Source: Leucoraja erinacea
Taxonomy: Eukaryota
DNA length: 64,000 nt
Direction: 5' to 3'
NCBI RefSeq assembly: GCF_028641065.1
Contig: NC_073396.1
Coordinates: 372,001 to 436,000, forward strand
Below the pieces are notes generated by a model. It was given only the letters and a program-made list of their open reading frames with translations. It ran no database searches and was not told the origin of the DNA. Within the stretch, counting starts at the first letter, position 1, and each line of letters begins with the position of its first letter. Positions 1-64,000 of this stretch are shown piece by piece. The translations under genes and the position numbers were made by a program.

Positions 1-951
1 AACCATGTTCAAATTGATCTTTAAAATTAAAAAGGACTAAATGTTTTTTTTAACTGTCAATTTTGGCTAAAATCAATATTATTCATTAGAATTATTTGTT
101 CCAATACAGTCGACTGGTGAATATGAAACAGATGTTCACAGTGTAAGTATTTAGCATATGTAGAAGAAACACAAATATTTGATGAGATGAAGTTTCTATT
201 CAAGTGGAACGTAACACAGCCCTGGGCTCCACTAGCTCCTCTGACCATGAGTCCAATCCCCGTCCTCAGTTCCAGGACAGTAACATACTGCTTGATCCTA
301 ACTGGTTCTTGTCTGTATTACAAGAATTGTTTTTCTCCAGCCCTCATAATGCAGCCGACTCCATTACTTCCACTAATTCATGCTATCGTTCCCAGAGTTT
401 GTCAATCCCGCAGAAATTAAACATTGGCCAGAAAACCACCGGTTTCAATGTCTTTTAGAAACATAGAAACCAAGTCCCTTACCTGCACGTCCCATCCTTG
501 TCAAACTTCACAGGGAGTACCTCACTCACCCTGTGGGTAAAGAACCTGAAACTTAAACAGAGGGGCAGTGGTGGCTGGTGGGGTTGCGGCATCACCACAC
601 CACAGTCCCAGGTTCGATACTCATGTCCGGTGCTGTCTATGGTGTCCTGTGGGTGCTCGGACTTCCTCACAAAGCTGTGCGGATTGGTTGCTTAGCTGAC
701 CGCTGTAAATGACACCTCATATGGAGGCGAGTTGTAGTTTTTGGGAACAGTCAATGAGAATGTTGGGAGAGTAAAAACGGGATTAACGTAGGATTCGTGT
801 AAATAGGTGCCTGACTGGCCCCAGAGTCACAGAAACTGAGACTGATTCCGCGAGGCATGTCTCTATCACTCCATGAAGCATTATCTGTGACTAGAACAGT
901 ACAGACAGTCCAGCAGTCTGCATCCACCGGCATCCTAGCCGAGAGAATCGA

Positions 952-1663
952 GATTAGAGAGCGTCAGGATTAGAGAGCGTCAGGGTTAGAGAGCTGAGAT
1001 TAGAGAGCTGAGATTAGAGAGTGTCAGGGTTAGAGAGCTGGGATTAGAGAGCGCCAGGGTTAGAGAGCGCCAGGGTTAGTGAGCGCCAGGGTTAGAGAGC
1101 GCCAGGGTTAGAGAGCTGGAATTAGAGAGCGCCAGGGTTAGAGAGCGCCAGGGTTAGAGAGCGTCAGGGTTAGAGAGCTGGGATTAGAGAGCGTCAGGGT
1201 TAGAGAGCGTCAGGGTTAGAGAGCGTCAGGGTTAGAGAGCGCCAGGGTTAGTGAGCTGAGATTAGAGAGTGTCAGGGTTAGAGAGCTGGGATTAGAGAGC
1301 GCCAGGGTTAGAGAGCGTCAGGGTTAGAGAGCGCCAGGGATAGAGAGCGTCAGGGTTAGAGAGCGTCAGGGTTAGAGAGCGTCAGGGTTAGAGAGCTGAG
1401 ATTAGAGAGAGCTGGATTAGAGAGCGCCAGGGTTAGAGAGCGCCAGGGTTAGAGAGCATCAGGATTAGAGAGCGCCAGGGTTAGAGAGCGCCAGGGTTAG
1501 AGAGCTGAGATTAGAGAGCTGAGATTAGAGAGTGTCAGGGTTAGAGAGCGCCAGGGTTAGAGAGCGTCAGGATTAGTGAGCTGGGATTAGAGAGCGTCAG
1601 GGTTAGAGAGCGTCAGGGTTAGAGAGCGTCAGGGTTAGAGAGCGTCAGGGTTAGAGAGCTGGG
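952..1663 (+). repeat. Minisatellite with interleaved 16-bp (GGGTTAGAGAGCGYCA) and 14-bp (GATTAGAGAGCTGR) units
   Basis: Directly visible tandem array in notum2 intron 10. Confidence 0.95.
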
Positions 1664-2396
1664 ATGTTGAGTGGGCCCCAGGATGGAGTAAAGGTGCAAT
1701 ATTTCCCCAGATCTGATCTCCAGTGCGACCCATATCTCTGCGTACTTCAGTTAGATGGCAACTCTCTGAGGAACCTGCAGCTGCATGTTAGTGCACTGCT
1801 GCTCTCTGTAGAACCTGCAGCCAGCTATCTATCTGTCAGTATGATGCAGTTGTTACAGAGCAGTCGTTAGATATCAGTGCGATCAGACTATTTCTTTAAC
1901 AGAGCTAATTTCCTAAACTACATTTTCAGTGTGAAAGACCTGTCAGATTGAACGAATATTCAAGTCTATAAATCAGGAGCAAACTAATAAATGTGCCGTA
2001 AATATCTGGCTGCGGGATTGTTCTCTGAGAAGGAAGAATTTATCACAATGTTACGTAATGTAGATTAATTTATGCTTCATAAGATCATTGGTTATCTAAC
2101 TTTAATGAGATAATTATTCATGGAATTTAAAAATGACCCATAGTCAAAAGATTTAAAAATAGCCGCACGATTGCTCCCTCTGTCCATCAGCATCACTGGA
2201 AGCAAGGCAGATGTGGGCAGAAGTGTACAGATGTGGTGGATGTGGGCAGAAGTGTACAGATGTGGGCAGGCGAACGCACAGATGAAATGTGTAAACACTC
2301 GATGCATGGTTTAATGAGCTAATGATCAAATGTGGAATACCAGCCAATAACACTTTATAAATATCTTTCAAATTGTTTAACATGTTAATACTTTAC

Positions 2397-2444
2397 CTCT
2401 TGGAGATCAAGGTATGTGACAGACATGCTGGGGCAAACACCGCT
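2397..2444 (-). CDS. notum2: Notum2-like exon 10 (AVFAPACLSHTLISK, catalytic His); terminal exon not found in window
   Basis: 48 nt, cag/gtaaag, FAPACLSH motif. No CWDRSL or CPWPHCNP-like exon seen in 1-2396, so the last exon is probably left of position 1. Confidence 0.93.
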
Positions 2445-4573
2445 CTGAAATGCAAATTAATTGAATTATCAACGACATTAAGCAATAAACTAAGGCATAA
2501 TACCCACATTTATGAACCGCTTATACTGATTTCTGAGCCGTCTTGTGTCATTTGAATATTGTGTATTCTATCTTCATCTTTTAACGTTAACTTATCCTTT
2601 TACTATTTTCTAGCTTGGGAACATTTTTCTTTCAAATCTCAGCAACAGCAAATAACAATTTAATAGGTGTTTGTTAAATGTTGTTTAGAATATTTTGTAC
2701 TTGTTCATTGCTGTTTGACTGAGTCTCAACAAGGACGCGATCAATGTTGAACGTATAATCCAAGCTGACAATTCATCATCGCACCCGGTGCCTCATTGTT
2801 GAAGGAGACATTCTTCAGATGGGAATGTGAAACTGCCCCTGACCTTCCTATTCTCTTGCTTTAAGTGGATGTAACAGGTCCCACGCCATCACACTAAAGG
2901 TCAGCAGCTTCTTACAGTTTCCTGGATAACCTCGCCCTTAAATATCTGTAAAAAACAGATTGGTTGATCATTTCTATGTCGCTGCTGGCACACAATGATC
3001 ACCAATCAATGTCAGAATAACAGCAATCATTGTGCTTCACAATACGAAATGCTTTGGGAATTCACACTGAGAAAGGACAAGGTGAATGTAAATGTAATGT
3101 CTATTGTAGCTGGGACTGTGAATGTTTCATGCTGCGTACGTACGGATCCTGGGGGTTTGGGAAGACTACAGTCGTATTTTAGATTTTAATGATGATGAAA
3201 TAGTTCCCAGATTCTGCTGCCTCTTTGATGCAGATAATCTGACTGAAGTAAAGCATGGAAAGGGTTTTGATGTGTTACCTTTTCTTAACATGTTCTTTAT
3301 TATTATTTCCAGTCGCTATAAATCTATTATTCACAGATACCGTTGAAATGTTTAATACATTTATGACATTTCTCTGTTTTCTTTTCAATAAATAGATTGA
3401 ACAACTAATTAGGAGAGCAATAAGGCATGGACATCATAAACACTGCACCATTTTGTAGAATCTTTGGTTTTATCTCGGGGGTTTTTTGTCTTATTCTTCT
3501 GCCTTGAAACCAATTTGATGAGAAGATTTATTTAGAGCAACGGAAGATGAAATTTGTTCCAGCCACTTATCAACTCGTGAAACTTATACCAGTCACAATT
3601 ATATCTGTACTAAACAAGGACAAATGTGTTTAAAACTCCAAATGTTAAATTCTGACTTTTCTGTGTACTTTGAGAATGATGTTGATAATATGACCACCCC
3701 CTCCCCATATTATTATTTGTTAAGATTGAACACCAAATCATCTGTCGATGCTGATAACAGTGTATTCTCAATCCATTTTGGGACATACTGCCGTTATATT
3801 TATTATTATTATTATTATTATTAAATCTTTGAAAATGTTGGCAACACAATGGTGCTGGTTTCTGACGGGCCGTTATATAATGAGCAACAAACATGGCATT
3901 TTTCATGGTTTCTCTGATAAAATAATATTAATTTACATCATTACCAACTCTGTCTGCCTACGATGAGTTTGCCAATATCAATGTTGCCTTAATCTTAAGC
4001 AGATGAATCATGTTCCAATAGTCTCAGACTGCAATAACAGGAGGTTTAAGATCCTTCCCTTTCTGAGTGAAGAGTTTATTGCCGTTTCTTTCTCAAAGAG
4101 AATTTCAGTTGCAAATTTCCAAATAAATGCCAGAAGTGGTACATAGATATTCTCAGTGAAAGGATTGTCACGATATGTCATCTGCGTTTCTGCTTGTTCA
4201 GTGTGTTTATGACTCTGCATTTGGCATTATATAAAGGTGCTGACATATTCTCGGGACACCAATTTCATCAAAAAAATGCAGGTCATTGTTCCAAGTGAAA
4301 CTTGGCAATATTGATTTTCCAAAATTAAGGTATATAAGGGTCAGGAACTATAAATAAACGTTCCTATTAACGCTCAGCGGCGATTTGAGTCCCATCTGAT
4401 GAAACTCTGCTGTCGATCACATTTGGTTTTGTGGAAGGGATTGCAAATTTAAACAGTAGCTCCTCCTAAAACAAAACATTGACTTGCTTAGGTGAAGTAT
4501 GTTGAAGGATTTGTCCTCTCGCCCTTATTCCATCATGTACAAAGACAGTATTTTAAAATCATAATTCACTTAC

Positions 4574-4721
4574 GATACATCTCGCAGAGAATTTCTGAGG
4601 TCTCTGCCCAAATTCTGGATGTAGTTCCACTGGCTCTCTGTCAGTGAATGGCTTCCCAGTTGAATATTCTCCATTTTCAGCTGTTCTTCATCAAAGAGCC
4701 ACTGCACCACAAACACTGGGG
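4574..4721 (-). CDS. notum2: Notum2-like exon 9 ([14 protein letters not shown]...[14 protein letters not shown], catalytic Asp)
   Basis: 148 nt, cag/gtaagt, [11 protein letters not shown] motif. Confidence 0.95.
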
Positions 4722-4804
4722 CTGAAAGGGAAAACTCCATGTTAAGGTGCCTGACCTAAACATACAAGAATTCATAGATTCATTATGTTCACAGTTCTGT
4801 TTAC

Positions 4805-4905
4805 ATTTTAGTGTTGGATAAATCCGGTAGCCAAAGAAACACTGCCACTCATCGCCCCGTCTGAACAGCTGCCTGCATCGTTCAGGAATAACGGCGTTCC
4901 ACAAC
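4805..4905 (-). CDS. notum2: Notum2-like exon 8 (LWNAVIPERCRQLFRRGDEWQCFFGYRIYPTLK)
   Basis: 101 nt, cag/gtaaac, conserved EW.CFFGY..YPTL. Confidence 0.95.
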
Positions 4906-5374
4906 CTGCACAGAAACCTTTCGTTAGCTCCACGTACATCACTTCACAATCTTATTTCATATTTTGAATCAAACAGATTAAGCAATATTTGTTTCAACTA
5001 TTTTAAACTTTTTTTCAAAAATAACATTTTCCTAAACAATTGTTATTCAAATATCTCATAAATTTTAGACGTAAAATTGAAATTCCTCAACATTTCTGTG
5101 GTTAAAATCTCAAGACCAACAAAGTATAAAGACATTGGTGCGTGATGTCTGTCAGAGATGCTGCTCCTCCAGCGCTGACCACTGGGGAAGCCTGGCACTG
5201 CTACAATGCCCATTGCTGTGTACAATCAGGGGAAGGCCTGGTCTCCCTGCAGTAGGACGGGTGGCATGAAACTGCAAAAGGTGCACAAGGATGTCACTGA
5301 TTTGTTGCCTTGCTGTTGAAGGAACCAATCACCTCAAGCACCAGACGTCAGTTTTGGTGAGCAGCCACAAGCAG

Positions 5375-5778
5375 TTGGGCAGCTCATGTCTACACCAGAC
5401 CAGTGGGCAGCTTGTGTCTACACCAGACCAGTGGGCAGCTCCAGACCAGTGGGCAGCTCCAGACCAGTGGTCTACACCAGACCAGTGGGCAGCTTGTGTC
5501 GACAACAGACCAGTGGGCAGCTTATGTCTACACCAGACCAGTGGGCAGATTGTGTCTACACCAGACCAGTGGGCAGCTCCAGACCAGTGGGCAGCTCATG
5601 TCTACACCAGACCAGTGGGCAGCTTGTGTCTACAACAGACCAGTGGGCAGCTTGTGTCTACACCAGACCAGTGGGCATTCATGCTCCAGACCAGTGGGCA
5701 GCTTGTGTCTACACCAGACCAGTGGGCAGCTTGTGTCTGCACCAGACCAGTGGGCAGCTTGTGTCTGCATCAGACAGT
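5375..5778 (+). repeat. Minisatellite, 28-bp unit AGCTTGTGTCTACACCAGACCAGTGGGC with an 18-bp variant
   Basis: Directly visible; explains ORFs 5291-5868. Confidence 0.95.
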
Positions 5779-6569
5779 GGATTAGAATGTGTTTCTGCTG
5801 CGTACTGTACCCCCCTAGTGAGGAATGAGCACAAGCTTGTTTCCTGCAAGCGTTGGTCCCTAGAGTAAAACAATTTCCAGACCCTTTCAATGTTAAAATA
5901 GACTATTCTACTGTCTGTACATTCTACTGAATAACATCTCATTCTGGATGACACTTGGCAATGGTGATACCCACATCCAAACACAGTCTCTTTCTCCTGT
6001 GGTAAATTTCATTAATTCTCTTAACTAACTGTTTGAACATTACATGTCCATTCCCTCCACAGATGCTGCCTGGACACAAGTTTATATTTTGCTCAGGTTT
6101 GCAGCATCTGCAGGCTTGTGTCTCCACTAGACGTTTGGTTCTCTCCCTCCTCTGCTCACAAACTTTCTTCTTGCTATTGCGAGCTCTGTCGTCCATTCTC
6201 CTTTCATTCCCATCAACACCGGCTGGGACAGAGGGCGGAGATCAGCTGTGACACCAGCAAGGACCTGGGATATTTGTTAGAAAGTTGTGTTTTTCTGGGC
6301 GAATTTAACGAACAAGAAGTCAAAGTGAGCTATGTTTCTATGTTTCTATGTATTAGAAGTACCCAATGTGCCATCTTCATTTTCACTCTGCTTGCTTTAA
6401 AACACAACATTTGCCTTGAGAAGCCTGCCCTGTGATCCAGAGTGTCCTCACCATATTAAACATGTAATTAACCATATACTTTCTGGAATCATTGTTACTT
6501 GCCTGTGTTTAAATCCACTCATATTGCTCCTCATCACATAATTTCCTCCCCAACCCAGTTTGTAATACC

Positions 6570-6805
6570 AATAACCATATATATAATTCTGGAATCATCT
6601 CGGCCCTGTTACTTTTTTTCCACTTGACCTGCCTGCATATAAGTTTAAATCCAACCTTCTCATATATGCCTATCTAATTTTTGATATACCACTGCCTCCA
6701 CCACTTCCACTGGAAGCTCATTCCACACCGATACCACTCTCTGAGTAAAGAAGTTCCCCCTCATGTTACCCCTAAACTTCTGTCCCTTAATTCTGAAGTC
6801 ATGTC
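6570..6805 (-). mobile_element. Deleted CR1-type LINE 3' fragment
   Basis: 6703-6804 is nearly identical to about 13058-13159 of the CR1 copy; shares the ataaccat tail. Confidence 0.7.
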
Positions 6806-6874
6806 AGAGATCACATCAGTGACCAATGGGAGAGGTGGGAAGACGATACATGTTGCTGCAGTTTGTTGCTTTAC

Positions 6875-7063
6875 CGGAGTCCTTTTTTAATGACGTAGTT
6901 GGGGCTGCAGGAGGTCACATCAGTGCATTCATTCTGGCGAGGCTGTTTATTGTCCAGGAACCAGCCAGAGTCCACCAGCCCCCGCACCTGGACATCAGCA
7001 CCCAGCTGTGTGAGTAGGTTGGCGATACGTTCAATGTTCAGCATCACTCCAGTCCCACCAGCA
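6875..7063 (-). CDS. notum2: Notum2-like exon 7 ([41 protein letters not shown]...KKGLR)
   Basis: 189 nt, cag/gtaaag, completes GTSAGG nucleophile elbow, VRGL.DSGWFLD motif. Confidence 0.95.
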
Positions 7064-8892
7064 CTGAAACAAACACACTGTTAAGGCACGCACTTTATAC
7101 GTCACTACTAATGGGGTCTGCCCTGACAATGCAAGGTCCAGGTCTCTATTTTTGTCAATCTTCTTTCCATTAACACTGCTCAGTTAATAATTACATCAAG
7201 TGTACTGTGGAATCCTGCATACAATCTTGGCATCTACTAAATTTCACATTGATTCCAAAAGACCTTCAAACTGTCCAATTCAGGAAAATCTTCTGTTTAT
7301 TTCCTCTTCAAATTCACAAAGAAAGTTTATAATTGTTTAAAATGCAACAAGCTGCAGCCATGGAGTCAAAGAGTCTTGTGTGTGCGTTAATGAATCAGGA
7401 ATCATCAAAGTTGGGCTAGACTTTGGGCACATGCTTGCAACCCCCTTCACACTGAGCAACAGGACCCATTGCACCAGGATAGCAGGACTTCACCTCCTGA
7501 GACGCGAGACTGGAGGAAAGCTTTGCTTGCATTGACAGAGGCAGGAGTGGGAGCAGATTGAGGGAATGTTGTCTTTACCCAAAACACAGATTCAAAACCC
7601 AGTAAATTCCAAGATGCTTGCCCAGAACTAACGCTGGAACTATGGATGTAAAATTAAAACATTCTGTGTTTTCATCAACGTCTGAAATAGCAGGAAATCT
7701 GGAGGGGGGGAAAATCAAATTAATTAACCATCATAAATAGATCTGAGAACTTGGATTGTTACTTTTTCTAATTTTCCAAGTGAATAAGGTTGACTTCCAA
7801 AATGTCCCTCTAAGCATTAATTTATATTTAATGTTGCCATGAATGTATATTTAATTACAAATTAAAGCATATTTAGCATTTGTGATTCATTGGCATCTGC
7901 TGAGAGCAGGTAAGAGGGGGATATGTAGGGTTTTGGGGGATATGTAGGGTCAGTCGGGGTACAGCATAGACCGGGTGGATAACTTCACTGCTACACGGCC
8001 CATCATTTTATTTTATCCTTACAACAAGTGATTGATCCTCCATTGTCTGCTTTGTACTCTGTCAAAGTTCATTTATTTCCCCGGGGATGTCCAGTCCAGA
8101 CCTAAAGAGTTGTTATACATCTGATAAAATGAAATCTGTGGCTAGACACACATCCCCAGACAGTGGCAGTGACTACAGTGTTGTACAGCAAATATCCAAA
8201 ATAGGTTATAGGCCCAACAATTAAAATGTCAATTGCTGAAGTTTGATTTTATCCCGGCAAGTAATGGCATGTTTCATTCTACATCCCTTGCTCATATTTT
8301 TCCGATAACATTGTTCAGATCGCTGGACGTGTGGAAGTAGATTAAACGAGGCACGTTGAGGATCAGGTCGCACAGCAGATTAGAACAAAAGATAGACACA
8401 AAAGGCTGGAGTAACTCAGCTGGACAGGTGTAAACCAGCATCTGCAATTCCTTCTTACAGGGTAGAACTAAATCCTTTCCTCAGTCTACAAGCAGAGCAA
8501 CACATTAGAGTCCAACTGTTTGACAGCAAAGTGATGCACATGTTCACCCTGAGGTGGGGAGACAGAGGCATGGGGTGCACTCACTCGGGTCACTCCACAC
8601 GGCTCATTTACACTGACCAATTATGAAGCAAGATTGACAGTTTGAGGAGAACTAGTCTATTCTACATCGCTCTTGTATTGTTTCTCATTAGACGGCAGAG
8701 AAAGAGAAAGATACTAGTCTGCAGTGAATAACAGGGACTTCTAGCAACTTGTTCATGGCATATTTGATGCATTTGATGCTTGAACTTAGCATATGATAAG
8801 TTTGCATTTTATCACCATCATGATGATGAAATACTGGCATTCAAAAGATTCCACATTGATTATGCTTACTAATATACCCAGCTCTGATTAGG

Positions 8893-9162
8893 CAAGGCAA
8901 GTTTATTTGTATAGCACCTTCCAACAACAATGTAATTCAAAGTGCTTTACATAAAACGTTATAAGCATTGGAAAGAAACACATATGAAATGACATTTAGA
9001 TGTAAAATGATTATTAGATTATTCAGATAAAATAATTAAAAAATTAAAAGCAATCAAATAAAATATTTAAAATAGAATAAAACCAGGAATAGAAGTTACA
9101 GTGCAATATAGGTAATTAATAAATGGTATTGTTTACTGAAAGGCAGCGGCAAACAGATTAGT
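8893..9162 (-). mobile_element. L2-type LINE/SINE 3' end
   Basis: Reverse complement of tgtaaagcactttg...gtgctatacaaataaa followed by (cttgc)n tail. Confidence 0.55.
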
Positions 9163-9307
9163 NNNNNNNNNNNNNNNNNNNNNNNNNNNNNNNNNNNNNN
9201 NNNNNNNNNNNNNNNNNNNNNNNNNNNNNNNNNNNNNNNNNNNNNNNNNNNNNNNNNNNNNNNNNNNNNNNNNNNNNNNNNNNNNNNNNNNNNNNNNNNN
9301 NNNNNNN
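9163..9307. other. Assembly gap (145 N) in notum2 intron 6
   Basis: N run. Exons 6 and 7 join in frame (GTS|AGG), so no canonical coding exon is lost in the gap. Confidence 0.99.
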
Positions 9308-9704
9308 CAAGGTTTCAAAGTCAGTTTATGTCACATGAACCAATTAAGGTTCAGTGAAATTAGAGTTTCCATACAGCCATACAAAGTGAAAAGCAACAAG
9401 ACACAGCCACATAAAACATAAACATCCATCACAGTGGACCTTGCACATGATCAATGCCCACCACTCCCATCACCAGGTGCCCACCACTCCCTACCACCAC
9501 ACTACAGGTCCCCCTCCTCTGCACCTCCTCAGATACAGTGGACATGGTTCAGTCTTCTATGGGCAGTGGCTCTGTTGTGCAATCTAACCCAGCTAATGGC
9601 TCCTCCTCTCCCATCTGGGTGGTTGCTGAGTGGGGTACAGGCAGAAACAATACAAATGAAGTAAACTTGGCAGAGCTTCATTGTGCTGAGATCACCAAGT
9701 CATA

Positions 9705-9870
9705 GAGACAGACTGCACTGGGGCCTTGCAGCTCAGACACACCCATCATGGTGACAGACTGCACTGGGGCCCTTCATGGTGACAGACTGCACTGGGGCCT
9801 TGCAGACTGCACTGGGGCCTTGAGCTCAGACTCACCCATCATGGTGACAGACTGCACTGGGGCCTTGTAG
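9705..9870 (+). repeat. Short imperfect tandem repeat (GACAGACTGCACTGGGGCCTT core, 5 copies)
   Basis: Directly visible. Confidence 0.85.
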
Positions 9871-10094
9871 CTCACTCACCCTGCTTCCTGCTTCCTAGCT
9901 TCAACACTGGGACAATTATTTTAAAAAAGCATGGAAAATTACGTCTGAACCAAAGAGAAATTGAAAGTAATCTTGTCGGTCTAGTTACAATGAATTTGAA
10001 AGATCATTAATAAAATAGAAATTGCCATATATAGGTACTTTCAATGTGAATATCTGGTGGCTTTAGAATGTATTACAAGGCGTGTTCAGGAACT

Positions 10095-10173
10095 GCCACT
10101 GTCCACAGCAGTGTTGCAGCCACTGTCCACAGCAGTGTTGCAGCCACTGTCCACAGCAGTGTTGCAGCCACTG
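10095..10173 (+). repeat. 24-bp tandem repeat GCCACTGTCCACAGCAGTGTTGCA, about 3.3 copies
   Basis: Directly visible; explains ORFs 10068-10316 and 10082-10306. Confidence 0.95.
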
Positions 10174-10506
10174 TGACGGTGATGTCACCTCCTTTCAACT
10201 ACATTGCTCTCTCTCCTCACTGGAACAAGATGCGAGCTGGGGTTCTGCTCCCCCACATGGAGAACCTCAGGCACCGATCGCTCAGCAGATGGAGGAGACT
10301 CACTGAGAACCAATAGCAACATCTTTAACTTTTACAATAAAAGACCATAACTTGTTAATTGCCGATTCCACCCTCGTGTAATTCAGGAGCAGGTAATGAA
10401 AATTGATCAAATTATTCATTTTAAATAAACACCAGCACCTTTAGGAAATATATTCAAATATCTTCCTTTAATTTACTTTTTTATTAAAAATAACTATCGT
10501 ACTGAC

Positions 10507-10609
10507 CTGGTTCCAGCAAGCATGACAATCTTTGCCAACTTAATGCCCTTGGGGACTAAATCTTTAATTACTTCCCTCAGAATCAACGAACCCATGAATG
10601 CATAGTCCG
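10507..10609 (-). CDS. notum2: Notum2-like exon 6 ([34 protein letters not shown])
   Basis: 103 nt, cag/gtcagt, YAFMG motif; ends inside the catalytic Ser codon (AG|T) of GxSxG. Confidence 0.95.
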
Positions 10610-10691
10610 CTGGAAAGGAAATGCTCCAGTTAATGTACAGAAATAATCACTTTCTCTTCCCAATGTGTCAAAGGAGGGCATTGAGATGTAC

Positions 10692-10750
10692 CTTGACGGG
10701 CCTTTGGTGCAGTTCCACTCCATACGTCACTTGAACAGTAAGGTACAATG
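10692..10750 (-). CDS. notum2: Notum2-like exon 5 (IVPYCSSDVWSGTAPKARQ)
   Basis: 59 nt, tag/gtacat, conserved PYCSSDVWSG. Confidence 0.95.
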
Positions 10751-11104
10751 CTATTTCATGGAAGACAGAGATAAGCGAGTATGTTAAGAAGTATCATTTA
10801 GATTCATTCTTTCCACATCATATATAAAAGATCCCTGTGTGCAGGTCACAGTTTCATGCTCCTGGATGTGTATACTGTAAACCGTGCATGCTGAGACCAA
10901 GCTCAAGTTGACTGGTGGCAAACAAACTGGACTAACAATAACTTGCATTTATATTGCAGCTAAAACAGTACAAAGCATCAGGGAAAAGTCACCAACGCAA
11001 AACAAACAAAAATAGCAGATGTAGAATGAAATGGAAATTTTAAAGAGAGGGTGGAGGCGGAGAGCTTCATGGAGGGAAGTACAGAGACCAGAGGCCTGAA
11101 AAAA

Positions 11105-11468
11105 GTGGGTCAGGCAGCATCAAACTGGAGTAACTCAGCGGGTCAGGCAGCATCTGTGGAGGACATGGATAGGTGACGTTTCACAGAGTGCTGGAGTAAC
11201 TCAGCGGGTCAGGCAGCATCTGTGGAGGACATGGATAGGTGACGTTTCACAGAGTGCTGGAGTAACTCAGCGGGTCAGGCAGCATCTGTGGAGAACATGG
11301 ATAGGTGACGTTTCACAGAGTGCTGGAGTAACTCAGCGGCTCAGGCAGCATCTGTGGAGAACATGGATAGGTGACGTTTCACAGAGTGCTGGAGTAACTC
11401 AGCGGATCAGGCAGCATCTGTGGAGAACATGGATAGGTGACGTTTCAATTCCGGGCCCTCCTTCAGAC
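11105..11468 (-). repeat. 66-bp tandem array (5 units) derived from a Penelope-type 3' end
   Basis: Units start at 11125, 11191, 11257, 11323 and 11389; ends in a degenerate CTGAAG..GAAACGTC core on the minus strand. Confidence 0.9.
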
Positions 11469-12232
11469 ACTATTCCCAGACTTGGTCACTGATGGTAAAT
11501 CGATTAACTTGGGGATGAGTCCTTACATGAGGAAGTTGCAGCCCCAGGGAGGAGAGAGAAGTCAAGAGTTGAAGTCATAGCCGAGACCCATCTCTTAATC
11601 AGGAGCTAATGTACGTCAGTAAACACAAAAATAATAAATGAATGAAAGGTGGTGCAGAGTTTTGGATGGGCTTGTGTTTATGTTGGACAGAGCGAGAGGG
11701 GAATTTCAGAACAACACTAGAATTGTCCACAGACATGGGGAGTCGCCAGAACTTTCATTGGATGTCTATTCCTTCATAGGGGAGAAAGTGTGGATAAGCT
11801 CATCTCTAAGTTTCTTTACATTTGCCATTTTTTAAATTCAAATAACCAAGAAGTATTCTCCCACTGAACTTGCCTTTACAGATAACCAATCTTCATGGAG
11901 TATTTCAGCAACCCCGCCCACACTTACAACAGGAACGTGCATCAGAGTATCTGCTGCTTGGACAAAGCTCATCAATAGAAGAGTCAGCTGATTCAAACTC
12001 TGATCTCATTCTCACAAATGTGCTAAATGCAAAAGTGGCTGTTTTTCAGAAATGTCGATATAAAGGTTTTCAGGATGTGAACCATTTGCAGAGAGATCGA
12101 TGGTCACACGGAAACTAGGAAACTATTGGAGTTGGTAATTTGCTGCATAAAATAAACCAAACGATCCCATTTAGGGCACAGCAATTATTTAAAGCTGAGT
12201 GCCTATGATGAAGACATTTAATTAATAGTAAG

Positions 12233-12455
12233 TCTGAGGGGTAACCTTTTCACACAGAGGGTGGTGGGTTTACAGTTGAGGCTGGGACTATCCCAACGTT
12301 TAAGAAACAGTTAGACAGGTACATGCATAGAGCATGTTTGGAGGGATATGGACCAAGCGCAGGCAGGTGGGACTAGTGTAGCTGGGACATGTTGGCCGGT
12401 GTGGCAAGTTGGGCCGAAGGGCCTGTTTCCACACTGTATCACTCTATGACTCTAA
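12233..12455 (+). mobile_element. CR1-type LINE 3' end
   Basis: ORF2 C-terminal remnant (ctgaggggtaacctttt cacacagagggtggtg) and 3'UTR gggccgaagggcctgtttcc with (actctatg) tail. Confidence 0.8.
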
Positions 12456-12544
12456 GTCCAAGAGGGAAAAATAAAAAGCACAGCCTGAAAATCAGCAAGT
12501 TGACAACTTTGGTCATGATGAATTAGCCCTGTTCCAGTAACCAT

Positions 12545-12816
12545 GGGGGCCGTGTGATGGGGCCGTGTGATGGGGCCGTGTGATGGGGGCGTGTCCGTGT
12601 GGTGGGGGGTGGCGTGTGGTGGGGGCATGTGATGGGGCCGTGTGATGGGGGCGTGTCCGTGTGATGGGGCCGTGTGATGGGGCCGTGTGATGGGGGCGTG
12701 TCCGTGTGATGGGGCCGTGTGATGGGGGCGTGTGATGGGGGCGTGTCCGTGTGATGGGGGCCGTGTGATGGGGGCGTGTGATGGGGGCGTGTGATGGGGG
12801 CGTGTGATGGGGCCGT
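12545..12816 (+). repeat. G-rich minisatellite (GGGGCCGTGTGAT / GTCCGTGT)
   Basis: Directly visible; same motif family as 13716-15700. Confidence 0.95.
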
Positions 12817-12879
12817 GCTTTATTCGCCCTTATTATTACTTCCACGTACACAGCCATCAGAGACCACATTTTGCATTTC

Positions 12880-13460
12880 CATATAACCATATAACAATTA
12901 CAGCACGGAAACAGGCCATCTCGGCCCTACAAATCCGTGCCGAACAACTTTTTTTAGTCCCACCTGCCTGCACTCGTACCATAACCCTCCATTCCCTTCT
13001 CATCCATATGCCTATCCAATTTATTTTTAAATGATACCAACGAACCTGCCGCCACCACTTCCACTGGAAGCTCATTCCACACCGCTACCACTCTCCGAGT
13101 AAAGAAGTTCCCCCTCATGTTACCCCTAAACTTCTGTCCCTTAATTCTGAAGTCATGTCCTCTTGTTTGAATCTTCCCTATTCTCAAAGGGAAAAGCTTG
13201 TCCACATCAACTCTGTCTATCCCTCTCATCATTTTAAAGTCCTCTATCAAGTCCCCCCTTAACCTTCTGCGCTCCAGAGAATAAAGACATAACTTATTCA
13301 ACCTTTCTCTGTAACTTAGTTGTTGAAACCCAGGCAACATTCTAGTAAATCTCCTCTGTACTCTCTCTATTTTGTTGACATCCTTCCTATAATTGGGCGA
13401 CCAAAATTGTACATCATACTCCAGATTTGGTCTCACCAATGCCTTGTACAATTTTAACAT
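12880..13460 (-). mobile_element. 5'-truncated CR1 LINE (ORF2 C-terminus still open, plus 3'UTR)
   Basis: ORF 12954-13460: LYKALVRPNLEY.VQFWSP...ERVQRRFTRMLPG...TRGH...FFT.RVV..WN.LP. Confidence 0.95.
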
Positions 13461-13715
13461 TGTACATGTACAACAAATTTCCTGTTGTACAGTCTCTTGT
13501 TTAGATTCAGGAACATTAATCTCCTCACTTTATTAATACAAACGGAACTCTGCTCAGTTTATGAACCAAGATATTGCATTTGCAGCAAGAGTTTTAAATA
13601 TATTCACTTTGTGCAGCCTCTACCGAGACGTGTTGAACTCTGACACGTGACTAAGGAGCAAGTACAGGGACAAGACACCGGCCCCTCATCCCCCAGTGTG
13701 TTGTTGGGCACATGG

Positions 13716-15700
13716 GGGTGGGGGCCGTGTCCGTGTGATGGGGCCATGTCCGTGTGGTGGGGGCGTGTCCGTGTGTCCGTGTGGTGGGGCCGTGTGATGG
13801 GGCCGTGTGATGGGGGCCGTGTGGTGGGGCCATGTCCGTGTGATGGGGCCGTGTGGTGGGGCCATGTCCGTGTGGTGGGGGCGTGTCCGTGTGATGGGGC
13901 CGTGTGTGGGGCCGTGTCCGTGTGATGGGGCCGTGTGATGGGGCCGTGTCCGTGTGATGGGGCCAGAGTGGTGGGGGCCGTGTGGTGGGGCCGTGTCCGT
14001 GTGATGGGGCCGTGTGGTGGGGCATGTGTGTGGGGCCATGTGGTGGGGCCGTGTAAGTGTGGTGGGGGCGTGTCAGTGTGATGGGGAAGTGTGGTGGGGG
14101 CGTGTGGTGGGGCCGTGTGGTGGGGCCGTGTATGGTGTGGTGGGGGCCGTGTGGTGGGGCCGTGTCTGTGTGGTGGGGCCGTGTGATGGGGCCGTGTCCG
14201 TGTGGTGTGGGGCCGTGTCAGTGTGATGGGGCAGTGTGGTGGGGCCGTGTGGTGGGGCCGTGTCCGTGTGGTGGGGCCGTGTGGTGGGGGGCCGTGTGGT
14301 GGGGGCCGTGTGGTGGGGGCCGTGTCTGTGTGTGGTGGGGCCGTGTGGTGGGGCCGTGTCCGTGTGGTGTGGGGCCGTGTCCGTGTGATGGGGGCCGTGT
14401 CCGTGTGATGGGGCCGTGTGGTGGGGGCCGTGTGGTGGGGCCGTGTGGTGGTGGGGCCGTGTCCGTGTGGTGGGGCCGTGTCCGTGTGGTGGGGCCGTGT
14501 GATGGGGCCGTGTGGTGGGGCCGTGTGGTGGGGCCGTGTCCGTGTGGTGGGGCCGTGTGGTGGGGCCGTGTGGTGGGGCCGTGTGATGGGGCAGTGTGGT
14601 GGGTCCATGTCCGTGTGATGGGGCCGTGTCCGTGTGGTGGGGCCGTGTGGTGGGGCCGTGTGGTGGGGCCGTGTGATGGGGCCGTGTGGTGGGGCCGTGT
14701 CCGTGTGATGGGGCCGTGTGGTGGGGCCGTGTGATGGGGCCGTGTGGTGGGGCCGTGTCCGTGTGATGGGGGGTGTGTGTGGTGGGCCGTGTGATGGGGG
14801 CCGTGTGGTGGTGGGGCCGTGTCCGTGTGGTGGGGCCGTGTGGTGGGGCCGTGTGGTGGGGCCGTGTGGTGGGTCCATGTCCGTGTGATGGGGCCGTGTC
14901 CGTGTGGTGGGGCCGTGTGGTGGGGCCGTGTGGGTCCATGTCCGTGTGATGGGGCCGTGTCCGTGTGGTGGGGCCGTGTGGTGGGGCCGTGTGGGGGGTC
15001 CATGTCAGTGTGGTGGGGCCGTGTCCGTGTGGTGGGGCCGTGTCCGTGTGATGGGGCCGTGTCCGTGTGGTGGGGCCGTGTGTGGTGGGGCCGTGTGTCC
15101 GTGTCCGTGTGGTGGGGCCGTGTCCGTGTGGTGGGGGCGTGTCCGTGTGGTGGGGCGTGTCCGTGTGATGGGTCCATGTCCGTGTGATGGGGCCGTGTCC
15201 GTGTGGTGGGGGCCGTGTCCGTGTGGTGGGGGCCGTGTCCGTGTGGTGGGGCTGTGTGATGGGGGCGTGTGATGATGGGGGCGTGTCCGTGTGGTGGGGG
15301 GGGCGTGTGGTGGGGCCATGTCCGTGTGGTGGGTCCATGTCCGTGTGGTGGGTCCATGTCCGTGTGGTGGGGGCGTGTCCGTGTGAAGGGGGCGTGTCCG
15401 TGTGAAGGGGGCGTGTCCGTGTGAAGGGGGCGTGTCCGTGTGATACCGTGTCCGTGTGAAGGGGGCGTGTCCGTGTGGTGGGGGCCGTGTCCGTGTGGTG
15501 GGGTCCGTGTCCGTGTGGTGGGTCCGTGTGGTGGGGGCCGTGTGGTGGGGGCCGTGTGGTGAGTCCGTGTGGTGGGTAAAACCCGTGTGGTGGGGGCCGT
15601 GTGGTGGGGGCCGTGTGGTGGGGGCCGTGTGGTGTGGGGGCCGTGTGATGGGGCCGTGTGGTGGGGCCGTGTCCGTGTGGTGGGGCCGTGTCCGTGTGGT
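13716..15700 (+). repeat. 2-kb G-rich minisatellite (13-bp GGGGCCGTGTG(G/A)T plus GTCCGTGT inserts) in notum2 intron 4
   Basis: Directly visible; source of the long His/Pro/Thr and Gly/Val/Trp ORFs. Confidence 0.97.
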
Positions 15701-15721
15701 GGGCACTTGGGGGTGGGGGCA

Positions 15722-15922
15722 TCTCAGGCAGCATCTCTGGAGAGAAGGAATAGGTGACGTTTGTGGTCGAGACCCTTCTTCAGACTGAGGTTGGTCGACC
15801 CGAAACGTCACCTATTCCTTTTCTCCATAGATGTTGTCTGACCCACTGAGTTACTCTAGCTCCAGCTGAGTTACATTTGTGTCTATGTTCGGTTTAAACC
15901 AGCATCTGCAGTTCCTTCCAAC
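15722..15922. mobile_element. Inverted pair of Penelope-type 3' ends
   Basis: caggcagcatctctggagagaaggaataggtgacgttt ... gaaacgtcacctattccttttctccatagatg form inverted arms. Confidence 0.75.
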
Positions 15923-16080
15923 ACATGAGTAGACTCGATGGGCTGAATGGCATAATTCTGCTCCTTTGATTTATTAAAATGAAAACATTGAACAGAAACA
16001 TGCCCCTTTATCTTCATGCAATTGGTGAGTTATGTCTTGGTGATTGTTAAATATACTGCCCTGCACATACAGAAACTCAC

Positions 16081-16141
16081 ACAATGTTAGCGTTCCACCA
16101 CTGAGGGTTTTCTTCAGGATCCGCAGAGAGAATTCCAGAAC
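16081..16141 (-). CDS. notum2: Notum2-like exon 4 (GSGILSADPEENPQWWNANIV)
   Basis: 61 nt, cag/gtgagt, conserved GILS..PEENP.WWNAN. Confidence 0.95.
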
Positions 16142-16290
16142 CTGATACATTGAACAAACAAACAAGGTGAGACAATTCTTCATTATCTACAGAAATAAAC
16201 CACCGCAGCTGGGCGTAGTTGTTATGGAGGAACGAGGATCTGTGAGCGGGTTTATACAACGTGAATAAACTGTTCTCAACAGAGGAAGCA

Positions 16291-16538
16291 CAGATATTAT
16301 CTGAATGGTGGCCAATTAGGAAAGGGGGAGATGCAACGAGACCTGGGTGTCATAGTACACCAGTCATTAAAAGTAGGCATGCAGGTGCAGCAGGCTAAAG
16401 GGATCAGGGGGTTATGGAGAGAAGACAGGTATAGGATACTGAGTTGGATGATCAGCCATGATCATATTGAATGGCGGTGCAGGCTCGAAGGGCCGAATGC
16501 CCTACTCCTGCACCTATTTTCTATGTTTCTATGTTTCT
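16291..16538 (+). mobile_element. Internally deleted CR1 fragment with 3'UTR and (TTTCTATG)n tail
   Basis: QRDLGVIVHQSLKVGMQVQQA fused to the 3'UTR atgatcagccatgatcatattgaatggcgg. Confidence 0.85.
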
Positions 16539-16709
16539 AACTTGTACAGAAAGTTCAAGACCCTGAGGTGTTGGCATTGCCCTGGGACATTAACTCTGCT
16601 TCATCCCCCAGATGCTGCCCGACCTGCTAACTATTCCTGGTAGCTCCTGGCTTCACAACTCCAGTGATGGGCACCACCCCCTCGCTCTGACCCAATACTG
16701 GATAGTCAC

Positions 16710-16805
16710 CTTTCTGTGTCAGTGGCCAATCGGTAGAACTCATGAGGCGTGGGATTGATCTGTATCTTGCATCACAGCTCTCCTTGTTGTAACAACACCA
16801 GCCAC
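16710..16805 (-). CDS. notum2: Notum2-like exon 3 ([32 protein letters not shown], oxyanion hole)
   Basis: 96 nt, aag acceptor, gtgact donor. GGW oxyanion motif; the GGWCCY...IPRLMSS form is Notum2-like as I recall it (Notum1 has GGWYCF). Confidence 0.93.
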
Positions 16806-17086
16806 CTTTATTTATTCACAAAAGAACAAGATTCAATACACTTGCTTTACCATTAGTCTCGGGCAACTCATTCAAAACACAATATATTTATATGTGTCAT
16901 ATCATTCAACTATTTAATAAGTTAAGTAAGTTTTGATTTTATTATTGATGATTAAAAAGTACTAATTTAATATTTTTTTCTTTTACAGAGCAGTTAATTA
17001 CTGCAAACCCAGTGTACAAACACAGGTACATAATCAGGTTAAAGTTCCCACAAATTCCTGACATCGATATTGTTGTAGAAAGAAAG

Positions 17087-17312
17087 TATGAACATTGACT
17101 TCTCCAATTTCAGGTAGTCCTTGTTTTCTCCCTCCTTCCCCTCCCCTCCCCAGCTCTCCCACAGCCCACTGTCTCCGCCTCTTCCTTTATTTTTCCCACC
17201 CCCCCTGACATCAGTCTGAAGAAGGGTCTCGACTCAAAACGTCGCCTATTCCTTCTCTCCATAGATGCTGCCTGACCTGCTGAGTTTTTCCAGCATTTTT
17301 GTCTACCTTCGT
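17087..17312 (+). mobile_element. Penelope-like element 3' end (MNIDFSNFR* plus 3'UTR with mutated hammerhead-like core)
   Basis: Near-identical to 39686-39912, which follows the GIY-YIG coding fragment. Confidence 0.85.
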
Positions 17313-18497
17313 TATTGTTGAGATCAGTTTTCATCTTTAACTTCTCTCAACAATAACATTATATTTAATTCATATGGAGTAACAGAATGCAGAACCGAAA
17401 CAATCATCTCTGAAGCTTTTGATCACAATTATGTTCCATTTTAACTAACATTTGTTTCAGATTGGTGATGTGACAATTTTGTCCTGTCGGACAGGGAAAT
17501 ATAAAGTTACAAATTCCCTTAATACTTCACAATCACTGTGTAGTCTTTTCTCCAGAGATGCTGTCTGACACGCTGAGTTACTGCAGCTTTTACTGTCTGC
17601 CTGTGGTTTACTCCAGCATCTGCAGTTTGCCAGGGCTTGCCTCGGGTATCAGTCATTCAATCTTTTAATGGTCATACTGAGGAGTTAATATATTGGGCTC
17701 AACAGATTGAGTACTTTCCTGGAGTTCTCTGAACTGTCTGGCGATCTTTTATATCAGCCATGGGGCACATCGGACTTTCTTCAACAACTTATCCAAGTCG
17801 TTCTGAGGATGAATTGAAATGTCAGCAGGGATTATGTGAGGGGGCCACATGACCTCCTGCCCCAGAGGTGAGCAGTTCACCCACTGAGCAACGTCAGACA
17901 CTGGTCAATTTGCCAAACACTGTCCAGTCTGACGTTACCCTGGCAACACTCCCAAAGCGCTGAGAATAGTGCCTGCAATTACTGCAAGAACAAATCGACC
18001 TCTGCCCTTTCATTTTTCCAATCATCTTTGTTGGTGACTCTTGAAAGTCTACTCTTAAATTAGTCCAGAGCAGAGTTGTGCTCAAATCAGAATGAAATTC
18101 CACAGACTCCACCACACATGCACTGAGCAACTGAATGGCAGAAATCCTGGTTGTAAACTTTGCTTACAAATGTAACAGACTGCAATCCTCTTCATATTCT
18201 ATCTGTTCTGGATTGACCAGTATGGCTTGGGCTTTGTATGGTGTGTTTCTATGTAACATACCAATTTGAAATTATAACTCTAATCTTACTCGTTATTTAT
18301 TCAGGTAGTTGTGCAATTATTTAAAATGTTAAAAAGTCTCAAATTCCAAAGCTGGCATTGATTATAGAAAGAAAATGAAACTTATTTCTATTTAGAGAGG
18401 TTAATTTTCAATAATTCCTTCAATAATCAGAATATTTCACTCTAACATGTTAATAAAAGCACTTTGAATCCCTGCATGATTTCGGAATGTCTCTTAC

Positions 18498-18550
18498 CTT
18501 CCAGAAATATTAGCCATCGGCGACTTCCTTTGGACGCCCGCAGATAATAT
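18498..18550 (-). CDS. notum2: Notum2-like exon 2 (YYLRASKGSRRWLIFLEG)
   Basis: 53 nt, cag acceptor and gtaaga donor, phases 2->1, matches Notum GYY..S.GSRRWL.FLEG. Confidence 0.95.
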
Positions 18551-18796
18551 CTGTAAAGTAACAAGTCACAAGGCGACAGAAATCAAATCAAACACACAAC
18601 CATTGCAACAGATGTTCTGGAAATTAGATTCTAAACTAAATGTCATAGAAATGATCACATTGAATGGCGGTGCTGGCTCGAGTGGCCGAATGGCCTGCAC
18701 CTATTGTCTATTGATATACTATTTGTATCTTTGAGCAGGCACAAACAATAACCAAAGAGTTTTTGCCTGTTTACTAAATGTAACAAAGTTTGTTAC

Positions 18797-19125
18797 CCAG
18801 CTGGAGTTCCATCGTTGCAAGTCACTGTGGTGCTTTTCAAGAAGTTAAGTTTCATTTCTTCTGCACTCGTTGATTTTGAACATTGGTGGAGGGTCTGTGC
18901 CAGAGTCCTGACATTGGACACCAGGTTGTCATTGTCTTCTGTGGCGGTGAGGTTACCGAGGGCTAGTTGTGGGTGAGCGGCAGGTGGCACAGATTCCCCA
19001 CTCGAGGGGCTGGGTGTCCTTCTGTTGGGCCCAGTATTCCTGGAAGCCACCTTAGGTTGTGGCCTGGTTAGAGCCACAGCGACTCCGAACATGGTGCAGA
19101 AAGCGAGGGTGATGGGGAACCTCAT
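18797..19125 (-). CDS. notum2: Notum2-like palmitoleoyl-protein carboxylesterase, coding exon 1 (signal peptide, ends ...MKLNFLKSTTVTCNDGTPAG)
   Basis: ATG at 19125, hydrophobic leader MRFPITLAFCTMFGVAVA, Notum motif VTCNDGTPAG, donor GG|gtaac (phase 2). Confidence 0.9.
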
Positions 19126-19212
19126 CACAAAGCGGGATCTGCAAAAAATTAACACTTGTTAAAACAATCAATGATGACAATTTGAGAATAAAAAGTTTCA
19201 AACGATGCTTAC

Positions 19213-19423
19213 CTTTGTAAATACGGTGAAGGAAATGTCTGCGGTGATATTCAGCAAGATGCAGAAGCGTTTTGATCCTAACAACATTCGTGCTATGAAC
19301 AGATACGTCCTGAAGCCCAGCCTACTGCAAAGAAATATTGAATCTACTCAAATCTCGGATGTGAGTTTGATTTTATATTGACCACATATGGATCACATTT
19401 CTCAATCTTCAATTTGCTTTGAA
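19213..19423 (-). promoter_or_regulatory. Candidate notum2 core promoter and 5'UTR exon
   Basis: TATAAAA on the minus strand at 19377-19371; strong donor AAG|gtaagc at 19213; acceptor ttttttgcag before 19138 (74-nt intron); TCF/LEF-type CTTTGAA at 19417-19423. Confidence 0.45.
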
Positions 19424-21854
19424 TTGATGCCAAGGAGTGAAGATTGCATTGATTGAACGAGAAAGATAACACATCGAGCCCCGACTGTGAAATATATAAA
19501 TCTTGGCTTAGACTTGGCACCTGTTAGTTATAACTTCATTGCTTTACCTTTCTGGGGGTGCTCAGTTTTGGAACCATTTTTGTTAAGATGCATTCTTGTA
19601 AGGAATTAGCTCAGCAAATTCAACAAAAACAAATTAGCAAAGAGAAAGGCTAACTGCAAAATCCTTCTGTTTTTTTCTCTCTAAATCTACCTCTGCCATA
19701 GCTTCTCAGGGTGGGAGATTGCAACCTTCACGTGGTCCACCCTGTTTCGACTCGACATGCACAAACAAAAGATCAAATAGAACAAGTCGACCTACAAACT
19801 TTAGGCTGTGCAAGCAGAAAAAGTAGCTTCTCATCTCCTGCACAATCTTTTATTTATTTCTCAATGCCCAGTAAAATTAAGGCAATCTTCATTTAACAGT
19901 ATATGACATAAGGTAACATATGACAGTATATGACATAAACTATATACAATATAATTAATTGTTCACAGCTAACTTCTTGCAACAAACAGATAAGTAATCC
20001 AGTGTCATTATATGATAATCACTAACAATAGATAAGAAAGAACATCACATTAAACTTTGTTCTAAAATCACATTTAGCACCAACAGGGGATCGATGATTA
20101 TCCGGATACATTCAGTCTAGGCTCAGCATTGAAGCAGACTTCATAACTTTACCTTTTGGATTCAGTTGCAGTTTGTCTCTCCAGAGAGACCAAAGTAAAT
20201 AGTCATCACCAAGTTTCAATTGAACACTGAAAGAAAGCACTGACTATTTGAAGCTGCCCTGCGTATCCTCTGGATAGCTGGAGGGTGACGTCTGGTCATT
20301 AACAGGGCTCATGAGGGCTGTGCTCTAACCCAACACCCATCAATGACATGCAGGACATCCACATTCATCAAGCATACTAATTGAGCCTGTGCATGATCCA
20401 TCATGAGAACCGGTCCCTTGTTATATCAAAGATTGACAGGGCCTGTCATTGCAAGAAAGCAGCGTCTTTATGGGTGTTAACTGCATTCCATTGTGCCAAA
20501 TCTTTCAAGTGATTATTCAATGTTGACAGAGTTTTTTTATGCCAATATATAGCACAATTTCTCATGGAGTGTTAAGCAGTCACTAACGACGTTGAAATTT
20601 GCATGCCTTTAAAGTTACTGAGATCTCAGTGTGAATGGCAGGTCATCACGAGGTGACAATTGTGCATTCATATTTTCAATCATTAAAGGGTAACCCTTGT
20701 AAGGTGCTTCTCAGTTTGAGACTTGAATCCCCAGAATGGCTGCAAATAGCTCACCCTTAAAATTCAACGTGAAGTTGCAGTTCCAACAATGAGTGTTCAT
20801 GCCGCAAGGATTGGGCTGATTGCATTAGGGAGGAAGAAACTGTAATGTTATATTAATATGCAGATGTATATTGAGGATGAATGGTCCAACAATAGCAACA
20901 ATTATGTCATCGAACATAGGTTTGAATTAGTTCTCAATAAAGGGACTACTGTTAGTTTACTGTTATGCTACACTAGTCCCTATCAGATTACTCACCAATG
21001 CATAAAATAAATCTGCAAATCAAAACATTGAATTCATGATTACTGTACCACAGTTAAATCACAGAATTATGATCTGCTGTTGAAGTTTCAGTGATACAAG
21101 CCCTATGGCCAATGAGATCTGTTCCGATTGCAAGAGGTTTTATTTTCCCTCATTTACAATCCTGCATCAAATATTCTTTATTGAATGTGTTCAGTAATTT
21201 ATCTCAGATAACCAACGTTTGCCAATGGCTGGAAAATGTCAGCATCACCTCGAGTGGCTCAAACACCAGGGGAGGAGGTGGCAATTTAAATCTGCAAGTT
21301 TGATAAAATCTTGAAGTGGATTATCTGTCCCAGTAAATATTGCAGAAGGCACATTCCAAGGTGCGGGGCTGAGCTGATGCACTGAACCTTGGTCTGCCCA
21401 TTGACCAGGCTCTAAGGGAAAGACCACTGCATGGTGTCCTCCTGGGACCTGTGTCCGAACCTCTCCACTTACTGCTGAGAGAATGTTTGGGAATGAAAAA
21501 CTGTTGATGATTTAACATTCTAAACAAATATAATGGTTTGTTCATTACCGTGAATGATGACGAAACAAGGTGTCATATTGTGGAACTACACATTTTATCA
21601 ATAAAGATTATTGGTTACAAAATTTGTTGCTGGTAAACCACTCTTGAAGAGACCGCAGAGGAGCCAGGAGAGACTGCAGGTGCTGGAATCTGGAGCAAGA
21701 AACAATTGCTGGGGGAGTTAGCAGGTCAAGCAGCATCTGTTGGGGGAATGGACAGATGTTTCAGGCCAGGATCCTGCACCAGGGCTGGCTATGGTGTGAC
21801 CTTCTTACTGGCCATCTGCAATAACACGTGACTTGGTTTCATCTAATCGCAGTT

Positions 21855-22010
21855 AAGCTTTAGAATTGAGACTTTAAAGATTCAGCACGGAAACAGGAAC
21901 ATGGTCCTTCAGCCCACCGTGTCTGCACCAACCAGTGATTACCCTGTACACTAACACTATCCTACACACTAGGGACAATTTACAACTCTACTGAAGCCTA
22001 CAAATCTGCA
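21855..22010 (-). mobile_element. tRNA-derived SINE 3' part
   Basis: Reverse complement matches the tails of the SINEs at 36795-37075 and 60800-61070. Confidence 0.65.
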
Positions 22011-23699
22011 TAGTTTGGTATTTGTGCGTTAGATGTCAACACTTACACAGTACCTTGTATTCAGGTTCAGAATATTCCATGGATGTATTGTAAAATTGAT
22101 GCTAACATCATTGTCACCACATTTTAAAATGTGCTTGGTTTTCAGACAAGGAGACTAGATTTCCAACTAGCAGCTGGGGAATTAACACAAGGTTTGCAAA
22201 TCAGTCAGTAATTACAGAAGTCACCAAAACATTTTCCACTGAAGAGTTTGTTGATGAAACATTGGAGACTAATTCAGACTTGGTCAGTAGATCTGTATTG
22301 GCATTTTTGTCTCTCTGCAGCGAGTTGAAAACATTTGGAGTGAATATGGAAAAATAATTAGCCATTTTGTTTCATTTATGTTATTGTAAAGCCCTTGTCT
22401 TTCAGCTCAATCAAGCTGAAATCTCCAAAACCAGAGTAAAAGATGGAGTGCACTCAGCCACAAATCACGTCTCTTAGAATGCACTGTTGAAGGAATCAGG
22501 CCTGCCAATGTAATTTATTACCAAGGTACCTGTCTATTGATTGCATCTTTGTGGGTGTTCAAATAGGGACAATGATATTCCAATCGCATCTTACAAAGAC
22601 TTTATTTAAATTTGTTTGATTACTTTACTAAGGTACCAAGTATTCCGTGGCAGGAACTACTTAAAGGTGTTGCTTAGTCACTAAAATCATTCGCAGATAT
22701 TTTGCAACAGCTTTCCTTCACAGTTGCCACTCTGATTACAAATATTCTCAGCCCATTTTCAGTTCCAATTACTCCCAAGGTATTTCATTTATCTAGAGAG
22801 ATGTCTTTAAACATATTCAAAAACAATTGAAGGTACACAAAAATGCTGGAGAAACTCAGCGGGTGCAGTGCTGGCTCATGAAAGACACTACTTCATTAAT
22901 TTATAAATCAGCTTGTGTGGAAACATATAAAAATGATTTCTGGGAACTGGGGCAGTTTTGAGCACAGTTTGTGTCCAAGGCAGGCAAGCGCAGTTTAAAA
23001 TAAAAACTGAATTTACAAACATCTAAAATCATTAAATACTTTACAGGAGCGATGTCAGGTTTGTTCACACGTTGTCCTTTCAAGTGACATTTTGGAAGGT
23101 GCAGTAAGAGAGGGAAGCACGTTGTATATTTATGAGCCTTTAGCTGAAAGAGGAACTTCAGCCAAATGTTACGATACTGCACCAGTCGCAGTTTCCTGCT
23201 GATGGAAATGATTGAATAGTTTTTAAACAGTATAATCCATCCACACCACAGGAGGGAACACATCAGCAGTCTGGGTTCAGGCAGAGCTTCGAGCTTGAAC
23301 ACAGGGTCGACATGCTCGCTCGCTCGCCCGCCCTCCAGGAGACAAGCTGCCTGTCCATTAAGGTGTCATTGTGCCACGCATGTACTGGACACCACAGAGG
23401 GTCTGATGTTTTCCTTATGACCGCTATAAGAAAATTCCCTCTTCTCACAACACACTGAAATATAAGCATGCAAATATAGATTAGGGTACGTCTACTGCCT
23501 AGATATGCAGTCTGCTATTAGTTCAATAGTTTTACGATACGATTCGCTACGATAAAACGTTATTCATCCCCAGCATCAATATCCCTCCAGCACCAATATC
23601 CCTCTGCGGATGAATAAAGTGTTATCGTAGCGTATCGTAGAATCTACATGCTAAGAAATATTAACATCTATATTAGATAACCAATAAATAATAAACTTT

Positions 23700-24020
23700 G
23701 TGTAGGAAGGAACAGCAGATGTTGGTTTAAACTGAAGATAGACAGAAAGTGCTGGAGTAACTCAGCAGGTCAGGCAGCATCTGTGGAGAACATGGATAGG
23801 TGACGTTTCACAGAGTGCTGGAGTAACTCAGCGGGTCAGGCAGCATCTGTGGAGAACATGGATAGGTGACATTTCACAGAGTGCTGGAGTAACTCAGCAG
23901 GTCAGGCAGCATCTGGAGTAACTCAGCGGGTCAGGCAGCATCTGTGGAGAACATGGATAGGTGACGTTTCACAGAGTGCTGGAGTAACTCAGCGGGTCAG
24001 GCAGCATCTGTGGAGAGAAA
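23700..24020 (-). repeat. Penelope-type 3' end with a 66-bp tandem array (about 4.5 units)
   Basis: Same unit as 11125-11447. Confidence 0.9.
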
Positions 24021-24786
24021 GGTTGGGTGCCGTTGCCAGTGTTGGCATCAGTTCACCATGAAAACATTGAGCCAAATGCCCTCACAACAATGAAACCCAG
24101 AAGATCCACCATTGGCCTGTATGCACAGCAGGCACAATGATGGAGCTCGGAGCGTTTGAAGCATTTGGAAAACATGAGGCTTAGCATCCCATTTTCAGGT
24201 TGACAAAATCACCAGTTGGACAAAAACCATGCTGATGCATTTGAGGTCATTCTGAAATGATGGGTAATAATAGCAGGCTTTATTCTGCATCAGCTACCAA
24301 AGGCTTGGAGTGAGCCACCAATCCATCAATCTGTACACATGACAGATTCCACATGTTAAAGCAACAGCAAATGGATTGTTTTAAGACCTAGTTTTGACAG
24401 TCACCTCTGTGTGAGCTGTGGTCAAGTCTATATTTGACAGTTCGCTCATTCAGCTTTGAAGGACTCGTCTGTGGAATTGCAACCTCATTATTTATTCTCC
24501 TTACTTACATATATTGTAGTGGTAGTAAATAATTTACAAGTATTTTTAACGGTGGCTCATTCTTAAATAACAAATAACTTCCATGTGTTTAAGAAATTGC
24601 ATTAGTGATGATGCTACTATAAATTAATGTAACAATAACACATTTTCTACTTTTAAAACTATAAAATATGTGCTTCACAAGACTCTGAAAATGAGGCATG
24701 AGGGGACCCAAGAGTGTACCCAACACTGATGATAGCAGAGAGTTTGGGTTGACACAGGGAAGTGTGCGGAGGTGGGGACATGCAGT

Positions 24787-25035
24787 TACACAAAAAAGCT
24801 GGAGAAACTCAGCGGGTGCAGCAGCATCTATGGAGCGAAGGAAATGGGCAACGTTTCGGGCCGAAACCCTTCTTCGGACATGCAGGGTTGGTCGATGAGT
24901 AGAGAAGTTCCTGTAAAGATGATGGAGGTGCTGATCAGTCTGAAGAAGGGTCCTGACCCGAAACGTCACCCATTCCTTCTATCCAGAGATACTGCTTGTC
25001 CCGCTGAGTTACTCCAGCTTTTTGTCTCTATCTTC
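24787..25035. mobile_element. Inverted pair of Penelope-type 3' ends from two subfamilies; complete hammerhead-like core at 24940-24967
   Basis: CTGAAGA-A-GGGTC-CT-GACCC-GAAAC-GTC on +; variant core on - at about 24849-24878. Confidence 0.8.
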
Positions 25036-25062
25036 CTGTAAAGATGAAGCAGGTGCTAAGAC

Positions 25063-25280
25063 GTGTATATTTCCGAAGATCTCTCCTGGACCCAGCACAC
25101 TGATGCAATTATAAAGAAAGCACATCAACGCCTCTACTTCCTGAGAAGATTACGGAGATATGCTGTCCGAGAGGATTATCTTGAATTTCTACAGGTGCAC
25201 AGTAGAGAGCACACTGACTGGTTGCATCACCGCCTGGTTTGGCAACTTGAATGCCCAGGAGCCAAGAAGACTAACAAACA
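25063..25280 (+). mobile_element. Rex1/Babar-type LINE ORF2 fragment
   Basis: ISEDLSWTQHTDAIIKKAHQRLYFLRRLRR and NFYRCTVESTLTGCITAWFGN. Confidence 0.9.
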
Positions 25281-27029
25281 ATATAATTGCAACTGACAAA
25301 AAAACTACAATTGATGTTAAATTGTTTTCAACGTACATTCAAGCTGAATGTGAGCAACAATTTCATCAAACGTACTATATGTTCACATAAATAAAAAGAG
25401 AGTTTGAATTTATTAGATAATATTATATCATACTTATTTAAAAGTAATAATTATTATAAACTACCTGAAACAAACAAGCAGCTTTTCTCATCATACGTGA
25501 AGATAAATCAGGCTGCGGCCTTGCCGAGATGCATGGCGTATCTGAGTCGGGCACCGTGCATTTGATCGGCGACTCTGCACTTATTTCTGAAGTGTTGCCA
25601 AATTCCAACCTGATCTTTACAAGTTCCAGTAAGCAAATACCCAATTACCTAACCAGAACAAAAGCAAATCACATACCATCGAAGGGCCGAATGGCCTACT
25701 CCTGCACCTATTTTCTATGTTTCTATGTTTCCATTGTGTGGCTTGGACTCGCAAAATATTTAACATTGGCATTGCAATAAATTAGCTTTTCATTTTTCTT
25801 AACGATGAACTGAGATCTCAGACAAATATCCCATCCGTCTTCCAGCAAGATCGCCTTGCAACGTGCTTAACAGATTCAAATATCTAAGAAATGAACAAAT
25901 TGTTGTAAATCGTTTTTGATATTTTTCAAATGTAGACATGGCCAATAATTCACTAGATTTGTGGCTGAAATAAAACAAAACAAGGCACAGGATCACTGAC
26001 ACGGAAAGAGGAACCACATGGAAATGATCAAAGTGAAACTGCTTCAAAATGTGGACAGTGTCTCTGAAACCATGTAAAGTGGTTAAACTCCAGGCTCAAT
26101 TGAGAGCAAACTTCACTTCAAATGTCATACTGTATCTTAAAATAATTTGCAATGTGTATTAACAAGTTAGATATGTTGTTACATTTTTGCACCAAATTTG
26201 AGAAGATACATCCAGACATGAAGGATCCAACTGGTGAATCTACTCCCTCTCCTCACAAGGTTTTCCTCAGTCACTCCTTGAGGGAGGTCATGCAGACCAG
26301 AACACTGTTACAGGAACACTGACTCAACCCCGTGGAACACGGCACTTGGAGACACCTCTCTCAATGATATATTCAACCCTCTGGTTGCAAGCTGTCAGTC
26401 CGGGGTGGTTATCTGGTCAGTGGGGTTAAGTTGTTGGCCAATGGAGTATCACCACCAATGGACTACCACCTGGTTGAGTTTCTGAGCGGACACTCTTGAC
26501 GTGGGTTCAAACTGCATTCAGAGCTAAATAACGTTTGTTCAACATTGAGTTAGGGTTAGGTTTGGCTGAGATCTGAGCAATGTTTTATAAAGATGGTGCA
26601 CAACCTTGCACCCAATGACTACATCCATGTCCAACTCATCCACATACATTGCAAACAACAAGATCCCCTTAGTCCTTGATGTTAGCAAGGTACAAAATTC
26701 AATAACAAGTGCGAAGCATAGAATAAAACAAAAACTGCTCTCCAACAATTTATAGCAATAGCAGTCGTTGATTGTTAGAGTTGTCGTTGCAACAATGCAG
26801 TGATGCTAAGCTCGATGCGACAATGCAAGATGGCATTGCAATAAATGAATGTAGGCATCTGAACCTGAGCCCGACTCTTCCATTAAATTGTCTGTTGATT
26901 GTTGATTTTGAAGAAGGAATACAGCAGAGTAAAGTGTGTAGTCAAGGATTTTGTTAGTAGGAATAAAGGCAGAGATTATTTCTAAATGAGGAGAGAATTC
27001 AAAGGGACTTGAGAGTGCTGGTATCGGCA

Positions 27030-27612
27030 ATAAGGAAGGCAAACGCAATGCTAGCATTTATTTCAAGAGGACTAGAATGCAGAGATGTATTGTGAGGCTT
27101 TATAAGATGCTGGTCAGACCACATTTGAAGTATCGTGAGCAGTTTCGGGCTCCTTATCTGAGGAAAGATGTGCAGGCTTTGGAGAGAGTTGAGAGAAGGT
27201 TTACGAGAATGATCCCAGGAATGATTGGGTTAACATATGATGAGCGTTTGACAGCACTGGAGTCTATAAAGATGAGGGGACACTCATTGAAACTTACGGA
27301 ATAGTGAAAGACCTGGATAGAATGGATGTGGAGGATATTTCCACTAGTCGGAGTCTAGGAACAGAGGTCATAGCCTCAGAATAAAAGGATGTTCCTTTTA
27401 GAATGGAGATGAGGAGGAATTTCTTTAGTGGGAGGGTGGTGAATATGTCAAGTTCATTGCCACTGATGGCTGTGGTGGCCTAAATGGATATTTTCAAGGG
27501 AGAGATTGACCGATTCTTTATTGGTAAGTGTCATGGGTTATGGGAAGAAGGCAGGAGAATGGGGTTGAGAGGGAAAGATAGATCAGACATGATTAAATGG
27601 TGGAGTAGGCAT
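27030..27612 (+). mobile_element. Decayed CR1 LINE 3' fragment
   Basis: LYKMLVRPHLKY...ERVERRFTRMIPG, frameshifted. Confidence 0.9.
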
Positions 27613-27769
27613 GATCCTAACTTTAATCGCACAGATATATTTTAGGTATACCAGAAAAGATGTCTGAATCCAAAGTAGTTAATTGTTAAGGCATTAATTG
27701 CATTCTACAGTTCGACTATAGCTGAATCCCAGGGACAGTGTCAAAAAGACTTTAATGCTGATACCCGCG

Positions 27770-28082
27770 GTCCAGGTTCAAGCTCTGGGACGACCGCACT
27801 TTTGCGGTTGCAGCTCCTAGACTGTGGAACAGCATCCCTCTTCTCATCAGAACTGCCCCCTCCATCGACTTCGTTAAGTCTAGACTTAAAACCTATTTCT
27901 ACTCACAAGCGTTTCTTGAGGTCCTCTGAGGAAGCGCTGTATGTATGTATGTATTTATGTATGTATTGTTGATCTATGTACTATTGTATGTAACACGTTA
28001 GTACTTGCACTGATGTAAAGCACTTTGGTCAACAAGAGTTGTTTTTAAATGTGCTATAGAAATAAAATTGACTTGACTTGAC
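27770..28082 (+). mobile_element. L2-type LINE 3' end
   Basis: GDRTFAVAAPRLWNSIP-like remnant, tgtaaagcactttgg...aataaa and (ttgac)n tail. Confidence 0.75.
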
Positions 28083-28475
28083 ACTAAATCCCATAACTAA
28101 TTCTTTCTTTTTATAATAAAAAATATGTTAGTTATATACAAAGTGATGCCGTCGATGCTGATTTCATCTGAAGTTTTTCTATTCACTTTAACCATAGCTT
28201 TGGCAGAATGAATGATACATATTTAATAATGAAAACCATCATCTTCAAAGCTGTCAGGTTACAGATTAGTCCGTGTGCCTGGCTAGAGTGGATGTGTCTG
28301 TTTCATGTAGATTTGACTGCAAGGAAATTGTCGTTACTTTAATCTTATTGAAGACTTCACTCTTCATAAACTTTCTTTGAAAATGCTGACACAAATATTT
28401 AGATTTAATTTTGAGTTTTAGAGAGTCAAAGAATGATAGAGCAATCTCATGGAAACAGGCCCTTCGGCCCACCTT

Positions 28476-29575
28476 GTCAAGAGTCAAGTCAAGAGTGTTT
28501 TAGTGTCATATGTCCCGGACGGGACAATGAAATTCTTACTTGCTGCAGCACAACAGAATATGTGAATATGTAAACATTGTATATAACGGGGAAAAAAAGA
28601 AAAAGTTCAATAAATAACAAATATAGTGCAAATAACAAATAATAATAGTCTTTTGCAGTTCAGAGGTCAGAGCTTGTTCGATATCGTGTTTAATAGCCTG
28701 ATGGCTGTGGGGAAGAAGCTGTTCCTGAACCTGGACGTTACAATTTTCAGGCTCCTGTACCTTCTTCCTGATGGCAATGGTGAGATGAGTGTGTGGCCAG
28801 GATGGTGTGGGTCCTTGATGATTTTGGCTGCCTTTTTGAGGCAGCGACTACGATAGATCCCTTCGACGGTGGGGAGGTCAAAGCCGGTGATGGACTGGGC
28901 AGTGGTCACAACTTTTTGTAGTCTTTTTCACCAAACCAGGCCACGATGCAACCGGTCAGAATGCTCTCTACCGTGCACCTGTGGAAGTTCAGGAGAATCC
29001 TCTTCGACATTCCGAATCTCCGCAATCTTCTCAGGAAGTAGAATCGCTGATGTGCCTTCTTTACAATTGCATCGGTGTGCTGGGTCCAGGAAAGATCTTC
29101 TGATATATGCATGCCCATGAATTTGAAGTTACTGACCCTCTCCACCATCGTCCCATTGATATAAACAGGATTGTGGGTCCTCATCCTTCCCCTACTAAAG
29201 TCCACAATCAGTTCTTTGGTCTTACTGATGTTGAGAGCCAGGTTGATGTGCTGGCACCATTTGGTCAGTCAGTCGATCTCACTTCTATATGTTGTTTAAG
29301 AAGGAACTGCAGATGCTGGAGATCTCACTTCTATACTCTGACTCGTCCCCATCTGTGATTCGTCCAACCACTGTGGTGTCGTCAGCAAACTTGATGATGG
29401 AGTTCGCATTATGCCCGGCTACGCAGTCATAGGTATAGAGTGAGTACAGCAGGGGGCTGAGCACGCAGTCATGGGTATAGAGTGAGTACAGCAGGGGGCT
29501 GAGCACGCAGTCATGGGTATAGAGTGAGTACAGCAGGGGGCTGAGCATGCAGCCTTGAGGTGCTCCCGTACTAAT
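28476..29575 (-). mobile_element. Rex1/Babar-type LINE fragment (RT motifs through 3' tail)
   Basis: TGAPQGCMLSPLLYSLYT, KFADDTTVVG, KKAHQRFYFLRRL, LPSGRRYRS..RFRNSFFP; contains a 42-bp triplication at 29421-29546. Confidence 0.92.
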
Positions 29576-30359
29576 TGCAACTGTTGGTACACTGTGTCTT
29601 GTCAATTAGCTTTTTACAAAATCTATCGAATTTAATTAGGCCAATCAAGAAAAGGAATGTTCTTGTACCCAATGCATGGGGGCAACAAACGGATACTGTG
29701 ATAAAATTTCCCTTTACACATTCCTAATATGCTTTGCAATCTTACATGGTTCTTAAAACAGAACAGGCATTGTTATTCTCAGACATGCTGCATCATGGCA
29801 GCTTGCAGTAAGTGAAGGGAAAGCAGTATCTTTATGTCATGTCTATTTAAGTTGAGATATTTATTACTGTTAGTGTAAAGAATAGAATAAGTTGAACTGA
29901 GTGATGACAGTTTTATGACAATAACGACATTGAAGAGCAAACTTTGTCACTTGGTAAAAATAATAATATGACACACTTCCTGAAGTCTCTCCCATCTCTC
30001 CCACCGCAGGGAGCATTTTATGGGCCACGGGTTTGGGTATATTTCACGCCAAATAATACAATTGTCGTAGTTTAATAAAAATCTCAGATAACGACGACCA
30101 AGAGGTTCATGTCTCTGTGGATTCTTCCACCCGATTTCAGAAGAAAATAAAACATCAATAAGATTAGACAAAATATGGCAGGGATTAGTTTGCTGGAGCA
30201 GTTAACACCACTGGGACATTTCCTCCACAACAGTTAGTAATGTGGACAGACGGGATTGTTTAAGTCAATGTAATAATGAACGTGGCTACGTTAGATTCTT
30301 GTATTATCTCACCTCATAGCAGAACGAGAAGGAAAGAGCACACTTTGAACACAAAGTTG

Positions 30360-30735
30360 AAAAGACACAGAGTGCTGGAGTAACTCAGCGGGTCAGGCAG
30401 CATCTGTGGAGAACATGGATAGGTGACGTTTCACAGAGTGCTGGAGTAACTCAGCGGGTCAGGCAGCATCTGTGGAGAACATGGATAGGTGATGGTGCTG
30501 GTCGGGACTCCTCTTCAGACAGATTGTGGGGGGGGGGGGGGGGGGGGAAGAAAGCTGGAAGAGAGAAGGTGGGCAGGACAAAGTCTGGCAAGTGATAGGT
30601 GGAGAATGGCGAGTAGCATTATTGATAGGCAGATGGGCAGACAAAGAGCAGAGATGGAAAGGCAAAAGGTGTGAGGTGGAGATAGAAGATGTGTTCATTG
30701 TGAAGCCAGAGGAGTGAATATAGGAGAAGGGGAGG

Positions 30736-30778
<43 letters not shown>

Positions 30779-30882
30779 ATGGGTGCAAGTCCATGGGAAA
30801 AGATGGAGGAAAAAGGTGGGGAGAAGGAGAGTTTTTTTGTAGGTTAGTTAGTTACCTGAAACTGGAGAACACAATGTTGATC
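30360..30882 (-). mobile_element. Penelope-type 3' end with 2 x 66-bp units and long poly-G tracts
   Basis: Minus strand begins aacattgtgttctccagtttcaggtaa (NIDFSNFR*-like), then a pyrimidine-rich UTR and a degenerate CTGAAGAG core. Confidence 0.75.
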
Positions 30883-31425
30883 TACACATTTTGCTTGTTA
30901 CATTAATGTAGTGTGTTGAGGTTTATCCAAGGCCTGTTCAATATTAAGTTCATTCTAATTGTTACTGAGGAATTTTTATAAAACATTGTTTACCACTTGG
31001 ATAATTTGGCCAACTTTTCAACCTCTATTTCAGATAGATGGTTACACGGGAATCATTTAAAGTGCCTTATTATTGTGGTGAGTAATATCGCTGTCTCTCA
31101 TTTCAACAAATTAGCGTTGATGAGTTTCTAAATCATGCCACTGAAGCTTATTTATTAGTCATGAGGTTTGATTAGAAACTCATAATTACTTACCAGGCAG
31201 ATATGACTGTAGGTCGAGTCTAAATATCAATGCATCTTCTAAATTTATATTTTACAGTATAATTCACTTTACATTCTATACAGAAATTTCTCAACTTGAG
31301 ATTCAAAATTTGGAAACTTAGCAAGAAAAAAAGTCATGGCTGTAGTATTGCTGAGATCCCCAGGTTCAATCCTGACCTCGGGTGCTGTCTGTTTGGAGTC
31401 TGCATGTTCCCTCTGAGACTAAATA

Positions 31426-32339
31426 AGGGCCTGTCCCGCTTGGCAAATTAGCGCGTGATGCTGTGTGTCGCGGCGTGGTGATGTATGATGCGGCCGTGAT
31501 GCTGTGTTGGCGTGGTGATGTATGATGGCGGCGTGGTGATGTATGATGCGGCGTGGTGATGTATGATGCGGCGTGGTGATGTATGATGCGGCGTGATGCT
31601 GTGTGTCGCGGCGTGGTGAGTATGATGCGCGGCGTGGTGATGTTGATGCGGCGTGATGATGTGTGTCGCGGCGCTGTGATGTATGATGCGGCGTGATGTG
31701 TATGATGCGGCGTGATGCTGTGTGTCGCGGCGTGATGCTGTGTGTCGCGGCGTGATGCTGTGTGTGTCGCGGCGTGGTGATGTATGATGCGGCGTGGTGA
31801 TGTATGATGCGGCGTGATGATGTATGATGCGGCGTGATGCTGTGTGTCGCGGCGTGATGCTGTGTGTCGCGGCGTGATGCTGTGTGTCGCGGCGTGATGC
31901 TGTGTGTCACGGCGTGATGATGTATGATGCGGCGTGGTGATGTATGATGCGGCGTGGTGATGTATGATGCGGCGATGGTGATGTATGATGCGGCGTGGTG
32001 ATGTTTGATGCGGCGTGGTGATGTCTGATGCGGCGTGGTGATGTATGATGCGGCGTGGTGATGTATGATGCGGCGTGATGCTGTGTGTCGCGGCGTGGTG
32101 ATGTATGATGCGGCGTGGTGATGTATGATGCGGCGTGATGATGTGTGTCGCGGCGTGGTGATGTATGATGCGGCGTGGTGATGTATGATGCGGCGTGGTG
32201 ATGTATGATGCGGCGGTGTTTTTTCAAGTGTCGCAACATTTTCTTTGTTGCCGCTGGATTTTGAAATGGTCAAAATCTTTTGGCGACACTGAAATGACGC
32301 GGACAGTCGCCGAAGAAATTGCCAAGTGGGACAGGCCCT
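31426..32339. mobile_element. PIF/Harbinger-like non-autonomous DNA transposon filled with a 20-bp CpG-rich minisatellite
   Basis: TIRs AGGGCCTGTCCCGCTTGGCAAATT (31426) and AATTGCCAAGTGGGACAGGCCCT (to 32339); ata/tta flanks; internal array about 31455-32215. Confidence 0.8.
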
Positions 32340-32349
32340 TTACCTTTCA

Positions 32350-33010
32350 GTTGGAAAGAGTGTTAAGATTTAAGAGGATGTTGCCAGGACTGGAGGGCCT
32401 GAGCTACAGGGAGAGGTTGGGCAGGCTGGGACTTTATTTGTGGAGTGCAGGTGGCTGAGCGATGATCTTATCGAGGTATATAGATCATAAGGGGAATAGA
32501 TAGGAAGAGTTCACAGTGGGTATGTGGAACAAGCTGTGAACAAGAGTGGTGGGTATGTGGAACAAGCTGCCAGAAGAAATAGGTGAGGCAGGAACAATAA
32601 CAACATTTAAAAGACATTTGGGCAGATACATGGATAGGACAGGTTTGACAATAGACAATAGGTGCAGGAGTAGGCCATTCAGCCCTTCGAGCCAGCACCA
32701 CCATTCAATGTGATCATGGCTGATCATCCACAATCAGTGCCCCGTTCCTGCCTTCTCCCCATATCCCCTGACTCCGCTGTCTTTAAGAGCCCTATCCAAC
32801 TCTCTCTTGAATGTATCCAGAGAACCGGCTTCCTTCTGAGGCAGGGAATTCCACAGACTCACAACTCTTTGTGAGAAAAAGTGTTTCCTCATCTCCGTTC
32901 TAAATGGCTTATATGGATCAAATGTGGGCAGGTGGGGCGAGCATAGATGGGGCATCTTGGTTGGCATGGACATGTTGGACCAAAGGGCCTGTTTCAATGC
33001 TGTCACACTC
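32350..33010. mobile_element. CR1 fragment (+) interrupted by a second CR1 3' end (-, about 32647-32910)
   Basis: RFKRMLPGLEGLSYRERLGRLGL on +; FFSQRVVSLWNSLPQ plus (ctattgt)n tail on -; + strand 3'UTR resumes at about 32911. Confidence 0.85.
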
Positions 33011-34639
33011 TATTATTGTTTAGGTTTCTTCAGTTGCTCCCATTTGGACCTGTATCCCAAAGCTGGAGGATCAATTGGATGGTGTGAATTATGTGTGGTG
33101 TAAGTGGGTGACAATTGGTGGGCATGTGAGAGAGAATTGGTGGAATAGGACTGATGGGAATGTTTATTGCAGCCTCCATGGACTGAGCTGTTTCATTCTC
33201 TGCTGTAAGAAAAGATGAAAAATGGAGCAACTGAGCATGTGTTCACATTTGAGCTCTTGTGAGGATTTATGTACATATATTTCATTAAAAATTTCATAGA
33301 GTTTTAATAAGACACTGCATTACATTTTACTAACATTCCGCTTGTGGTTATATAAGTTATTAAAGAAACAGAGTGATAAGATGGTTATTAAGATTGTGTA
33401 GAAATATAAGAATTCTGGAAAAGCAGTGAAACGTGTAAAAGGATGAAGGTATCCTCTCCACAAGGAAGCTGGTGTGAATCATGCATTCTATATATACACA
33501 CACACACACACAGATCTGACCTTTACTGAGAGGTGAAGCTGGTCATACCACCAGATGACTTCATGCTGGAGCCAGCAATCAATTAGGAAAAGGAATCTGA
33601 CCAGAAGGATAGATATTAAATGAAGCCTTTACTTCATGAGTGTATTGCTGAAATGTGCTCTTTTCCTTTATTAATGCATACTCATAACTTTAATCATTTT
33701 AAATACAATGTTTTCAATTTAAGTTCAGCATTTTGGCTTTGTTGTTATACGTGCAATATAATGAATTTATTCTGTCCTAGTTCCTTTATTTTTCTTGCTT
33801 TTCATGTTAATGTGTGAGCAAAGCCTGGTCGTGTAACCTTACGTCCATTGAAGGTTGTTTCAAAGATCAGGGCTAGTTCTATTTATTTCGTAAAGGAGGT
33901 TGTTGGGGTGAAATGATTCACTGTGATAGATGAATCGCGAACCTTTACTAAAAGGATTTGGTAACACCAAAAGCAATTATACAGAGAATGTTTCATCATT
34001 ATTGTTTTCAAAAACTTGCATTGGGTTTATCCTTTAAAAAATAAATTCAAATGTTATAAATAAGTTGACTGGATATGTTTGCCTTCCAGTCCTTGCAGAT
34101 TGGTCACCTCCATTAAAGGGCCTGTTTTCAATTGGAGGAATGTTTAATGAAAAGTACTGCTTTGTGTTCTCATTTGTCCATCTGGCTCTTTTCAAACCAG
34201 AGGTCAACTCTGGGAATTATTTATTTGTGGTCTGTGATCTGTTTTATTTCTACCACCTGCAATCTATCACCTTGTCGTAAATTTGCTTGTAATTAATGGG
34301 ACTGCAAATGAAATATATCGTACATTAGAATAATCAGACAATTTTTGAGGAGAACTACAAACAATCTGACAGACTGAGCTGGCTCTGTTTAATATAAGAG
34401 GAATGTCTGAAGTGTGATCAAACAAGCATGCGTGGTCTCTGCCTTCTTCTGATGCACAGTTGTTGCATCAAGCGAAAAGCAGGTGGGCAGCCACTGATCT
34501 GGCCTCCAGCTCTCTCTCCAATATCAGGAAACATCAGTCAGGAGAAACTGGCCATTCTCCGTGCCGTCAAAAATCACACAACGTTAAATGACCACTCCAT
34601 GCATTTTAGATTTCTATTCTGTGCTTATTGAATCTGGTT

Positions 34640-35746
34640 AGACAATAGACAATAGGTGCAGGAGTAGGCCATTTGGCCCTTCGAGCCAGCATCACCATTC
34701 AATGTGATCATGGCTGATCATCCCCAATCAGTGCCCCGTTCCTGCCTTCTCCCCATATCCCCTGACTCCGCTATCTTTAAGAGCACTATCCAGCTCTCTC
34801 TTGAATGTATCCAGAGAACCGGCTTCCTTCTGAGGCAGGGAATTCCACAGACTCACAACTCTTTGTGAGAAAAAATGTTTCCTCATCTCCGTTCTAAATG
34901 GCTTACTCCTTATTCTTAAACTGTGGCCCCTGACTCCAAGAAGACCAAGGAGCTCATTGTAGACTTCAGGAAGTCCAGAGGCGGCACGCACACCCCCATC
35001 CACATTAACGGGACGGAGGTGGAACGTGTTTCTAGATTCAGGTTCCTGGGAGTCAACATCTCCGATGACCTCTCTTGGACCCACAATACCTCTACTCTGA
35101 TCAAGAAGGCTCATCAGCGTCTCTTGTTCCTGAGGAGACTGAAGAAGGTCCATCTGTCTCCTCAGATCCTGGTGAACTTCTACCACTGCACCATCGAGAG
35201 CATCCTTACCAACTGCATCACTGTATGGTATGGCAACTGCTCTGTCTCCGACCGGAAGGCATTGTAGAGGGTGGTGAAAATTGCCCAACGCATCACCGGT
35301 TCCTCGCTCCCCTCCATTGAGTCTGTCCAAAGCAAGCGCTGTCTGCGGAGGGCGCTCAGCATCGCCAAGGACTGCCCTCACCCCAATCATGGACTGTTTA
35401 CCCTCCTACCATCCGGGAGGCGCTACATGTCTCTCCGTTGCCGAACCAGCAGGTCGAGGAACAGCTTCTTTCCGGCGGCTGTCACTCTACTCAACAACGT
35501 ACCTCGGTGACTGCCAATCACCACCCCCCCCCCGGACACTTATTATTATTTATTCAAATCGTTTGCTATGTGGCTCTTCCAGGGAGATGCTAAATGCATT
35601 TTGTTGTCTCTGTACTGTACACTGACAATGACAATTAAAATTGAATCTGAATCTGAATCTGAATCTAGTTCTGGACTCCCCCAACATCGGGAACATGTTT
35701 TCTGCCTCTAGCGTGTCCAAGCCCTTAACAATCTTATATGTTTCAA
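34640..35746 (-). mobile_element. CR1 3' fragment split by a nested Rex/Babar insertion
   Basis: CR1 ...ctgtggcccct (34931) resumes as agttctggactccccc (35666). Confidence 0.88.
34932..35665 (+). mobile_element. 5'-truncated Rex1/Babar-type LINE with (TGAATC)n tail
   Basis: KKTKELIVDFRK...FLGVNISDDLSW...KKAHQRLLFLRRL...LPSGRRY..RSRNSFFP; one in-frame stop at 35265-35267. Confidence 0.93.
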
Positions 35747-36007
35747 CTGATCACATAAAACTGAGACCCTCAGTAGTCAGAAAGCACAGATATGAAGAGA
35801 TGAACACCAGAAACTGTCAAAGTGGCACAATATTCAACTGATGCTAAATTAAATAATTGGCATTGTCAGGTTGTTGAGGTGCTGCTGATGTGAAACATTA
35901 ATGCTAACTCTCAGTTATAGTTTGGAGATTGGTTTATCAGATTCACCATGCAACAAACTCAGATAAACTGGCGCTGATGCAGTCATCTACTAATGATTGT
36001 ACCTTCA

Positions 36008-36170
36008 TCAAGAAGGGCCTCGACCCCAAACGTCACCGAATCTGAAGAAGGGTCTCGACCCAAAACCTCGCCTATTCATTCTCTCCATAGATGCTGCCTC
36101 ACCCGCTGAGTTTCTTCTGCATTTTTGTCTACCTTCGAATTTTCCAGCATCTGTAGTTCTTTCTTAAACG
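36008..36170 (+). mobile_element. Penelope-type 3' end with a duplicated degenerate hammerhead-like core
   Basis: aagaagggcctcgaccccaaacgtcacc followed by ctgaagaagggtctcgacccaaaacc. Confidence 0.75.
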
Positions 36171-36554
36171 TACCATAGTACTTTGCACTTTGTCATAGCA
36201 CCACCAAGTGGCAAACAGACCACTAATCTTCAGTAGAACAGAATGTTATAAAATATATACACTTGCAGAGCTATATTAATTTCATATACTCAACTTTACT
36301 CATTAAAGATGTTTGAAGATTTTACTTGTTGTAATTTTCAGTGCACACCAAAAGCAGGACATCTGATGTAACTATGACTTTAACCTACAACCACAACTCA
36401 GCTTGTTGTTAAACTTAATATAAAAATGAATGGTCCTAAATGACTTGGACCATCGGTGGAAGGAAGTCTAATCAAAAGAGCATTGGGAGTTTAATGATGT
36501 TTGTATTCTGTTTAACATTTTAATACTTCTGGATAACTTTGTGATTGGGTGCTT

Positions 36555-36696
36555 GTGGCTAAGGGGATCAGGGGGTATGGAGAGAAGGCAGGTACGGGAT
36601 ACTGAGTTGGATGATCAGCCATGATCATATTGAATGGCGGTGCAGGCTGGAAGGGCCGAATGGCCTACTCCTGCACCTAATTTCTATGTTTCTATG
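36555..36696 (+). mobile_element. Short CR1 3' end with a target-site duplication
   Basis: Flanked by tgtgattgggtgcttgtgg at about 36540-36558 and 36695-36713. Confidence 0.9.
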
Positions 36697-36794
36697 TGAT
36701 TGGGTGCTTGTGGGAAAGAGACATCATAGACAAAATGGACTCAGTGTTGTTTTTCCTATACTAACATCCGTTTAACTTTAATCCAATTGACATA

Positions 36795-37075
36795 GCTGGT
36801 AGAGTCACTGCCTCACAGTACCAAAGATTCGGGTTCCATCCTGACCTTGGATGCTTTCTGTGTGGAGTTTGCACATTTTCCCTGTGACCGGCATGGCTCC
36901 GGTTTCCTCCCACACCCCAAAGACGTGTGGCTTTATGGATTAATTGGCCTCTGTAACGTGTAGGGAGTGAATGAGAAAGTGTAGAACAAGTATGAACGGG
37001 TGATCGATGGTCAGCATGTACTCGGTGGGCCGAAGGGCCTGTTTCCATAGTATAATCTAAACTAAACTAAACTAG
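36795..37075 (+). mobile_element. tRNA-derived SINE (HE1/V-SINE-like) with (CTAAA)n tail
   Basis: A/B-box-like ggtagag...gggttccatcc, core tgtgtggagtttgcac, CR1-like 3' end gggccgaagggcctgtttcc. Confidence 0.85.
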
Positions 37076-39061
37076 ACTTTCATTTTACCCCATCAGTTGT
37101 TTTTCCGATTCCTTTGACCAATATTGTTTCTGGTGAGAACACATCGTATTAGCTGTGTTTTGCTACTGGAATTGTTGACTGATTATCTGTGAGAGAGCAG
37201 AGAGGTTATTAGGTTAAATTAAATCACGAAAACCCCACGTAGAATTTAAATTATTTTACCATAACACCAAATTAATAAATATACAATGCATAAAATGTCA
37301 TTTGTTATCAAACTCAGCTCATACTGGGAGCAACATATAAATATTAAACCTACAATTCAATGTTAACTGATCATTTAAAAAAAATGGAATTCTTATTTTT
37401 ATTTCCAGAAACTATAATGTGAAAGCACCTATTTATAATTATATCTGATAAATGGCTTTAGACAGAGCTTATTGATTGTCTGAATGGTAAAGGACAAAAA
37501 TACGTAAAATAAAATTTGAAATTAGTGGTGAAAAGTCACTCGATGTGACATGACCTGTTCTTTCAGCTCAACATATTAGCATTATAAGTGTGGTCTCAGA
37601 TCAAGGCTCAGGTGTGCTATTTGCCAATTGACAATGAGCCAGAGCTAGCTGTCTAAATGAATCAAGGATCTTGGCATCCATCTGGAGAGGAACGGGACTG
37701 GGCTGTTTGAACTGGTCACGATAGAACTGCTTGGAATGCAAAGGATTTTAAACTTGGAAGCAGAATACCCAGAACCTGTTAAAGCAGCCAGCTCTGCTAA
37801 ATAAGACCAAGAGATTAGATTAGTGCAAGCATCGTTAAATATTCAAATGCTCAAGATGATAAATGTCATCCTGGACAATGTCATTGTAGACGTAAAGATT
37901 ATAGACAAACCACCTTGGTTTTTAGCTGAATGTGCACTTGAATAAACAATTAAATGTATACTTACTTCCTACCTTCAAGCCCATTTGTAACAGGTTCATC
38001 GGCTCCAGGTTATTTTGAGTTCTATATTTTTTAGAAACCACATCAATGCTGCTGGAATTATTATTTCAACAGAGCAATGTGGAAGATGGATCTCCAGTTC
38101 CAATTACTTTTCAAATGCACAACTTTCATGATATTTTTTGCTGCAATCTTTTGTTTTCAGCTGATGATTCAGTTCATAATAGTCTCAAAAGTAAAAGGAG
38201 GGGTAAAACACACTTCAAAACTAATTGGAAGGTGATGGGAAAGGGCAGCACACTGTGCCACAGCAGTCTGTGCAGGTGAGACACACAATAGACAATAGGT
38301 GCAGGAGGAGGCCATTCAGCCCCTCGAGCCTCCTGGATGCAGGGCTGAATTTCACCCGGTGCAGTCCATGCAGTGATTGCATGTTCTCTCGGTGACAGTG
38401 TGGGCTCCCACAACCTGCTCTGGTTTCATCTCACATCCAAAAGATAAGTTGAATTGAATACTTTATTGTCACATGCTTGCATACCTAAGGTAATCGCCCA
38501 TAAAGGTCGGTGACAAAGTAATCTCGCCAGTCCCCCATTGTTCTTCCCACCCCCCCTCATGGCAACCTCCCCCCCCCCCCCCCCCCATGCCGCCGGTCCT
38601 CCTTCCCCGGGCAGCGCCGTCCACACTTCCACGTGTCCGTCCCCGTCTGTCGGTCGGCACCATCGCCACCGGGTCCGTACGCACTGACCCGGGCCCCAGC
38701 CGCAGGCTCCATCGACCCACAAGGCCTGGGCTCCGACCCACAACCCTACTATGTTGGTTGGTTGAATGACAACTGTAACTTGTCCCTTGCTACAGGCTAA
38801 TGGCAAAAATAATCAAAAGGATGGCAACAAATGGCCAAATAGCCGATTCTGTGTCATCACATGTCTCAGATAAGACCAAGTTGTGGAAATGAGACCAATA
38901 CTGTTGTCTCCTTCAATGGACTTGCATGTGAGGGGTGGGGGGGGCTGAATGTTCTCATTTTCTGCAGCTAACAATTTAGTGATTATAACAAAGGGGCCAG
39001 TGTTTGAAGGATGGTTCAGCCTGAACTACAAGTGAGCAACCAACGCTATTCAGTTCAAGAC

Positions 39062-39253
39062 AGACACAAAATGCTGGAGTAACTCAGCGAGACAGGCAGC
39101 ATCTCTGGAGAGAAGGAATGGGTGATGTTTCAAGCCGAGACCCTTCTTTGAAACGTCACCCATTCCTTCTCTCCAGAGATGCTGCTTGTCCCGCTGAGTT
39201 ACTCCAGCATTTTGTGTCTATCTTCGGTGTAAACCAGCATCTGCAGTTCCTTC
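39062..39253. mobile_element. Palindromic Penelope-derived element (72-bp arms, 14-nt loop)
   Basis: 39062-39133 versus reverse complement of 39148-39219: 3 mismatches. Confidence 0.9.
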
Positions 39254-39439
39254 CTATGCTATTCTGTTCAAAGCAGCCTGCAGGACTGATTCTCCATCCA
39301 CCTGCTTGACCATTCATACCATACAGTATGGACACACAATGGCAGCAGAGTGGCATTCACAAGGTGTACCGACCGCACCAGCTCCCTCAGGTCACATGTG
39401 CCATCTTCAAGGGCCGGGATTAGAAGACACACGAGGATG

Positions 39440-39945
39440 CACTATCTTTGTCAGCTGCTCTACATCGGTGAGACCAAGCATAGGCTTGACGATCGCTTCA
39501 CCCAACACCTCCGCTCGGTTCGCATTAAACCAACCTGATCTCCCGGTGGCTCAGCACTTCAACTCCCCCTCCCATTCTGAATCCGACCTTTCTGTCCTGG
39601 GCCTCTTCCACGGCCAGAGTGAGGCCCACCGCAATTTGGAGGAGCAGCATCTCATATTTTGCTTGGGTAGTTTACACCCCAGCGGTATGAACATTGACTT
39701 CTCCAATTTCCTTGCTTTCTCCCTCCTTCCCCTCCCCTTCCCAGCTCTCCCACAGCCCACTGTCTCCACCTCTTCCTTTCTTCTTCCCACCCATCCCCCC
39801 CACCCCCACATCAGTCTGAAGAAGGGTCTCGACCCAAAATGTCACCTATTCCTTCACTCCATAGATGCTGCCTCACCCGCTGAGTTTCTCCAGCATTTTT
39901 GTCTACCTTCGATTTTTCCAGCATCTGCAGTTTCTTTCTTAAACA
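39440..39945 (+). mobile_element. Penelope-like retroelement fragment: GIY-YIG endonuclease C-terminus plus 3'UTR
   Basis: CQLLYIGETKHRLDDRFTQHLRS, frameshift, then PVAQHFNSPSH...EEQHLIFCLGSLHPSGMNIDFSNF; CTGAAGA core at 39816. Confidence 0.9.
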
Positions 39946-39994
39946 CACCATCTTTCTGTTCATCTCCTACAACATGTTGCCTTGTGAACTTAAA

Positions 39995-40945
39995 GGTGGC
40001 ACAGTGGCGCAGCAGTAGAGTTGCTGCATTACTTTCCCTGTCTCCATCTATAGTGTGGATATGCAGTTTACCAAGGAGCACAAATACCTCGGAGTTTACC
40101 TGGACGGTAAACTGGACTGGTCCAGGAACGCTGAGGCCCGGTACCAGAAGGGAGAGAGCCGCCTGTGCTATTTGAGAAGGTTCTGCTCCTTCAACATCTG
40201 CTATAGGATGCTGCAGAAGTTCTACCAATTGGTGGTAGCCAGTGCCATCTTCTTTGCTGCCATGTGCTGGGGCAGCAGGGTGAAGGCTGCGGACACCAAC
40301 AGGACCAACAAACTCCTCAGGAAGGCCGGCTCTGTCCTGGGGGCGGAGTTGAATTCATGGGGAGATGGTCTTAGAGGGGAGGAAGCTCCTCAAACTGTGG
40401 AGCATCCTGGACAATACAGCTCACCTCCTCCATGACACACTGGTCAACCTGAGGAGCACCTTCAGCAACAGACTGGTTCCACCACAATGCAGCACAGAAC
40501 GCCACAGGAGATCCTTCTTCCCTGTGGCTATCAAACTGTGTACAACTCCCCCCCCCCCCCCCCTCCCTTCTGTCGTGGGGTAGACTGAGACTGACTCCCC
40601 TCCCCAATCTTTGCACATCCCCAATCCTTGCACTCATCACTTTAATTTCCTGTTTCATGACTGTTGGCAGATCAATTTCCCTCCTGGGATAAATAAAGTT
40701 CTATTGTATCGTATCATTACAGCGCCAGAGACCCGGGTTCAATCATGACTATGTCTGTTCGGAATTTGTACGTTCTCCCCGTGACTGCGTGGGTTTTCCT
40801 ACGGGTGCTCCAGTTTCCTCACACATTCCAAAGACGTGCAGGTTTAGTGGTTAAATTGCCCCTAATGTGTAGGGTGCGATTGTTGGTCGGTGCGGACTCA
40901 GTGGGCTGAAGGACCTGTTTCCATACTCTATCTCTAAACTAAACT
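39995..40945 (+). mobile_element. tRNA-SINE interrupted by a Rex/Babar-type LINE fragment (about 40033-40714)
   Basis: SINE head ...gttgctgcattac resumes cattacagcgccagagacc at 40715; insert encodes HKYLGVYLDGKLDWS..SRLCYLRRF..RSFFPVAIKL. Confidence 0.88.
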
Positions 40946-42875
40946 AGACTTAATTACTGCTGGAAGTAACTCAGCGGGACAGGCAGCATCTCCAGACAGA
41001 AGGAATGAGTGACGTTTCAGGTCGACACCCTTCTTACCACTCACACAGCAATGACGGCAACTGTTCAAGATAGATCATCGCCAAGTTCCTACGAGCAAGC
41101 ACTGTTGAGCAACAAATGATTTTCTTGCTCAGGGACCACAAGTGAAATGATGTTAATGTCAGGCTGCCATCAGTGCAGCAGCTAGACAGTAACGAGATCC
41201 AGGACCAAGGAACATATGCAGTGCGTCCTGCAGAGCCAAGCCGCTATGGGCATGAGGTGATTGCTATGGATCTTGCTAAATGACCCAGAGCAAGACCTCT
41301 TCTGTGCACCATTAGTTTATAGCAGATTGGAAAAGCTGCTGGTCTGTGTGATGGACTGCACTACATCCACATGGAGATCCACAATGTAATCATTAACCAT
41401 TTTAGTATGTGGAATGCTGCTTAATTTTGTCATGAATAATTTTCCATTCTTCCTCATTGGCGATGATAACCATTTTAAAGTGGGTTATTGAATACAAATT
41501 AGGTAGGGCTTACTGGGATTTTCTTAACATTTACAAAAAACATTTGTTTGCTTTTGCAAATTCACGCTATAAACCTACACTTCTTCAGTGGAAATGAATA
41601 AGATAAACTCATTTATACAAGTTGTTTGGTTCATCTCCCTGGAGACATGGCAGCGACAAGCTGGGCAGAAGCCAGAGTCTGATATCACGCTAGAACAATG
41701 TGCTCATTGAACAGCTCTGTGTTTCTCTTTGTAAGAATGATCGTTGCATACTCTGTGCAACATGTTTTGTGATTTATAGTCCAGCTAACATGCATTTAGT
41801 CAAATACAATAAGAACATGAGTCAGCTCGCAAATATGGATTGAAAGAATATTAGAGTAACAAGTAATAAATCGAGATCAAGATAATAATAATAATGAAAC
41901 TATGGCAAACCAGATACTCTAGAACGAGGTTATGACTGCATTTTTATAGCATAGTCTTCAAAGTCGTCTCCAACTAAGTCGCCCTTTACCTTGAACATAA
42001 GATCTTGGATATAAAACGTTATACTACATGAGCTTGTGAGAAATTATACAGTGTTGCCCACGATACACAGATGATCAACAGTGTAAGATTATGTTTACTC
42101 CTTCCAATATCTAGGCTACCATAAAGTTCCCTTTTACTGTGAGTGTGAAAATTGACCACAATATGCAAAGTTAATATACTCTGCCTACACAGGTCCACAT
42201 TTACTATGCCAGATGTACACTGTACTTCACTGCAGATGGACATAATTTAAGAGTCTTGGGAGTTTTATGTTGCGGTTTTATGGTACATTAAAACAATTTT
42301 ATTAAAATGTTTCTAAATGAATAGCACAGGCACATAGGCACGGTGGGGTTTGTTTCCAAACAATCTCTCACATTGGTTTTATAGGGCACATGATTATTGA
42401 ACTCTTTTCACAGCAGCAGTAGAATAACCAAAGAATAGTTTCTTGACATTTTTAAAAGAAAAATAAAGATAATTTTAAAAACCATTCATTGAACAAATCA
42501 AACTAACTAGACGATTGTTGCAGAATATTATGTGCAACTTTAAACTGCAGGAACCGACTCTCAATAGAATTGATGATTTATAGTTTCAAGCCTAATTTAT
42601 TCCACATGTTTTCAGCCCACATGGAATGCAATGCTTCTCAGAAATGCCAAGCAAATTCATTTTACTCAATAAAAAATAGATTTATGAACGTAATAACATT
42701 CTCTATTGTTTGTAGTGTCAATAATGACTTATTTAGTGCACTAAAAAAGTGTGAGTTTTGTAAAGAATGAGGTATACATTAATTTATTTGCAGTACACCT
42801 CTTGGCATGAAAGCAAAACTTGACCCAAGTGTGGTAAGCTAGACTCCATGTAAAACTGCAAGATTAAATCTCCCT

Positions 42876-43015
42876 AGACACAACATGCTGGAGTAACTCA
42901 ACAGAACAGGCAGTATCTCCGGAGAGAAGGAATGGGTGATGTTTCGGGTCAAGACCCTTCTTCAAACTGAGAGTCAGGGGAGAGGGAGACAGAGATTGGG
43001 TGGTGTAAGGTGTGA
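42876..43015 (-). mobile_element. Penelope-type 3' end
   Basis: agacacaacatgctggagtaactca...gtttcgggtcaagacccttcttcaaactga. Confidence 0.75.
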
Positions 43016-43019
43016 AAAA

Positions 43020-43293
43020 AATCGATATTTTTTTAGTCCTAGTAGGTCGGCATGTTAGTCGTAGGTAATTGAGGGTAGTGGTAGATAGTCTTCATCAGTC
43101 GAAGGGAGGTCAAAGGGAGGTCAAAGGGAGGTCAAAGGGAGATCGAAGGAGATCGAAGGAGGTCGTCTTCACTCTCCACTATTCCGTGTCCAATTTTCCC
43201 GAAGTTAGCCGTAGCTCGTCTTCAACATGACATTTTTTTTTTCAAACTCCCCTGAACTCGCCAATTAGGTCGCCCAAGTGGGACAGCCCCTTA
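43020..43293. mobile_element. Partial Harbinger-like MITE (one TIR)
   Basis: Ends ccaagtgggacagcccc-ttaa, resembling the TIR at 32322-32339; internal 11-bp repeats (gtcaaagggag). Confidence 0.6.
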
Positions 43294-45504
43294 AGGATGT
43301 TTGCTTTTGATTCTGTAATGTTAATTCTATTTGCAACCTCTCAAAAAATAAAGCAGCCCATTTGTGTAAACAGTAAAACCTTGTTAAGAGCCAACCAGTT
43401 AGTCACATTCCACACGTTGTATTTTCTTTCCTTTGATGTCACTTCCAGTCTCTTGCCAGTATTTTGGAGATAGAGACAAGGTGATTGCCAGCAAGATGCT
43501 GGGGGTTGTGCTGATAGAAAGCCTGGAGGTGCTTTGCAAAGTGATCAACCATTTGGACAGGGAATCCTCAGAAAGCCTGGAATTCCTTGACTTGAGTGGT
43601 TCATATCAGAGGGAGCAGGTTGGTCATGGAAGGCATTGTGATTGATGGTGGCATCATGCTGAAGGTCGGTATTTGCAAAAACTGATTGGAGGTGGGTGGA
43701 AAGGAAATTGAAAAGGAATCATATTCTTGCTGGAATGAGAAGGGAGGATGAGAAACATGTATCGGAGTCACAGAAAGATGCAGCACAGAAACAGGCTCTT
43801 TGACACACCGAGTACACACGGACCATCAAATTACTTTCATCCTATTTTTAAAGAATTTCACCACACTCTCATCAAATTTTCCTCAGATTGTAACACTCGG
43901 GGAATTCGTAGCTGCCACTTAACTAATCCAACAGATCTTTGGGATGTGGGAAACCAAAGCATCCGGAAGAAAGCCACGTGGTCACAGAGAAAACGTGCAA
44001 ACTCCACATACAGCATCCATGGTCATGGTTGAACCAAGGGCCAAGGCAGAAGCTCTACTATCTGTTGCCCGGACACAGCAAAAGGCTGCCGACTGTAGTG
44101 AAGGGGAAACCCTGGGAAGAAATGGAAAGGCACTTTGGAAGCACTGATTTTAAAGATGGTGTCATCAGAACACATGGAAACAGACGGAGAATTGGGAACA
44201 TGGAATAGAGTTCCTGCAGAAGCAAGATGGCCTTTTGTATTTTTATTTGTCAGATCTTCACGCACACACACACTCAGTCTGGCCACAGTAAAACTCTGAT
44301 AATCCACTGTCGTGCTACCTTTAAACTTACCCGGCTCTTGTTCCAACTCTCACTTCCTGGCCCCTTGTTTCCTCAGCCCCTTCTAACTTACTACGGTGGC
44401 TGGAAACATTATAATTCCACACTGTAACATTTGGAAACAACTGAATTAACAGACCAGACGACAAGCTGCTAGTCTGGCATCATGTGTGCCGGATTAACAA
44501 ACGACCTGATTACATGCGTTGCTGACAGTTTGTACCATCAGTAAATATGGAAATCTTACATAGAACTGAAACTCAGTCATACAAATAAATGCTTTAAAAA
44601 ATTTACATATTATTTAGGCTATTGTTAAAAATACATGCCAATGAGAGCAGAAAGAAGTAAACTGCTGTAGCATGTGGCTAAATGAAGATATTGTTAAACT
44701 TACAACATTAAATACAGGGTAGAGAACGAACCTCTGTTCAATTTATTGTATACTGCCCCCGGCAGCTACAGCTCAGAATTACATGTACATACTTTAAACT
44801 ACTTGAAGTTAAGTGGAGGTGTATTTTAATAACTACATTTTCCAAAAGACACAACAATAACATATTAAATAATTAGTTAAAGATTCAACATTTGCCTCTT
44901 GGCCACACACAATATTATTTTGTTGCAATTGTTCATTGTTAATGATCCTTTGAAATGTAAATTAAAATGAGCCGAGCTCCCCTTTATCATCTGTAATATA
45001 CTCCACTGCTGTATAAAAGATACAGAATTGATTCAGGTATGGCTTCCAGATTTTCTCATAAATAACTATTGTTAACTTAAATCCTGGCACTCAGTATGGA
45101 CAAGCAAACTGATAGCTATCTCTGAAATCATGACCTGAGATTAAAGTAGTGGTTAAAAACTCTTGATCAGTTTTTCCTTCTCTGACCCACTGCCCGGCTT
45201 GGATTAACTTGCCGAGCAGGACCTCAGAATGATTAATAACCAAACACTGAGGAATTCTACAGCTGATTCTGTGAGAATACATACACATCTCATCAGAACA
45301 TTCAGTCTATCATTTCTGGAGCTGTGGTGAATTGACCAAATGGATATGTCCTCAATATTTAAGCAGCAAGGGGCATTTATGCAAATGCAATGAATCATCA
45401 GATGGCAGTAACCACCAAGAATAAAGCCTGCACATATAGACACATTCACTTCCATGAGTGAAATAAACTGCAGGATTAATGTCAGTCAGTTGACATTAAA
45501 CTGT

Positions 45505-45510
45505 TTTATT
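45505..45510 (-). terminator. Candidate COQ7 polyadenylation signal (AATAAA)
   Basis: tttatt on the + strand about 60 nt past the stop codon; another at 44742-44747. Confidence 0.4.
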
Positions 45511-45567
45511 ATGTATGACAATCTATATTAGACTGTACGGAAAATCATTGATCCTGTGGGGGAAGTG

Positions 45568-45645
45568 TTAAATGCGTTCAGATATGTAGATGGCAGCCTT
45601 GCATCCAGCTTGGATTACATTCTTCAATAGCGAATAGGCAGGTGC
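45568..45645 (-). CDS. COQ7: COQ7 exon 5, terminal (APAYSLLKNVIQAGCKAAIYISERI*)
   Basis: 78 nt, tag acceptor, TAA stop at 45570-45568, typical COQ7 C-terminus. Confidence 0.97.
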   Translation of the reverse strand, partial: APAYSLLKNVIQAGCKAAIYISERI

Positions 45646-45931
45646 CTAAAAAAATAATTTAGAAGATTAGTAAATATGGGAAACATTTTACCAATTGGAT
45701 GAATATATACAAATTTCACAAATCTACTGACACATTGTTTTATCAGTTTATGTACATTCTTCAATGGATTTCTTTATATTCTGCAGTCTAGCCTGGCCTT
45801 TAATAAGTGCAGGTACACCATGTACTGAGCATGCATGTATGAATGTCCATGGGCCATTGCAGTCTCTTTCTGTTCAAATCTTTAGTCGCACATCTTGTGG
45901 ATGTGCCGACTTTCTTTTACTTTGTGATGAG

Positions 45932-46025
45932 GGGCAGCACAGCGGTAGAGTTGCTGCCCTACAGCGCCAAAGACCCGGGTTCAATCCTGACTACGGGTGC
46001 TGTCTGAACGGAGTGTCACGAGTTC
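45932..46025 (+). mobile_element. tRNA-SINE 5' fragment
   Basis: cagcggtagagttgctgccctacagcgccaaagacccgggttcaatcctgac. Confidence 0.8.
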
Positions 46026-46950
46026 CAGTCGATGTATTGGTATTGTGATGTAGGCAGGCAAACTGCTTCATGCTTCACATAGTCTGAGCCCGGATCCAAT
46101 GTAAAACAGCACCTGTCCTTACAGGAGCTGATCACTTTTAGTTTGGAGAAATACATGATGGAAACAGACCCTTTGCCCTACTGTGTCTATGCCGCTATCA
46201 CGCTACTTCCATTTCATCTCCAGTATCTCGCGTTTATGGAAGACTGACCTAAAGTCGACTGATCTCTCATGGAGTTGGTGCCTTCTTCTAAATCTGGGGG
46301 ATCTTAATTCCAAAAAGCACTGAGAAATGTCATTGTCTGGTTCTTCCAAACGCTCAACAAACTAAAATGGAAGTGGATGGAGTATATAAATATATATAGA
46401 TTCTAATTTGATTGAAGATTACAGAATGTTGCGAGACTTAGGGACATCTATTATACTGCTTTCATAGATTGTCACAAGGTTATTCATAACTAAATCCATA
46501 CAGGACTCCAGGAAAGACTGTAATCCAATATTTTAATTGGGACATGTATTTCAGCTCTAAACTTCATATCATCCTTCAAAAATGTTGGTTTTCATCACAA
46601 AGCAGAAATCCTGAATGACTTCTGCATTTATTTCTTAAGATTGTATTTCTGGAGAAAATAGGTGAATACGTTTTCAAGAGGACTGACCCAGGAAAAAAAG
46701 ATAGAACAAACAATATTTTACAACCAATTCTTTTTGCACAGAAAATTGTGATTTTAGTTGCACCAAAGGTAGAAATGCAGCTTTTCAACATCGTTGAATA
46801 AGATAAAGTTAAATTATCCTATTTTTCTGAATCACCATGGGGAAATTTTAGTCTTTTGGTATTGCCCATCCAAAGTCTAATTATCATCACTTCACCACTA
46901 TATGTCACAATTCCATGGTCTACCAGTAACTCTCTGATCCAGCAACTTAC

Positions 46951-47019
46951 CATTTCTGCCCCGTGAGCCAGTCCTGTGTCATGATGCTCCACCTCTTCAT
47001 CTCGGAATTTCCTCAACAC
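46951..47019 (-). CDS. COQ7: COQ7 exon 4 (VLRKFRDEEVEHHDTGLAHGAEM)
   Basis: 69 nt, cag/gtaagt, FRDEE.EHHD second ExxH motif. Confidence 0.97.
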
Positions 47020-48738
47020 CTGAAAGAAAGATACGGTCTTAAGTTCTAAGAGCAGAATTAGGCCATTCAGCCCATCGAGTCTACTCCACCACAACCCTGA
47101 CACCTTTACTAATCAAGAACCTGTCAATCTCTGCCTTAAAAATACCCAATAAATGCTCTTTACATCTCAGTAAAAAGGTAATCTATTTTGAGACTAAACT
47201 ACATTTTAATAACTCAAGACTGTAAATGCATAAAATCAAATATAATTATTAGGATAACTGTACCAATATTCTAGTGAGTTCAGGCCTCACCGTGTAGCAG
47301 CAGTCAGCTCAAGCCCTGACCAAGAATGTCTGAATTTGGTTGCAATACATATCCTATATCCTCCTGACTCCACAATGGACAACTCAGCCTCCTTTTGCTT
47401 ACAGTTTACAGAAAGATCAAAGCATGCACTCAACTAATCTTATGCATTCTGAACATGTTTAATTCATAAAATAATTACATAGCAATACACTCAAATTCAT
47501 TACATTTTGTATAGATAGATTATAACGCTTAAGTAAAATGGTAGCACCATTTATAACATCACATTTTTTAATATAAAAGTATTTGTTTCATTACATCTCA
47601 GTGTCACTGAGTACAGTGAAGTCACTGGAGATTAAGTCTACAAACAGAAAATATTCCATTACTTTGCCGTTTGTCTAGTTCTTGGACAACTTCAATAAAA
47701 ATACACATTATTGAGGCTCAAGGGCATTTCATTGTGTGACTCTGTCATGGTAAACATGAGTTATTCATATTGAGTAATCCTGCAGAAAGATCCTCAAAAC
47801 TACTTTGCCACCGAGACAAGACCATCATTTGCTGCATTGAAGTTTAACCTGCACTTTGATTCTTTTATTTTGACAACCTTAATTACAGTGCAAATATCAT
47901 GAGGAAAATAATCATGAAACGAGTCATTTTGGATGTTAAATGTATTGGAATGTATTTTAAGTGTATTAAAAAAAATCTTCACATTGAATAGTAACATTGA
48001 ACATTGGATACAGTATCGATAAAACTCCTAGAGCGCACCAAAACCCTGAAATGTTACTGTACCTGCACTATACCAATTATTTTATAAAAAATAAAATAAA
48101 AAGCATACACATACCTGATCAAGGTAAAGGATACAAGTGCTAAGAAAATGGGTAAGTATTGCACGTGTAATTCCACTTCACCAGGGACCACTTCATCACA
48201 AATACAGCCCAATATTCACATAGCTGCAAAAGTATCTTCCCTCCAGTCTAGCACAGTCCAGTCAGGTTAATGTTGAACCTGCAATCCCCACTTCAATTAT
48301 TACCAAGACTTACACCCTTTCAACCAATGTGCAATACTCAACCAAGAATGGGGATTCATGGTGATGGATGCTCATCATTCGATTTACTCCAGTTATTTTT
48401 ATTCACTGTGACTTTTATTTTAACTTCCAATAAGCCAAGGAATGGCAGGTATCCCTCGATTTATCCAACGGAAACTCTGTGAGGCTATAATACCTCTTGT
48501 TCACCCACACTACCCAATGCAGCTTGACTAAAACTAAAACTGCACACAACGCAGGAAATGTTGCAGAAAATCCAGGCAAATTCCATGGCGAACATTGAGA
48601 GAAGAATTGAAACTTACAATGATGTGTTTCAGAGATGGCTTAGATCATGGAGTTATTATACTATGTTAATATATTTAAATATGTCTGCACTATGACATAG
48701 ATTTAATTATCTTGCATAAATGGAAAAAAAATGCTTAC

Positions 48739-48878
48739 TTCAAGTAAATCTTTGTGTCCTTCTGGATCATCTTCCATTAACACCCTGATCTGATTGTTAT
48801 AATGCTGTGATATTGTTTCCTCCACTGCTACAGTACAGGCCATGGCACTCTCTTTCCCTAAAAGAGCTGTTCCAGCTC
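48739..48878 (-). CDS. COQ7: COQ7 exon 3 ([46 protein letters not shown])
   Basis: 140 nt, cag/gtaagc, [17 protein letters not shown] motif. Confidence 0.97.
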
Positions 48879-49507
48879 CTGTAAAAAGATGACAGAAAAT
48901 ACCCATTTATCATCAACCCAGTAATCCTGTATCATTTCAACAAACGCCAACAAAATACATACATCGGTGTATCAAAGGATTTACTGTTCTGTAATAGGTG
49001 TATCTGCCATTATATTAGGAAACCTTACATTGAATAAACCATATCACATGTTGTTCCAGAAATATAATGCATTTAAAAACTGAATATAATGCCACTTCTG
49101 GCAATTGCAATAATAACATTTGTAACGAGTGTTCGATTTCCATCTCTCCTCCGCTCTCAGAAACACACACACACACGTTCTCTCATGCACACATACATGT
49201 GTGCACAACCAACCACACACACAAACAAACTTGGAGAGCTCAAATGTCTCTGTTAAGCCTGAGGAAAAGAGGAGAATATTCCCTGAATAGGCACATTGCC
49301 AGCCGAGATAACACAATCCCATTGCCGCTCAGAAGCATAGATAGGTCAAAAATAGGTCAATATTTACAAACGATTGAAGATTTTAAAGTAAGAGTTTAGG
49401 AAGGAAATGAAGTTACAAAACAGAACTCAATGTGAAAATTACTAGTGCAAAACATGCATCTGGTTTTTGTAAATCAGCATTGGCGTTACTCTATGTTGGT
49501 TGAAGAA

Positions 49508-49925
49508 AGACGCAAAGTGCTGGAGTAACTCAGCGGGTCAGGCAGCATCTGTGGAGAACATGGATAGGTGACGTTTCACAGAGTGCTGGAGTAACTCAGC
49601 GGGTCAAGCAGCATCTGTGGAGAACATGGATAGGTGACGTTTTACAGAGTGCTGGAGTAACTCAGCGGGTCAGGCAGCATCTGTGGAGAACATGGATAGG
49701 TGACGTTTTACAGAGTGCTGGAGTAACTCAGTGGGTCAGGCAGCATCTGTGGAGAACATGGATAGGTGACGTTTCACAGAGTGCTGAAGTAACTCAGCGG
49801 GTCAGGCAGCATCTGTGGAGAACACGGATAGGTGATGTTTCACAGAGTGCTGGAGTAACTCAGCGCGTCAGGCAGCATCTGTGGAGAACATGAATAGGTG
49901 ACGTTTCAGATTGGGTCCCTTCTTT
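49508..49925 (-). repeat. 66-bp tandem array (6 units) derived from a Penelope-type 3' end, in COQ7 intron 2
   Basis: Same unit as the arrays at 11125, 23752 and 30375. Confidence 0.92.
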
Positions 49926-50492
49926 GGATGTTGATTAAATCTTACTTTGGCCATTTCCATTTTTGATTACATAAAATTCCAATAATCCAGCATCCTTGGT
50001 GTCAGACTGGCAGATTCTCGGGCCCAGTGCACATTTACTGTTGTACAATAGCTTTTCCAGTTTAGGCTTAGTTTAACCCACGTGTTGGAAACTGGGGCCA
50101 GTAACGTTAAAACGAGCATTGTAACACAGTCTTAGTGCATTTGAAGGGAGTGCATCAATGGGTCCCAACATGGGAAAAAGCAGTGTAGGTAACGGCATCA
50201 GATGAGGCAGATGCTGAACCATCTGAACAATAAGGTCGGGAATTATCTGAGTTACTGAGAAAAGCCAGCAGGAGATCAAAACATTCAGAAAGCCACCTGA
50301 GAAACTGGAGAAATCAGGAAGTCAAATTGTACGATGATATTATCTATCTGAAAAATGCAGCGACTGTAATACTGCAAAACAGTGACAGCAGTGAAAGACC
50401 TATTGAAATGAGGATCCTGCAGGTACTTGTGTGATTTCACTGCAACCCTTGATTGAGTGTGTAAGTGGATTGGAATAAATGATAGTATTTAC

Positions 50493-50607
50493 CCAACATG
50501 AAGCCTGCAACGTTCCAGATCGGCATCAGCAGGGTTGGTCGAACTCTGTGATCAACAATCAGTTCATTGAATTTTGCCAGATGCTCCTTTTCTTGATCCC
50601 ACATTTG
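50493..50607 (-). CDS. COQ7: COQ7 exon 2 ([39 protein letters not shown])
   Basis: 115 nt, tag/gtaaat, ExxH iron-ligand motif and RVRPT. Confidence 0.97.
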
Positions 50608-50984
50608 CTATAAAATGTTGATTTCTGTTATCTTTCTGAACAATAGATTTAGGCTTCCTAACATCTAAGCATTCTGCAGTTTATGCACATTATTTACTTT
50701 CGGAAGTACTGTAGATATTAATTTCCATTTTAAACAGTCAAAATTCAGCTGAATAATAGACTTTTATTTTACTAATAAGATATTACATTTAAACTAACTA
50801 AGTAATAGAGTATAGAAAGTTAGTGAACACAGCTGACATTATAAACACATTTTAATGTTAGCAATCACCAACATTGCAAAATCTGTTGTTCTGCAGAGTG
50901 TACTGTACAAGCCAATTAAAATGCAGCATTAATTAAACTGTATATCTCGCAAACTAAAGGAATTAGTGTGGAAAATTAGTGTGC

Positions 50985-52157
50985 ATGCCACAGGGCTCAG
51001 TGCAGGGACCCCAGTTATTTACAATATATATTAACAATTTAGACAAAGGAATTAAATGTAACATCTCCAAGTTTGTGGATGACACAAAGCCAGGTGGCAG
51101 TGTGAGCTGAGAGGAGGATGCTATGAGGCTGCAGGGCGACTTGGATAGGTTGGGTGAGTGGGCAGATGCAGTATAATGGGGATAAATGTGAGGTTATCCA
51201 CTTTGGTGGAAAGAACAAGAAGGCAGATTATTACCTGAATGGTGTCAGGTTAGGAAAAGGGGAGGTGCAACTAGATCTGGGTTACCTTGTTCATGTCACT
51301 GAAAGTAAGCATGCAGGTAGTGAAGAAAGCTAATGGCATGTTGGCCTTCATAGCGAGAGGATTTTAGTATATGAGCAGAGATCCTACTGCAGTTGTACAG
51401 GGCCCTGGTGAGACCACACCTAGAGTATTGTGTGCAGTTTTGGTATCCTAATTTGTGGAAGGGCATTCTTGCTATTGAGGGAGTGCAGCGTGGGCTCATC
51501 AGGTTAATTCTCGGGATGACAGAAGATGAAAGAATGGATTGACTGAGCAAACAGTGTATTCACTGGAATTTGGAAGGATGAGAGGGTATCTTATAGAAAC
51601 ATATAACATTCTTAAGGGATTGGACAGTCTAGATGCAGTAAAAATATTCCCGGTGTTCGGGGAGTCCAGAACCAGGGGCCACAGTTTAAGAATAAGGGGT
51701 CGGCCATTTAGTACAGAGATGAGGAAACACATTTCGACCCAGAGAGTTGTGAATCTGTGGAATTCTCTGTCACAGAAGGCAGTGGAGGCCAATTCACTGG
51801 ATGTATATAAGAGAGAGTTGGATAGAGCTCTTGGGCTAAGGTAGACACAAAGTGCTGGAGTAACTCAGCGGGTCAGGAAGCATCTCTGGATAGAAGGAAT
51901 GGGTGACGTTTCGGGTCGAGACCCCTCTTCAGACTGATCATGTAGATCTAAGGGCTAACAGAATCAAGAGATATAGGGAGAAAGCACGAACGGGGTACTG
52001 ATACCTTTCACTGTACCTTAATTGGTACATGTGATAATTAAATTAAATTGAATCTTGAATCTTGATTTGGATGATCAGCCATGATCATACTGAATGGCGG
52101 TGCTGGCTCAAAGGGCCAAATGGCCTATTCCTGCACTTATTTTCTATGTTTCTATGT
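50985..52157 (+). mobile_element. Decayed CR1 LINE (RT motif to 3'UTR) with a nested Penelope end (about 51842-51940) and a short LINE tail
   Basis: PQGSVQGPQLFTIYIN, SKFVDDTK, LVRPHLEYCVQFW, TRGHSLRI, (tttctatg)n tail. Confidence 0.92.
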
Positions 52158-52429
52158 TAAATTCAGGACTGAAGTTCTGAGAAGAAATTCCTTTACCCGA
52201 AGGCTGGTGAATATTTGAAAATCTCTACTTCAGAGAAGTGTGATGGGGCAAATGCAGTGTTTAATCAGAGATCAACAGTTATTTGGATGGGGTAGTGCAG
52301 GAATGTGGCACCGTTAAAAGATTATGATCTTCTAACTCGCCGAATAGGTGTAAGGAGTTTACTTCTATTTCTGGAAAACACAAGAGACTGGAGATCTTGA
52401 GTAAGAAAAAAAACAAAGTGCTGAATAGT

Positions 52430-53838
52430 GCACCCACCTGTACCCGTACCCACCTGTATCCGTGCCCACCTGTACCCGTGCCCACCTGTACCCGTGCCCA
52501 CCTGTACCCGTGCCCACCTGTACCCATCCCACCTGTATCCGTGCCCACCTGTACCCACACCCATCTGAACCCGCGCCCACCTGTACCCACACCCACCTGT
52601 ACCCACGCCCACCTGTACCCGCGCCCACCTGTACCCGCGCCCACCTGTACCCGTACCCACCTGTACCCGTACCCACCTGTACCCGTACCCCCCACCTGTA
52701 CCCACACCCACCTGTACCCACACCCACACCCACCTGTACCCGCCCCACCTGTACCCACACCCACCTGTACCCACACCCACCTGTACCCGTGCCCACACCC
52801 ACCTGTACCCACACCCACCTGTACCCACACCCACCTGTACCCGCCCCACCTGTACCCACACCCACCTGTACCCACACCCACCTGTACCCGTGCCCACACC
52901 CACCTGTACCCACACCCACCTGTACCCACACCCACCTGTACCCGTGCCCACACCCACCTGTACCCACACCCACCTGTACCCACACCCCACCTGTACCCAC
53001 ACCCACACCCACCTGTACCCCCACACCCACCTGTACCCCACCCACTGTACCCACACCCACCTGTACCCACACCCACCTGTACCCACACCACTGTACCACC
53101 CACCTGTACCCACACCCACACCCACCTGTACCCACACCCCACCCACCTGTACCCACACCACCCTGTACCCACACCCACACCCACACCCACCTGTACCCAC
53201 ACACCTGTACCCACCCACCTGTACCCACACCCACCTGTACCCACACCCACCTGTACCCACACCCACCTGTACCCACACCCACCTGTACCCACACCCACAC
53301 GTACCCACACCCACACCCACCTGTACCCACACCCACCTGTACCCACCACACACCCACCTGTACCCACACCCACCTGTACCCCTGTACCACACCCCTGTAC
53401 CCACACCCACCTGTACCCACACCCACCTGTACCCGCGCCCACCTGTACCCTGTACCGCCCACCTGTACCCACACCCTGTACCCTGTACCTGTACGCGCCC
53501 ACCTGTACCCGCGCCCACCTGTACCCACACCCACCTGTATCCACACCCACCTGTACCCACGCCCACCTGTACCCACGCCCACCTCTACCCGCACCCACAC
53601 CCACCTGTACCCACACCCCCGTACCCACGCCACCTGTACCCCGCCACCTGTACCACCACCCCACACCCACCTGTACCCACCACCCCTGTACCCACACCCA
53701 CCTGTACCCACACCCACCTGTACCCACACCCACCTGTACCCACACCCACCTGTACCCACACCCACACCCACCTGTACCCACACCCACCTGTACCCACGCC
53801 CACCTGTATCCGCGCCCACCTGTACCCACACCCACCTG
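52430..53838 (-). repeat. 1.4-kb minisatellite, 16-bp unit GGTACAGGTGGGTGTG (minus strand), starting at the COQ7 exon 1 donor
   Basis: Directly visible (CACCTGTACCCACACC on +). Confidence 0.97.
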
Positions 53839-54051
53839 TATGAGCGGCCCGGCCGCGGAGCCGCCCAGCACGGCCATCTGACCCGCGTAGATGCGGATGG
53901 CGCCGAACTCGCCCGCCTGATCCACCCGGAGGATGCGGCCTAGTAGCTGCCGCTGGGCCCGGCTGCCAAGGGCCCGCCGCTGTAGCAGCTGCCAGCCGAG
54001 CGCGGCGCCCCGGGCCAGCAGCGGGCCGGAGTGGGCGACCACTCGCTCCAT
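53836..54051 (-). CDS. COQ7: COQ7 (5-demethoxyubiquinone hydroxylase) coding exon 1: targeting peptide plus RVDQAGEFGAIRIYAGQMAVLG
   Basis: 72 codons from ATG 54051, COQ7 di-iron helix motif, donor CAG|gtgggt in phase 0. Confidence 0.93.
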
Positions 54052-54939
54052 CAGGTCGCTGCTAGCTCACGGCCAGAGGTCACCGGGTCCTGCACCCTGC
54101 GGTGGCCGTGCAGCTGCCTGTGTCTACCACCCCCAACCCGGAGCCCACAACCCTGTCACAGTGTCAGTCGGCAATGCAGGCGGTGGCAGTTTGCTCCGTG
54201 CAGTGAGAACATGTAGTTTATTTATATTTAAAATACGAATCCCTTCATTCCCACTGAAAGACCCAGCGCCCGCCCCTCCCCTTGGTCAGCGCCGCACCAA
54301 CGCCGCCTGCTGATTGGCCGCGGGGACCGTCACTCACAGCGGCCATGCTCGTCCCGCCCCCGTTGCCAACCCCGCCCCTGCACCGCCCATAGTGCCCCGC
54401 CCCCGCACCAACCCCGCCCCAAACACACTGGCCCCGCCCATAGTGCCCCGCCCCCGCCCGCCCCGCCCCCTCGCAGTGCCGTGACGACCACTGGCCCCGC
54501 CCATAGTGCCCCGCCCCCGCACTAACCCCCGCCCCCGCACTAACCCCGCCCCAAACACACTGGCCCCGCCCATAGTGCCCCGCCCTCGCACCAACCCAAC
54601 CCCCCCCCGCAGTGCCCCGCCCCCCCAGTGCCGTGACGACCACTGGCCCCCCCAACCCCCCCCCCGCACCAACCCCGCCCCCTCGCAGTGCCGTGACGAC
54701 CGCTGGCCCCGCCCCCGCACTAACCCCGCCCCCGCACCAACCCCGCCCCCCGCGTGCCGTGACGACCATTGGCCCCGCCCCCGTATTGCCCTGGCGACCA
54801 CTGGCCACGCCCCACCTTCGCCCCGCCCCCGCGTTGCCCTGGCGACCACTGGCCACGCCCCCAACCTCGCCCCGCCCCCGCGTTGCCCTGGCGACCGGCC
54901 TCTGCCTTGCCCCGGGTGAGGCCCGACACTGACTCTGCT
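54052..54939. promoter_or_regulatory. CpG-island bidirectional promoter (COQ7 / unnamed + strand gene) with GC-box repeats, CCAAT and X-box-like motifs
   Basis: Very GC- and CpG-rich; many CCCCGCCC; ATTGG at 54313-54317; (G/A)TTGCCCTGGCGAC at 54785, 54833 and 54882; divergent ATGs at 54051 (-) and 54940 (+). Confidence 0.8.
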
Positions 54940-54986
54940 ATGGCCGTCTCCTCCAACCATGTCATTCATGCCGTCGCCAAACACTT
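54940..54986 (+). CDS. Unnamed gene exon 1 (MAVSSNHVIHAVAKHL)
   Basis: GCTATGG Kozak-like start at the island edge, donor TT|gtaagt (phase 2). Confidence 0.7.
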
Positions 54987-55513
54987 GTAAGTCAGTTTCA
55001 TTCACACAATATTTCCGTTTCTAAATGATGCTTTCCATAGTTAGTTTGAGGTTATTTGTGACAGAAGTCTAAAGCTTTGAAGAAGGGTGTCACCTATCCA
55101 TGTTCTCCACAGATGCTGCCCTGCCTGACCCGCTGCGTTACTCCAGCACTCTGTGTCTGTCTCCTATACTAGGGGCTACTTCACCCTTCAGTCTGTCTGT
55201 CTGTCAGCCGGCAGGCCTTTGAGATGTGAGAAGAAACCAGAGTATGCAGGAGAACTTAATGTTGTGCATGCCCCAAACCCCATGAAAACCTAACCCCATT
55301 GTATCTCCAGCTGAGCTAGATTGAAAAATAATTAGGCGACATGATCCATTTGTCTCTACATACATGCAAGTTTTAAATAAACCAGCATTGAGTCAATTAA
55401 AAGCAGTTATTTCATTGTAGTAAATTTACAAATTCAAGGGAAAACATAATTTAAAAAATGTTTACTGTTATTTCAAGCATATAATTACTATTTTTTCCCT
55501 TTGTTACATATAG

Positions 55514-55604
55514 GAAATATTATATTGACATACAACGGAAAGAAGATGGCTTTAACCTCTCTGGAATTGATGCACCTCACACGCACAACCCTAATTGTAA
55601 ACCT
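55514..55604 (+). CDS. Unnamed gene exon 2 (KYYIDIQRKEDGFNLSGIDAPHTHNPNCKP)
   Basis: Polypyrimidine tract plus tag acceptor, 91 nt, gtaagt donor, phases 2->0, open in the required frame. Confidence 0.75.
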
Positions 55605-56217
55605 GTAAGTTTTCTAAGATATAGTGAGGTGAAAGTTTTTTTCCATCAGGACCAACATGCTTCTTGTCTCATATGGGCTGTGATATATTTTTATTTGATC
55701 TTGGTAGATTTTTAGCATCAAGTTGGTTTGCCACAAAGATCAATTTCATTCATAAAAAAGAACAATTATTGGAAGTACTCTTATAGAACGTGGAAAGAAT
55801 GAACTTATCCAGTGCAACAGAATTGGAAAAGTGGGAAAATAAATTGATAATAGGGGAGGCATGAATGAGTAATCTCTACTTGGTGAAGGCCAAGGTTGCT
55901 ATGGTGGTTTGCTGTTTGCAAAGTCATTTGTGTGTTAGATTTATGAGGACAGTTGAAGAAGAGAGAACAAATCTTGCTCCACCTTTACGATCTTTCAGTT
56001 AATACAGCTCTTTGAAAATGTTTTGCAAACCTATTTATCTTGGTACCATGTTTCCTTTTTGAATAACTAATTTCCTTGGGCAGTTTACTGTAGAAAGGCC
56101 TGAGCCCTTTAACAAATATTGTTAGCATGTGCGGTGTTCATTAGGTAACATCAATGTTGCAAGGGAGAGAAGTCATAATTATTTGGACTTTTAGACAGAT
56201 TCAATAGATTGTCAGAT

Positions 56218-56583
56218 CTGAAGAAGGGTTTTGACCCGAAACGTTGCCTATTTCCTTTGCTCCATACAAACATAGAAAATAGGTGCAGGAGTAGGCCATT
56301 CGGCCCTTCAAGCCTGCACCGCCATTCAATATGATCATGGCTGATCATCGAACTCAGTATCCTGTACCTGCCTTCTCTCCATACCCCCTGATCCCTTTAG
56401 CCACAAGGGCCATATCTAACTCCCTCTTAAATATAGCCAATGAACTGGCCTCAACTACCTTCTGTGGCAGAGAATTCCACAGATTCACCACTATCTGTGT
56501 GAAATGTAGATGCTGCCTAGCCCGCTGAGTTTCTCCAGCATTTTTGTCTACCTTCGATTTTCCAGCATCTGCAGTTCCTTCTT
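56218..56583 (+). mobile_element. Penelope-type 3' end (hammerhead-like core 56218-56245) split by a minus-strand CR1 3' end (about 56268-56505)
   Basis: ...ctccata | CR1 | tagatgctgcc... restores the contiguous consensus seen at 17259-17271. Confidence 0.82.
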
Positions 56584-56586
56584 AGG

Positions 56587-57325
56587 AGATGCAGCGAGAC
56601 CTGGGTGTCATGGTACACCAGTCATTGAAGGTAGGCATGCAGATGCAGCAGGCATTGAAGAAAGCGAATGGTATGCTAGCATTCATAGCAAAAGGATTTG
56701 AGTATAGGAGCAGGGAGGTTCTACTGCAGTTGTACAGGGTCTTGGTGAGACCACACCTGGAGTATTGCGTACAGTTTTGGTCTCCAAATCTGAGGAAGGA
56801 CATTATTGCCATAGAGGGAGTGCAGAGATGGTTCACCAGACTGATTCCTGGGATGTCAGGACTGTCTTATGAAGAAAGACTGGATAGACTTGGTTTATAC
56901 TCTCTAGAATTTAGAAGATTGAGAGATGATCTTATAGATCCTTACAAAATTCTTAAGGGGTTGGACAGGCTAGATGCAGGAAGTTTGTTCCCGATGTTAG
57001 GGAAGTCCAGGACAAGGGGTCACAGCTTAAGGATAAAGGGGAAATCCTTTAAAACCGAGATGAGAAGAACTTTTTTCACACGGAGAGTGGTGAATCTCTG
57101 GAACCCCTCTGCCACAGAGGTTAGTTGAGCCCAGTTCATTGGCTTTTTTTAAGAGGAGGTTGGTTGTGGCCCTTTGGGCTAAGGGGATCAGGGGTATGGA
57201 GAGAAGGCAGGTACGGGATACTGAGTTGGATGATCAGCCATGATCATATTGAATGGCGGTGCAGGCTCGAAGGGCCGAATGGCCTACTCCTGCACCTAAT
57301 TTCTATGTTTCTCTATGTTTCTATG
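56587..57325 (+). mobile_element. 5'-truncated CR1 LINE
   Basis: ORF 56589-57128 is CR1 ORF2 C-terminus; 3'UTR and (tttctatg)n tail follow. Confidence 0.95.
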
Positions 57326-57627
57326 TTAAACATAATAAGACCATGTTACATATACAACAGATTCCTGAACTACAAGGTTAAATTAGGCTGCTTGTGATGG
57401 CTATGATAAGAATATAACTATTTTTACAACTCATAATTGATCACCAAAAAATAAAAGGAATGAGGCAAAATACTTTCTCTCAGAAGGTGGTAGGAATCTG
57501 GACTTCTTTGGCCGAAAGGATGGTGGAGGGAGAAACTGTCACACATCTAGAAAGTTCTTGTATTTGGAATCGGTAAGCCATGACCTGCAGACCTGTGGAT
57601 GATATGTTGTAAAATGGGATTGGGCAT

Positions 57628-58455
57628 AATAATAATAATAATAATAATAATATTTATTTATATAGCACTTTTCAACAAAACCAGTATTTGAACCAAAGTG
57701 CTTTACAGAGATTGATTAAATTAATTGAACAGATCAATGCAATAAATCCATACAAATCAAAAAAAGAGAAAAAAGAGAAAAAGAAAAAAGACACAGAAAC
57801 AGTACACTATAGAAATCAACATGAAACGTCCCCCCACAGCAGAATTCACTGTGAGGGAAGGCACCAAAAAATATCCAGTTCTCCCCCTCATAGTCCACCC
57901 GAGGTCGGGGCCTATATCTGGCCTCCTCAGCCAGCCCGGTATCTTCAGGCCCTCCTGCCGTGAAGCTGGACCATCGGCGTCGGTGAACGTCCATCAGCGG
58001 CCAGGACTGAAGCGGCCGCTTCCCCCCCGAAGACTGCAACGACCAAAGTTCACAGGCCGCGCCGGCCGAACCCCCGACACTGGCGATCTCGGATCCCAGG
58101 CTCCGCGGTGCTGTCGACGGTCACAGTGCCCCGGAGATTACCGCAAGGCGACCCGGTAAGGCATCGCACGCTCCTTGTAGATGTCCCAGCATCTACACCG
58201 CCGTCGAAGCTGCAGTCCCCGCAGGAAACGCCGCTCCAGCGCTGCTCCAGTTTGACTAGGCCGCACAGAGAGGACGAAGATGCGGTTCGGAGAAAAACCG
58301 CATCTCCGACCAGGTAGAACTGGGGTTAAAATAGTTTCCCCCTTCCCCTCCCCCACCCACCACATAAAAGAAGTCCTCCAATAAACATTTCATACGAACA
58401 GGACTAAAAATAAAAATAAAAAAGGGTGAAAGGACGGACAGCAGGAGGAGCGGCC
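57628..58455 (-). mobile_element. Probable non-autonomous retroelement with an L2-like 3' end and a CpG-rich interior
   Basis: (TTA)n tail and tgtaaagcactttgg...gtgctatataaataaa on the minus strand; GC-rich 57880-58320 with no recognisable protein. Confidence 0.5.
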
Positions 58456-60146
58456 ATAATGGACCAGATTGTTTTGGAGTTGTGAATTTTATATGATTAT
58501 GATCATAAGATTATTAGGATCTGGATGGCTTTTGCCAGCAAAACAAATACTGTCTGGTCCTGAAAAGTAAGGTTGTGTTTGATATATGTCAATTCTGCTT
58601 GCTGTTGGCTTGCTGGCAGAATGTTGTGGCCCTTAGTTCCATAGATCTGACCCAGCCATGTTCCAGATTATTTGACTTGATCACCTCTCTCAATATATTT
58701 GAAAATGAATATCTCTCCATATGTCCACTTGACATCAATAGATCCAAATAACAGGTTGGGTGTATAATAGGCAGCTGATGCCATCATGGCCATTTAGTAC
58801 CGTATCCAAAATGAAATTCCATCTGTTGAAATTGAGAGTAGTTGACCTAAACCATGGCAATAAACGTCGCAATATATGTTAAACGTTTTTGATTAGGTGC
58901 AAGGATGATTAGTAAAATACCTTTGCTTTTTGTGGAATTATTTTTTGAGATTGAAAGAAGAGTGCATGGGATAACAAAATAAATTTCAGGAGAAGTACAT
59001 CAATGGAAAGTATGATTAGAGTGACCTCAGAAGCCAAGTAGAAACAGAACCAGTTACATTGCCATCACAAGAACAAGCGATTGTGCAGTTTATAAATGTG
59101 CCTTGACATGATTAAACATTATGACTTCAAATACATCTGATTAAGGAGGGTAGATCATTATCTTCACCTCTCCACATTTGATTCTTACAAACTTCATGCA
59201 TTGTTTTCTCAGCAAGTCTATACATGCATGTTTCCACAGTCTTTATTTATAGTTAATTTGTTTCTCAATACAAAGTCAGAGTGATTGAGTGTTTCTTTAA
59301 TATGAACTAGTGCCTCCCTCTATAAGAAAACTAAACATATCTTTATTAAGGTAATAAACCTACCTACTGCATTGTTTATCGTAACACCCTGTCAAATCAA
59401 ATCAAAACATTAATAGGAAGAGGAATATAATTGATTTATCAATTAATTATTTTAAACATAATGTGATGATAAATACAATTTGTTTATATGCCTTGTGACA
59501 AACTTCTAATGCGATTCTAATTTTGTGTGTTTGTTTATTTAATGGAGAAAAATACAGAATATATGTGTTACAATTCCACAGTAGTTAATGAGTTTTGTCA
59601 TCCATGGAATGAAGTCAACTCTTAACCACACTTTTATTCAAGTAGCAATGTGATTTGGGAGAAACTGGAAGACAGCATCAAACACTAACACCAATATGAC
59701 TGACCTTTTAACCAAATTTACATTTGGTTATGTGTACATTAGACTCATTTCCTTCTTAGTTCCTAGTGGGAGTTTGTACCAGAGGATGACACAAAGATAG
59801 ACACAAAATGTTGGAGTAACTCAGTGCGACAGGCAGCATCTCTGGAGAGAAGGAATGGGTGATGTTTCTGGTCGAGACCCTTCCTCAGACACAGGATCCA
59901 GGAGTTGTCTTCGTTCACTCCATTTCCTCATTTAATGTAAATTGGTCACTGAAGGAAAGGTTCTCGGTACGGAAAGCTACTCTACCATAGCAATAGACTC
60001 AGAAACCTGATGCACAAAATTTGTGGTGTACTTAATCCAAAGCAAAAGATGTACATGAATTGATTAATACAGTAATTTTGTTGATTTTTCTGATTTTTTG
60101 TGATTAACCATGTATATTTTGTTTTACATTGGACTTTTCTCTGCAG

Positions 60147-60344
60147 CTGCCAATAGTGGGTATTGAAAAAGTCCATGACAGAAGCCTTAAACATTATTTC
60201 AGTGATCCTAATTTTAAAACAATTCTTCAAATGAGCTATGGAAGAACAATTGAAAATCAGAAAAGAAAATTACAATTAAATCACAAAAGGGAAATCAATG
60301 TGCAGAGAATGATCAGGAAAAAAATGTCCAAACTGGATTTTTCA
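60147..60344 (+). CDS. Unnamed gene exon 3 (LPIVGIEKVHDRSLKHYFSDPNFKTILQ...KMSKLDFS); gene continues beyond this exon
   Basis: cttttctctgcag acceptor, 198 nt open in AT-rich DNA, gtaagt donor, phase 0->0. Confidence 0.75.
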
Positions 60345-60799
60345 GTAAGTTTATTTATTCTCTTAATATAGTATTTTAAAAATCTGATAGGTGAAGATAT
60401 TAATTTGCAAGTGTTTCACTATTTTACGTGAAAACAATTAGCAACATGAATGAATGAATAAGTTCATTAGCCAAGTATTCACGTACAAGGAATTTGCCTT
60501 GTTGCTCCGCCCGCAAGTGACATTGACATACAGTGAAAGTTAGGAATGACACATAAAACATTAAACACATATCATCTTTTAAATTGACACTTATTTCAAA
60601 GACAGTTACAGTGAGGAGTTAAGAGAGAATATACGTTGCTGGCAGGGTGCGTTTGAATCACACTCACAATACCTTTTATCGCCACCTCTTCTAGAGTCCC
60701 ACTGTCATCTAATGATATTAAAGCAAAGTTGAACGTATATTTTGAAATCTGTTATTCCATTATAATTTGTGTCTGTTGCATTAAACAATAATTCATGAA

Positions 60800-61070
60800 G
60801 GCACAGCGGTAGAGCTGCTGCCTCACAGTGCCAGAGACCTGTGTTCGATCCTGACTACGGGTGCTGTCTGTACGGAGTTTGTACATTCTCCCCGTGACCT
60901 ACATGGGTTTTCTCCAAGAACTTTAGTTTCCATCCACAGTCCAAAAACTTACACGTTTGTTGGTTAATTGGCTTCAGAAAAAAAATGTAAATTGTCCCTA
61001 GTGTGTGTAGGACAGTGTTAGTGTGCGGGGATCGCTGGTTGGCCGAAGGGCCTGTTTCCACGCTGTACCT
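60800..61070 (+). mobile_element. tRNA-derived SINE
   Basis: gcacagcggtagag...gttcgatcctgactacgggtgctgtctgtacggagtttgtac...ggccgaagggcctgtttcc. Confidence 0.88.
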
Positions 61071-61514
61071 ATATGCTAAATTAACCATTATGCCTGCAAT
61101 GCGGAAGCATTGAAATAAAAACACATTTATAATAAGTAAAAATAAATGGAATCACCTGGAGGCTGAGTAGAATCATCTCCAACAGTTACAAATGCACACT
61201 GAGAGTGGGGATGATCTTGGAGTCACTAGAACCTGGTGGTCAATTAATGTCCACTATCACCATTCACAGCCAGATGTGGCAGCACTCTCGCCTGATCCAG
61301 AGGTTTAGTCAGTCTGCATATAACATTCATTATTGAATTTGTATTTAGTCCTGTATGGTTCATTCACAAGTTGGTACTTCAGATATTCATGTTGCTGCAA
61401 CTGATGTGTTTTGGAACTTTGGGTTGAACAAAGATTGGTCCTTTGGTTTGGTGTATGAAGGATGTGTCAGTCCATGGATATTACCCTGCACCTCCCTATC
61501 TCCCCATTCACATT

Positions 61515-62300
61515 AGAAACATAGAAACATAGAAAATAGGTGCTGGAGTAGGCCATTCGGCCCTTTGAGCCAGCACCACCATTCAATATGATCATGGCTG
61601 ATCATCCAAAATCAGTACCCTGTTCTGGCTTTTTCCCCAGATCCCTTGATTCCCTTAGCCCTAAGATCTAAATCTAACTCTCTCTTGAAAACATCCAGTG
61701 AATTGGCCTCCACTGCCTTCTGTGGCAGAGAATTCCACAGATTCACAACTCTCGGGGTGAAAAAGCTTTTCCTCTTTTCAGTCCCAAATGGCCTACCTCT
61801 TATTCTTAAACTGTGACCCCTGGTTCTGGACTTCCCCAACATCAATAGACAATAGGAGCAGGAGTAGGCCATTCGGCCCTTCGAGCCAGCACCGCCATTT
61901 AATGTGATCATGGCTGATCATCCCCAATCAGTACCCCGTTCCTGCCCTATCTAGCTCTCTCTTGAAAGCATCCAGAGAACCTGCCTCCACTGCCCTCTGA
62001 GGCAGAGAATTCCACAGATTCACAACTCTCTGTGAGAAAAAGTTTCCTCATCTCCGTTCTAAATGGCTTAGTCCTTATTCTTAAACTGTGGCCCTTGGTT
62101 CTGGACTCCCCCAACATCGAGAACATGTTTCCTGCCTCTAGCGTGTCCAAACCCCTAACAATCTTATATGTTTCAATGAGATCACCTCTTATCTTTCTAA
62201 ACTCCAGAGTGTACAAGCCCAGCAGCTCTATTCTCTCAGCATATGACAGTCCCGCCATCCTGGGAATCAACCTTGTAAACCTACGCTGCACTCCCTCAAA
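61515..62300 (-). mobile_element. Two adjacent CR1 3' fragments
   Basis: 61515-61841 has a (tttctatg)n tail; 61843-62300 reads FEGVQRRFTRLIP and has a (ctattgt) tail. Confidence 0.9.
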
Positions 62301-64000
62301 GTCAAATGTGGGTCCCTTGAAGGCAGACACGGGTGAAATTAGTACGGGGAACAAGGAAATGGCAGAAGAGTTGAACAGGTACTTCGGATCTATCTTCACT
62401 AAGGAAGACACAAACAATCTCCCAGAAGTACTGGAGGACAGAGGATCTAAGGGAATTGAGGAACTGAAATAAATTTTCATTAGGTGAGAAATAGTATTGG
62501 CTAATGGGACTGAAGGATGATAAATCCCCAGGGCCTGATGGACTGCATCCCAGGGTCCTCAGGGAGGTGGCTCTAGAAATAGTGGACGCATTGGTGATCA
62601 TTTTCCAATGTTCAATAGATTCAGGATCAGTTCCTGTGGATTGGAGGATAGCTAATGTTATCCCACTTTTCAAGAAAGGTGCGAGAGAGAAAACAGGGAA
62701 AGATGCTGGAGTCAATTATTAAAGAGGTAATAATGGGACATTTGGATAGCAGTAAAAGGATTAGTCCGTCAGCATGGATTTATGAAAGGAAAATCATGCT
62801 TGACTAATCTTCTGGAATTTTTTGAGGATGTGACAAGTAAAATGGATGAAGGGGAGCCAGTGGATGTAGTGTATCTAGACTTTCAGAAAGCCTTTGATAA
62901 GGTCCCGCACAGGAGACTGGTGACTAAAATTAGAGCGCATGGTATTGGGGGTAGGGTGTTGACGTGGATAGAAAATTAGTTGGCAGACAGGAAGCAAAGA
63001 GTAGGAGTGAACGGGTCCTTTTTAGAATGGCAGGCAATGGCGAGTGGAGTGCCGCAAGGCTCGGTGTTGGGGCCGCAACTGTTTACCATATATATTAATG
63101 ATTTGGAAGAGGGAATCAGGAGCAACACTAGCAAGTTTGCGGATGACACAAAGCTGGGTGGCAGTGTGAACTGTGAAGAAGATGTTAGGGGGTTGCAGGG
63201 TGACCTGGACAGGTTGAGTGAGTGGGCAGATGCATGGCAGATGCAGTATAATATAGATAAATGTGAGGTTATCCACTTTGGTGGCAAAAGCAAGGGGGCA
63301 GATTATTATCTCAATGGGGTTATGTTAGGTACAGTGAGACCTGAGTGTCCTTGTACACCGGTCACAGAAAGTTGGCGTGCAGGTACAGCAGGCAGTGAAG
63401 AAAGCTAATGGAATGTTGGCCTTCATAACAAGAGGATTTCAGTATAGGAATAGAGAGGTTCTTCTGCAGTTGTATAGGGCTCTGGTAAGACCACATCTGG
63501 AGTATTGTGTACAGTTTTGGTCTCCTAATTTGAGGAAGGACATCCTTATGATTGAGGCAGTGCAGCGTAGGTTCATGAGATTGATCCCTGGGATGGCGGG
63601 ACTGTCATATGAGGAAAGATCGAAGAGACTAGGCTTGTATTCACTGGAGTTTAGAAGGATGAGGGGGATCTTATAGAAACATATAACATTATAAAAGGAC
63701 TGGACAAGCTAGATGCAGGAAAAATGTTGGGTGAGTCCAGAACCAGGGACCACAGTCTTAGAATAAAGGGGAGGCCATCTAAGACTGAGGTGAGAAAAAT
63801 CTTTTTCACCCAGAGAGTTGTAAATTTGTGGAATTCCCTGCCACAGAGGGCAGTGGAGGCCAAATCACTGGATGGATTTAAGAGAGAGTTAGATAGAGCT
63901 CTAGGGGCTAGTGTAGTCAAGGGATATGGGGAGAAGGCAGGCACGGGTTATTAATTGGGGATGATCAGCCATGATCGCAATGAATGGCGGTGCTGGCTCG
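62301..64000 (+). mobile_element. Long decayed CR1 ORF2 (RT domain) running to the 3'UTR at the window edge
   Basis: KSPGPDGLHPRVLRE, GKSCLTNLLEFF, YLDFQKAFDKV, GVPQGSVLGP, KFADDTK, LVRPHLEYCVQFW; contains stops and frameshifts. Confidence 0.96.

What the first reader, a model, noticed from the sequence alone, without database searches (positions are those of the whole stretch)
54785..60344. Unnamed spliced gene head-to-head with COQ7, with a C17orf98/SPMAP1-like N-terminal motif (candidate ciliary/flagellar gene)
Seen: three exons with gtaagt donors join in frame (phases 2, 0, 0) into 112 stop-free codons, MAVSSNHVIHAVAKHLKYYIDIQRKEDGFNLSGIDAPHTHNPNCKPLPIVGIEKVHDRSLKHYFSDPNFKTILQ..., which the ORF track shows only in pieces (exon 2 is absent from it). 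From memory: RKEDGFNLSGI...HDRSLKHYFS resembles C17orf98/SPMAP1 (RLEKGFILDGV...QDYHARSYFQ) and the D.HL..Y(F/Y) motif of ERICH3 and FSIP2. Inference: a poorly characterised axonemal protein gene. I recall no protein-coding divergent partner of human COQ7, so it may have been lost in mammals.
Basis: partly seen in the sequence, partly recalled or inferred. Interest (0 to 1): 0.75.

Follow-up and report, generated by a model that had tools for sequence, protein, structure and literature searches.

The report
Ancient PLAT-ankyrin gene beside COQ7
These three exons are the start of a real, spliced but unnamed skate gene from an ancient animal family found from sponges to reptiles and not detected in mammals; it likely works in cilia or sperm tails, but that role is untested.

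Summary
The gene is real. Exons 54940-54986, 55514-55604 and 60147-60344 join into 112 stop-free codons, identical to the start of the RefSeq uncharacterised skate protein LOC129706602. The full protein (about 800-900 aa) is a Pfam-less ~170-aa N-terminal module, a PLAT domain, a variable linker and ankyrin repeats. That module defines a family running from sponges, placozoans and cnidarians to amphibians and reptiles, with introns 1 and 2 at the same codons in skate and coral-like loci. Ray-finned fish, coelacanth and reptile models keep the module but lack PLAT and intact ankyrin repeats. No mammal or bird protein was named. The SPMAP1 likeness gets weak support only: sub-threshold Pfam hits in 6 relatives, none in the skate protein or the PDB. 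A strict RFX X-box lies 45-107 bp upstream of the ATG. Best reading: a ciliary or flagellar scaffold (0.5). No localisation or tissue data were found.

The parts
54940..54986 (+). Exon 1 coding part (ATG to phase-2 donor), residues 1-16
   Evidence: same donor codon and phase in coral-like loci L004, L005, L006, L008
55514..55604 (+). Exon 2 (91 nt), residues 16-46, conserved block 1 with R24, E26, F29
   Evidence: a 91-nt exon with AG acceptor in 9 of 9 related loci tested, GT donor in 8 of 9, the ninth already spliced
60147..60344 (+). Exon 3 (198 nt), residues 47-112, conserved block 2 (D57, K61, H62, F64), the SPMAP1-like stretch
54987..55513 (+). Intron 1 (phase 2)
55605..60146 (+). Intron 2 (phase 0), rich in high-copy repeats
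60345..64000 (+). Start of intron 3; the remaining exons (PLAT, linker, ankyrin) lie beyond the window
   Evidence: no further exon found by tblastn in the window; full protein
54772..54896 (.). 48-bp tandem repeat (2.6 copies) carrying RFX X-box matches at 54833-54846 and 54882-54895, and a one-mismatch copy at 54785-54798
   Evidence: consensus from PMC2375033
54000..54999 (.). CpG island / shared promoter region between COQ7 and this gene (GC 0.69-0.74, CpG o/e 0.82-0.90)
53845..54051 (-). COQ7 first coding exon region (likely ATG 54051); further COQ7 exons within 50437-50607 and 48703-48906
   Evidence: Pfam PF03232; ORF list

Best explanation
This is the 5' end of a spliced, ancient animal gene whose protein joins a conserved basic N-terminal module to a PLAT domain, a variable linker and ankyrin repeats, and it likely acts as an RFX-driven scaffold in cilia or sperm flagella. 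Shown: splicing, domain architecture, family range, conserved introns and the X-box sequence. Inferred: RFX switches the gene on in ciliated cells. Inferred: the N-terminal module (separate helices, SPMAP1-like block 2, net basic) would dock on the outer wall of axonemal microtubules. Inferred: PLAT would contact membrane lipid or a membrane protein, and the ankyrin repeats would recruit a partner, so that the full-length form links axoneme and ciliary membrane. The N-terminal module is likely the core function, because ray-finned fish, coelacanth and reptile models keep it without PLAT and intact ankyrin repeats. My odds: ciliary role about 0.6, microtubule docking about 0.4, axoneme-membrane tether about 0.25.
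For: (1) The strict published X-box consensus RTNRCC-N1-3-RGYAAC matches twice, 45-107 bp upstream of the ATG; 11 of 2000 dinucleotide shuffles of the 600-bp promoter had one or more matches. RFX motifs are the top motif within 100 bases of the start sites of multiciliated-cell genes (PMC5245798, passages). SPMAP1/2 are outer-surface sperm doublet proteins (PMC11779644 legend; PMC13406575 passage). (3) The module is basic (30 K+R against 15 D+E) and is predicted as separate helices with low-confidence linkers. (4) Named members come from animals with motile cilia or flagellate sperm; none was named from nematodes or insects. The biology of those taxa is recalled.
Against: No localisation or tissue data. 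The SPMAP1 hits are 11-12 bits under the cut-off, come from related sequences, and are absent for the skate protein. Four profiles and three single queries found no SPMAP1 or other axonemal chain at a meaningful score in the PDB (best RIB43A-like E 0.37). The two X-boxes are one site duplicated, the promoter is shared with COQ7, and no strict X-box lies upstream of the ATG in 2 of 2 coral-like loci with upstream DNA. The Hydractinia orthologue appears only as a nominal marker of two gland clusters and one neuron cluster (adjusted p 0.6-1.0), not of gametogenesis cluster 6 (file cut, cluster 34 probably unseen). No non-animal member was named, unlike core axonemal proteins (recalled). Mammals and birds have motile cilia but no detected member.
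Confidence: 0.5

Rival explanations
1. A non-ciliary membrane-associated adaptor: PLAT and ankyrin repeats link a channel or signalling protein to the cell cortex, and the N-terminal module binds another partner; the X-box and SPMAP1 likeness are incidental.
For: PLAT and ankyrin repeats are generic modules. The X-box is not seen in coral-like promoters. The Hydractinia nominal markers are gland and neuron clusters. SPMAP1 hits stay under the cut-off.
Against: Of 24 ray-finned fish, coelacanth and reptile proteins tested, none has PLAT and none has intact ankyrin repeats, yet all keep the N-terminal module. The strict X-box next to the ATG is rare by chance.
Confidence: 0.27
2. A sperm or ciliary anchoring protein whose amphipathic helices bind RIIa/DPY30-type dimers (AKAP-like) rather than tubulin.
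For: Helices 5-22 and 150-167 are amphipathic (moments 0.44 and 0.36), and the second is strongly conserved (E152, R155, L156, A160). Radial-spoke assembly uses RIIa or DPY30 domains (PMC11779644 passage).
Against: No AKAP family or structure was hit. Amphipathic helices are common, and no control was run.
Confidence: 0.13
3. A DNA-binding protein with a degenerate ETS-like motif.
For: The 88-position profile weakly matched ETS domains (E 0.63-1.5).
Against: Those scores are at chance level. No ETS Pfam hit appeared in any scan. The models show no winged-helix fold.
Confidence: 0.04
4. Chance exons or a non-coding divergent transcript of COQ7.
For: None found.
Against: Identity with RefSeq proteins, conserved frame and intron phases from coral-like loci to skate, and spliced contigs.
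Confidence: 0.01

Closest known systems
RefSeq uncharacterised models LOC129706602 (Leucoraja erinacea) and LOC116986026 (Amblyraja radiata)
   Same: Same gene or its direct orthologue: 112 and 110 of 112 residues identical.
   Different: The models carry no name, family or function; no paper holding six family identifiers was found.
SPMAP1 / C17orf98 (Pfam PF15075)
   Same: Weak match of block 2 to profile positions 31-73 in several relatives; basic, non-globular N-terminal module.
   Different: Hits are under the cut-off and cover under a third of the 134-position profile. This family adds PLAT, a linker and ankyrin repeats and has no detected mammalian member.
ERICH3 and FSIP2
   Same: Long low-complexity proteins linked to cilia or sperm. 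ERICH3 is in motile and primary cilia (PMC6848114 passages).
   Different: No Pfam family of either was hit; I recall no PLAT or ankyrin domains in them.
PLAT-domain proteins (LOXHD1, polycystin-1 family, lipoxygenases)
   Same: One PLAT domain above the Pfam cut-off; some frog members are auto-named LOXHD1-like.
   Different: A single PLAT between a new N-terminal module and ankyrin repeats. No PLAT array, transmembrane or catalytic domain was reported. I recall no human protein with PLAT plus ankyrin repeats.

Membership tests
SPMAP1-like (PF15075) | Score at or above the Pfam gathering cut-off (27 bits) | tested here: not met
   No hit for the skate protein; best relatives 15-16 bits
SPMAP1-like (PF15075) | Shared short motif at profile positions 31-73 | tested here: inconclusive
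   6 distinct relatives hit at E 0.015-0.12; no SPMAP1 chain hit in PDB searches
SPMAP1-like (PF15075) | Binds the outer surface of sperm doublet microtubules | not testable with these tools
   Needs cryo-EM or a binding assay; fold searches gave no clear match
ERICH3 / FSIP2 | Homology of the N-terminal motif | not testable with these tools
PLAT/LH2 domain proteins (PF01477) | PLAT domain above cut-off | tested here: met
   P0001 residues 201-309, E 7e-11, 43 bits against 23; encoded outside the window
Ankyrin repeat proteins | Ankyrin repeats above cut-off | tested here: met
   P0001 residues 685-786, Ank_2 E 6e-12; encoded outside the window
RFX target genes | X-box close to the start of the gene | tested here: met
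   Strict consensus at 54833-54846 and 54882-54895
RFX target genes | X-box conserved in orthologous promoters | tested here: inconclusive
   0 of 2 coral-like loci; no vertebrate orthologous promoter was available
RFX target genes | RFX binding and RFX-dependent expression | not testable with these tools
   Needs ChIP or knockdown data
Unnamed pan-animal N-module + PLAT + ankyrin family (defined here) | N-terminal module, domain order and intron positions | tested here: met
   65 of 82 hits carry both PLAT and ankyrin; introns 1 and 2 at the same codons and phases

The most novel reading that the evidence does not exclude
The N-terminal module is an unrecognised microtubule outer-wall binding unit shared with SPMAP1, and perhaps ERICH3 and FSIP2. 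The full-length protein is an animal-specific axoneme-to-membrane tether dating from the origin of animals. It was cut back to its docking module three times in bony vertebrates (ray-finned fish, coelacanth, reptiles) and lost in mammals.
Probability: 0.2. Interest if true: 0.72.

Novelty: new variant of a known kind. Interest (0 to 1): 0.46.

Why it matters
It is a gene family as old as animals with a conserved domain that Pfam lacks, and it is unnamed probably because humans and mice seem to lack it. If it is ciliary, it is a candidate for unassigned axonemal or membrane-link densities in invertebrate, shark and frog cilia, and it would extend the SPMAP1 motif into a wider module. Repeated loss of PLAT and ankyrin gives a natural deletion series. 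It can be tested directly in frog multiciliated skin or in Nematostella (orthologue LOC5515317 / A7RYU3).

Tried and rejected
No whole genome is held, so downstream exons and synteny could not be read. No listed run holder is on record as RNA. Raw-read run X12 (another species label, about 6% read) gave no depth on exons 2 and 3; this is no evidence either way. PDB sequence searches with four profiles and three single proteins gave nothing significant for the N-terminal module. Foldseek and VIA-align on the better model (pLDDT 67) gave only generic helix matches, best Z 5.5. The ESM Atlas gave no usable hit. The ETS look-alike was rejected as chance. Literature: PLAT domain + ankyrin + flagell gave 2 unrelated papers (listing only); six family identifiers gave 0 papers; ERICH3 + FSIP2 + microtubule gave 1 unrelated paper (listing only); the MIP-motif paper PMC10973386 does not mention ERICH3, FSIP, DUF4542 or C17orf in its main text. 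Supplements: no occurrence in PMC5816591, PMC11589584 or PMC11806052. COQ7 linkage is not ancient: coral-like loci are head-to-head with an AMP-binding-family gene instead. dN/dS was not computed because no orthologous chondrichthyan coding DNA was held. Earlier scan findings: none.
Full report
Observation. The three exons exist as described: 54940-54986, 55514-55604 and 60147-60344, with AG acceptors, GTAAGT donors and phases 2, 0, 0. They join to 112 codons without a stop, and GTAAGT occurs nowhere else in 54000-64000. COQ7 lies on the minus strand (PF03232 on three exon frames), with its likely ATG at 54051. A CpG island separates the two genes.

The gene is spliced. Exon 3 found RefSeq proteins of Leucoraja, Amblyraja and Hemitrygon. 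The joined product equals their first 112 residues at 112, 110 and 82 of 112 positions, and 70 of 112 in catshark. Contigs from three RNA-guessed runs begin or end exactly at the exon-3 boundaries; the joint rows themselves were crowded out by repeats. A protein from a 1065-nt contig crosses junctions 2/3 and 3/4.

The whole protein. The skate isoforms are 792-896 aa. They consist of an N-terminal ~170 aa with no Pfam family, PLAT at 201-309, a poorly conserved linker, and ankyrin repeats at 685-786. The window holds only residues 1-112.

The family. A profile of the N-terminal module found 82 proteins of 332-2000 aa, of which 65 carry both PLAT and ankyrin, and 116 representatives among 1.84 billion. 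Named members include sponges, Trichoplax, cnidarians, a flatworm, an orthonectid, molluscs, an annelid, a nemertean, scorpions, a crinoid, hemichordates, amphioxus, tunicates, sharks and rays, sturgeon, paddlefish, gar, bowfin, two elopomorph teleosts, coelacanth, amphibians, a turtle and squamates. No mammal, bird, insect, nematode or non-animal was named. Of the 86 representatives left unlabelled, every amniote-like one was at least 52% identical to a turtle or squamate protein. Absence is therefore 'not detected': squamate members already score as low as E 2e-8. A quick tree of 78 N-terminal regions broadly follows animal groups (the careful search did not finish and many deep forks are weak). 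In 188 aligned regions, which include isoforms and near-duplicates, E26 is invariant (165 of 165), with R24 162 of 165, Y19 160 of 166, R155 148 of 154 and E152 147 of 155.

Intron conservation. Eleven metagenome loci encode relatives. In the 9 tested, exon 2 is the same 91 nt after an AG; 8 end in a GT donor and the ninth is already joined to exon 3. Four coral-like loci split exon 1 in the same codon and phase as the skate. Several loci are duplicates, so about five distinct sequences are represented.

Domain loss. Family-built profiles found no PLAT in 24 of 24 ray-finned fish, coelacanth, turtle and squamate proteins. They found only a weak ankyrin remnant in the 2 turtle proteins (E 2e-4 to 3e-4). 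Five of five amphibian proteins have PLAT and four of five have ankyrin repeats (two of these helped build the ankyrin profile). On the accepted vertebrate tree (recalled) this implies three independent truncations, if the gene models are complete.

Neighbourhood. A sturgeon gene model fuses this module to a TMC-domain protein, which fits the COQ7-TMC7-TMC5 block that I recall from mammals. In coral-like loci the head-to-head partner is an AMP-binding-family gene, not COQ7, so the COQ7 link is probably positional only.

Function, for. The strict X-box consensus from PMC2375033 (passages) matches at 54833-54846 and 54882-54895; 11 of 2000 promoter shuffles had any match, and the window has three such sites in all. 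I noticed the site before choosing the consensus. RFX motifs mark multiciliated-cell promoters (PMC5245798, passages). PF15075 SPMAP1-like recurs below its cut-off: 4 of 100 (profile 31-73, on block 2), 4 of 35 (overlapping set) and 1 of 26, six proteins in all. SPMAP1/2 sit on the outer surface of sperm doublets (passages). The module is basic and is predicted as separate helices (pLDDT 59 and 67).

Function, against. The skate protein has no SPMAP1 hit, PDB searches reached no SPMAP1 chain, and the fold searches were uninformative. The X-boxes are one site in a 48-bp tandem repeat, sit in a shared promoter, and are absent upstream of 2 of 2 coral-like genes. PMC2375033 warns that a degenerate X-box alone is not predictive. 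The Hydractinia orthologue is only a nominal marker of gland and neuron clusters (PMC11876637 supplements). No tissue or localisation data were found.

Mechanism. I commit to an RFX-driven ciliary or flagellar scaffold (0.5). The N-terminal module would dock on axonemal microtubules, PLAT would contact the membrane (lipid and calcium binding by PLAT domains is recalled), and the ankyrin repeats would hold a partner. Every functional step is inferred.

Known or new. The gene model is already in RefSeq as uncharacterised. It is not a member of the SPMAP1 family by Pfam's cut-off, though it may work like one. The family, its N-terminal domain and its architecture were not found described in the searches made, which cover open-access papers only. 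Verdict: a real gene in an undescribed ancient family built partly from known modules; new variant of a known kind; interest 0.46.

Noticed in passing
window 18793-19158 (-): An open frame whose end resembles the first exon of a NOTUM-like gene (recalled); the Pfam scan gave no support.
   Followed up: partly
window 17934-17947: A third strict, near-palindromic X-box, far from this gene.
   Followed up: no
window 54338-54346 (-): An ATG followed by two codons and a GT donor upstream of COQ7; the acceptors I tried by eye do not join it in frame with the ATG at 54051, so it may be a 5' UTR exon or upstream ORF.
   Followed up: partly
window 52279-53843: A long low-complexity tandem array in the COQ7 intron gives spurious 400-600 aa frames; similar arrays lie at 13600-15800 and 31400-32300.
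   Followed up: no
L005 1427-3301 and L006 1888-3454 (-): The coral-like orthologue is head-to-head with an AMP-binding-family gene (fatty-acid-transporter-like by recall), about 500 bp between the start codons.
   Followed up: partly
L004 81-3747: The contig keeps intron 1 but has exon 2 joined to exon 3, like a partly spliced transcript.
   Followed up: partly
proteins P0119, P0130, P0143, P0145, P0154: A clade that includes a Ciona savignyi protein but is distinct from the Ciona intestinalis / Phallusia clade; possibly a second tunicate paralogue.
   Followed up: no
proteins P0033, P0129, P0049, P0072 and others: A conserved C-terminal motif after the ankyrin repeats in 24 of 215 stored proteins; the named ones are sponge, cnidarian, nemertean and annelid, none vertebrate.
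   Followed up: no
proteins P0065, P0144: Turtle members keep a weak ankyrin remnant at the C-terminus, suggesting loss by decay.
   Followed up: partly
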